From positions 310,001 to 374,000 of the forward strand of contig JAAOMT010000302.1 of the NCBI GenBank assembly GCA_016748015.1: 64,000 nt of DNA, written 5' to 3'. This document shows positions 1-64,000 of this stretch, piece by piece (within the stretch, counting starts at the first letter, position 1; every line of letters starts with the position of its first letter). This DNA comes from Geosiphon pyriformis uo1. Its lineage: Eukaryota > Fungi > Glomeromycota. The position numbers and the translations under genes were made by a program. Under the pieces are notes generated by a model that saw only the letters and a program-made list of their open reading frames with translations, did no database searches and had not been told where the DNA came from.

Positions 1-1555
1 AAGCTGGAAGCTAACCATGCCCAAGCCATTAATCTAGTAATAAATAGATCATCTAAATTAAATTCCAAGTTGAAACAATTCAGTAATTTTATTAATCAGA
101 AATTAGAAAAATATTTAACTAACAATTAGGCAATTTATTAATTATTATAATATTGCAATAATTTAGAGAATCCAACTAGTCTCCAAAATTAACTACATCT
201 ATCATCAACATTTATCAATCAACAGTAGTAACAAAAGATACATGGATGTTACTATTGTGATAAACAAGAACATTTGCAATTTAAATATTGCAAATAGTTA
301 AGTAATCAACAATCAGAAAATTAATATCAAAACTCTGATCACCAATTTCAAATCCAGAACTATGTTAGTAATCAATTATCCAAACAATACTAACATCAAC
401 CACATTATGCTCAAATAACACAGCCAATTTATCAACCACCTATTTATTAGCCATTAACACTAGTAATTTACCAATCATCCCAGTTTTAAATTATTTATTA
501 GCTTCAACCAAATCAGAATCAATTACAGAACTTATCTCAAAATGGAAACCAAAGACCAAAAACTACTCAGATCCATCAAAATTGGCAATTGGTAATGATA
601 ATGCACCAACTAATTCCCAGTTTAGCAGCCCAACAAACTGAATCTCAACAGCAAAATTTGGAAACTAGTTATGCTCAAAACCCAAATGTTTAACACTATT
701 TAAGTTTTTTGGTATTCCTAAAAATCACAACACTCAATTTATTAGAACTCAATCAAACTTAACTACTCCTCAACAATATTTCACCAGCAACAATTATTGA
801 AGATGAATCACTTATCACTATTTTTTCTTTTAAACTTGAGAAAACAGTTAAAACACTCTTATTTAGTGGAGTCACTCTTAAATCAAAACTTATTACTGTA
901 GTATATACTAATGCCAAAGTTGATGATCAGCCCATTAAATTAATCCTAAACAGTGGATTAGCCAGCAGGATTATCACATAACAACTTATGAATTAATTAG
1001 GTTGCCAAGTTGATTGTGCTGCCAGTGCCAAGATTATTACAGCCAATGGAGTGGCCAAAACTTTTATTGGTAAAATTAATAACTTTTCTTTTGAAATTAA
1101 TAACATTATTACTCTTATTAAAATATTAATCATAGAAACTACTCAATACCAAGCTCTTGTTGGTAATGACTGGCTGTTTAAAACCAATACAGTGCTCAAC
1201 TAAAATACCCAGGAATTACAACTGAGCCAAAACAGCCAAAACATTCAAGTACTAGTTATTTGTAGTTATTTTAAGACCACTACTAACAAACAACTACTAA
1301 TTAAGTTAAAAGAAAAAGAGAAAAAACCTACTTGAAAAGCCTATTAAGTTTTATGGACTGAAAAATAACACAACAAATTATTATCTATATTTAGCTGAAA
1401 AAAAAAGAAAAAAGAAAAAAAAAGAGAAAAAAAACTCACTCCAGCTATTATTTTTATATATATTCTATATACTACTCTTTATACCAATTCACAATATTGT
1501 TGGCCAAAGCTAGTTTGTATTGATTGTGACAAAAAATTGTTATTAATGAGTATAT
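1..1555 (+). mobile_element. Ty3/Gypsy element copy 0: gag C-terminus (CCHC knuckle), aspartic protease and start of Cys-rich region; 5' part outside window, interrupted by LTR at 1556
   Basis: Colinear with the other copies (ELEANHAQAINL, CYYCDKQEHL, PIKLILNSGL..QYQALVGNDWL); many stops; breaks off at the TGTTAC LTR start at 1556. Confidence 0.85.
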
Positions 1556-2429
1556 TGTTACTTATAGAATATAGAAAGTATATTAATATATAAATTAGCC
1601 AATTAGAAGTAGTTATAGTAAATGTGAAATTCCAAGATTTCTTTTAAAAGAATTGCAAAAGTCTAGAAATTTCAGAATTTTTATACAAGGAATCACAAGA
1701 TTCTAGAATTCCAGAATTTCTCTCAAAAGAATTACAGGATTCCAGGATTTCCAAAATTCCTGGTGTGAAGAATTGAAGAATTGAGAAATCTCAATTATGT
1801 ATATATAGTAGTAGTATTAAAAGTAAAAAAAACAGACCTCTTAGTTTAGATTTTATTTAAGCAATTTTCCAAATCACAAATATTAATAAATAACAATTTG
1901 CTATCTTAATTCACTTTTTACTATTAACACTTCATGTTAATAATAACTTATACTTGACCACACTAAAATAATAGCTTTTAATCATGGCTATTGATGGGAT
2001 ACTAATTTAATTGCCTTGGTTTATTTTTCTTTGTTATTTTTTTTTTCTTTTATTTTTTCTTTTATTGTTATATACTAATTAATTAAGAATTAAGTGCTAA
2101 GTTACTAACATTAGAGTATAGTACTGATAAAAAACCCAGAAATAAGGGTAGACACTTAATTTGAGAATAGCTTACCAAAAGATTGCTGGCCACCACACTG
2201 AAAAAAAAATTGATGGAATTGCAATTCTGGAAAGTGACAGACAACAAACCACATTAACCTAAAGGTTAACATGAAAGCACCACTAAAAGAAAGACATACT
2301 TAAATCTTTGTCCATTAGACAAAGGACTCTATCCAAAATCTTCAGATAATTATTAATATAATTTAGCCATTGAGCACCAAGTTACTGGTTTGTTATTTGA
2401 TTTGAGACCCCAAATAATCACCTGTAACA
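1556..2429 (+). repeat. 5' LTR of copy A
   Basis: TGTTACTTATAG...CCTGTAACA termini; CCAAT box, GAATTC-type array and TATA; followed by PBS-like TGGTG at 2432. Confidence 0.9.
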
Positions 2430-2491
2430 TTTGGTGTTTTCTGTGAAGTATAATCTTACAGAGAACCAGTATCAACAACAACTATCCAAAA

Positions 2492-5400
2492 ATGGCAGAA
2501 TCAGAAAGAATAGGAACAAACTATTTAGGATTTACCAAATTCTTATTTCAACATTATTGTCAATACTTGAGATTAACCAACAATTACCTATCAGCAAAGT
2601 CCACTTTCAACTTCTATGTCAATAAAAAAATCTCATATTTGCTAAGAGTGCCAGTAGAAACTAACTTAACAAGAGGAAATTTTTACAACAAATTAATTCA
2701 AAACACCAGCCTACCAGCAAATCATAATTTTACAGCAATCTTAACTAAAATCAATAGAGAAATTAAACATCACACTCAACAAAAATATTCCATCATTTAC
2801 ACAACCAAAGGTAAAAAAAAACTACAAACACCAGTAATAACATCCCAGAAAATACAACCACTTACTTGGAAGAAAGCAAGAATTGAATCACCAACTCATT
2901 CATCATATCACTACACACCCAGAAGTGTCATCAACATTTTATCAGCAGGTGTATTCACATCAAATATGAAAACACCATTGGCATAAATATTATTCCAAAG
3001 TAAATAATCAAAAACTGACTTATTAGAAACCTATGGCAAATATTTTGAGAGATTTAAATTGTGATCACCAATGCCATTAGGATTTTGATCACTACCACCC
3101 CCACCAGATTTTGGAATCACAAGTCCTTAAGAAGTAATGGAATTAGAAGAAGAGAAAGATGACAACCAGGAACTTAATTATCAAAACCCAATTGTAGAAA
3201 ATCCAGAAATTAAAACTCTAAATATTTAAACTCAGCAAAATCAAAATGATCTCAACTCCAATACTATTAATTAACACTTATCTCTAGTAATTATAATCAA
3301 TTAACTACTCATTAAACCAATTGCTAAACCACTATAGCAGCTAATATTTCTTCAGCAACAACCACAACAACCACTTCAACAACCACCATAACAACAGCAA
3401 CAAGTCATAGCACCAATAACATATGCCTCTATTGCCAAATTAAAAAAATTTACTGGTGAAGAAAATAATGCCCAAGTTTGGTTCAACAACATTGCCAAAG
3501 CAATCACTGTTAACAATTAGAATAATGCCAGAGCCCTACAGGCCATTCCATACTTTTTGCAAGATACCACCAATTCATAGTATTAAAGCTTGATCAACAA
3601 ATTTATTACTTTTGATGTGTTTAAAATGAAGTTCTTAAGATATTTTAGTAACAATAATAGTATTAACTGCTTAGCCAATACTTTCACCACCATCAAGCAA
3701 GAAAAAACTGAAGCAGTTACTACTTACCTAGAATGCTTCCATAAAAACTTGTGCCAAATACAAATAATTAATGCAAATTACTTTATAGTACTCCAGATTC
3801 TGAACCAGTTCATCTATGGATTACACAGTAGTATTTTTCAATGTATATACCCAATGCACTCACAAACTTTCCAAGATGTAGTTACTAATACATGAGATTT
3901 CAAATTCATTGAACTCAAAGCAAATTATGCCCAAACCATTAATCTAGTAATGAATAAATTATCTGAATTGGATTTTAAATTGAAACTAAAGGAGTACTTA
4001 GCTAACAATAATTAAACTATATATTAACCACCACAACGTTTTGACAATTCTAGAACCATCAATCAGCACTAAAATCAGTTACATTCTGTGGCAACACAAT
4101 TATTGTGGTAGCAAAAAACACATATTTGCCACAATTGTGGTAAACAAAGTCACATTAGGGTTGATTGCCATGTCAGAATTAATAGTCAATAATCAGATAA
4201 TCAATATTGAAACCCCAATTACAGATTTCAAACCCAAAATTATGCCAATAAACTATTAACTGATTCATATCAATATCAACTCTATTATCTATAAATAATG
4301 CAACAACCAATATATGTACCTCTAATCTATCAAACCCCAGTTCCAGTTATTTATCAACTGCAGCCACAAGTAATTTATCAACCACAATTCATTACCATAC
4401 CACTCCAAAAATTAGCTCAGATATCTGGAAATCTAAGGCTAAAAATCACACACACTCAATAAAACTGATAATCAGTGATGGTAATATATTAGCCAATTTT
4501 CAGCTTATCCTAGTAGCCAACAGAATTATGGCGGAAATTGGGTACAGCCAAAACCCAAATTTCCAAAACTATTTAAGTCTCTTGGTTATTCCAAAAGACA
4601 CTTTACCCAATAAACTAGAATCCAAACAAAAACAGCCATTTATTAACAACATATTACCAGTAATTATTACTGAAAACAAATCACTTACTGCCATTTTTTC
4701 TTTTGAACTTGAGGAACTAGTTGAGATGCTGCTATTCAGTAGAGCTGTTCTATAATTAAAATTCATTACTGCAATATATACAGATGCTAAAGTTGATAGT
4801 CAGTCTATCAAACTAATTCTAAACAATAGATTAGCTGGCAGTATCATCACCTAATAACTTATAGATCAATTAGGTTGTTAAGTTAATCATGCTGCCAGTA
4901 TGCAAATAATTACTGCTAATGAGACAACAAAAACTCTAATAAGCAAAATTGATGACTTCCTCTTTGAAGTTAGTGATATTATTGCACCAATCAAAGTTTT
5001 CATTATGGAAATCACCCAGTACTAAACACTAGTTGGTAATGACTGACTATTCAATACCAATATTGTGCTAAACTGAAACACTCAAAAACTACAACTCAGC
5101 TAGAATGGATGACACACACATGTACCAGCTATGTGTGGTCACTTCAAAACCACTCACATCTCAGCACCATTAATCAAGCTTGAAGAAAAAAAAAGAAACC
5201 TACTTAAGAAGCCTACCAAGTCTCATGAACCAATGATGAGCACAATGAACTACTGCTCATATCCTCATGAGATGATAAAAGAAAAGGAAAGCAAAAAGAA
5301 GAACTTACCTGAAATAATGATCAAATATTGTGAACTGACAACAATCAAAATGAACTGACACCAATTTGGAAATAAGAAAAAACCAAAAAAAAGAAAAAAA

Positions 5401-8400
5401 AAGAGCTAGTACCAGCAATTACTACAACTTATACCTCATACAACTATATTTTATCACAACTGTCTAACTATTACTGACCAAAATTGGTGTGCATCAATTG
5501 TGGCAAGAAATTATTATCAATGAGTACATGCTGTGATGATAATGAAAAAGACCCATTAACAAAATTTTATTGTTGTTTTTGCATCTTCGAACAGTTTGAA
5601 TGACCAAAATGGCAAAAAAAATGTGATAATAAGTTTTGTTTTGTCTGTGAAACCATCTTACCTAATAAAGAAATATGGAATAACATTTTTGAATATAGAA
5701 AAACATGCAATGTAATGTGCCAATATATAATTCTAATAAACAATTGGGTATGAAAAGAAACTCCAATCAACAATGCATAGAAAAGAGCATTGTGACAATT
5801 AAAAAAATACTTCTATGACAAACAGGAGATTTAGAAAATGGCAAATGCAAAAGCAGAAGACATGACAACCAATGAACTACTAGAAATCAAGAACAACTCT
5901 TTATTACTTTTTAAACCTGAATACATCTCAACTTTTGACATTTTTGGCAACATTGAAGATGATCCAGAAGAATTTCATAAGCACTACCAGTGCCTGGCAC
6001 CAACAAAAAAAGAACAAAAATAATGGTTAAAACAGTTAACACTTAATTATGTGATTATTGTTTAATTCCATGTCACTTTCAGTATTGTAATAAGTGTGAT
6101 CTCATTTACAATTCACCACTACACATAATTTACATGATCTCAAAAGAAGACAAACCAATCAGCAGCTGCATATCAGAATTGGAATCACAGTTCAATTCCG
6201 ATTCAAACTTCAATAATGATAACAACAAAAACAACAGTTCTAGTTCTATTCTAAACAGTAATAAAAATAACAATGATTCAGATTTCAATTTAAACCCAAA
6301 ACAATATATTGTGCTTTCTGACCTCACCAAGAAGCAGGAACTTAAATGGTTCAGTAATAATAATGAAGGTATCATGCTTAAACATGTACATAATACTAAT
6401 ACAAAATTTGATCTGAGATACCCAAGAAAAGAGACCATCAAATTAGAACCACATTTGCACATATGCATTGATCTAAAGGTAGCACTGGAAATTCTAGCAA
6501 CAACAATAGTTCAATTAGCATTCAGGAGTAGTTTAGTAAAAAAAGAAATTAATATCAGAGGAGAAATAATTGATGCAAGATACATAGAAAATATTATTAT
6601 AATGTTATAAAATGACTCAAAAAAGGCCTATATCATAGAGCCAAACAAAAAAATAGTACAGGCAATATTTCTACTTCTGGTTAAAATAGCTCAATTAGTC
6701 TTAGTGGAAGACAGAGAAAAACTAAGGATTACAGTTAAAGAAATAAATAGATTTGGATCTATGAGTAAAATAAATATACCAGTCAATATGGCAGAGAAAA
6801 AAGTTATTAACAAGGGAAAAATTATTTTCACCTATCAGTCAATTTTCATTCTACCATATAACCAGTACATGTTAACTATAGAGAGAAAAATAAAGGATCA
6901 AGTTTAGATTTTTGAAGCAGAAGCAACACTTTGTGAATCAGGAAAGATTGGATTAATCAATCTATACATACCAGCCAAAAACCACAGTTACATTAAAATT
7001 CCTATTTACAACAACATGGAAGATGTTATTAAGATACTAAAAAGAACCACCATTGGATATTTAACTACTGGAATTGAAAACCAACCACCAAACCCCATTT
7101 CAGATTTTCCACAACTGTGTGGATATGTTGACATAACATTACAAACTATCTACAGATGGAACAAATGTTATTTGCTCCAACTAAAACAATTGGAACAAAT
7201 GAACATAAAAAACTTAGACTCACTTTAATGTATACAACTCAAAATGTTACTCAACAACTTCACTAATATTTTTGCAAGTGAAAACAAGTTTGGCAGAACT
7301 GACATAATCCAACACCAAATCAAGACTAGAGACACAATACCAATCAAACAAAAAGCATACTGAGTACCACTAGCCAGTTATGAGATCATTCATGAAGAAA
7401 TCAATTAGATGTTAAACAATGAGCTAATTTAGCTATTAATTAGCTCATAGTCATTATTAATGATACTAGTCTGTAAAAAAAATGAAAAAATCTGCTTTTG
7501 TGTAGATTACAAAAAACTCAATAGTATAACTCATAAAGACAGTTATCTAATTCCATGGATTCAGAAATTATTTGACACTTTCAAAGAAAAGAAATAATTT
7601 TCAACATTAGATCTAAATAGTGATTACTGGCAAGTAGCCATAAATCCAAAAAATAAGAAGAAGATGACATTTACCACAAAAGAAAAAAATTTTGAATTTG
7701 AAGTGATGCTATTTGGCTTAACCAATGCACCAGCCATATTCCAATGGCTAATGGAAATTGTTTATACTAAACTACTATGGAAATCAGTAGTTGTGTATTT
7801 AGATGACACCAATATGTTCTCAAAAACATTCAATAATTATTTTTATCATTTTCAGCAAGTGTTTGAAAGACTGAGAAGAGCAAAATTGAAACTAAATGCA
7901 ACCAAGTGTTTTTTTGACAAAACAAAACTCAAGCTTTTAAGACATATTATAGACAAGAAGAACATTAAAACAGATCCAAATAAAATTGAAGTAGTAAAGT
8001 TCTTTCCAGTACTTATCAATCTAACCAAGCTACAAACATTCTTGGAATTTGCAGGGTACTATTATCACTTTATTAAGAACTTTTCCAAACTGGCTCAACT
8101 ATTGTATCATCTACAAACCAAGAATGTTAAATATGGATAAACTGAAACACAATAAGAAGCTTTTAACACACTAAGAAGAAAGCTCATTCAAGCTTTAGTA
8201 TTAATCTATTCAGATCATAACAAATCATTTATTATTATCACTGATGTATTAAATCAAACATTGGAAGCCATACTATTACAAAAAAGACTGGATGGAAAAG
8301 AACATCCAGCAGCATATGCCAGCTAAAGCTTAATGCCAGCTGAAAAAAACTATGAAACACCAGCACTAGAACACTTAGCAATTTATTGGACTGTCATAAA

Positions 8401-8522
8401 ATGGAAAAAATACTTAAGCCAGAAATTTGAAGTGCACACTGATCACAAAAAATTGACTTCAATTCAGAAACAAGAATTTGGAGATAATCAACATGCAAGA
8501 TAGAAAATAGTACTGTTACCAT
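2492..8522 (+). pseudogene. gag-pol (gag, protease, Cys-rich domain, dUTPase, RT, RNase H) of copy A; resumes 19613-19693
   Basis: Capsid-like YAPIAKLKKFTGEE, CCHC knuckle, protease, dUTPase-like ORF 6134-6610, RT ORF 7664-8140 with YLDD, RNase H TDVLNQTLEAIL; numerous TAA/TAG/TGA stops. Confidence 0.88.
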
Positions 8523-9397
8523 TGTTACTTATAGAATATAGGAAAGATACTAGCATAAATGAGCCAATCAGAAATAGGCACAGTAAATGTGAAATTCCAG
8601 GATTCTTTTTAGAGAAATTGCAGGATTCCAGGAATTTTCAGAATTCTTATACAAGAAATTGCAGGATTCCAGAATTCCAGGATTCCTCTCAAAGAAATTG
8701 CAGGATTCCAGGAATTCTAAGATTCTTGGTATGAAGAATTGAAAAATTGAGGAATCTCAATTATGTATATATAACAGTAGTGCTAAAAGTAGAAAAAACA
8801 GAATTCTTTAGTTAGAGATCTCTCAGTTTAGATTTGATCTAAGCAACTTTTCATTTACAAATATTAAATAAATAATTATTCACTATCTCAATCCACTTTC
8901 CACTATCAACACTTCATGTTGATAGCAATTGATACTTAAAAACACTGGAACAATAGCTCTTGATTATGGCTATTGATGGAATACTAACTTGCAATTGCTT
9001 TTGCTTATTTCTTTATCTTTTCTTTATTTTTATTTTATTTTTTGTTGTGATCTTATTGTTGTGTACTAATTGATTGAGGATTAAAGCACTGAATTATTGA
9101 CGTCACAGATAGCCTAGTAAAAAACCTAGAGATAAGGGTAAAAATATATATATTAACAGATAGCTTACCAGAAAGGCATGACTACCAGAATAAACCGGCC
9201 ACTACACTGAAGACAGAAATTGGGAAAACAACTTACCAACTATGTTATTATCAAATCTCTGTCTATTATACAAAAAACTCAACTCTAAAATCTTCAAATA
9301 CAACCAATGTACTAGTATTACCAGCATTATCAAGATATTGAGTACCAAGTTACAGATTTGTTATTTGATTTGAGACCCCAAATAATCATCTGTAATA
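8523..9397 (+). repeat. 5' LTR of copy B
   Basis: TGTTAC...TGTAATA; near-identical to 18739-19612 apart from transitions. Confidence 0.93.
8561..8774 (+). promoter_or_regulatory. LTR U3 promoter: CCAAT box (AGCCAATCAG), (G/A)GA(A)TTCCA tandem array, TATA box (8766-8774)
   Basis: Same order of motifs in the LTRs starting at 1556, 8523, 18739, 47965, 58491(-) and 60740(-). Confidence 0.6.
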
Positions 9398-9399
9398 TT

Positions 9400-9416
9400 T
9401 GGTGCTCCTTGTGAGG
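9400..9416 (+). other. Primer-binding site (TGGTGCTCC(C/T)TGTGAGG), elongator tRNA-Met-like
   Basis: Starts 2 nt after the 5' LTR; equivalents at 2432, 48820 and 59796-59780(-). Confidence 0.75.
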
Positions 9417-12400
9417 TATAATTCTACAGAGAACCAGCACCAACTACAACCATCCAAAAGTGGCAGAATCAGAATTAATAGGAGCAAACCATTTAGAATT
9501 CGTGAAATTCTTATTTCAATACTACTGTCAACATTTAGAATTAAACCATAATCACATATTAGTGGAATTAGCCTTCAATTTCTACATCAATAAGAAAATT
9601 GCCTATCTGTTAGGAACACCAGTAAATACCAAGTCAGCAAAGAAAATCTTTTACAACAAATTAATTCAAAACACTAGTCTACCAACAAACCACAATTTTG
9701 CATTCATTATCACAGAAATCAATAAAGAAATTGAATATCACATTCAACAAAGATACCCAATTACATACACCAGTAAAGGAAAAAGAAAACTGCAAACATC
9801 AGCAATGACACTTCAAAGAATACAACCACTCATTTGGAAGAAAACCAGAGTTGAATCATCAACCAATCCATTATACTACTATACACCCAAAAGTGCTATC
9901 AATATCTTATCAACAGCATATTCACATTAAATGCAACATCAATATTTGTACAACTCCCATTTCAAAGTAAACAAAAGAAAGCAGAATTACTAGGGACTTA
10001 TGGCAATTATTTTGAAGGATTTAAATTGCGATCACCAATGCCATCAGAATTTTAATCACTACCACCTCAACCAGATTTCGGAAATGCAAATCCCTGGAAG
10101 ATAATAAAATCAGACAAAGAGGAAGAAAAGAAAGCTAAAGATCAAGAATTTACTTACCAGAACCCGATTCTAGAAAATCCAAACATTGGAACTCCAAACT
10201 TTCAGACTCAGCAAAATCTAAATTTAGAAAATCCAGAAGTCAAAACTCCAAATTTTCAAAATTAGCAAAATCAGAATGATCAAAATCCCAACATTAATAA
10301 TTAACAACACTTATCTCCAGTCATTGTCATTAACCCATCACCAATTGCTCCACAACAACAGCCACTGTTACAACTCCAAATTTAATTACCATTTCAACCA
10401 CCACAGCAACTAAATGTAGATTTAATGGTCTACGCCCCAATAGCAAAACTCAAGAAATTTACAGGAGAGAAGGACGACACACAAGTATGGCTCAATAACG
10501 TAAAAAAAGTCATTGTGGCTAATGAATGAAATGACACCAGAGCCATGCAAGCCATCCCATATTTTCTCCAGAATACTGCTAATTTATGATACCAAAGCCT
10601 GGTCAACAAACCCCAAGATTTTAATGCATTCAAAATTGAGTTCTTAAGATATTTTAGCAATAATAACAGCATTAACAGACTAGCAAATACCTTTACTATC
10701 ATTAAACAAGGGGAAACTGAAGCAGTCACTACTTACTTAAGATGCTTCCACAGGAATCTGTGCCAGATCCAAGCCATTGACACCAATTATTTCACAGTGG
10801 CCCAGATTTTAAATCAGTTTATTCACAGATTATGTAATAGCATCTTGCAACACATACGTCCAATGCATTCCATTGATCTGCAAGCAGCCATCACAAACAC
10901 CAGAGATTTTAAAGCTGCTGAATTAGAGGCCAATCATGCCCAAACAGTAAATCTAGCAATGAATAGATCATCTGATTTGGATTCCAAATTAAAGCAATTC
11001 AGTGAATTAATAAATTAGAAATTAGAGGAATACTTAGCTAACAATAATCAAGCAATTTATCAAACTTCACAGTGACACAATAATCAAGAAAACTCTAATT
11101 ATTTCTATAATCAATTACATCCAACATCATCAACCAATCAACAATGGCAACAGGAAACACATGTTTGTCACTATTATGGTAAACAAAAACACCTACAAAT
11201 TGACTGCCGCTGTTGCTTAAATAACCAATGATTGGGAAATCAATATCAAAACCCTAATCACCAGTTTCAAACTCCAAATAATTTAGAGCCATATTATCAA
11301 AATTACCTGCCAATAACGCAGCAGCCAATTTATTAAATACTGGTATATCAACCTTCAATTTATCAACTGCAGTTGCCAACAACATATCAATTGCAGCCAC
11401 TAGTAATTTATTAATCCCAGCAACTTCAAACACCACCACCAAGCCCAACTCAAATGACATCAGAAAATCCCAAATCAAGAGTCACTCAAAATTGAAGATC
11501 AGCAATAGTTGTTTACCAATTGATCCCCAGTTCTTCCCACCAACCAATAAGACCATGCTCTCAGAATTTGGGAACTGGGCACACCCAAAATCCGAATTCC
11601 TAACACTATTTAAGTCTTCTGGTTACTCCAGAAGATGCCACCTTCAACAACCTGGAACCCAATCAGAAACAGCCACTTACCAGCAATATTCTACCAGCAA
11701 CCATCTCCAATAATGAATCTTTAGCAGCTATTTTTCCTTTCAAACTCAAGAAAACCACACCAGTCTCATTATTTAGTGGAGCTGTTCTTGACACCAAACC
11801 AATTACTGCTATGTATACTGATGCAAAAGTTGATGGCCATGCCATCAAACTGATTCTAAATAGTAGATCAGCTGACAGCATCATTATCAAGCAACTCATG
11901 GATCAATTAAGTCACCAAGTTGACTGTGCTGCCAGCACCAAAATCATTACAGCTAATGGAGTGACTAAAACTCTTATTGGTGAAATAGACAACTTTCTAA
12001 TTGAAGTCATTGGTATTACAGTATCAATCAAAGTTCTGGTCATGAAAACTACTCAGTACCAAGCTCTAGTTGGTAATAATTGCCTATCCAAAACCAATGT
12101 GACACTTGACTGGACAACACAAGAGTTGCAAATCAGTCAGAATAGCCAATACACACGAGTACCAGCAATGTGTGGCTATTTCAAACCCAGCATTGAAACG
12201 TGACCACTCATTAACTTTGAAGAAGAAAAAGAGAAACCTACTTGGAAAGCTTATCAGGTCTCATGGGCTGACAACAACTACAACGAACTACCACTGATAC
12301 TATCCTGGGACGACAACAACAAAGAAAAACAGAAGGAAGAACTTACCTGGAACACCAACCAAGCCTGAGAAACCAACAATAACTAGGAAAAACTAATAAA

Positions 12401-12797
12401 TTGGGAGTAGAAAGAAAATAAAAAGGGAAAAAGAAAAGAAAAGGAAGAAGAACCAACACCTGACAGCACCACTACTTATAATTTCTACACTACACTCCAA
12501 TGATCCACTTATTACTGCCCAAAACTGGTATGTGTTGATTATGACAAGAAATTGTTGTTAATGGGCACTTGTTGTGATGATAATAAGAAGTACACTTCAG
12601 CAACCAAATTCTACTGCTGCCCATGTGTCATTGAATGCTTTGGAAGACCAAAACAAGTTAGAAAATGGGACAATAAACCATGCTTGGCTTGTGAAAAAAC
12701 TCTTCCAGACAAAGGAATGTGAAATAACATTCCTGGATAAGGAAAAACATGCAATGAAATATGTCAGTATACAATTCTAATCAATGATTGGGTACAC

Positions 12798-13768
12798 TGT
12801 TACTGGAGGTTTTTGGTCTCTTTTCTTAAATGTTGTAAATGTCTGTTGATTGCAAATTCATGTTTTCTAGAAGTAGTTGAACCTCCAATAACTGAATTTA
12901 TTTTCAAATTATCTCCTATAATTTGAACTGCTGGGCTTATAAGTAGAATGGCCAATTTCTTGCCAGTTACTTTATATAGTTACATTGTAGTAAACGTCAA
13001 CTCTTTTCCAGGAATTGCTCATCTGGAAGCTTACTAAAAATGTGTAGTTACTTTGCTGTGAAAGTCAACTCTTCTACAGGAATCTTGTCTGTAGACTACC
13101 CTAATGATTATAATAAGAATATAAAAAAAATGTAAAAAAAATGTAAAAAAAATTGAATTCTGTTAAGGGAAACATTTTTTATCCAGGCCTGGAGTTACTA
13201 ACAGTTTACTGAAATTGGTAGCTAATCAATTTCAAAATGTTAATTGGGTTTTGGGGATTTTCCAAGTGCAATAATTAAAGAATTTGGTTTTTCGAATTAT
13301 TTGATATTTATTTCTTTTTTTGTGTGTAGAAATGGTTCTAAGTGATGAATCTAAAGTAAGATATATTTTCTTAAAGAGAAAAGCTCTTCTTTTATACAAC
13401 TTGTTGTAGTACTAATCTATGGACTTGCACTTTTTCTCTTTGCTTAAATTTCAGTGAACTAAAGATACATTTTGATGAACTACAAGTTATTTCACTGAAC
13501 TATTGATTAATTTGGGTGAACTATTCATAATTTCAGCAAATTTCTGTAAATTTTAGTGAATTTTAGAATGTTACAAAGTTCAGAGTATTGTGTAATTTGA
13601 TCACTCTACTTTCTGTCATACTAATTGGATTATTTAATTGAATTATGATATGTGATAATTGATTAAATAATAAGTAATAATTTGAAATGATATTAATATA
13701 CTAATTAATTTATAGAAATTATAAGGGTAATTTCATGCTAATTGATAGCTAAAATTCTACTGGTAACA
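12798..13768. mobile_element. 971-bp unrelated insertion (solo LTR of another family or Ginger/MITE-like element)
   Basis: Termini TGTTACTGG...CTGGTAACA; flanks ACAC and ATGC are CpG-decayed forms of TSD ACGC; host frame W-V-R-K-N-T-P-I is restored on removal; body not similar to the resident LTR. Confidence 0.85.
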
Positions 13769-14390
13769 ATGCAAAAACACACCAATTGATGATGCCTAGA
13801 AACAAGCATTACGATGATTAAAAGAATACTTCCATGACAAACACAAATTATGGAAAATGGCAAGTGCAAAAGCAGAAGGTGCAACAATTAGCAAACTACT
13901 GGAAATCAAAAACAATCCCTTATCTCTTCCTGAACCTGAATACATCCAAACCTTTGACATCTTTGACAACATTAAAGATGATCTAGAAGAATTTCACGAA
14001 CATTACCAGTGTTTAGCACCCACTAGGGAAAAACAAAAGCAGCATTTAAAGCAGTTGAATACTCAATTATGTTAACATTGTTTAATTTCCTGTGACTTTC
14101 AAAATTGTAATAAGTGTGATCTCATTTACAATCCACCAATCCACATGATCTATATAATCCCAGAAGAGAAGAAACCAATCAGCAACTGCACATCAGAATC
14201 AGGATCAACTTTTAATCTCAATTCAAACTCTGACAATGATGACAACAAAAACAATGGTTCCAGCTCCACTTGATTGGACAAAAAAAATAATGACAATTCA
14301 GATTTTGATTCAAACTCTGAAACATATATTGTGTTTTCTGATCTTTCCAAGGAACAGAAACTCAGAAGGTATAGTAACAACAATGAAGGC

Positions 14391-14785
14391 ATTATACCAG
14401 AACATGTGCATGATACAGATGTAGGGTTTGATCTGAAATATCCAGAAAAAAATCCCATCAAATTGGAACCCCATTCATGCACCTGTATTGATCTTAAAAT
14501 AGTACTGAAAATTCCAGCAACAACAATGGTACAATTAGCATTTAGAAGTAACTTAGCTAAAAAAGGAATCAACATCAGAGGAGGAATAATTGACACAAGA
14601 TACATAGAAAATATCATTGTGATGCTACAAAATGATTCAGAAAAAGCATATACCATAAACCCAAATAAAAAGATAATCCAGGCAATATTCATATCTCTGG
14701 TGAAAGTAGCTCAATTAGTGTCAATGAGAAACAGTAAAGAATTAGGGATAACAGGAAGAAGGATATAAGGATTCGAATTCACAAA
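14391..14785 (+). pseudogene. dut: dUTPase domain inside Gypsy pol, between protease and RT (also 6370-6766 and 52633-53025)
   Basis: All five trimeric dUTPase motifs recoverable across copies: (A)GFDL, RSSL, GGIIDAGY, KIAQAIF, R(G)IQ(G)FGSTG. Confidence 0.9.
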
Positions 14786-16649
14786 TAAAATAGATGTACC
14801 AGTCAATATGGCAGAGAAAGAAATTATTGACAAAGGAGAAATTATCTTCACCTGTCAATCAATTTTCATTCCACCATATGATCAGTATATGTTAGCCATA
14901 AAAAGAGAAGTAAAAGATCAAGCTCAATTGTTTGAAGCAGAAGCCAACATATGTGAATCAGGAAAAATTGGACTTACTAATCTTTACATATTAGCCAAAA
15001 GTCCCAAAAACATCAAAATTCCCATCTACAATACAACCAGAGATGTCATTGAGATACCAAAAAGAATCATCATTGAATACTTAACCACTAAAGTTGAGGA
15101 TTAACAACCCAACTACATTCCAGATTTTTCACAGCTTTGTAGATATGTGGATATCACATCACAAACCATTTATGGACAAAGTGAATGTTATCTGCTCCAA
15201 CCAGAACAATTGGAACAGATAAATTTAAGAAGCTTAGACCCACTTTAATGGATGCAACTCAAGATATTACTCAACAATTTCAATGACATCTTTGCCAGTG
15301 AAGATGAATTTGGCAGAACTAGCATAATCTAGCACCAGATCAAGACTGGAAATACAATGCCAATAAAACAAAAAACATATAGAGTACCACTAGCCAGCCA
15401 TGAGATCATTTGTCAAGAAATTAACCAAATGCTTGACAACAGACTAATTTAGCCATCAATGAGCCCATGGTCATCATTAGTAGTACTAGTCTGGAAGAAG
15501 AATGGAAAGATCCATTTTTGTGTGGATTATCAAAAACTGAATGGAGTAACTAAAGATGATAGCTATCCAACTCCAAAGATCCAAGAACTATTCAATGCTT
15601 TTGGAGGAAATAAATGGTTCTCAATACTGGATTTAGATAGTGGTTACTGGTAAGTAGCCATAAAACCAGAAGACAAAGAGAAAACAGCTTTCACAACTTA
15701 AGAAAGAAACTTTGAATTTGAAGTAATGTCATTTGGCTTGATGAATGCTCCAGCCACTTTCTAGCAACTTATAGAAATTGTTTATACTGGACTACTATGG
15801 AAATCAGTTGTCATATATTTGAATAACACCAATGTGTTCTCAAAAATATTTGATGATCATCTGCATTATCTCTAACAAGTGTTCAAAAGACTAAGAAGAG
15901 CCGGATTAAAGCTAAATGCAACCAAATGTTTCTTTGGAAAAACTGAACTCAAGTTTTTGGGACATGTTGTGAGCAAAGATGAAATTAAAATGGATCCAGA
16001 CAAAATTGAAATTGTCAAGAACTTTCCAGTACCAAATAATCTTACAGAATTAAGAGCATTCTTGGAATTTGCTGGATACTACTGCCACTTTATTAAGGAC
16101 TTTTCCAAAATAGCTCAACTACTATACCAACTCCAAACAAAGAATATGAAGTACAAATGAACAGAAAACCAACAAGAAGCTTTTGACATATTAAGAAAAA
16201 AACTTATTCAAGCTCTAGTATTGATGTATCCAGATCACAATAAACCATTCATCATTACTACTAATGTATTAGGCCAAGCATTGGAAGCAGTACTATTACA
16301 AAAAGAACCAGACAGAAGAGAGCATCCAATAACTTATACCAGTAGAAACTTAAGTCCAGCTAAAAAAAACTATGGAACTTCAGCACTGAAACACTTAGCT
16401 ATCTATTGGGCTGTCATCAAATAGAAAGAATACTTGAATCAGAAGTTTGACATATATGCTGATCACAAAGGATTGACTTCAATTCAGAAACAAGAATTTG
16501 GAGATGATTGTCATGTCAGATAGAAAATAGAACTGTTACTATTTAATTATATAGTACATTATAAAAAGAGAAAAAACAATGGAAATGTTGACAGTTTGTC
16601 GTGAATGAGACAAATCTAAAAACATGTTAACCCAAAAATATAACAAAAG

Positions 16650-18026
16650 ATGAATATACAAAAATACCAACAACTCTAATATTATATAAATACCCAATTG
16701 TTTAAGAAGAAATTATCTCAAAAAGAACAAAACAACATAAAACAACAATCAAAATATTTTATCAGTCATCAAAATATACTGTACCAGAAAAACAAAAGAA
16801 ATTCAGACCAGCCAACAAGAGTAATTACAGAACCAGAGAAAAAGACAATATTATTTAACATGCACTCAGATCCAACAGCAGAATATTTTTATAAAAAAGC
16901 AAACATAGAAAGAACTAGAAAAAAATACTATTGGCCATCAATGTATCTGGACATTATTCAATATTTTTAAAGTTGTGATGCTTGTCAGAGAAGAAAAAGA
17001 ACAAAACTCAGTGAACCATTGAGACCAATCAAAGTAGGACAACCATTTGATCACATTAAAATTGACTTAGTTGGACCATTAACAATCACCAACAGAGGCA
17101 ACAGATATATTGCAGTAGCCATGAACTATCTCACTAAATGACCGGAAGCAAAAGCCATTCAAAGAGCAGATGCAGAATCCATTGCCAAATTTGTTCATTA
17201 AGATCTGATCTGTCAACATAGATGTTCAAAAGAATTATTATCTGATCAAAAAACTCACTTTGTAAATAGAACATTAGCAGAATTAAGCCAAAGATTTGGA
17301 ATAAAAAAACCACTATTATCACCATATCATCTACAAACAAATGGGTTAGTTGAAAGGTTCAACAGAACACTGTGTAAGGCAATAGCCAAAATCAGCCAAG
17401 AAAACCAGGACAAATGGGATTTAATCATACCATTAGTACTATTTGCATATTAAACAATGAAACAAGACACTACACAAGCAACACTATTTGAATTAGTATA
17501 TAATAGAACAGCAATATTATCAGTTGAGATAGAAGTCAAAACATATCCAACAGAACCAATAACAGAAGAAAATTTCCAAAGAATATTGTTAAAAAGAACA
17601 TATGACTTAATAGAGACATTGGAAAACAAATGGAAAAAAGCAGCTAATAACATCCAAAAGTCACAAAAGAAACAAAAAGAAAGACACAATAACCAATTAT
17701 TAAATAAACCAGTTGAATTTAAGATTGGAAACAAAGTACTTTTATATTGTATTAAAGCAAAAAAACAATGGAGTGGAAAATTTGACCCCAAATAGGATGA
17801 ACCATTTTACATAAAAGAAATTCTTGGAAATAGAGCTTATAAATTAAGATGAAACAACAAAATCTTAGCCAAAGTAGCACATGGTAATTGATTGAAACCA
17901 TATTACCATATAGTATTACCATCTATCAATAATATTTCACAATTAAAAGTACAGAGAATACTAGTACAATCAAAAGAGATTCCACAAGATCTGGAATCAA
18001 TTATTATTATTAGACCAAACACATAA
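16650..18026 (+). pseudogene. Integrase ORF of copy B (HHCC, DDE core, GPF motif; no chromodomain)
   Basis: Own ATG at 16650; MHSDPTA.HF..CDACQR, IDLVGPL, LSDQ, SPYH.QTNGLVERFN, PK.DEPFY. Confidence 0.9.
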
Positions 18027-18085
18027 AATTGACAATAAAAAGAGTATATAAAGACATGGTAAACGTGATGGAAGACTCCAGAAAA

Positions 18086-18724
18086 ATAAAAATTACCAAC
18101 AACATTTACTCACTAGCACAACAACTCTTTTAATTAATTTAACACCAAAAAATAGAAATCACAATCAATCAACAAACCATCAAATACACAAATACTAGAA
18201 AAAAACCATGGGATAAAGTACAGAAGAAAACAGAAAACACTGTTAACAAAATAATGACAAAAGTGAAACTGGCAATAGAAACACAACTCAAAGCTACCTA
18301 ATATCAAGAGTTGAATATAGAAACATGGAATTGGTGAATACAACAATTTCCAAGAAACTTTTGTTACTTTTACTTGGGACAACACATGAACATTCAGAAT
18401 CTATACACAGATAAGACAAAATGATTATTTAACACAACAATACTACAACAATTGGAACAATTTGTGAGGAAAAACAATTTAACCACACAAACAAAAACCA
18501 TTTATTGGCTACATACTGGATTTTAAGATCAGCCAGAAATTTTGCTCAACACTGAAATGGATATTGTTACTGTTAACTAAATAGAAAAATTAACCAACGC
18601 CCAATTTAAAGAATTACAAAACAAGATAACACAAATAATTCTCAGAAAAGAAGTTCAAAAACTACTCAAGAATAGAGAATTAGAGCTAAGAGATTTGGAA
18701 GATCTCGATGGAGCTCAATATTAA
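18086..18724 (+). pseudogene. ORF3 of copy B: accessory protein of about 205 aa, function unknown
   Basis: Homologous reading frames at 21211-21843, 56308-56921 and about 63272-62800(-); TATA 41 nt upstream; stop abuts PPT. Confidence 0.7.
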
Positions 18725-18738
18725 AAAAGAGGGAATAA

Positions 18739-19612
18739 TATTATTTATAAAATATAGGAAAGATACTAGCATAAATGAGCCAATCAGAAATAGGCACAGT
18801 AAATATGGAATTGTAGGATTCCTCTTAGAGAAATTGCAGGATTCCAGGAATTTCAGGATTCTTGTACAAGAAATTGCAGGATTCCAGAATTCCAGAATTC
18901 CTCTCAAAGAAATTGCAAAATTCCAGGAATTTCAGGATTCCTGGTGTGAAAAATTGAGGAATTAAGAAATCTCAATTATGTATATATAGCAGTAGTGCTA
19001 AAAGTAGAAAAGACAGAATTCTTTAGTTAGAGACTTCTCAGTTTAGATTTGATCTAAGCAACTTTCCATTCACAAATATTAAATAAATAATTATTCACTA
19101 TTTCAATCCACTCTCTACTATTAACACTTCATGTTGATAGCAATTGATACTTAAAAACACTGAAACAATAGCTCTTGATCATAGCTATTGACAGAATACT
19201 AACTTGCAATTGCTTTTGCTTATTTCTTTATCTTTTTTTTATTTTTATTTTTTTTCTTGTTGTGATCTTATTGTTGTTTACTAATTGATTGAGGATTAAA
19301 GTGCTGAATTATTGATGTCACAGATAGTCTGGTAAAAGATCCAGAGATAAGGGTAAGAATATATATATTAATGGATAGCTTACCAGAAATGCATGACTAC
19401 CAGAATAAACCGACTACTATGCTGAAGACAGAAATTGAGAAAACAACTTACCAATCACATCATCATTAAATCTCTGTCTATTATACAAAGAACTCAACTC
19501 TAAAACCTTCAGATACAATCAACATACCAGTATTACCAACATTATTAAGATATTGAGCACCAAGTTATGGATTTGTTATTTGATTTGAAACCCCAAATAA
19601 TCATCTGTAACA
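18739..19612 (+). repeat. 3' LTR of copy B, preceded by polypurine tract AAAAAAGAGGGAA
   Basis: Matches 8523-9397; ends TGTAACA followed by TSD CCAT. Confidence 0.93.
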
Positions 19613-19685
19613 CCATACACTTTTATGGTACACTATAAAAAAAGAAAAAAAAATGAAAATGCCAATGGTTTGTTATGAATAAAAT

Positions 19686-19784
19686 AAATCTGAACATTCC
19701 AACCCAAAAATATAACAAAATCAGAACATTCCAAACCAAAATATAACAAAATCAGAACATTGCAACACAAAAATATAACAAAAG
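19686..19784 (+). repeat. Three 31-32-bp tandem units in the RNase H-integrase spacer of copy A
   Basis: AAATC(T/A)GAACATT(C/G)CAAC(C/A)CAAAAATATAAA-like unit occurs 3 times; single unit in copies B and D. Confidence 0.85.
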
Positions 19785-21156
19785 ATGAATACACAAAAAT
19801 ACCAACAACTCCAGCATTATATAAATACCCAACAGTTTAAGGAAAAATTATCTCAAAAGGAACAAAACAACATAAAACAACAATCTAAATATTTTATTAC
19901 TCATCAAAATATACTTTATCAAAAGAATAGAAGAAATTCAGATCAATTAACCAGAGTAATTATGGAGTCAAAAAAAAGACAATACTGTTTAATATACACT
20001 CAAATCCAATAACAAGACATTTTTACAAAGAAGCAATAATAGAAAAAACCAGAAAAAGATACTACTGGTCATTAATTTATCCAAACATCATTCAATATGT
20101 ACAAAATTGTAATGCTTGTTAAAGAAGAGAAGGAACAAGACTTAGTAAACCACTAAGACCAATTAAAGTGAAACAACCTTTTAATAGAATTAGAATTAAC
20201 TTAGTTGAATCATTAACAATAACCAGCAGAGACAATTATTATATAGCAGTAGTTATAGACTATCTCACAAAATGGCCAGAAGTAAAAGCAATTCAAAGAA
20301 CAAATGTAGAATCCATAGCCAAATTCATTCATCAAGATTTAATTTGCCAATATGAATGTCCAAAAGAATTGTTATCAAATCAAAGAACTCACTTTGTAAA
20401 CAGAACATTAGCAGAATTAAGCCAAAGATTTGGAATTAAGAGACCATTATCATTATTATATTATTCACAAACCTATAGATTAGTTGAAAGATTTAACAAA
20501 ACATTGTATAAAGTAATTGCCAAAATCAGCCAAGAAAACCAGAACAAATAGAATTTGTTTATACCATCAATACTATTTGCTTATTAGACAATGAAGCAAG
20601 ATACCACATAAGCAACACCATTTGAACTTGTTTATAGTAGAACAACAACATTACCAGTTGAGATAAAAGTCAATAAGTATCCAACTGAACCAATAAATAA
20701 AGCCAATTTTTAAAAAACATTGCTAAGAAGAATGTACAAACTAATAAAAACATTAGAAAACAAAAGATAAAAAGCAGCTAATAACATTCAAAGATCACAA
20801 AAAAAACAAAAAAAAAGACATAATAACTAATTACCAAATAAACCAGTTGAATTCAGAATTGAAGACAAAGTACTTTTACATTATACCAAAGTAGAAAAAC
20901 AATAGAATAGAAAATTTGATCCCAAATAAGATAGATTATTTTACATAGAAAAAATTCTAGGAAATAGAGCTTATAAATTAAAATGGGACAACAAAATCTT
21001 AACCAAAGCAGTACATAGTAATTGACTAAAACCATATCACAATATAGCATCATTATCTACCAGTAATATTCCACAACTAGGAGTGCAACAAATACTAGTT
21101 CAACCAGATGAGATCTGGAACCAATTATAATCATCAATTCAAATGCATTAAATTGA
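19785..21156 (+). pseudogene. Integrase ORF of copy A/0
   Basis: ORFs 19785 (MNTQKYQQLQHY) and 20168 (DYLTKWPEV...LVERFNKTL). Confidence 0.88.
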
Positions 21157-21210
21157 TTGACCAAAAAAGTATATAAAAACATAGTATACACAACAAAAGA
21201 ACCAAAAAAA

Positions 21211-21843
21211 ATGGAAATATCAAACCATATTCACACTTTAGTTCAACAACTATTTTAGGCCTTAAATTAACAACAATTGAACATAAAAATCACCATTAAC
21301 CACTAAACAATCTGCTATTAAAACACCAAGCAAAAAAAAAAATACACCATATTAGCAACCACAAAACTAACCAAAAAACTAATCAGATAAAATAGTAAAA
21401 AAAGTGAAAAACACTTTTGAAAAAGTACCTATCATGGTTCCAACAAAAGAATTTTCAAAAAAAATAGGAAATAATAAATAAAACAATTTCTAATACCATA
21501 TTGCTATTATTAATTGGGACAAAAATTGAATATTCAGAAGTTATATCTCAATAAAGCCAAAAAAATATTCAACCAAGAGATAATATGGAATATTGAAGAC
21601 ATTATTGGAAAAAAAACAAATCTAACACTACTTATTAGAGCAATATATTAATTACACATAATATTTTAAAACTACTTAGAAATATTGCTATACTTTAACA
21701 TGGAGACAATAACCATTAACCAGTAAGAGAAAATGAACAACTTGCAAATCGAAAATATAAGAAGCAGAGTTAAATAAATAATATTAGAAAGAGAAATCAT
21801 AAACCTAATTCAAAATAAATATTTTAATAAAGCTTAATATTAA
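21211..21843 (+). pseudogene. ORF3, divergent subfamily version
   Basis: MEISNHIHTLVQQLF...LGQKLNIQKLY...RAIY.LH...ITINQ aligns to ORF3 of copies B and D; TATATAAAA at 21170. Confidence 0.65.
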
Positions 21844-21856
21844 AAGAAAAAGATAA

Positions 21857-22707
21857 TATTACTTATAAAAAAAGCATACAAGAAAATAATAGAAAAAACA
21901 GATAGATCAATAGAAAAATAGTAGCTAATACATGAACATATTGCTTAGCAATATGGAGCATTGTCAGGAATTATGGCACATTGCTCAGCAATATAGAGCA
22001 ATGTCAAAAAATCATAACATATTGCTCAGCAATGTAAGCATTGCTTGAAAAATTATAGCACATTACTTGAGAATATGAGCAATCTTGTAGAACTCAAATT
22101 ATGTATATATAACAAGAATATTAAAAACAGAAAAAACAGAATCAATACCAAGACTACCCTCTTAAGACATCTTAATTAGAATCATTAATATTAATAAAAT
22201 AATTATTTATCATCTAAATTACTCTTCTTACTATTAACACTTCATGTTAATAGTATCTAATACTTGATTATACTGGAACAATAGCTTTTGATTATGGCTA
22301 TTGATGGAATACTAACTCTTTCTTGTCTTGGCTTATTTTTTTTTCTTTTTTTTTCTTTTCTTTTTGCTTTATTATTATTTAATAATTAATTGAAAATTAT
22401 ATGTATGGAGTTATTGACATTAAAGTGACTGGTAAAAGACCCAGAAATAAGAATAGAATATTCAAGAATTAAGAATAGCTTACCAAGAGGATTACTGGCC
22501 ATTACATTGAGAAAAAAATTTGACAGAATTGTAATTTTGAGAAGTGACAGATAAAAACAATACTTGAATCTCTGTTTATTATACAAAAAACTTAACCAAA
22601 ACCTTTAAATACCAAAATTTTTAGATAAATACCAATTGTATTAATTATTAAGCACCAAGTTATGGATTTGTTATTTGATTTAAGACCCCAAATAATTACC
22701 TGTAACA
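21857..22707 (+). repeat. 3' LTR with a different U3 (about 40-bp repeats containing ATTGCTCAGCAAT)
   Basis: After PPT; R/U5 and the TGTAACA end match the family but U3 does not; followed directly by LINE sequence. Confidence 0.85.
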
Positions 22708-24906
22708 TCAGGAAGACTTTATTAAATAAACAATTTTCTTATTTAGTTTTAGCAGTTTTATAGCTTATAATTAGTTACTAAATACAATTCAGTTTTGTGT
22801 TCAAAAGTATATATTAAAAGTAGAATATTATAATTAGAAAAAAACTTAGATTTAAGACTAATCTGCCAAAAAACTTTTTTAATAAAACTTTGTATTATCC
22901 ATCTTTGTATAGGCTAAAATTATTTGAACAGATATAAGCAAAAAACAAGATGGCTTTATTAATCTGGTTTTTTAATGCAATAAGTATTCTTGGTTATTTA
23001 TTTGTATACTGGTTTCTAGATTTACAGATTGCAAGTTAAGTGCCAAAAAAGCCACTACAATTTCCTGTTAAGTTGAAAATCAACTTTGTAAATAATTTTT
23101 TGACAGATCTAATAAATATATTTTTGGATAACAATATGTCTTTGGTAAATAAGTTATCTTGTATATTCTTCTTCTCTAGTTACTTTCTAATGTCTAATAT
23201 TCCAAATAGTTTATGTTACTTTAATATGATTTAACTTTTAAAACAACTTGGTATTGTTTTTAGTGATTAATTATTGGACAAATATGGCTCAGTAATAGAT
23301 TGAAAAACTTTTTGTTATTGAAAAAAACTGAGTTTAAAAGGCCCAATACCAATGTAATTTGTAAAAGCTTTGATTTACATAAACAATCCTTTTATTGATA
23401 TTATGGAGTGTAGTTTTAACTTTGGCTGTTCAGATTTTTATGGCTTAAAAAATTTCTGAATGTTTAGAAACATTTACATAAACTATAAACAGAAAAAATT
23501 AATGTATATACTGGATTATTAAGTAATTTAGATACAGTAAATGTAATAAATAAAGCAATAATATATTTTTTTGAAGTTAAAATGAGTTTGAGTGTTAAAG
23601 TTTTAGGTTTGCTATTATTAACAATAGCTGAATTACAAGCTATTGCTTTGGCTTTAAAATGTGTTTTTTCTTTTTGTTCAGTGGTTTTACATATAAACAG
23701 CCAAGCCACTATAAATGCATATATATTAAAGTTTGTACTTTGTATATTTGATTTTAGAAACAAATATTGGGTTAAAAAGTAATATATGGCCAACTTAATA
23801 AAATTTAAAGACATTTCTGTTATATAAGTAAAAGTTAAAAACTATTTAAAAAATGCTAACAATAATAAAGCCAATATTTTTATGGATAATATAATATAAT
23901 TTTGTATTTTTTTATCTATTAATATGTATAAAAGATTTATTTTAACAAATAATTTGTTTGTTTTAAGTAATACTTATTATTTTGTTTGTAATATCTATTA
24001 AATAATTAATTGAGTTCAATAAAAAGCAGATCTGAATATAAGAATTTTAAAAAAGTCTTTCATTTAGAACATTAATTGGTACTGTATTATTTCAGTTTAA
24101 CACTTTAACTTTTATATGTTTTTTAACTTTACTAGCAAACTTTTAATAGTTTTTTGCATATATTTAATAAAAACAATATATAAGAACTGTTAACTATAAT
24201 TAAAAAAAGACTGTTTAACAAAAAGTACCTAAGTGTATTATATCTGTTTTGTAGTAATGTTAAATTGTCTAATTATGTTTTTACTTGTTCAAAAAATACT
24301 TTAGTATATTTTAAGATTTTGTTGAATTATGCTAAATTGTAAATGTCTTTAATAAAAGTCTGTTTTTTATCAATCTTTTCAATACTATGTATTCTTTTTT
24401 TAAAGATATCTAATATTAATATTTATAAGATTTTGTATAAAAAGTTTGTTTTTAAAAATTGGATTAATAAAGTGGCTTTAAGATTTGAAAATAAAAAAAA
24501 GACTTTGATAGTAATAGCTCACTTTGTTTAATATTTTGCTAATATATATTGTAATAAAATATAAAATTTTAGATCAAAGTATAAAGTTGATATAAAAAAA
24601 AATGGCTTGGTTAAAAACATAAAGGTAATATTTGAAATATATACTTTAATTTCTTTTAGCAAAAATAATTTGTCTACTTAAAATTGTTGAGTCTTTTACT
24701 GTTAATTTTAAATTACACAAAGCTTGTTTGTTTTTTTTAAGATTAAATAATGGTTTAAAGATCAATATGAATATATAGTATAGTCTTAATTTGTTTAAAT
24801 GATCAGTTATATATAATAAGTACATAAACCATATTTAATTTGAATTACTTAGTTTGTTTTTGTATAATTGGACTGTACTTATTAATAAAATAAAATAAAA
24901 TAAAAA
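22708..24906 (+). mobile_element. LINE 3' part (post-RT region, RNase H, zinc finger, 3' tail, (TAAAA)n); host of the LTR stack
   Basis: KQFSYLVLAVL, TIAELQAIALALKC (RNase H); colinear with 34040-36255; shared 3' tail. Confidence 0.8.
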
Positions 24907-25329
24907 TTTATACCAAAAAAACTGATTAAATTGAATTTTTAAACAATAAATTCTAATTAACAATAATAATTAATAGTATTAATTTTAAAATACTTTTATA
25001 TATTTTTATAAAAAATAAATTTGACCAAACCAATTTAGTTTAATATTAAATTTTACTGAAAATATAAGAACTAAAAAACATCATATTTATTATATTTTAT
25101 TTATAAATCATAATTTAATTAGAAAAAAAGTTTAAAAAATGCTTAAAAATAATTTAATTTAATTATTTATAAATCTTTAATTCTTAATAATTTTATTAAT
25201 AAAAAAAATAAAAAATTTATATTTAATATTATTAATTAATAAAATTTTTAATGTTTTTAAAAAAACAAAATAATTTTTTATATTTAACTTAATTAATAAA
25301 TATTAACTAGTTAAAATAAATCTAAAAAC

Positions 25330-25720
25330 AGATATAAAACAGTATAAAATAACAATTATGAGTTTAATATAAAATTAATTACTTTTATAATATTTAAAAA
25401 TTACTAAATATAATTTATTTAAAAATTTTGTAAAAATTTATTGTTGTTTATTTAGATAATATAAATGTTTTTTTATTAATATTTACAAATTATTTAAAAA
25501 ATTAAAACAAGCTAAATTCTAATTAAATTTAAAAAAATACTTTTTTAGAAAAAATAAATTAATATTTCTAAAATATATAATAAAAAAATAGACAAAATAA
25601 AAAAACTTAATGTTTTAAAACTTAACAAAAATAAGAAAATTTTTAAATTTTAAATTTTATTATTGATATTTTGTAAAATAATTATTAAATATTTCTAAAT
25701 TTTTTAATTATTTATTATTT
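25330..25720 (+). pseudogene. Extremely eroded Gypsy RT remnant
   Basis: NYEFN, FIVVYLDNINVF, LNLKKYFFRKNKLIFLKYII and LTKIRKFLN occur in the correct RT order. Confidence 0.6.
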
Positions 25721-25929
25721 AAAAATATAACTATTTATAATTATATTACTTATTTAACTTAATATAAATGATTAAAACTTTTAAAAATTATTATTTAAGT
25801 AAATATATTTTTATTTATAATATTACCAAAAATATTTATATTATTATTAATTTTATATTGTAAATTTATTTTAATTTATATTATTTAAAACTTTATCAAA
25901 AATAAAATCAATAATTAAGAGTTTTTTAT

Positions 25930-27000
25930 TAAATATAATATTTTTTTAAAATACCAGTTTTAATAATTATAATATTAAAATTTTTATAAGATTCAAAAAT
26001 AATAATAATATATTAAAATTGTTAAAAAAGATCAAAATAACAAAAAACAAAACAGAAATAACAATAAATATAAAAAATTAAATTGTTAATTTTATAAATT
26101 ATGTATTCAAAAAAAATTAACCAATTTGTTTTAAACATATTATAAAAAATAATTACTTTTTTTAATTAATAAAAAAAAAATTTTAATATTATTTTTATTT
26201 ATTAAAATTAACTAATAAGTAAAAAACTTAAAATAAACAATAATATATTGTTAAATACCAGTAAACTTTAATATAATTTAAGAAACTTTACTAAAAACAC
26301 TAAAAATTATTTGAATATTAATAGCAAAAATGTTTTTAAGCATATTATACAAAATAATAGCAATAAAAAAAAGAAATAAAATCAAAAACCACCAAAAATT
26401 TAATAATTTTAAATGTAAAAAAATAAACTAATTAGTCTAACTTAAAAAGTTATATTTAAAAAAATTTAAAAAACAAACTTTATGTAAAACAGATTTATAT
26501 TGTTTTTAAACATAAATTTTATATTAAAAAAACTATATACAAACCAAAAAACAGTTTTTATAAAAGCTAATTTAATTTTAAAAAAAGTATTAAGTATCAA
26601 AATAAAGATTATTTATTTAAAAAAATTTAATAACTATTAATTGTTTTTTAAGTATTATTAAAAACAGTATTATTAAAAAACAAAAAAATTGAGTTTATTT
26701 CTATTTAATTAACTTAATTCTTAAAATTAAATGATTTAATAAGTTAATTAATTAAAAATATATAAAAAATTATATATTATTTTGTTTTTAAAATTAATAT
26801 AAATTTACCAAAAATTAATATAATAAGTAATATAACTAATAACTAATCAGAATTAATTTTAACAAACATATTACTATTATTATTATTTAAAAAAAATTAT
26901 TATTTATAATCAGATTTAAATTAAGTATTATAATTAATACAATTATAATAAAATTAGTATAATTATTAAAAAACCAAATAAAACCAATATTTTATTTTTT
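25930..27000 (-). mobile_element. Eroded copy of the ORF1-only retroposon
   Basis: Reverse complement aligns by eye to about 44280-45090 (e.g. TTTAAAnACAATATAAA, TTTTTGGTGGTTT, ATTAAAACTGGTA). Confidence 0.6.
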
Positions 27001-27029
27001 ATAAAAAAAAAAAAAACTTTAAAAATTAA

Positions 27030-29070
27030 ATTATGTTTTAAAAAATATTAAAAAAAATTATTTTTAAGTATTTTAAAAAAATTGGTATTTTTAATAACTA
27101 TATTAAAACTAGTTTTAAATTATTGCTTAAATTTATAAATTTGGAAGATGTTTTTAACTGTTTTTTGATTATTAGTTTTTGAATTTACAGACTTTAGACT
27201 AAACTCCATCTAATTTTTTGTAGTATTTTGTTAGATTGAAAATTAGTTCTATAAACAATTTTTTTGCCAAAGTAATAAAGATGTTTTTAGTTAACAAACT
27301 TTTATTAATAAACAACTTGTTTCAGATTTTTTACAATTTAGACAGATTTCTAATATTTAATATCTTAAAAAAAACAGTATATTATAAGATAATAGTATCT
27401 CTAAAGTGTTTTGGTATTGTTTTTTATAATAAACTTTTGGACAAACATAGTGTATTAATAACTTAGAAGATATTTTATTGTTGAAAAAAATTGAGTCCAA
27501 AGAATCTTATTATATCTTGATTTATTATGATATTTGGTTTTTTAAGTGAATTAAATTTTGGCATCACAAATATAGTGACTGTTTCTAATTTAGTATCTTA
27601 TAGTGTTTTGAGTTTAGATAATTTTGGGTCAATAAAAGATCTTTTGTATAAGATTTGGGATAATATCTTTGATGTATATATTGATGATTTACTAAAAAAC
27701 TTAAGCTCATTAAGGATAATAAATGAAACAGCTGTCTACTTTCTGATTGTAAATATAAGTATTAATGTTGAAGTTTCTAATATAGTGTTCTCTATATTAA
27801 CAGAACTGCAAATTGTTATCTTAGTCTTAAAATATATGTCATTTTTTAGCTTTATGGTTTTATATTTAAATAATTAAATGACTATTAATACATATATTTT
27901 AGAGTTTTATAATTAATATTAAATAAAAAGATATTATGTTGTTAATTTAATTAAATACAAGAATTTAAAAGTAGTTTGGTTAAAAGTTAAGAGTTATTTG
28001 AATGTTTCTGGTAATAATTATGCTAATAAACTGGTTAGAGCTGTTATTTATTTTTTTCTGTTTCTTTCTATAAAAATTTTGAAAAGATATTTGGTTGCTA
28101 ATAATCTAGTTGTTTCTGATAATACTTGTTATTATATTTGGGATATTTATAAAGCAATTGCTAGTTTATATTAAAAAGTTAACTCTGGTACTAAGATTGT
28201 TACTAGCTCTTTTATTTGTAAAATTAATTAAATTTAGACATCATTGGTTTAATACTCCAATTTTTACATATTTTTTGATTTTATTAGCAAAGCTATGGCT
28301 AATCTCAGAACTTATATAATAAAGACAGTTTATAAAAAACTTTTAGTTGCTATTTATAAAAGGTTATATGACAAAACATACTTTAATGTTTTATACCTAT
28401 TTTGTAGAAATGTAAAATTTTTAGATTATTTATTTATGTATTTAGAAGATGTATTTTAGTAAAAAAAATTAATTTTGAATTATGTTGAATTTTGGTTATC
28501 TTTAACTGATAAGAGAATGCTTTTATTATCTTTTATTTTGTGGTTTTTTTACTTTTGTCTATTTAATATTGGTTTATATATAGTGTTTTGCAAAAATTTT
28601 GTTCTAAAAAATTAATTAAAAAATGTTTTAATAATATATAATAATAATAAAAGATGATTTCTGCTTTAATGAATTTTTTTTGTTAATTGGTTAATTACTA
28701 TTACCAAAAAATATAATTAGTTAGAATTAAGTTCAAATTGGAGGCAAAGAAAACCAGATTAGTAAATAATAATAGTATAATCCTTATAGTAATTGTTAGT
28801 TTGTGTTCAGATTTATTTAATAAGATAATTTGTATGTTTAATATTATTGAATCAATAGTAATTAATTTTAATAGATATATATTTTATATATTTTTTTTTG
28901 AAATAGATAATAGTTTATATGTATATATAAATATATAGTGTTATTTAGATTGGCCCAAATAATTGGTTATATATAGTAAATACATAAATTATGTTTAGTT
29001 AAAATTACTTAGTCTAAATTTGCATACTAAATAGTAATTAGACTATACTTATTAATTAATAAAAAAAAAA
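27030..29070 (+). mobile_element. 5'-truncated LINE (RNase H, zinc finger, 3' tail, poly-A)
   Basis: FDVYIDDLLKNL..TELQIVILVLK (RNase H); C-terminus like 47474-47757(-); tail 28940-29070. Confidence 0.78.
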
Positions 29071-29606
29071 ACTTTAAATAAAAAAAACTTTTATTTAAAG
29101 CCAAAATAAATATTATAAATTAATAAATAACTGGTTTTTAACTTTTTTTATTTAAAAAAAGCATTTTTGTATAATATTATTAAGTAGTTCTTATAATTAT
29201 AAGTATTTTATTGGTAAAAAAAACTACTAATTGCTTTAAAAAATATAAAAATTATAGTTTTTTTATTTTTTATTTTAATTATAATTATAAAAATATAAAA
29301 AAAAATTATTTTTATTATTAAAAAATTAAAAAAATAAATTTAAAACTTTAAATTTAAATTATATATAAAACTAAATTTATTAAAAAATAATAATACAAAA
29401 TTTTGTTTTTAAAAAAACAATATTTAATAAATAATAATTGTTAATAAAAATTTTTTTTTTCTTTTATATTCTAAATTTTCAAAAATCATTTTTTGAAAAA
29501 GAAGTTTTTTATTTTTTTGTTTTTGTCTTTTTTATTCTATTATCTTTAATATTCTCAAACAAATAATCTTTTTGTAGTAGATCTGGTGGTTGTTTCTAAT
29601 AATAAT

Positions 29607-31453
29607 ATGTCTAAAAAAAAACATCCAAAGAAGTTCTTTATAGATTTGTTGGAGATTCTTTTTTTCAAAAAAAAAGAGTTTCTATATACAACATCAAGCA
29701 TTCCAGTAATGAAAAAAATATTTTTTTGGTCAAATCTGATTTTAGTAAAAATATATATTTAGATATAAATATTAAATTTGGTAATAGTAATAATAAAAAT
29801 GTCTTAACAAATGTTGGTGATAGTTTTTTTTGGTTTAGTAGTAACAACTTATAAAGCAAAAAAAGTTGTTAATAACTTGAAATATAACTTTTCTTTTGGT
29901 AAAATTAACTTTAATATAAATAAAAATAGAAAATCTTTTCTTTTTTCTCTTAACATATTTCTGAAAAAAAGATAAATAGATTTAAAAATAGTAAAAACCC
30001 AAGTAAAAGTGGTGGTAAAAAATTTTTTCATATTAAACATTAATCTTTTAACAATAGAAAAAAAAATTAGCAACAGCAAAAACTTAATTTATTAAAAAAA
30101 ATTTTTTATTAATTAATAGTTTTGAAAGAGTCACTACTTTTTTAAAATTTGAAGAGATTATTAGATCTACATTTATATTAGAGAAAAGCATGAAAAAAAC
30201 TATATTATTGGTCAAAGAGAAGAATATTATTGTAAATATTAATCTTAGGAAACAAAAAATTAGGTCAGATTAAACTATAACAATCAAAAAAATTTTTATA
30301 AACATACCAAAGGAAATAATTTTTGCCATAATTGCTAAATATAATTAAATTGTGTTAATCAAATTGCAACTCAATGGGTTGTTACAAAAGACTGTGGTAA
30401 AATTTGCCAAATTGGCTTAAGCAGATTAATTAACAGCAAAGTGGTTATTTTTAATCAGGAAAGATTTAGTACATATAACTAAGACTGTAGAAGATTGCAA
30501 AACTTGGATGTCTAAAAATTATTTTAAGATGCTTTTGTTTACTTTGTTTGTGAAAACAACTGCTTATAATCTTAATAATATGTTGAAAAAAACTGGTAGA
30601 AAAACTTGTATTATTAATTGCTCATTTAATATTGGCAATTAAATTTACTGTGCCATAATTGGCTTTGATTTGGATAAAAAACTGGAGTTTGCTTTTTGCA
30701 CAGAACCAATTTTTGGTGATGTAAAATTATCTTGGATTAGAATAAATTTGGTTTGGTATGAAAAGTATAGAGAGTTTAAACATTCTGTTTTAGAGTGTAA
30801 TATACTAAATGTATTTACTATTAAGTCTTTGAAAACATTTAAAAGAATTGTTTCAAATGCAAATTACTTTAAGTTGGCCAAATTATATGTAAAAAAAAGT
30901 GTTTTTATCTTTTATTTTACTGTTTTTGGTGGCAAATCTTGAGCACAAATGGTTTTATTTGCTGTTTTTTCTAATAATATTTATTTTGGTTCTGGTTCTA
31001 AACCTTTTTTTTTGGTATGTTATATATTAAAGAGAGTTTCATAATCACTCAGAATAATTTATTTATTAACAATTGCTTGGCTTTCTTAAAACATTTTTTG
31101 AAGCTTTTGGCTAATTAAGTATTAAGTATTGTGTAAAAATTAAGCAGTATTAACTTGGTACTCTTGGTGCTTGTTTCTCAATTTTTTTTTCTGGTGTATT
31201 TGTTTTTTCAAATTCAGGATCAAATTTAAATATAACTTTAAAAGACTATTTGAATTACTCATCTTTTTTTTTAATTGCAAATAATATGGTTTTAGATTTG
31301 GGTTTAAGCAGTTTGGAGGTTCTGATTACCAAGATAAGTGGATTGGAATCTAAAATAGTGGCTTTTAAAGTTTTTGTCTATTCAGTTTTGGCAAAATTAG
31401 ATCAATTGTGTACTAATTTAAGTTCTTTAATATTTTTTTATCTTAATAACTGA
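29607..31453 (+). pseudogene. LINE ORF1 (RRM-like domains, CCHC knuckle remnant)
   Basis: QKTVVKFAKL..KWLFLIRKDLV, LLFTL, WYEKYREFKHSVLEC (degenerate CxxCxxxxHxxxxC). Confidence 0.7.
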
Positions 31454-34400
31454 TTTAGCTTGGAAGTTTGCTATGTGTAATGTTTGAAGTCTTAATATTT
31501 CTACAAAACAAAAAGATGTTATTTGTTGACATGTAAGCTTGAATAATATGGTTTTAATTATTACAAAAACAAAATTGAAATCTAATATTAAATCCTAAAT
31601 ATTAAACAAGTTTAATAGAGTGTGAATTTTTACATCTGGTTTGGATAAAAATTTTTTTGGTGCTAAAGTGGCTATTATTATGAACAATTCTTTGGCTTAA
31701 CATATTTCTAAAATAGAAAAAATTTTTAGTTGAATTATTTCAGTAAGACTTCTGTTCAAAGAAAAATTGTCAATTATGATATTAAGTTTGTATGTTAATG
31801 CTTCTGCCAAAGTAAAATTTGATTAGGCATCAAAAATCAATTTTTTTATTATCAAGGCAGTTAACTCTAGTATTTTTGTGATATTGAGTAGGGACTTCAA
31901 TAAAGATAATTTAAAAAAAAGTGTAAATTTCAGATTTTGTGTAAATTTAAAATTAATTAACTTATTTTGTAAACATTTATTGGTCAAGGCTTTTACTTAA
32001 ACCAATTTTAAAGACATTAAGAAGATCATTAATTTTATTTTTATAAATTACAATTTGGCATCTGCAATTATTGGTCATAGAGTTGACTTTATGTCTGATT
32101 TTTTTGATACTAATTATAAGGCAGTTTTAGTTGTGATTGGCTTAAATGATCTTTTAAATATTTATCTTAATAATATATATAAACAGATTAATAGAAACAA
32201 ATGGAAATTTAAGATCAAGAATACTAATATTAATAAATAAATACAGTTTAAAAAGTATTTATTAAACAGATTTTTAGAAAAAATAGTGAACTTTAATAAT
32301 GTAAAAAGTTGTAGTGATTTGAATACAATATAGAAAATTCTGAAAAAAATGGTAGTTAGTTTTACTGATAAAATATTTTTTAAACTTTGGTTTTGTAAGT
32401 TTAATTGTTCAAAAAATAAGCAGTTATCAAAGTTTTTTAAGCTAGAATTATTAGTGTTCAAGATTATAAAAAGTTTGGGTTTAAATCATAATTCAAAAAC
32501 TGATCATCTTATTAGTACCTAGACTATTATTAATGATAAAAAAACCATTAAGATACATGTTATAATCAATAATAGTAATAGTTTAAAAAGAATTCTGTAT
32601 TATCTGTTAAGAATCAAGAAAAGATATCATAAATTCAAATATTATAAGTTTAAGATTGCCAAAAATGATTTTATTAGAAAAACTATAAACAGAAATATGG
32701 AAAATTTTTGTTTTAATAAGGAAAAAATAATTAAAAATATCCTGAATTGGCCATTTTGAAAGATAGTATTTGATTACCTAGTAGTTGATAATGAACTGGT
32801 TTTAGAATCACATAAAATCAAATCTATGATTAATACAATTATAAAAGATTGGACAAGAAAGTATGTAATATTTAGTATTTTGTCTAATTGTTGATCTGAT
32901 CAATATGCTTCTTTGAGTTATGTAGATAGTAATGTCTTTTTAAAAGTAATGTGTAATATCAAGTTTGATGAGTTTTTACAAGTTATCAAGAATCTATCTA
33001 ATAGAAAAACTGGTTTATTTGATATTTCTAATAAGCTTTAGAAACATAGTAATAAGTAGATTTGAACAGTTTGTTGAATATTTTTAATGTGTATTTAGTG
33101 TTAAATGTAGTTTTTATACAATAAAAAAGAGCTTAAGTTTTTATAATACCAAAACCATATAATTAAAAAAAGATTTTTATAAATATTAGGCCAATAGCTT
33201 TGATTAAAACAACTCAGAAAATCTTATCTAAAATTTTTTCAAATAGAATTTTTTTGGTCTATAGTAATTTCAATGTCTTGTATAGTAATAATTTTTCAGT
33301 TTTAAAAAGCATATCCACCTAAATTTTGATCTTTACTGTTGGTTCTATTATTAAAGATATATTAAAAAAGAACAAAAAACTGTGACTAGTTCTTCAGAAT
33401 ATATATAAAGTATATAATTCTGTTGAGTAATCATTTGAAAAACAGTTTGGTTAAAATCAAAATATGCTCCTGTTTTATTAAGTTTTTAAAAAATATATCC
33501 AATAATTAAATCAATTAGATAATAACAAATTTTGGGCTTACAAATAGATACACTATTTATAATAAGCTGGATCAAAATAAGGTTTTTTCACTTTTATTGT
33601 AAAGAATCTTTTATGATATCTTGTTCTACAAAATTAAAAAACATAAAAGTTTGTTTGACTACAGACTAAATTTAAAATTTTTTATGCAGACTAACAAGCA
33701 AAGTTACAAAAGTAGTATAACATTCTTCTTAGCAATAAGAGCCTTTATAAATAACACAATTTAAATTGAAAATAACATGTCTGCTATTCAGTGTATTTTG
33801 GATATAGCTAGTGAATTTTTTCAAATCAATGATATTTTAATTAATATAGATAAAACAGTAATTATATCTATCAATCAAAGAATAAAAGTTTTTTATTTGT
33901 TAATTAATAAATTAAACATTTTTATAATTAAAAAAGATAAATTTTATAGATACTTAGACATTTTTTATCTACTAATAGTCTTTCAAAATCTAGTCTTATC
34001 AAGACTTATTCAAATATTAAGTTTTTTACAAATTTGGTTTTGAGGAAAACAGTATTTGATAAACAATTTTTTTACTTGGTATTTGTAGTTTTACAACTAA
34101 TAGTTGTTTGCAGATTGCAGTTTAATTATGTTTTTGCTAATGTGTGCAAAAAATGGAAAAAATATTAAGAAAAAAGCTGAAACTCAAGACCAATTTACTT
34201 AAAAATTTTTCCAATGAAGTCATTTTCCATTCAAAGTTATATGGTCTTAAGACTTTTAAACAAATATAAACTGAGAATTTTTTGGCAAATTTGGTAATTT
34301 TTGCCAACTTAAAAGACATTCTTGACAGATTGTTTAAACATAGAGCTATAAATCTACAAACTGTCAGTTAAATACCTTAACAACATTTTTGTTTTTTAAT

Positions 34401-36120
34401 TATATTGTTAATTAATTCTATAAATTGCTTTTTAATTAATGTAACCAACACTCTAACAATATGTAAGCTCTTTTTAGGCAATGATTTGCTAAATGTTTTC
34501 TGAGTTGGTAATAGTGTTACTGTTGTAGATATTTTGGGCTTGAAACAATATCTAAGTATGGTTTATTGAAAAAATTTGGTATTATTTTTGCAAATTAGCT
34601 TCTGAACTGTTATAGCATGTGTTTTATGTAGAGTAATTTTTACAGATAAAAAAGACTGGATTTTAGAGGACTAATTTCTGGTTGGTTTAGTTTATTAGTC
34701 AGGTTTATTAAAAATAGCAATTTGTTTGATGATTGTGCTCTGGTTTTTTGTTTCACTTCTGATTATTGCTTAACCAACTTTGGTTTTATTGATGAACATC
34801 TTTTAAAAAATAAGTCAAATAATATATTTGTTTATATAAATAATTCAGTCAAAAGTTTGAGGTCTATAAGTATTTACAATAGTGCTGCTGTTTACTTTTC
34901 AGACATTGATAAAAATATAAGAATTAGGATATGTAGTCTGCTTTTTTTAATTTTAATGAAACTGTAGACTATTGTTCTTGCTTTAAAATGTGTTTTAGTA
35001 TCTAGCTTAGTTGTTTTGTTCACAAATAATTAAGCATTATTAGATATAAGTACTTTCTTTAAAAAAAATACAAGTTCTGATTTTTACAATAAATGTTGAA
35101 TAAAAAGAAAACATATTTGTTAGACTATTGCATTGAAAAATTTATTAGTTGATTGAAACAAGATCAAAGATTATTCTGAAATTATTAACAATAAGTATAT
35201 TATTTTTTTGTTAATGCTGCTATTATATCTGATTTTATGCTATTTGTTAATATGTTATGTCATTTTTTAGCCATTAAAGACAGATCTGTTTTTGGGAACA
35301 TCTATTATTTCATTAAACATCTTTTTAAAACCATTAGTTTTGTTGATTGGAATTCTAAATGTGCTAATAATGCTGTAAATAGTACTCTGTATAACATAAT
35401 TAACATAAATAAAACATTTAGTATATAAGATCCTAATAATTAAGTTTGATTTGGTTTTACCAGTTCTGCTTTTATAACACTTCAATTTTACTTTATGAAA
35501 GTTTTATATCACTAATTGTTTATAGCCAAAAGAAAAAAATTATACAATTCAGATTATCCCAGTGTATTGTGTATTTAATATAAGTTAATTGAGAACTCTA
35601 ATTACATGTTTTTTTATATTTATAATGTTAGTACCAAAAAAAATTTAATTTTAAAAACTATTAAAACATAAACTGATTTGCTAGATACTTATACTGCTAA
35701 CAGTATGATAATCTAATTTTTGCTTGAAGTTAAATCTTCAAATTGTTTATATATGTTATTAACCAAAGGCTTTGTAATAAAAGAATAGATAACTAACATA
35801 GTATGTTTATTGAGTAGTGGTTCTAATGGTGTGTTTTTGGTTATCAATTTGGTTTTGAATTTTGCTAAGAATTACAAATCTATTATGTAGTTGTTGACTG
35901 CCAAATTAAGAGTACATCATAAAAAATATGATTTTTTGCCATATAATAGATTTGTAATACTGGTCATATTTGGTTTGGCATAGTTGTGGTTTTTTAGTAT
36001 GATTTATAATTTTGGTATTAGATTGAATATTTATGTTTATTTTGATTTGTATCCTTATTTATTTAGTGTATATTTTGGTTTTTTGTGTAATTTTCTTATT
36101 GTAAGTAGTTTAGATGTTTA
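31446..36120 (+). pseudogene. LINE ORF2 (APE endonuclease, RT, RNase H, zinc finger)
   Basis: WKFAMCNV.SLN, ITKTKL, ILSRDFN (APE); IPKP..NIRPIALI, LDQNKVFS, AFINNT (RT); VYINNSVK (RNase H); many stops. Confidence 0.82.
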
Positions 36121-36965
36121 ATATTGTCTTAATTGGTCTAAATGGCTAATTATATATAGAAAATATATAAGTCATATTTAATATAGAAGCTTGTATGATT
36201 CTATAATCTTAGATAGTAGTTGGATTGTATTTGTAAAACATATAATAATAAAAAATTGATATTAAACTTAATTAAAATATATAATAAATGTATTTTTTTA
36301 ATTAAATAACTTTTTTATTTTTTATTTTTGTAGTTTTTAATAATTATTATTTTTGTTATTTTAATTTGCAATATTGTTAATTAAAGTTTTTTAAAAAATA
36401 AGTTTGTTTTTTTATTATTAAAAAATTAATTATTAATAATTATATTATAACTTTTTTCTATTTATTTATTTATTATTAACTTAAATGTTTAATTATATAT
36501 AAATTTATATATAATTTATATTAATGGTTTTTAAACTTTTTATATATATGCAAATAATAAAATATATTACAATTAAATAAGTTGATTTATTAATTATTGT
36601 ATTAAAAATAAATAAATAAAAAATTAAGACTTGTATAAATTATAAAAATTAAATTTGGTTATCAAAAAAGATACATATTTTTATCATATGGTAAAATTAA
36701 AGTAGTTTTTCATTTTTGAATTATAAAAATTCCAAAAAAAATGGTAAATTAATCAATTATAAAGATCCAAGTTTCCTTAAAGCTGACAGTTTCAGTTCAA
36801 CTGAATTCATTGGCTGTATAAAGGGTTAGGTCGGCTTACCCTGTACTTTCAACCACCCAGATCATGTTTGACGTTAGACAACCGATCTGGTCCCTGATAC
36901 TGGAAAAAAAATGCACCAGCAGTTGCTTCTTTCGCAAACTATCTTGCCTCTCACTCAAACTTTTG

Positions 36966-37065
36966 GTAAGAACTCGTTTCGGCCTGTTCTCAACTCCCTT
37001 ATGCTCATTTCATGACATTTCTTCTATAATTTAAACCCTATTTCCTCTTTCATCCTCCATTATAG
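36966..37065 (+). other. Probable 5' leader intron of the KMT2-like gene
   Basis: G|GTAAGA donor, pyrimidine tract, TATAG acceptor; 100 nt, similar in size to the coding introns. Confidence 0.5.
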
Positions 37066-37149
37066 GTATATATAGTAAATTTGGACTCGTTTCCCAGGCT
37101 GTGGCTAGGGAAGTTACAGAAGAAAGAAGTTTAAAGAATCTCTGCGCCC

Positions 37150-40100
37150 ATGCATAACGACAGTGGTGCTGGAAGACCTTTGACCAACGGACGGCAAAGG
37201 ACACCCGTCAAGCATCAAACTACACAAGAAGAGGAAGAATCTAATGGAGGAAACCAGTCAACGACGCTTACTGTAGTTAATGAAATTTGCGAAGTCAATA
37301 CAGACAACTCTGATAATGGAAGCGACTGTCTTCACAGTCTGAACAATCGAAAAAACCTTAATGTGGTTAATGGAGTCGTTAAAGTTGAAAACTTCAACGA
37401 GTTGAGTAGTCGTAGAAGATTGACTGGCTTGAATGGGAACGCTACCTTTGCAAGAGCAGGACCTTCCAGAGCTGTTAATTCCACGCCTGAATATAATGAA
37501 AGCGCAGGAATGAGTCGAAAAGATTGCCGCAAATTAATGCCGATTACTAGCCACCAAAAGTCTAGGACAAAATTGATTCATTTGGTCGAGGCTGGCCTTT
37601 TGGAGGAGGACGCAGAGGTCATATTTAAAGGCTGTCATGGAACTATAACTAACCAGGGAACCATAATTCCTTCCTATTTATTGGCTGGCGAAGAGGTTAT
37701 CGACGCTTCATCTATCAAGTGGCTTTCTCAAGAATATGATTCACCCAGCGCTTTTGCAGCGGCTGTAAGCACAGCCGGAAGACCTGACAAAAAGGTGTCA
37801 GCTAACGGCTGGTCCTCAATAAAAATATTGAGTCCGACCCGAGATTCTTGGGTACCTCTTGATCACTACCGGCAAATGTATGAATTGAAAGTTGAAAATG
37901 GTTATGATCCATCACAAGAAAAATTTTATGTAAACGATTCATCGATTAAAATGTCTAATTTATCCGACATAGTTTCTCGTAGTGGGACACGGAAAATCAT
38001 AAGCCATTCTCACGGTTTCAAGACATATCGTCGCAATCCAGCTTTAAATACTAAAATATATAGCAAAAGCGAAATTTCACGGCGTAATTTACGTAAATTA
38101 TCTTTTGATTCCCAAATGGATCAGAAGCAAAATACTGATGCTATTGGAAAATCTGAAATGACGTTGAAATCTCGGCGATATCATAATCAATTTCTAAAAT
38201 CAATTGGTCGAGATTCCTTTCGAATGGGTATGCCACTGTATGTAAAATCATCAACGAAATCAGGATGGGATATAGATGAAGGATTCGATTTTTCTAGGAG
38301 TTTACTGCAACCAATTAAGCGCAGTGCAAGTATTACATTAGCCTCTCTAGAAAACATATTGCCTTTGATTAAAAAGCAGATGTTAATATCTAGGGAAGAT
38401 TTTCCCGTACTACCTTTTGTTTTGCATCAAACAATTCCCGTGATTTTAGCTAAGGAGTCTTCACTTTTGAATTCTGATATTTGCTTCGCCTGCGGGACCA
38501 TCGCGAAGTCGGATCAAATGGAAAGCGAAAAAATGATATACTGCGGTCAATGTGGGGAGGCTTATCATTCATTTTGCGTGCTTAAAAAGGAGAACAATGG
38601 GATCTCGCCAAAAACTTCTGTTTGCACGGAGTTTTGGGAATGCCCCAAGTGTACTGTGTGCATCAGATGCTTCAAATCTATTGCCGAATATTCTGAGGGC
38701 TCTAAGAGTCTGCCTGATCAACCCAATACTATTTTGAGGTGCAGTCAGTGTTGCGTAACAGTACATTTAGTATGTCAGGATAAAATGGATCCTTATGTTG
38801 AGGAATCAATGGAGGCAGCAGACGGACAATGGGTGTGTGAAAAATGCGTTTCTTGTGTTGAATGCGATTCAAACCCAGCAATGCATGCAGCAAAAATCGC
38901 TGCTATTGACAAAATACTCAACGTTGACGATCACTATATGTCGGAATGCGACTTCGACGAAAGTGAATCAAAGTCTAAACTACTTAAAGGACCATGGACT
39001 CATGGGTATCGGCTCTGTTCGTTCTGTAGTAATTTAAAAGAAAAAGGAAACATCTGTCCGATTTGTCGAAAATTGTATGGTGACGACGATTATGATATCC
39101 CAATGTTACAATGTGATACATGCCACGAATGGATCCATCAAGAATGCGATGAAAACATGACCAAAGAAATGTATGATGCGATGGATGAAGACGAGAGCTT
39201 GACTTATTATTGTCCAGTTTGTCTAGCCGAGGCTAATGATCAATCGCACATCATGGAGGAAAATGGGTTTGAATTTCAAATCCACCAAGATTTGACTTTT
39301 AAAAAATCAAATATATTATCAAAAGCATATAACACTTCCGAACAGTCTATAAGTGATGATGAAATGAAAGATGCATTTCCCAACAGTGATTCTGCAGAGC
39401 GGGAAGCTGCAGATGCTTTGATATCGATGTTTCAAAACCCCTGTAGTAGGCAGGCTGTGACATTCAAATTCGATGATAGCGAAATTCCTTTGATTGATGA
39501 TAGTAAAGTCCAGCCTTCTGATGATGATCCAATGATGATCGATTCTTCCTTGAAAGTGTTCTCCAATACACAAGAAAGTGTAGTCCTAAATCCGATTAAA
39601 GAACCTGATATTAGAACAGATTCGATTTTTGATGAACTGGGTGTTGAAAGACTTGTCTTAAGTCCATCTCATTATCATACGACACTTAAAATTGATTCTG
39701 TTGTTCAATCTCTTTGTGAAAGCAAGAAAATTCCAAGTCAAATGAACTGTGTTTTGTGTCATATGGGAGATGAGTTGCAACAATCTGTAACACCTGGGCG
39801 GTTAATACCCTTTTGGATTTCAAAAGAACAAAAGTGGGCTCACACTCTATGCCTGATCTTTTCGAAAGGGGTCAAATTGGATGTGACTAATGGAGGATTA
39901 ACTGGGGTACAGGAAGTTATCAAAGAATCTGCTGCAAAGGTTGAATAAAATATCTTCGATATTATAACTTTACAGAGATCGAAATTTATTATAAGCCATG
40001 CTTTTTAATCCGTTCTTTATCCTTTTTTTATGAATAGAAATGCGCGAAATGTAAGAATACTGGGGCTTCCTTAAAATGTGAGGCGAGTTGGCCAGGCTCA

Positions 40101-41969
40101 CTTAAGAGTTGTGTGACCCAATATTGGCACTACCCTTGTATTGCCTCGTCACCAAAATCTTTTGGATATCGGCTAGAAACTCAAAAATTGATTTTACTTT
40201 GTGACGCCCATCATGCAAAAACATCACAAGAGCTTCCACAAAAAGAAATTTCCCCTAATTTTAATTTGAGAAGAGTTTATGTAAATCCTGAGGATTCCTC
40301 CGATTCTATGAAAATTTGGAGCAAACCTACAGAATATTCATGGAGGTTCTCGGAAGTCATTCGATATGGGGCACTTATTATTCATTGCCTTGGAGAGTTC
40401 TCCGAAGACGGTGACTCAATGGTTGATCACTCCGTCGATTACCCAATACCAATAGGATTCCGCTTTGATCGACTCTACGTTCAATCCTCAAGTGGAAGAA
40501 AATTTAAGATTAGCTGTCAGCTGATTGCGATTGACGGAACATTTATTAGCCTTCAAACCAGAAAAAGAAAATACAATGAAGGTCTTTTCGATGAAAATAA
40601 AGTTATCATTAAATATGACTGCCCAAATTCTATACGTTATGGATGGAAAGTTGCAGTTCAAGAAGAAATTAGAGATGTTTCGGAAATTAATAGAAAATAT
40701 GAGTTGGTTGAGTACACAGAAAAGTCATCATTACAAGGTAACAGAATTTTTAAATTCGATTAGATAACTTTAAAATGGATTCCGACTGTATATAATTGTA
40801 TTTAATAATCATGTATCGCGTACAATCTTTTCACAGATGTTATTTCCTGGTTGGTTGAAAGATTTTTAATTCGAGAAGAAAATATGGGCGAATCTAATGC
40901 ACAAACCAAAAACCATTTCTACAACTTTCGACCCGATACCTTTTTCGGTTTAAATTATCCATTGATAATCAAACTAATAAAGTCTCTTCCCAACTACGAA
41001 TTAAGTTTTCAAGCAATGCGCAAATTGCAAGAAAGTCGAGAGAACATGAAAGAAATTATTGAATCGGATGACTATACTTCAGCACGTACAGAACATAGTT
41101 CAAAACAGACCGTTCGCCAAATAAGAAGAATAGGCAGTTGCTGTCATATAACTATATTGGAAAAAGAAAACGCTGATTATGATGTTATTTCTGAGCACCA
41201 GGAATTATTATCAAATCCTCATGGACGTTGTGAGTCCATCATGAATGACTCTAGTCTCATCCAGCAATACACTAGAATGAAGGAAAAACAGTGTGTTAGC
41301 CTGCGACCAACATGGGGTAATAAAGAAACAGACAAGTCGGCGAATGACTATGTCGGACGATCAACTCGTCGTCGTGGCTCAAGTGGTGTCTTGATAATAT
41401 CTGATAACCTAATAGCACCTACTCGAGCAACAAGCTCAAAGTCTAAATGTCCCAAAATTCCTCCTACAGACATAGGGGTTTTTGCTACTCGCGCTTTTGA
41501 AAAAGACGAAATGATAATGGAGTACACGGGTGTTGTTCTCAGTTCTGCTGTGGCAAGACGTCTCGAGTCTAAATATGCTCGCAAGCAATCACAAAATCGT
41601 TACATGATGTGGGGGGATATAAATTGGGTTATTGATGCCAGTCGAGTTGGTGGTTGTGCTCGATATATACGGGAGGATCGACAACATGTAAGCTTTTAAG
41701 TTAAATTTGCAAAAGATTTTGGGCTTATTTTTAGCTCTGCAATACCTTCAATAAAAGGTTCCAATTTTAATTAACAAATATCAATTAATTGAATATGCCT
41801 ATCCTCTTCATAACCTTGTAAACATCAGGCAAACACCTACGCCAAGCCATTTACGATCAATTCAAAACGTAAAATTGCTTTATTTGCACTTCGAAATATA
41901 AAATGCAATGAGGAAATAACGTTTCATTATGGAATAGAAAAAGATGTGAGCCATATCTATTATGCATGA
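37150..41969 (+). CDS. Trithorax/KMT2(MLL)-like chromatin protein: RAMA-like domain, 3 PHD, extended PHD, FYRN/FYRC, Win motif, atypical SET
   Basis: Exons 37150-39939, 40038-40737, 40837-41687 and 41829-41969 are joined by GT-AG introns that keep the frame and restore the ePHD (CAKC..GA..C..C...WHYPC) and SET (ANTYAK..EEITFHY). PHD3 GNICPICRKLYGDDDYDIPMLQCDTC is MLL-like; FYRN IRYGALIIHCLG..PIPIGF; FYRC FFGLNYPLIIKLIKSLP; Win TSARTE. CpG-rich with no stops. Extreme C-terminus uncertain (possible donor at 41946 and exon 42096-42176). Confidence 0.9.
37564..37884 (+). other. RAMA-like domain (aa about 139-245)
   Basis: L..L..AGLL....V.FK..G.I...G.I....Y.SPSAFA......K..ANGWSSIK......LD.YR resembles the MPND RAMA pattern (L..LL...LL..G..FNSPSAWA....K.GCGWASVKY...LDKYK), recalled from memory. 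Confidence 0.7.
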
Positions 41970-42812
41970 AAAGTTGCTTTAGCTCAAATGGACAATAGGA
42001 AACGGCTCTCTCATAACATGGTGAGTATTTATACTAATATGGACTCATTAAAAGTTGAATTGACTATACTCACTTTCAAATTTATTTTAATACAGCTTGT
42101 AACATACTACAGCGCGAAAGACAACGGTAATAGCGTATCGCGATATTTTCTCAATTCTGAGTTTTTGTGTATATAGTTTACCCCTTCCCTTGTTCATCAC
42201 CCTATTAGTCTTTAATATCCAGCTTAGTCTTGTAAATAAGAAAAAGGGAATGGATAATGTTTATTCACTTCATCATATTGTCATATTGCAATAGCTTGTT
42301 TCTCTACCCAACAAAAAAGTATCAAAAGTGGCGGAAGTTAAATTCATATATAAAATCTAATGAGCTCTAATTTTTAATTCTTAAATTCTAAAGAATCAGA
42401 TTTGATCGGCATTCTCTTACGAAATGAGAATTAATTAATTATATTATGGCTCTTTTCACTAAGAAAGCATTGATAGTCGACGTTCTGCGATTTTATGCAG
42501 TTAATACTTTGAAGAGTGCTAAACTAAAAATAAAATTAGAGCTAAATTTGTTACTAAATACATGATAACAACATTATAAGTAAAATATATTTAATGATAA
42601 TTTATCAATGTTTACTGTTAAATTTTTAAATTTTTAAATTTTAATTGTTATATATTAGAATAAATATAATTAAAAAATGTAAAATTCTTTTTTTTTTCTT
42701 AATTATTTGATTAAAACATATATTTTAGCAAGAATTTCTTATTTTCTTAAATATTTTTTTTGTTTATTATTTAAATTTGTTTTTTTTTGTTTTTACATTA
42801 ATAACACAAAAA

Positions 42813-42845
<33 letters not shown>

Positions 42846-43440
42846 TAACATACAAGCCCAAACACAATCTAATACAATATAATCTTTGAAAGTGTCTTAA
42901 ATTAAGCATAAATTACATGTTTTCTATATGTAATTAGATATCAGTTCAATTTAAACTAAATTATATTAAATTTATAAGTAAAAATATATCCTAAGAAGAC
43001 ATTTTATGCATAATAACAACTAAGTTTTATTATTTATAATATTATTACTCAACTATTTAATAGTTTTATTTATATTCTGCTTGACATTAAAAGATTGAAG
43101 TTTTTAAAGAAAAATTAATTAGATATATGTTTTATTATTTAACATGTTATTTTATTTAATCTTATTATTATTATTATTATTATTTATTGAATTGAAACCA
43201 ATACTAAATTTATTTTTTATTTTAATCAAGTTGAAACTAACTTTGCACAAATATTTACCAAAAACAAACATTTGATTTTTAATTTTATAAACTGTATTCC
43301 TAAGTTTATTATGTATTATAAAAAGAATATTTAACAAAAATATAATTAAAACAATTAATAAACCAATAAGTTCATAATAAATTTGATCAAAAAAACTAAA
43401 TTCAAGATTTAAAATTTTATCAAATTTAAATTTTAATATC

Positions 43441-43441
<1 letters not shown>

Positions 43442-43479
<38 letters not shown>
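43442..43479 (+). repeat. (TAA)n microsatellite
   Basis: About 12 perfect ATA/TAA units; shorter (TAT)n tracts at 42814-42845 and 43162-43183. Confidence 0.9.
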
Positions 43480-43639
43480 TAGAAATTTTTTACCAAATAT
43501 AATATTTGTATAAAGTATTAGTTTTTATAATAATAAAATTTAAAAACTTATAAAATTTAAAATATTACAATAGTAAAATATTAATAATAATAAAATTTAG
43601 AAAAACAAAAAATAAAACAAATATAATTATTAATTTAAA

Positions 43640-45935
43640 AAATTAAAAAATGTTGTTTTTTGTCTTTTTAATTTTATGATTATGATCAGAGCAAAGAGTA
43701 AAAAAGCTGTATCTGATATTTTTTCAGAGATATTTAATAAAATTTCAATCAGAAAAGCTTTTTCTGTTATAGAAGCAACTAAGCAGAATGTTTTAGAAGT
43801 CTTTCTTTTACTTAATAATTGTAAAAAGCTGCTTTTGATAGCTACTAAAGCAACTTTTTCATCTTTGGCTAGTTTTTTATCAGTTAAAGTTTCTTTAAAG
43901 ATACACATCTGAGTTAGTTCTAATGTTGTCTTTATTCTTTTCAAAAGCCCAAAAGTTTTTAATAACAGACCAGTTAACAAGCTGGTTTTTTTATCATAAC
44001 TTCAACATTAGATGCTGCCAGCACTTCTTCTTTAAAAAAAATAGTCAAAAAGACCAAAAATTCAGAAAAGTGAAAACAGTTGCTTTCTTCTGTTATTGTT
44101 ACACCAAATTTTTTTGTGGTTCCAACTGAGATCTTAGATGAGATTTTTATTGTTTTATCTGACACATTATCTAAGATAGACCAAGATCAATTATTGATTG
44201 TGTTGCCAAATATAGTGTCTTTTGGCAAATTATTATTGTTTCTGGAAGCAAAACAATTATCTCCTATTAAGTTATCTGTTTTTGAAAACTGGACTGATTA
44301 GATGGAAACTAAATTATTTCTTTTGGTTTCTGGTATTATTACTAGTGATGCTTGGAAGATTATTATTGGTTGTCAAAAGTTTGCTGGGTGAGTGGCTTCT
44401 ACTCTAATGTCTGGTGCTATTTTCAAGATCAAATTGGCTCATATTAAGACTGTTTTTAGTCTATACATAGTTTTTTGAGTGCAAAGTCTGTTTTTAAAGA
44501 CAATATAAAGCTTTTTTATGTATAGTTTGCTTTTCAAAGTTCTCTAAATACTGCATTTTTGGTTGAGCTTACAAGCTCTGTTTGTCTTGCTACTCTTAAA
44601 ATTGCCAAGTTTTTGGTGGTTTCTGAGTCTGGTTTTTTTTCTGCTGTTGTTGCACTGCATGATGTGTCTTTGGATGTGTCTGCTGCTGATATTAAGTTAG
44701 CTCTTAGTGTTTTTGGTAAAGTTTCTCATGTTATACTGAAGCCTGCTGATGTTTGGCAATATGTGGTTGTTTACTTTAAAAAATTGGATACTGCTGCTTC
44801 TGCTTTCATTTACTGGTTAATTTTGGTGGACAAAGATAGTGTTTGTATTCTTTTCTTTATTAATCAAAATAAGACAATTTTATTTTATAATCAGTTTAAG
44901 GCCAAGTTGGTCAATCTCTCTTCTGGTTGTACTGCCTTTGAGATTAGTAATATAATCTTTCAGATTGGTAGCCAGACTTGTTTTATTCCTTATTTGTCTA
45001 ATTCTGGTCATTGTTTTTGGTTTGCTTTGATTATATTTAGTTCCCAAGTTGATTTGGACTTTGTAGTTATTAAAACTGGTACCTTAAGAAAGTGCTATAT
45101 TTGGTAGAAAACTTTTGGTTGTCAACACTGCTTTAGGTATCAAGAAGTGAACTATTTAGCTGTAGACTGCGAAATTTCTCTGTTTCCTCCCCTTAAAGCT
45201 CACAAAGTGTCTAAAACACATTTTGTAAGTAGTGTTTCTTATGCAAAGACTTCTGTTTTTCTAGATTTTTCTGAGTTTTCTCCCTTGGCAGCTTCTATTT
45301 CTCCTTCTGTAGTTGTTGGTAATCTCTTGGTGTCTTCTCGGTTGGCTTCTTTGGAGTCTGATTTAGTCAAGCTTTCTGTTTTGGTTAAGTCTATTGTTAA
45401 ACCAGTTAGTTCTTTGGTCAAATTGTTTGAACAATTTATTAATAAAGATTTGGTCTCAAACAGTAAACTTGGCCTTAAAGTCAATGAAATTATGATGCAT
45501 ATGGGTTTCTTTAGTAAAATTGTTGGTAAGTTGGAAAGAGAAGTAGTTTTTTTAAAAAAAGAATGTTGCATAGAAAATGTTGATATGTCTGGTAATTCAA
45601 AGCACTTAGTTGGTTTAGATAATATGATGTTTTCTAACTTGATGTCTCTTTGGGAACATGAATCTGTTGATGTTAAAGCTAATGCCTTGAAAACAGCCAA
45701 ATGACTAGTTGAATTAGTTTTTTGTAATGCTATTTTGTTTTTTGTTATTTAAAAGATGTCATCTTTGGGTAAGTTTTTTTCTGATGTATCAATATAGTAT
45801 AGTTTGAACTGGCTCAAGTAGCTGGTTATATATAGAAAATACATGAACTATATTTAGTTGTGGAACTCTTAATTTGTTCTTAATTTCTAGATAGTAGTTA
45901 GACTTTATTTATTAAACTCTAATAAAAAAAATAAA
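43640..45935 (+). mobile_element. ORF1-only non-autonomous retroposon (HAL1-like) with LINE 3' tail
   Basis: Single degenerate frame of about 700 codons (43676-45798) with RRM-like segments and CQHCFRYQEVNYLAVDC knuckle remnant, followed immediately by the LINE-type tail and A-rich end; no APE or RT. Confidence 0.75.
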
Positions 45936-47224
45936 AAAATTAATTAATAATTTTAAAAACAATATAACCAAAAAAAAATTAATTAATTAATTTTAAAGAT
46001 ATTTCTTAAAATAATAATTTTAATACTGTTTTTTTTAATTAATACAAACCAATTATTAAAAACAACAAAAAAAAGTTTTTAAAATTAACAATAATATATT
46101 ATTACAAGTTAACAGAATTTAATATAACTAAGATAACAATACCAAAAATACCAAAAACATTTTTAATATTATCAAAAAATATGCTAAAAAAATATTATAA
46201 AATACAATAAAAATAAAAATAAAATCAGAAGTTATTACAATAGATTTGTAATTTTAAATATAATTAAAAAAAACCATTAATAAAAACTATAAAAACAGTA
46301 ACCAAAAAAGTTTTGAAAGTAAAATTTACATAAAACAACTTAATATTGTTTTTTAAAATTGATTTAAATTCAATAAAGCCAAACAATAAATAAATAAAAA
46401 ATTACTCAAAGCCAATTTAATCTTAAATATAATATTAAATACTAAAATAAAAATCATCTATTTAGAAAATTTTTAATAATTAAAAATTGTTTTTTAGATA
46501 TTATTAGAAATAGTATTAAAAAACAAAAAAAAATTAATTTAATTTTTATTTAATTAGCTTAATTTTTAAGCTTAAATAACTTAATAAGTTGTTTTACTTT
46601 TAAAATTAGTAATAATTTATTAAAAAATATTATATTTAGCAATATAATTAATAAATAATTTTAATTTATTTTGGAAAATATATTATTATTATTATTATTA
46701 TTATCTATATAAAAAAAAACTGGTTACTATTAAGAAAATTTTTTACAAGATTTTATTTAAAACCACAAAAAAATTTAATTTAACAATAGTAAACACAAGT
46801 AATTATTGCTGTTTTTTTAAGTTTTTGGTTTTTTTAGTTATTTATAAAGTAATAATAATAATAGTAGTAATAAAAACAAAAAAAACCAATTTGTTAACTA
46901 ATTTATTATTGAAAACTTTAAGATTTAAAAAAAATAAAAACAATATTAGTACTAATTTAAGTATGTTTTTTAAAATAAAACTTTAATTGAAAAAAAACTA
47001 TTAATTAAAAGTAAAAAAAATGCTACAAAAATTGCTAAAAACAGCTTTTTATTATTAATATTTAAGAAAATATTGCCAAAACATTTTGCTTAGCTGCTTT
47101 AATAACAAAAAAACTTTTTTTTATTAAAACTTTATTAATTATTATAAAAAAAGTAATATTTAAAACTTTTTTTATTTTTTGTTTTAGTCATAATAAAATT
47201 TAAAAAAAAAATTATTATTTTATT

Positions 47225-47325
47225 TTATTAACAAATACAATCCAATTATCTAATATATAGAAACAAACTAAGTAATTCTAACTAAATATAATTTATATGC
47301 TTACTATATATAATTGGTCACTTAA
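47225..47325 (-). mobile_element. Isolated LINE 3'-tail fragment
   Basis: Reverse complement matches the shared tail (TGACCAATTATATATAGTAAGCATATAAATTATATTTAGTT...TAGATAATTGGATTG). Confidence 0.65.
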
Positions 47326-47964
47326 TTTTTGTAAAATTTTTTTTTTTTATTAAAACTTAATAAATAAAACCCAACTGCTATCTAGTACATAGAACCAGAC
47401 TAAATGGCCCAAACTAAATATAACTCATGCATTTGCTACATATGGCTAGCCACTTAGACCAGACAAGACAATACTATACACCTATATGAACACAAACATT
47501 ACCACCCAAACCAGAATAAAAAAGACAGAGCCTTTGATGACCAAAACTAACAGCAAAAGACTCAACAATATTAAGGATCCTGACCACACCATCTGAAAAT
47601 TTAAACACTAAACTACAAGACAAACTTGACACAACACCCCCATTTCCAACCAAACCAGTCTTCTCTATATCAACTTTGAATTTAGATCTTAGCAGCCAAG
47701 TCTTGAAACAATGCAGCTTCATCAGATATCTCACAAAATCAACAACAGCAAAAGCAGTGTTACAGATGATTATTTGGAGTCTCAAAGCAAATAACAAATC
47801 CATAACTTGGTGCTCAATTAATGTAAGGATGTTAGTTTCCAAAGGTTTTTGTAATCTGAAGATTTTGTTATCTGAAAATTTTATTATCTAAAGGTTTTGG
47901 TTGAGTTCTTTGTATAATAGATAGAGATTTACTTATTGTCTTCTTAGTAGCCTCCTGGAATTGC

Positions 47965-48817
47965 TATTACTTATAGAATATAGAAAGTATATATTAGTAT
48001 ATAAATTAGCCAATCAGAAGTAATTGTAGTAAATGTAGAATTCTAGAATTCCTCTCAAAAGAATTGCAGAATTCCAGAAATTTCAAGATTCTTGTACAAG
48101 AAATTGCAAAATTCTAGAATTCCAGGATTCTTCTCAAAAGAATTACAGGATTCCAAGAATTTCAGGATTCCTGGTGTAAGGAATTGAGGAATTTCAATTA
48201 TGTATATATAGCAGTAGTGTTAGAAGTAGAAAAGACAGACCTCTCTGTTTAGATTTGATCTAAGCAATCTTCTATTCACAAATATCAATAAAAATAATTT
48301 ATTCACTATCTCAATCTACTCTCTACTATTAACATTTAATGTTGATAGTAATTGATACTTGACTATACTGAAACAATAGTTTTTGATTATGACTATTAAT
48401 AGAATACTAACATGCAAATCACCTTGGCTTATGTTTTTGATTTTTTTTATTTTCTTTTCTTGTTTTATTTTTTTTTGTTATTTGTTAAACTTGATTAAAA
48501 GAATTTACACATGGAGGTACTAACATCAGAATAAAGTGACTGGTAAAAGACTCAGAAATAAGAATAGAACACTTGATTGAAGATAGCTTACCAGAAGGAT
48601 TACTGGCTATTATACTGAGAAAAAAATTAATGAAACTAAGGTTTTGGGAAGCTATGGATAACACTATTACCATTGAATCTTTGTTCATTATACAAAAGAC
48701 TCAACAAAAACCTTCAGAAAAACACACTTTCAGAAATTACTAACATTAGTATATCAATTGAGCACCAAGTTATGGGTTTGTTATTTGCTTTAAAACCCCA
48801 AATAATTATCTGTAACA
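47965..48817 (+). repeat. 5' LTR of copy D
   Basis: TATTAC...TGTAACA; followed by PBS. Confidence 0.92.
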
Positions 48818-48849
48818 TTTGGTGCTTCCTGTGAGATATAATTCTACAG

Positions 48850-51800
48850 AAAACCAGCATCAACAACAATCATCCAAAAGTGGCAAAATCAAAAATCATA
48901 GGAACCAACTATTTAGGATTTACCAAATTCTTGTTTTAACAGTACAGCCAACAGTTAGGATTAAACAATAACTATTTTTTAGCAGAATCAGCCTTCAACT
49001 TTTACATTAATGATAAAATCACAGACTGCTTAGAAGAAACAGTTAACATTGAATCTGCAAAAAAAAATTTTTATACAAAATTGTTTCAACATACCAGCTT
49101 ACCAAGAAACTACAGTTCACACCAATTATCAGAAAAATCAATCAAACTATTAAAAGATACACTCAACAACAATTCCCTATTACTTATGCAAATAAAGACA
49201 AGAGAAGATTGTAAACACCAGCAATAACACCAAAACAAATACAACTACCCACTTGAAAGAAAACCAGATTTGAATCACCAACCAATTCATCATATTATTA
49301 TATACCAAGAAATACTATCAATATCTTTTCAGTAAATGTGTCCACATCAAATACAACATCAACCTTTGAACAATTTTTATTCCAAAGTAAACAAAGAAAA
49401 GCAGAGTTATTAAGACCATATAGCGAATATTTTAAAGGATTTAAATTGTGATCACCAACACCATTAGGATTTCAATTACTACCACCTCTACCAGATTTCG
49501 GAAATGTGAGTCTTTGGGAATTAATAGAATCAGAAGAAGAAGAAGACAATAATTAGGAATTCAACTATCAAAACCTGATTTTGGAAAATCCAGAAGTGGA
49601 AACTCTGAACATTCAAACCCAGCAAACTCAAAACAATCCAAACCCCAAAACAATTAATTAGCAAAACTTACCTCCAGTAATTGTTATTGATCAGCCACTA
49701 ATTGAACTAATTATTGAACCAATTTAACAGCAGCCACTTCAGCAACCTATTTAATAACAACTTCAACCACCACCCTCACAACAACAACAACCAATAGTCT
49801 ATGCTTCAATTGCCAAGATAAAAAAATTTATTAGTGAAGAGGACGACACCCAAGTATGGCTTAATAATGTAGAAAAAGCCATCACAGCCAATGAATGGAA
49901 TGATGACAGAGCTTTTTAAGCAATTCTTTGTTTCTTATAAGATACCGCTAACTCATGGTATCAAAGCTTAGCTGCCAAATCTCAAACATTCTAGGAATTT
50001 AAAATTGCATTCTTGGGATATTTTAGCAATAATAACAGTATAAATTACCTAGTCAACATCTTCATCATAATTAAACAGAGAAAAACTGAAGCAATTACTA
50101 CTTATCTGGGATGCTTCTATAGGAACTTATGCCAAATTCAAGCAATCCAAGCTGACTATTTTACAGTGCCACAGATCTTGAACCAGTTTATTTGTGGTCT
50201 GCACAGTAGCCTTCTTCAATATATACAACCATTACATTCAGCAACACTCCAAAATGCAATCACATAAGCCAGAGATTTTGAGTCAGCTGAATTAGAAGCT
50301 AACCATGTCCAAGCTGTAAACCTAGTCATGAATGGATTATCTGACTTGGATTCCAAATTGAAACAACTTAGTAATTCAATTAATCAGAAATTAGAAAGAT
50401 ACTTAGCTGACAATTGCACAATCTATTAGCCATCCCAATGATGTAATAATTCTAGAAATATGAATTGCTCCCAAAATTCATTACATCTGTCACTATTATC
50501 CAATCAGCCATGACAGCAACATATTTGCCACAATTGTGATAAACAAAGCCATTTGAGAATTGACTGCTGCTTTTATAATAATAATTCATAATTGGGAAAT
50601 CAATATCAAAACTCTGATCACAGGTTTCAAACTCCGAATCAGAATACAAATCAAGATCCATACTCATCTCATTACACCCAAATGATACAACAGCCAATTT
50701 ATTAACCACCCATATATTAAGCTCCAATTTATCAGCCAACAACACCTATTATTTATTAACTGTAGTCCCAACCTATCTATTAGCCACAGTCTCAAATAAT
50801 ATATCAACCCCAACCAATTTTAACATCACCAGTAAACTCAGTTCAGATGACATCAGGAAATTCCAGATTAAAAGTTACTCAAAACTGGAGATCATTAATA
50901 GTTGTCTACCAACTGATTCCCAGTTCTTCAACTCAACCATTAGAATTATGCCAGCAAAGTTTGGGAAATAAGTACACACAAAACCTGAGTTCTCAGAACT
51001 ATTTAAGTCTTTTAGTAACTCCAGAAGATGCCTCATCCAGCAAAATAAAACCCAATCAAAGTAAACCATTTACCAGCAACATTCTACCAGCCACCATAAC
51101 CAATGACAAATTGCTAGCAGCAATTTTCTCATTTGAAGTCAAAGAACCATCACAAACACCATTGTTCAGTAGAGCTGCGCTCGAGAAAAAACTCATTACT
51201 GCTATGTATACTGATGTCAAAGTTGATGGCCACTCCATCAAACTGATTTTAAACAGTGGATTAGCTGACAGTATCATCACAAGACAACTTATAGATCAAT
51301 TAGGTCACCAAGTTGATCAAGCTGCCAGTGCATGAATTATTACTGCTAATGGAGCAACCAAAACTCCGATCGGCAAGATTGATGACTTCTCTATAGAAGT
51401 TAATGGCATCATTGTGCCAATCAAGGTATTAATCATGGAAGCCACCCAATATCAAGCACTTGTTGGTAATAATTGGCTGTTTAAAACCAACACAATGCTT
51501 GATTGGAACACACAGGAACTTCAGCTTAGCCAAAACAGTTGACACACATGCATACCAACCACATGTGGCTATTTTAAGACTACCAACACACCAGCACCAT
51601 TCATCGAGTTTAAGAGAGAAGAGAAGAAACCTATTTGGAAAGCATATCAAGTCTTGTGAGCCAACAATAATCACAACAAATTACCACCAATACCCTCCTG
51701 AGATGATAACAAAAAGGAAAAACAGAAAGAAGAACATATTTGGAATACCAACCAAGCCTGGGAAACTAATAATGACCCAGACAAAGCATCAACTTGGAAG

Positions 51801-54800
51801 TAGAAAGAGAATAATAAGAGAAAAGAAAAAGAGAAGAAAGAAGAGCCAGCACTAACCACTACCACTTATGGTTTATATGCTTATACTTTACTACAACTGT
51901 TTAACTATTGCCGATCGAAATTAATATGTGTTAATTGTGACAAGAAATTGTTGTCAATGGGTGCATGTTGTGGCAACAAAATTCTATTGTCATCCATACA
52001 TCATAGAACGGTTTAAAAGACCCAAAAGATAAGAAAAATGGAACAACAAACTCTGCTTAGCATGTGAAACTACTTTGCCCAATAAAAGAATGTAAAATAA
52101 CATTCCTGAACATGGAGGAACATATGACAAGACATGCCAGTATACCATCCTGATAAATAACTGGGTATGTAAAAAAACTCTAATCAATAATGCCTGGAAA
52201 AGAACATTGCAATGGTTGAAAGGATATTCTCACAACAAACATGAGATCTGGAGAATGGTAAGTACAAAAGCAGAAGGCACCACTACTAGCAAGTTATTAG
52301 AAATTAAAAATAATCTACTTTCACTGCCTGAACCAAAATACATCTCCACTGTTGACATCTTTGGCAACATTGAGAATAATCCAGAAGAATTCCATGAACA
52401 TTACCAGTGATTAACACCCACTAAAGAAAAACAGAAGCAGCATTTAGAACAGTTAAATACTGATTTAAACTTCGATAACAACAACAAAAATAACAGTTTC
52501 AGTTCTGTCCAAAATAGCAACAAAGATTATGATGATTCAAACTCCAATCTAAACTCCGAACAATATATTGCACTTCCTAACCTCTCTAAGGAGCAGAAAC
52601 TAAAATGATTTAGTAACAATAATGAAGACATCATGCCAGAATGTGTGTATAATACTGATGCAGAGTTTGATCTAAGATATTCAGGAAAAAACACCATCAA
52701 ATTAGAACCACATTTACACATATGCATTGATCTCAAAATAGCATTGGAAATCTCAGCAACAACAATGGTTCAACTAGCATTTAAGAGTAGCTTAACAAAA
52801 AAAAAATCAACATCAAAAAAGGGATAATTGACACAGGATATGTAGAAAATATTATTGCTATGCTACAAAATGACTCTGAGAAGGCCTATATTATAGAGCC
52901 AAATAAAAAGATAGCACAGGCAATATTTCTACCTCTGGTAAAAATAGCTCAGTTAGTGTCAATAGGAAACAGGGAAAAATTAGGGATCACAGTTAGAGAA
53001 ATACAGGATTTTGGATCTACAGGTAGAATAGATATACCAATTAATATGGCAGAGGAAGAAATTGTTGACAAGAGAGAAATTATTTCCATCTGTTAATCAA
53101 TTTTTATTCGACTATATGACTAATACATGGTAGTCATAGAGAAAAAAGTAAAAGATCAAGTTCAGATTTTTGAGGCAAAAACAACATTTAGTGAATCAGA
53201 AGAAATTAGATTAGTCAATCTATACATACCAGCCAAAAACTACAGTCACATCAAACTTCCCATTTACAATAACACAGGAAATGTCATTAAGATACCAGAA
53301 GGAACCATCATTGGATACTTAACCACTGAAATTGAAAACCAACTGTCAGACACTATTTCAGACTTTCCACAACTTTGTAGATATGTGAATATTACATCAT
53401 AAACAATATATAGACAAAATGAATATTATTTGTTTCAACCAGAAAAATTGAAACAAATGAACATGAGAAACTTGAATTCACTACAACATATGCAGCTCAA
53501 GATATTACTCAACAATTTCAATGACATCTTTGCTAGCAAAAATGAATTTGGCAGAACTGATATCATCCAACATCAAATCAAAACTGGTGATACAATGCCA
53601 ATTAAACAGAGAGCATACAGAGTACTACCAGCCAGCCACAAGATTATTTATCAAGAAATCAATTGGATGCTTAACAATGGGCTAATTCAGCCATCAATGA
53701 GCCCATGGTCATCACCAGTGGTATTAGTCCATAAGAAAAATAGAAAAATATGCTTTTGTGTGAATTACTGGAAATTGAATAGAGTGACCAAAAGTGATAG
53801 CTATCCAACTCCAAAGATACAAAAACTCTTCAATGTTTTTGGAGGAAAAAAATGGTTCTCAACTTTAGACTTAGACAGTGGTTATTGGCAAGTAGCCATG
53901 AAACCAGAAAACAAAAAGAAAATGGCTTTCACAACTTGGAAAAGAAATTTTGAATTTGAAGTGATGTTATTTGGCTTGATGAATGCTCTTGCCACATTTC
54001 AATGGTTTATGGAAATTGTCTATACAGAATTACTGTGGAAATCAGTAGTCATATACTTGAATGACACTAATGTGTTCTCAAAAACATTTGATGATTATCT
54101 GCATCATCTTCAACAAGTATTTAAAAAACTCAGATGAGTAGAATTGAAATTAAATGCAAACAAATACTTTTTTGGCAAAATAGAACTCAAGTTTTTGGAA
54201 CATGTTGTGAGCAAAGATGGTATCAAAACGGATCTGGATAAGATTGAGATTGTTAAAAACTTTCTAGTACCAAATAATCTTACAGAATTAAAAGCATTCT
54301 TGGAATTTGCTAGATACTATTGCTGCTTTATCAAAAACTTTTCCAAAATAGCTTAACCACTACACCAACTCCAAACAAAAACACTAAATATGAATGGATA
54401 GAAACTTAACAAGAAGCTTTTGATACATTAAGAAGAAAGCTCATTCAAGCCCCAGTACTAATCTACTCAAATTATAGCAAGCTATTCATAATCACAACCA
54501 ATGTATCTGGTCAAGCATTGGGAGCAATATTATCTCAGAAAAGATCAAATAGACAAGAACATCCAGTAGCTTACACCAGTAAAAACTTAAGTCCAGCCAA
54601 AAAAAACTATGGAACTCCAGCATTGGAACACTTAGCAATCTATTGGGCTGTCATCAAATGAAAAGAATACTTGAGTCAAAAGTTTGATGTGTATACTGAT
54701 TATAAAGAACTGACTTCAATCCAGAAACAAAAATTTGGAGATGATTGCCATGTTAGATGGAAAATAGAACTTTCACCATTTAATTATACAGTACATTATA

Positions 54801-54856
54801 AAAAAGAAAAAAAAAATGAAAATGCCAATGAATTGTCGCAAATAAGACAAATCTAA
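48850..54856 (+). pseudogene. gag-PR-Cys-rich-dUTPase-RT-RNase H polyprotein of copy D
   Basis: ORFs 50013, 50847 (LILNSGL), 52633 and 52860 (dUTPase, DFGSTG), 53430 (RT, SPWSSPVVLV..LDLDSGYWQV), 54671 ending RQI-stop. Confidence 0.9.
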
Positions 54857-54886
54857 AAACATTTCAATCCAAAAATATAACAAAAG

Positions 54887-56249
54887 ATGAATACAACTTT
54901 AACATTATATAAATACCAAATTGTTCAAGAAAAAATTATCTTAAAAGGAACAAAGAAACATAAAACAACAATCAAAATATTTTATTAACCATCAAAATAT
55001 ACTTTACTGGAAGAACAAAAAAAATCTAAATCAACCAACCAAAGTAATCACAGAACCAGAAAAAGAGACAATAATATTCAATATGTATGCAGATCCAACA
55101 GCAGAACATTTTCATAAAAAAGCAATCATAAAAAGAACCAGAAAAAAATACTATTGGTTATTAATATATCCAGACATCATCCAATATGTTCAAAATTGTG
55201 ATGCTTGTTAAAGAAAAAAAGAAACAAAACTCAGTGAACCATTGAAACCAATCAAAGTAGAACAACCATTTGATTGTATTGGAATTGACTTAGTCAGACC
55301 ATTAACAATCACCAGCAGAGACAACAGATATATTGCAGTAGCCATGAATTATTTCACAAAATGGCCAGAAGCAAAAGCCATTCAAAGAGCAAATGCAAAA
55401 TCCATTGCCAAATTTGTTCATTAAGATTTGATCTGTCAACACAGATGTCCAAAAGAACTACTATTAGATCAAAGAACTCACTTTGTAAATAGAACATTGG
55501 CAGAATTAAGTCAAAGATTTGGGATAAAAAGACCATTATCATTACCATACCATCCACAAACAAATGGGTTAGTAGAAAGATTTAATAGAACATTGTGTGA
55601 AACAATTGCCAAAATCAGCCAAAAAAACCAGAACAAATGGGATTTGATTATATCATCAATATTATTTGCTTATCGGACAATGAAGCAAGATACTATATAA
55701 GCAATACCATTCAAATTAGTATACAGTAGAACAGCAACATTACCAGTTGAGATAGAAGTCAAGACATATCCAACAGAACTAATAACAGAAGAAAATTTTC
55801 AAAAAACATTGTTGAAAAGAACATATGACTTAATGAAAACACTAAAAAACACATGGTGAAGAGCAGCTAATAATATCCAAAAGTTACAAAAAAAACAAAA
55901 AAAAAGACATGATAACCAACTACCAGAAAAACCAGTTGAATTCAAGATTAGAAACAAAGTATTTCTATATTATACTAAAGTGAAAAAACAATGAAGTGAA
56001 AAATTTGACCCCAAATGGGATGGACTATTTTACATAGAAAAATTTTTTGGAAATGGAGCTTATAAATTAAGATTGAACAACAAAATCTTAACCAAAGCAG
56101 CACATAGTGATTAACTGAAACAATATCACCATATAGTATTATCATCTATCAGTAATATTCCACAATTAAGAGTACAAAAAATACTAGTCAAACCAGATGA
56201 AATTCTACAAGATCTAGAACCAATTATAATCATTGAATCAAACACATAA
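54887..56249 (+). pseudogene. Integrase ORF of copy D
   Basis: ORFs 55242 (IGIDLVRPL) and 55428 (PYHPQTNGLVERFNRTL); own ATG at 54887. Confidence 0.9.
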
Positions 56250-56307
56250 AATTAAACAACCAAGAAGTATATAAAGACATAGTATATGCAACAAAAGACA
56301 GCAGAAA

Positions 56308-56921
56308 ATGAAGATTACTGACAGTATTCACTTACTAGCACAACAACTTTTTCAACTGATCCAACAACAGAAAATGGAAATTACAATCAACCAACAAACT
56401 ATCAGATACACAAATACCAGAAAAAGACCATAAGAGAAAATATGGAGAAAAACAGAAAACATTGTTGACAAAATAATTACAAAAATAAAATTGGCAATAA
56501 AAACACAACCACAAGTCACCCAATATCAAGAGTTGACTATAGAAACTTGGAATTGGTGGATACAACAATTTCCAAAAAAACTTTTGTTACTTTCATTTGG
56601 GACAACACTTAAACATTTAGGGCTTATACACAAATAAAACAAAACAATTATTTGACACAACAATACTATAACAACTGGAACAATTTGATAATACAAGCAA
56701 GAGCCATTTATTGGTTACATACTGGATTTTAAGATCGACCAGAAATTTTACTCAATTCTGAAATGAACTTCATTACCATTAACCAAATAAAAAAAATAAC
56801 CAATGTTTAATTTGAAGAATTATAGAACAAGATAGTACAAGTAATTCTTGAAAAAGAAATTCAAGAAATACTCAAAGATAGAGAATTAGAATTAGAAGAT
56901 TTCAATGGAGCTCAATATTAA
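56308..56921 (+). pseudogene. ORF3 of copy D
   Basis: MKITDSIHLLAQQLFQLIQQQKMEITINQQTIRY...ETWNWWIQQFP...RAIYWLHTGF...FNGAQY*; TATATAAA at 56268. Confidence 0.72.
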
Positions 56922-56935
56922 AAAAGAAAAAATAA

Positions 56936-57685
56936 TATTACTTATAGAATATAGAAAGTATATATTAGCATATAAATTAGCCAATCAGAAGTAACTGTAG
57001 TAAATGTGGAATTCCAGGATTCTTGGTATGAGAAATTGAGGAATTGAGAAATTTCAATTATATATATATAACAGTAGTGTTAGAAGTAAAAAAAACAGAC
57101 TTCTTTGTTTAGATTTGATCTAAGCAACCTTCCATTCACAAATATCAATAAAAATAATTTATTAACTATCTTAATTCACTCTCTACTATCAACACTTAAT
57201 GTTAATAGTAATTGATATTTGACTACACTGGAACAATAGTTCTTGATCATGGCTATTGATGGAATACTAATGTGCAAATTGCCTTGGCTTATGTTTCTAA
57301 TTTTCTTTATTTTCTTTATTTTCTTTTCTTGCTTTATTTTTTTTGTTATTTGTTAAACTTGATTAAAAAAATTTACATGCAGAGGTACTGACATCAGGAT
57401 AAAGTGACTGGTAAAAGACCCAGAAATAAGAGTAAAACACTTGATTAAGGATAGCTTACCAGAAGGATTAATAGCCATTACACTGAAAAAAAAATTGATA
57501 AAACTGAGATTTTGGAAAGCTATAGATAACATTATTACTATAAAATCTCTGTCCATTATACAAAAAACTCAACAAAAACCTTCAGAAAAACACACCTTTA
57601 GAAATTATCAACATTAGTATATCAATTAAACACCAAGTTATGGATTTGTTATTTGCTTTGAGACCCCAAATAATCATCTGTAACA
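56936..57685 (+). repeat. 3' LTR of copy D (U3 tandem array collapsed)
   Basis: Matches 47965-48817 but lacks most of the GAATTC array. Confidence 0.92.
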
Positions 57686-58769
57686 TTACAATTCCATCGA
57701 ATTTCTTTTTTAGTGTGATGGCTGGTAATCTAACAAGGATGCCCTTCTGGTAAGCTATCCTGAAATTATTAATGCTATATTCTTCCTTTGGGGTCTTTTA
57801 CCAGACTTATCCTTGACATCAATAACTTAGTACTTTTACTCTTTTTAATCAATTTGGTCAACAACAAAATAACAAAGCAAAATAAAATAAAGAAGATAAA
57901 AGAAAATAAAGAAATAAGCCAAGGCAATAAATGTTAGTATCCTATCAATAGCTGTGATCAAGAGCTATTGTTCCAGTATAGTTAAGTATCAATTGCTATC
58001 AATATGGAGTGTTGATAGTAGAGAGTAGATTGTAATAGTAAATAATTATTTATTGATATTTTTGAATGGAAGAGTGTTTTAGATCAAATCTAAACTAAGA
58101 AGTCTTTAACTAAAGAATTCTAATAATTATGACTTATGAGTCTAATTGACTCTGAAAGTCCTACTAACTCTGGAAGTCTTCTTAACTTTAAGCCTAATTA
58201 ACTAATTTTCTAGCTTCTGATACTACTGCTATATATATATAAATTTTATTGTACAAAATTCTTTGAATTTCTCAATTCTCTAGTCAAAAATCCTGAAATT
58301 CTTGGAATCCTGCAATTCTTTTAAGAGGAATTCTGGAATTCTGCAATTCTGCAATTCCTTATACAAGAATCCTAAAATTCCTGAAATCCTGCAATTCCTT
58401 TGAAAAAAATTCTGGAATTTTATATTTACTATGTCTACTTTTGATTGGCTAATTTATATGCTAATATATTTTCTATATTCTATCAGTAACATTATTTTTT
58501 CTTTTAATATTAAGCTCTTGCGAAATCTTTTAAATTTCTCTTTTGTATCAATGTTGTTGCTGTAATTTCTATTGCTATTTTTTTTCTAATTTTATATGTG
58601 ACTGGAGTTTTTAACTATAGTAGTCTGTCCAGAATATCCAAATTTTAATCTTGCATCTGTATTATGTATATGTTCAGACATAATGTTCTTATTATTATTA
58701 CTGAATTGAGTCACTTCTTGTTCTATTGTAAGATCTAGAAGCATGATATATTGTTTGGTGTTTGAAGCA

Positions 58770-58990
58770 AAGTTTGAATTGTTGTTGGTGGAGTTTAAAT
58801 TGTTATTGTTATTAGCAGAGTTTGAATTGTTGTTATCATCAGTGGAGTTTGAATCATTGTTATTATTAGTGGAGTTTGAATTGTTGTTGTTATCAGTGGA
58901 GTTTGAATCATTGTTGTCATTAGCAGAGTTTGAATCATTGCTGTTATTTAGTGGAGTTTGAATTATTACTGTCATCAGCAGAGTTTGAAT
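58770..58990 (-). repeat. 27-bp tandem repeat encoding (NNNDSNS[AT][ND])n
   Basis: About 7 units of GAGTTTGAAT(C/T)(A/G)TTGTTGTTATCAG(T/C)G on the + strand; expansion of the Asn/Asp/Ser linker preceding dUTPase. Confidence 0.85.
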
Positions 58991-59109
58991 TGGGATTAAG
59001 TTCCAATTCTGATTTTCATTTGTTCTTGCTAATTGGCTCTTCTTCAAATATATAACATATGAAAATGGATTGTGACTATGTTCCAATATTCTGACTTAGA
59101 GCCATCAAG

Positions 59110-59670
59110 TGAGTTTTGCTGATTTATTGGAATTTATTGGACTTCAAATGTTTAGGTTTTTGAATAATTCCCAGAATTTGAATTGCTAAAAATTTAATGA
59201 GTTTTATCGATGGTAAGTTTCTTTGTATGATAGCAGAGTTAGAATTATTGGGTTTTAAATGTTTGGCTTTTTGAACAATTAGATCTTAAATAATCAGAGT
59301 TTTAATAAGTTTTTAACAAATTTATTAAAGGTAAGTTTCAAATATTCAGGGTTTTAATGATCAGGTTTTGAATAATCAGAGTTTTAATTTAATGAGTTTT
59401 AACAAGTTTATCAACAGTAATTTTTGAATGTTTAGGGTTTTTAATAATCAGGTCTTGAATAATTGGAGTTTTAATTTTAATGAGTTTTAACAGATTTATC
59501 AAAGATAAGTTTTAAATGTTTGGGGTTTTAATGATTGGGTTTTGAATAATTGGAGTTTTAATTTAATGAGTTTTAATGAATTTATTAATGGTAATTTTTG
59601 AATGTTTGTGGTTTTTAATAATCAGGTCTTAAATAATCAGAGTTTTAATTTAACAAGTTTTTACAAAGAT
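59110..59670 (-). repeat. About 87-bp tandem array (about 6 units, alternating A/B variants) in mini-element C
   Basis: Units start GAGTTTTAAT at about 59296, 59379, 59466, 59553 and 59640; resemble the gag NYQNPI.ENP.I segment. Confidence 0.8.
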
Positions 59671-59798
59671 AATAGTAAAATAAGGATTTCACAAATCCTA
59701 AATGATTTTCTTTTGTTTTCTCTTGGTCTGCCACTTTCCTGCATGGTTGTTGTTAGTGCTGGTTTTCTGTTGGATTATACCTCACAGGGAGCACCAAA

Positions 59799-60740
59799 TG
59801 TTACAGATGATTATTTGGAGTCTCAAAGCAAATAACAAATTCGTAACTTGATGCTCAATTAATATAATAATGGGTGTTGGTTTTCAAAGATTTCTATAAT
59901 CTAAAGGTTTTGGTTGAGTTCTTTGTATAATAGACAGAAATTCACTTGTTGTCTTCTCAGTAGCCTCCCAGAATTGCAATTCCATCAAATTTTTTTCTTA
60001 GTGTAATGGCCAGTAATCTGGCAAAGATGCCTTTCTGGTAAGCTATCCTGAAATTATCAATACTATACTCTTTCTTTGGGGTCTTTTACCAAACTTATCC
60101 TTAATGTTAATAACTTAGTACTTTAATCTTTTAATTAATTTAGTGAACAACAAAAAAAAAAATAACATAAAGAAAATAAAAGAAAATAAAAAAATATAAA
60201 AAATAAAATAAGAAATAAGTGTCTTGTCAATAGTTGTGATCAAAAGCTATTGTGCCAGCAGGTTAAGTAGTGGATAATAACATGGATTTGAAAATAATGA
60301 ATAATTTCATTAATATAAAAGTAATTTCACTTCAAGTTATAGTATTCTATCTTTTGAAGAAAGGGTATTTAATAATTATGACTTTCGAGTCTAATTGACT
60401 CTAAGAGTCCTACTGACTTTCAGTCTTCTTTACTCTGGGAATCTATTTGACTAATTTTCTAGCTTCTGATATTACTGTTATATATACATAAATTTCATTG
60501 TATGAGATTCTTTGAATTCCTCAATTCTCTAGCCAAGAATTCTGGAATTCCTGGAATTCTGCAATTCTTTTAAGAGGAATTCTGGAATTCTGAAATCCTG
60601 CAATTCCTTATATAAGAATCCTGAAATTCCTGAAATCCTGCAATTCCTCTAAGAAGAATTCTAGAATTCCACATTTATTATGTCTACTTCTGATTGGCTA
60701 ATTTATATGTTAATATATTTTCTATATTCTATGAGTAACA
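59799..60740 (-). repeat. 5' LTR of element C
   Basis: Reverse complement TGTTACTCATAG...TGTAACA, followed by PBS. Confidence 0.9.
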
Positions 60741-62169
60741 GCAGCTTTTTTTCTACACTCAAAAATCCCAATGGTCTCAGCTAACTAATCTTTAAGCACA
60801 AATTTTTTGCACACAACAGCATAAGTTCCAGAGTCCAACAAACAAGAAAAGAGTGTTTTCAAAATAACAGAAGATGAAAACAGACCAAGAACACTAACCA
60901 TAGCAGCTCAATGCATGGAGACTTCTGCCAAAATCTTACTCTGAACACCAACATCTTGACCACAAGTGAAAATGTAATCCAATAATTCTACCTTACCACA
61001 CAACAAGCACAGCACGCCAGGATAACCTTTATTATATAATCTCTTTCTAACAGTCACAAGCAATTGCTCATGAACTGCTTTTATTAAGTAAGAGCAAAGA
61101 CTGGATGACTTCCAACTCATAGAACCAGCAAACAAGTATGAGTCTAAATGCCAGATTCTTGTAGTAAAGTTCCAATCAATATCCATAACAATCAAACTGG
61201 GAACCACATTATGACCAGGACCAGCCTTTCATTGAGCATAACAAACAGACTGGAAAATATCTTTGACAAAATGGCAAGCATTGCCAGAAACAACAGTGTC
61301 CTCAGTTATTAAAAAATGTTTACACACACCCATTGGCAAATAAAAAAGAAAATCAGCAGTCACACCAGTAGCAGCATCCACTCTATCATTACTTAAACCC
61401 CAGAATGACTCTTAATCTTGACCCAACTAACTGTAAGATCTTTATTTCTAATCAAATTAAAAATATGCTTCCTCTCAATTCAGTATTGGTTGCAGAAATC
61501 AGGTACTGCCAATGCCACCTCTAATATACATGTATTAATAGCTGCTTGACTGTCGAAATATAAATCTAAGAAACAAAAAGATAGCACACACTCCAGAAAC
61601 AAAGCAACAGCCTGCAATTCAGCCATAGTAGAAGAGACAAGATCATGCACTCCTACATTAATGCTTATGTCTAATGCCAAAAAATATGCAGCAGCATTAC
61701 TAACCACACTATTAGAGCCAACATTTCTCAATGAACCATCTGAATAAACTTCAAACAAACTAGACTAAATCTTATATAAACCATCTTACACCTTAACAAA
61801 CTTATTAGAATCCAAAATACTCGACCCAAAATTTTTTTAATAATAAAAATAAATTAAAAATAATTACAAAAAGCCAAAAAATAAAAATATTAACTTTAAT
61901 AAAAAACAAAATTTTTTAATTTTTTAAAGATAAATTATATAAAAAACAAAATAAATAAACATAAATAAATTAACCTAAAATTATTAAATATTTTTTGCTA
62001 ATAATATAATTTAGCATACAACTCTTTTTATATAAATTTATAATTATATATTAAACAAAAATTATGTATAATTTATATATAATTAAAAAAAATTCTTTTT
62101 TTTTCTTATTTTTATAACTATAATTAAAACAAAGAGTAAAATAGTTTTAAAAATTATTTTTTTTTTAAT

Positions 62170-64000
62170 AATTAATAAAGTTTTAAAGATTTTGGTTAAG
62201 TTTTTTGTATAATAAACAGAGATTTAATGATAATTAATTAACAATATTTGATGTTTAACTTTTTAGTATAATAACCAGTTTAATTTAATAAATGTATTTT
62301 TTTGATAAGTAATTTTTACTATTTAATCTATGCTCTATCTTAATATTTTTTATCAAGTAATTTTTAATATTGTAATCTTAGTGTTTTTTTAATTAATTTT
62401 AATAAACACAATAAACAAAATAAAAAAAATAAAAAAATTAGTATTTTGTTAATAATTGTAATTAAAAACTATTGTTTTAATATGATTAAGTAATAATAAT
62501 AATATAAATTAAATAATAATTAATGATTTTATTAATAAGTAAATAATTTTATTTTAAGTAATAAAAAATAGAAAAGATTAAGTCTTGGATTTTTGTTGGT
62601 TTTTTTATTTTATTTTAACTATTATATATATATAATCTTTATTATATAAAATTTTTTAAAATCTTTAAATTTTTTTATGAAAATTTCTGGAATTTTGGAA
62701 TTTTTTTATTATTATGCCTATTTCTAATTTTTCAAATTAAACATTGGTAATTTTTTTTACTAATTAATTGTTACTGTATTTATTACTAAATATAGTAGTA
62801 TTTTTAAATAATTTTAAAATTCTGTTTGTAATTAGTAGATAGCTCTTATATATATAATTAAGTTATATTTTTTCATAAATTATTTTATTTGTTATAATAT
62901 AATTAAATCAAATATTTGCTTGGTTTTATTAATATACAAGTTTTGAATATTTAACTGTTTTTTTAAGTAGTAATAATAAAAGTTCTTAAAAAATTGTGTT
63001 TATTGATTTCAATTTTTTTTTGGTTATTTTTTAGTATACTGCAGTTATTATTAAATCTTTTAATATTGTTTTTACTTTTTTCATTATTTTATCTATTATA
63101 TTTTTGAATAATAGATGTACTTAATACTATAAATTATTCTAAAATTTTTGTTTTTTTTCTGTGTCTTTGTATTAAATAGATTATTAATTGTAATTTTTAT
63201 ATTTAACTTCTAATATTTTATAAACTAAAACAATTATTGTGTTAGAAAATGAATATTGTCAGTAATTTTTATTTTTTATTTTTTTTTTGTTATATATACT
63301 GGTCTTTATATAATTTTGGTTGGTTTGATTTATATGTTTGCTTTAATAATTATAATTAATTCCAAATTTTGTGGAATTTTATCTGATTTAATTAATATTC
63401 TTTGTATTTTAATTGTAGAATATTATTGATAAATAATAATATTTGGTTGTAATATAATTTAAGTTAATTATTATGTATTATTTTGGTTAAAATTTTATTA
63501 TTCTATTTTAATTTATATGTTTTATTTTCTAGAATTTTTTTAATATGAAATAGATTGTTTTATTTGAGATTAAATTTTCTATTTTATTGTTTTTTTGTTT
63601 TTATGTAATTTAAAAGTACTTTGTCTTTAATTTTGAATTTAATTGGTTTATTTGGTAATTAATTATTATGTTGTTTTTTTTGTAATTTTTAAATATTATT
63701 AACTGTTTTTTTTTGTTTATTTTTTAGTGTTCTTATTAAGTTATATGTTTTTTGTAACAATATTGCTTAAAAATTAGCTTTTGTTATTAGTTTAACTAAA
63801 TATATCTGAATATTTATCTTAATTAATAGTGTTGTTATTCTACTATAAATTAATTTAAATAGTATTGCTTAAATTATATCTTGTTTTATTGTTTGATAAG
63901 CAAATAATACTAATACTATAAACAAATTTTATTTATTTTGATTTTTTTGGCTGATTTTGGCTATTACTTTACACAATATTTTGTTAAATTTTTTGACTAA
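62170..64000 (-). mobile_element. Heavily eroded Gypsy copy E: integrase C-terminus, TATA, ORF3 and 3' LTR remnant; continues beyond the window
   Basis: 63340-64000 reverse complement matches the integrase 3' end; reverse complement KITDNIHFL near 63270; 62175-62760 matches the LTR (TTTGGTTAAGTTTTTTGTATAATAAACAGAGATTT). Confidence 0.72.

What the first reader, a model, noticed from the sequence alone, without database searches (positions are those of the whole stretch)
37150..41969. MLL/trithorax-like protein fused to a RAMA-like (candidate 6mA-DNA reader) domain
Seen: aa 139-245 carry the L..L...GLL / SPSAFA / NGWSSIK / LD.YR pattern, followed by the KMT2 cassette (PHD1-3, ePHD, FYRN, FYRC, Win motif SARTE, SET). 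Known: RAMA (as in MPND) is a proposed N6-methyladenine-DNA reader. Many early-diverging fungi mark active genes with symmetric ApT 6mA. The Win motif docks WDR5/Swd3 in COMPASS. Yeast-type Set1 lacks PHD and FYR domains, while animal KMT2A/B use CXXC to read unmethylated CpG. Inference: RAMA may replace CXXC here, directly coupling DNA adenine methylation to COMPASS/H3K4 chromatin and marking gene islands among silenced TEs. I do not know of this architecture being characterised in fungi.
Basis: partly seen in the sequence, partly recalled or inferred. Interest (0 to 1): 0.85.

Follow-up and report, generated by a model that had tools for sequence, protein, structure and literature searches.

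The report
Fungal MLL-like chromatin reader, dead enzyme
This fungus keeps a relative of the animal leukaemia gene MLL that carries a bacterial-type DNA-binding domain (RAMA) where animals have a CpG-reading finger; its histone-methylating site looks broken, so it most likely acts as a chromatin docking scaffold, and whether it reads methylated adenine is untested and doubtful.

Summary
Observation confirmed. The gene is Geosiphon pyriformis G9A89_015875 (1493 aa, 4 coding exons, single copy). RAMA (aa 135-248) passes Pfam's cut-off when scanned alone and folds like MPND and CcrM RAMA (Z 11.9, 11.2). PHD1-3, ePHD, FYRN/C, a Win-like motif and SET follow.

(1) The SET looks catalytically dead: NHSC reads REDR across a splice junction seen in one cDNA-like contig, and GxG and the post-SET cysteines are gone. 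All 15 Mucoromycota SETs aligned are degenerate, two Kickxellales checked lack SET, and an intact Set1 exists elsewhere in the genome. (2) The fusion is old: Capsaspora MLL and Blastocladiomycota have it with intact SET, so animal CXXC is probably the replacement. (3) The 6mA link is weak: Allomyces and Catenaria keep RAMA without the writer AMT1, no Mucorales orthologue appeared, and MPND's 6mA preference is disputed. Geosiphon does encode AMT1.

Best reading: a non-catalytic RAMA plus H3K4me3-reader scaffold docking on WDR5 (0.55); 6mA reader 0.2. RAMA+SET and RAMA+PHD fusions were listed generically in 2016; I found no description of this family. The scan's notes held no earlier report of it.

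The parts
37150..39939 (+). Coding exon 1 (aa 1-930): disordered N-terminus, RAMA, PHD1-3, first half of ePHD
   Evidence: cDNA-like contigs cover 37065-37976 and 38060-38972
37552..37893 (+). RAMA domain (aa 135-248), the only RAMA found in the genome
   Evidence: Pfam PF18755, fold match to MPND and CcrM, single match in genome
38482..38865 (+). PHD1 and PHD2 (aa 445-572)
39016..39222 (+). PHD3 of the MLL1 type (aa 623-691), predicted H3K4me3 reader; the best conserved part of the family
   Evidence: best PDB hit MLL1 PHD3, E 5e-15 against KMT2C 5.5e-5; 32-48% identity across fungi
39748..40211 (+). ePHD (zf-HC5HC2H, aa 867-988), split by intron 1 (39940-40037)
   Evidence: weak Pfam hit E 0.017; conserved Cys/His columns; stronger hits in orthologues
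40038..40737 (+). Coding exon 2: rest of ePHD and FYRN (about 40359-40487)
40837..41687 (+). Coding exon 3: FYRC (about 40908-41000), Win-like motif, first part of SET
41079..41093 (+). Win-like motif SARTE (aa 1245-1249), predicted WDR5 docking site
   Evidence: lies about 47 aa after the FYRC FFGL motif, against 46 in an animal KMT2C/D; A-R kept in Jimgerdemannia and Mortierellales; binding untested
41466..41933 (+). Pseudo-SET domain (exons 3-4): fold kept, GxG lost, NHSC replaced by REDR (41670-41681), no post-SET zinc cysteines
   Evidence: intron 41688-41828 skipped in a contig of run X1
41829..41969 (+). Coding exon 4, ending at TGA 41967-41969
   Evidence: contig reads through 41829-42019 without a splice, so the stop is real
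42021..42095 (+). GT-AG intron in the 3' UTR
   Evidence: joint
36500..42500 (.). CpG-retaining gene island (observed/expected about 0.9) inside CpG-depleted flanks (0.0-0.08)

Best explanation
A vertically inherited KMT2 (MLL/trithorax-type) protein that has become a non-catalytic chromatin scaffold. Shown: domain content, RAMA fold, loss of SET catalytic motifs, splicing in one run, conservation, a separate intact Set1. Inferred: RAMA grips DNA backbone and histones without regard to methylation, as MPND and CcrM RAMA do; PHD3 binds H3K4me3 written by canonical Set1; the Win-like motif and the folded pseudo-SET dock WDR5 and probably RbBP5/Ash2L. The protein would thus sit on the 5' ends of active gene islands and recruit or titrate COMPASS core subunits or other co-activators rather than methylate H3K4 itself. 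The RAMA-KMT2 fusion dates to the opisthokont ancestor; the SET decayed in Mucoromycota and Zoopagomycota; animals carry CXXC in its place.
For: NHSC aligns to REDR and the junction is spliced as modelled. Changing MLL1 Asn-3906 abolishes SAM binding and activity but not folding or complex assembly (PMC3887211; that this Asn is the N of NHSC is my own knowledge). 0 of 15 Mucoromycota SETs keep NH, GxG or the post-SET cluster, while all 10 comparison sequences keep GxG and NHSC. The dead SET is still 35-43% identical between Geosiphon and Jimgerdemannia/Mortierellales against 8-20% in linkers and folds as a SET (Z 14.1 to COMPASS Set1). No SET within 4 kb of the Coemansia spiralis and Mycoemilia genes. 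Intact Set1 at G000:C633. PHD3 keeps the Y, Y, M, W of MLL1 PHD3, the KMT2 finger known to bind H3K4me3 (PMC5870349). MPND RAMA binds dsDNA without sequence or 6mA preference and binds histones (PMC9963953). RAMA-KMT2 persists without AMT1 in Allomyces and Catenaria.
Against: No binding, complex or knockout data exist for any member. The Win motif is degenerate in Mortierellales and not recognisable in Capsaspora, Allomyces or Sorochytrium. Methylation-blind binding is extrapolated from MPND, only about 26% identical. Most carriers other than Blastocladiomycota belong to genera that encode AMT1, which a 6mA link would also predict.
Confidence: 0.55

Rival explanations
1. RAMA is a reader of symmetric 6mApT. 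With PHD3 it forms a coincidence detector for 6mA linker DNA beside H3K4me3 nucleosomes and recruits the COMPASS core.
For: Geosiphon encodes AMT1 with an intact DPPW motif (L023) and an AMT6/7-like gene. Capsaspora, Mortierella and Coemansia encode AMT1; Mortierellomycota, Kickxellomycota and Zoopagomycota have 0.8-3.8% 6mA (PMC11258239). Animals lost AMT1 and have CXXC in this slot. RAMA was predicted as a 6mA reader (PMC4738411) and MPND RAMA bound one 6mA oligo (PMC6591016). 6mA co-occurs with H3K4me3 (PMC12019607, PMC12695648 abstracts and text).
Against: Allomyces macrogynus and Catenaria anguillulae have RAMA-KMT2 but no AMT1 and Catenaria has almost no symmetric 6mA. No Mucorales, Umbelopsis, Rhizophagus or Spizellomyces orthologue was identified among the best 150 hits, though all encode AMT1; this is absence from a capped list with some hits unidentified, not proof. 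MPND RAMA did not bind 6mA in GATC, an ApT context, and a second study saw no 6mA effect. The PSAWAT motif is shared with animal MPND, so it is no 6mA signature. Glomeromycota have under 0.3% 6mA.
Confidence: 0.2
2. RAMA senses unmethylated CpG-rich DNA, a functional forerunner of CXXC, and targets the protein to CpG-retaining gene islands.
For: Same position as CXXC; no CXXC match in the genome; all 22 gene loci sampled have CpG o/e 0.74-1.15 while the window's flanks have about 0; several C5 methyltransferases; next-best fold neighbours are SAND domains (Z 4.9, 4.2), some of which read unmethylated CpG (own knowledge).
Against: Z under 5 is not significant; MPND RAMA appeared sequence-independent; many carriers are reported to have little 5mC.
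Confidence: 0.1
3. The protein still contributes to H3K4 methylation, through a rewired SET active site or by activating a second site in the WDR5-RbBP5-Ash2L-Dpy30 complex.
For: SET fold, EYxG and the last tyrosine are kept; a complex built on dead MLL1 N3906A still methylated H3K4me1 peptide in vitro (PMC3887211).
Against: Three separate cofactor-binding elements are lost, insertions of varied length sit at the NHSC position, and the domain is absent in the Kickxellales checked.
Confidence: 0.1
4. The gene is a decaying relic without a current role.
For: Progressive loss of SET, weak FYR scores, apparent loss in Mucorales and other Glomeromycota.
Against: Open 1493-codon frame, spliced transcript, domains far better conserved than linkers, invariant zinc ligands.
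Confidence: 0.05

Closest known systems
Animal KMT2A/B (MLL1/MLL2, trithorax)
   Same: Order PHD1-3, ePHD, FYRN, FYRC, Win, SET; PHD3 best matches MLL1 PHD3; Capsaspora RAMA-KMT2 groups with animal KMT2A/B at 93/87, below the starred threshold.
   Different: RAMA instead of CXXC; no bromodomain hit (Capsaspora has one); FYRN and FYRC close together; SET degenerate; no menin match in the genome. The tree does not firmly place the fungal clade with A/B rather than at the base of KMT2.
Capsaspora 'mixed-lineage leukemia protein' (KJE89969/KJE89970) and Allomyces 'trithorax-like protein' (KNE61704)
   Same: RAMA + PHDs + ePHD + FYRN + SET; database names already call them MLL or trithorax-like.
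   Different: Their SET is intact; I found no paper noting their RAMA domain or testing them.
MPND and CcrM RAMA domains
   Same: Same fold (Z 11.9, 11.2) and shared PSAWAT and GW motifs with MPND.
   Different: Fused to a JAMM deubiquitinase domain or an adenine methyltransferase, not to KMT2; 21-26% identity.
RAMA+SET and RAMA+PHD architectures of Iyer et al. 2016 (PMC4738411)
   Same: The paper lists RAMA in one polypeptide with SET and with PHD among 'less common' eukaryotic architectures.
   Different: Its text names no KMT2 family, does not list fungi among RAMA carriers and says nothing of SET decay; its figure 4 and supplement were not readable, so one drawn architecture may be this family.
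Catalytically inactive SET scaffolds (yeast Set3/Set4, MLL5)
   Same: PHD reader plus folded SET without activity (own knowledge; MLL5 SET 5ht6 matches at Z 12.8).
   Different: Separate family; Geosiphon has its own PHD+SET gene of that type at G000:C528 (L011; assignment by my reading).
Canonical fungal Set1/COMPASS
   Same: Related SET (best PDB hits), shared WDR5 docking logic.
   Different: Set1 has no PHD, FYR or RAMA and is intact elsewhere in this genome (L010).

Membership tests
RAMA domain (PF18755) | Profile score above the curated cut-off (35.2 bits) | tested here: met
   41 bits for aa 132-252; 33.1 bits when all of exon 1 is scanned
RAMA domain (PF18755) | Fold of MPND/CcrM RAMA | tested here: met
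6mA reader | Preferential binding to 6mA DNA | not testable with these tools
   homologue data conflict
6mA reader | Co-occurrence with the writer AMT1 | tested here: not met
   present without AMT1 in Allomyces macrogynus and Catenaria anguillulae; not seen in AMT1-bearing Mucorales or Rhizophagus; together in Geosiphon and Capsaspora
KMT2/trithorax family (homology) | PHD cluster, ePHD, FYRN, FYRC and a C-terminal Set1-type SET | tested here: met
KMT2A/B subfamily | MLL1-type PHD3 | tested here: met
KMT2A/B subfamily | Monophyly with animal KMT2A/B | tested here: inconclusive
   fungal rows form their own long-branched clades; no outgroup root; Capsaspora with A/B 93/87
KMT2A/B subfamily | CXXC zinc finger | tested here: not met
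   none in the protein or the genome
Active H3K4 methyltransferase | GxG, NHxC and post-SET zinc cysteines | tested here: not met
Active H3K4 methyltransferase | Methyl transfer in vitro | not testable with these tools
   needs biochemistry
COMPASS-type WDR5 client | Win motif between FYRC and SET, and WDR5 in the genome | tested here: inconclusive
   SARTE at the expected distance from FYRC but 146 aa before EYxG against 86 in KMT2C/D, and patchy in the family; WDR5 at G000:C689; binding untested

The most novel reading that the evidence does not exclude
RAMA-KMT2 is the ancestral opisthokont link between DNA adenine methylation and H3K4 chromatin: RAMA reads 6mApT linkers, PHD3 reads H3K4me3, and animals swapped RAMA for CXXC when they lost AMT1. 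The Blastocladiomycota copies would be leftovers with relaxed specificity. It would be the first 6mA reader in fungi.
Probability: 0.2. Interest if true: 0.9.

Novelty: new variant of a known kind. Interest (0 to 1): 0.58.

Why it matters
A 2026 review states that no 6mA reader is known in fungi (PMC13297926), and PMC12695648 calls finding readers key. This family gives a concrete candidate with natural controls: AMT1-positive (Capsaspora, Mortierella, Geosiphon) and AMT1-negative (Allomyces, Catenaria) carriers. Even if the 6mA idea fails, it shows that early-diverging fungi kept an MLL-type protein beside Set1, that the DNA-binding module of pre-animal MLL was probably RAMA, and that the enzyme decayed stepwise (intact, dead, deleted) while its reader domains were kept, a natural model for the non-catalytic roles of MLL proteins.

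Tried and rejected
Word-based homologue search with the RAMA region found only the protein itself and with a full-length alignment found no fungal relative; these blanks reflect the method, since the exhaustive search found the family. Single-sequence PDB search with RAMA found nothing; the profile found MPND and CcrM. The ESM Atlas feature search gave only leads under 0.9. I looked for a splice form restoring NHSC or post-SET cysteines (donor 41946, acceptors 41734, 41982, 42095, 42112); the contig supports none. P0028 (brittle star repeats) is a spurious RAMA-region hit and was dropped. P0072's weak hit to my RAMA profile was not confirmed by Pfam. The PHD3-only trees were unresolved. The supplement of PMC4738411 is not held. 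No paper holds both Geosiphon and 6mA, and the Mucorales Set1 paper does not mention MLL-like proteins. Exon joins were made only inside local scripts (a coordinate check; X-spaced exon translations of L027 and L010 for the tree).
Full report
Identity and gene model. The protein search returned the window's own product as G9A89_015875 of Geosiphon pyriformis, 1493 aa. Coding exons 37150-39939, 40038-40737, 40837-41687 and 41829-41969 reproduce it exactly, with GT-AG introns of 98, 99 and 141 bases. One public run, labelled 'RNA? (probably DNA)' by the tool, has a contig that skips 41688-41828 and a 3' UTR intron 42021-42095, and another with a poly-A end. I infer this is cDNA; it is one run and does not span introns 1 and 2. 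The gene is the only CpG-retaining island of the window (observed/expected 0.91 against 0.00-0.08).

The RAMA domain is real. Pfam RAMA scores 33.1 bits in exon 1 and 41 bits alone, above the 35.2 cut-off; all 27 aligned family members hit RAMA. Their profile finds MPND (E 0.0011) and CcrM (E 0.029) in the PDB. The model (pLDDT 90) matches MPND at Z 11.9 and CcrM at Z 11.2, with the next chain at 4.9; Foldseek and the Atlas agree. It is the only RAMA found in the genome.

The KMT2 cassette is real. PHD, ePHD, FYRN, FYRC and SET appear in the order of MLL1, the middle three below cut-off. PHD3 is closest to MLL1 PHD3 (E 5e-15; KMT2C 5.5e-5) and keeps the aligned Y, Y, M and W that form the methyl-lysine site by my own knowledge; MLL1 PHD3 is the KMT2 finger reported to bind H3K4me3. 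SARTE lies about 47 residues after the FYRC motif, as the Win motif does in KMT2C/D, but is degenerate or missing in several orthologues.

The SET looks dead. NHSC aligns to REDR (aa 1442-1445), the first glycine of GxG is lost, and the protein ends 12 residues after EEITFHY without post-SET cysteines. The splice that builds this stretch and the stop are both supported by the contig. Replacing MLL1 Asn-3906 abolishes SAM binding and activity but leaves structure and complex assembly intact. None of 15 Mucoromycota SETs keeps these motifs; all 10 comparison sequences keep GxG and NHSC. Dimargaritales read QHSA without cysteines. Coemansia spiralis and Mycoemilia have no SET within 4 kb. The dead domain is still conserved (35-43% against 8-20% in linkers) and folds as a SET, which suggests a structural role. 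An intact Set1 (G000:C633) and WDR5 exist elsewhere in the genome.

The fusion is ancient. The exhaustive search with domain mapping and naming finds RAMA before the PHDs in Jimgerdemannia, many Mortierellales, Dimargaritales, Kickxellales, Allomyces, Catenaria, Sorochytrium and an unnamed JGI contig (L027, intact SET). Capsaspora's annotated MLL has RAMA (37.5 bits alone) plus PHDs, bromodomain, ePHD, FYRN, FYRC and intact SET. The sponge Oscarella has CXXC before its PHDs, and the haptophyte Diacronema has neither domain. A concatenated tree groups Mucoromycota with Zoopagomycota (99/98) and Blastocladiomycota apart (100/100), as vertical descent predicts; Capsaspora joins animal KMT2A/B at 93/87 and there is no outgroup root. 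The simplest reading is RAMA in the opisthokont ancestor and CXXC as the animal-side replacement (inference; choanoflagellates and ichthyosporeans were not sampled).

Does it read 6mA? Geosiphon has the writer: an AMT1 orthologue with DPPW and the GFYLQHAKETC motif at G000:C568 (L023; family assignment by motif from my own knowledge), an AMT6/7-like gene, METTL3 and METTL14. Capsaspora, Mortierella and Coemansia also encode AMT1 and animals do not (the two fungal genera matched at genus level only). But Allomyces macrogynus and Catenaria anguillulae lack AMT1 and keep RAMA-KMT2 with SET motifs intact where seen. Mucorales, Umbelopsis, Rhizophagus and Spizellomyces encode AMT1, yet no orthologue from them was identified among the top 150 hits; some hits stayed unnamed, so this is suggestive only. 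For MPND, one study saw binding to 6mA in one context but not in GATC; the structural study saw no 6mA effect, apparent sequence independence and histone binding. I put the 6mA reader model at 0.2.

Most likely mechanism (0.55). RAMA holds DNA and nucleosomes generally, PHD3 recognises H3K4me3 laid down by Set1, and Win plus the pseudo-SET dock WDR5 and partners, so the protein marks and organises active gene islands without writing the mark. Domain content, fold, motif loss and distribution are shown; every binding step is inferred.

What is known. Iyer et al. 2016 list RAMA with SET and with PHD among less common eukaryotic architectures without naming KMT2 or fungi in the text; the figure and supplement were not readable. 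My paper searches found no description of this family or of its SET decay, within a library that lacks most subscription papers. The scan's own notes hold nothing on it. Verdict: new variant of a known kind, interest 0.58.

Noticed in passing
window 42021-42095: A spliced intron in the 3' UTR begins 51 bases after the stop codon, near the usual threshold for nonsense-mediated decay (own knowledge).
   Followed up: no
window 38972: A contig of run X1 ends here in poly-A, just after PHD2; internal priming or a short RAMA+PHD1-2 transcript.
   Followed up: no
window 1-36500 and 42500-64000: CpG is almost absent (o/e 0.00-0.08) with raised CA/TG, the footprint expected of CpG methylation and deamination in repeats; all 22 gene loci sampled elsewhere in the genome keep CpG (0.74-1.15).
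   Followed up: partly
L023 (G000:C568:494091-497177) and L005 (G000:C645:179597-182836): Geosiphon encodes an AMT1 orthologue with intact DPPW and an AMT6/7-like gene, so symmetric 6mA is likely; METTL3 lies about 140 kb away on the same contig as AMT1.
   Followed up: partly
P0026 (Allomyces) aa 454 and 688: PHD3 occurs twice with identical sequence: a recent duplication or an assembly artefact; one model (P0158) is merged with a trehalose-phosphate synthase gene.
   Followed up: no
L029:464-2716 (P0130, ENA/JGI metagenomes): An unrelated-looking protein with a strong RAMA hit (57.5 bits) followed by PHD fingers, from an unidentified organism.
   Followed up: partly
L041 (GCA_014805555.1), L042, L028: Compact genomes encode shortened KMT2-like proteins (PHD3, SET) with no RAMA detected; by memory the first is a microsporidian.
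   Followed up: partly
G000:C701, C667, C726, C722: Four other loci with strong FYRN matches exist in the genome.
   Followed up: no
P0003, P0152-P0154: Entomortierella and Mortierella orthologues are named 'RNA polymerase II subunit RPB7' in NCBI although they carry RAMA, PHD and SET.
   Followed up: no
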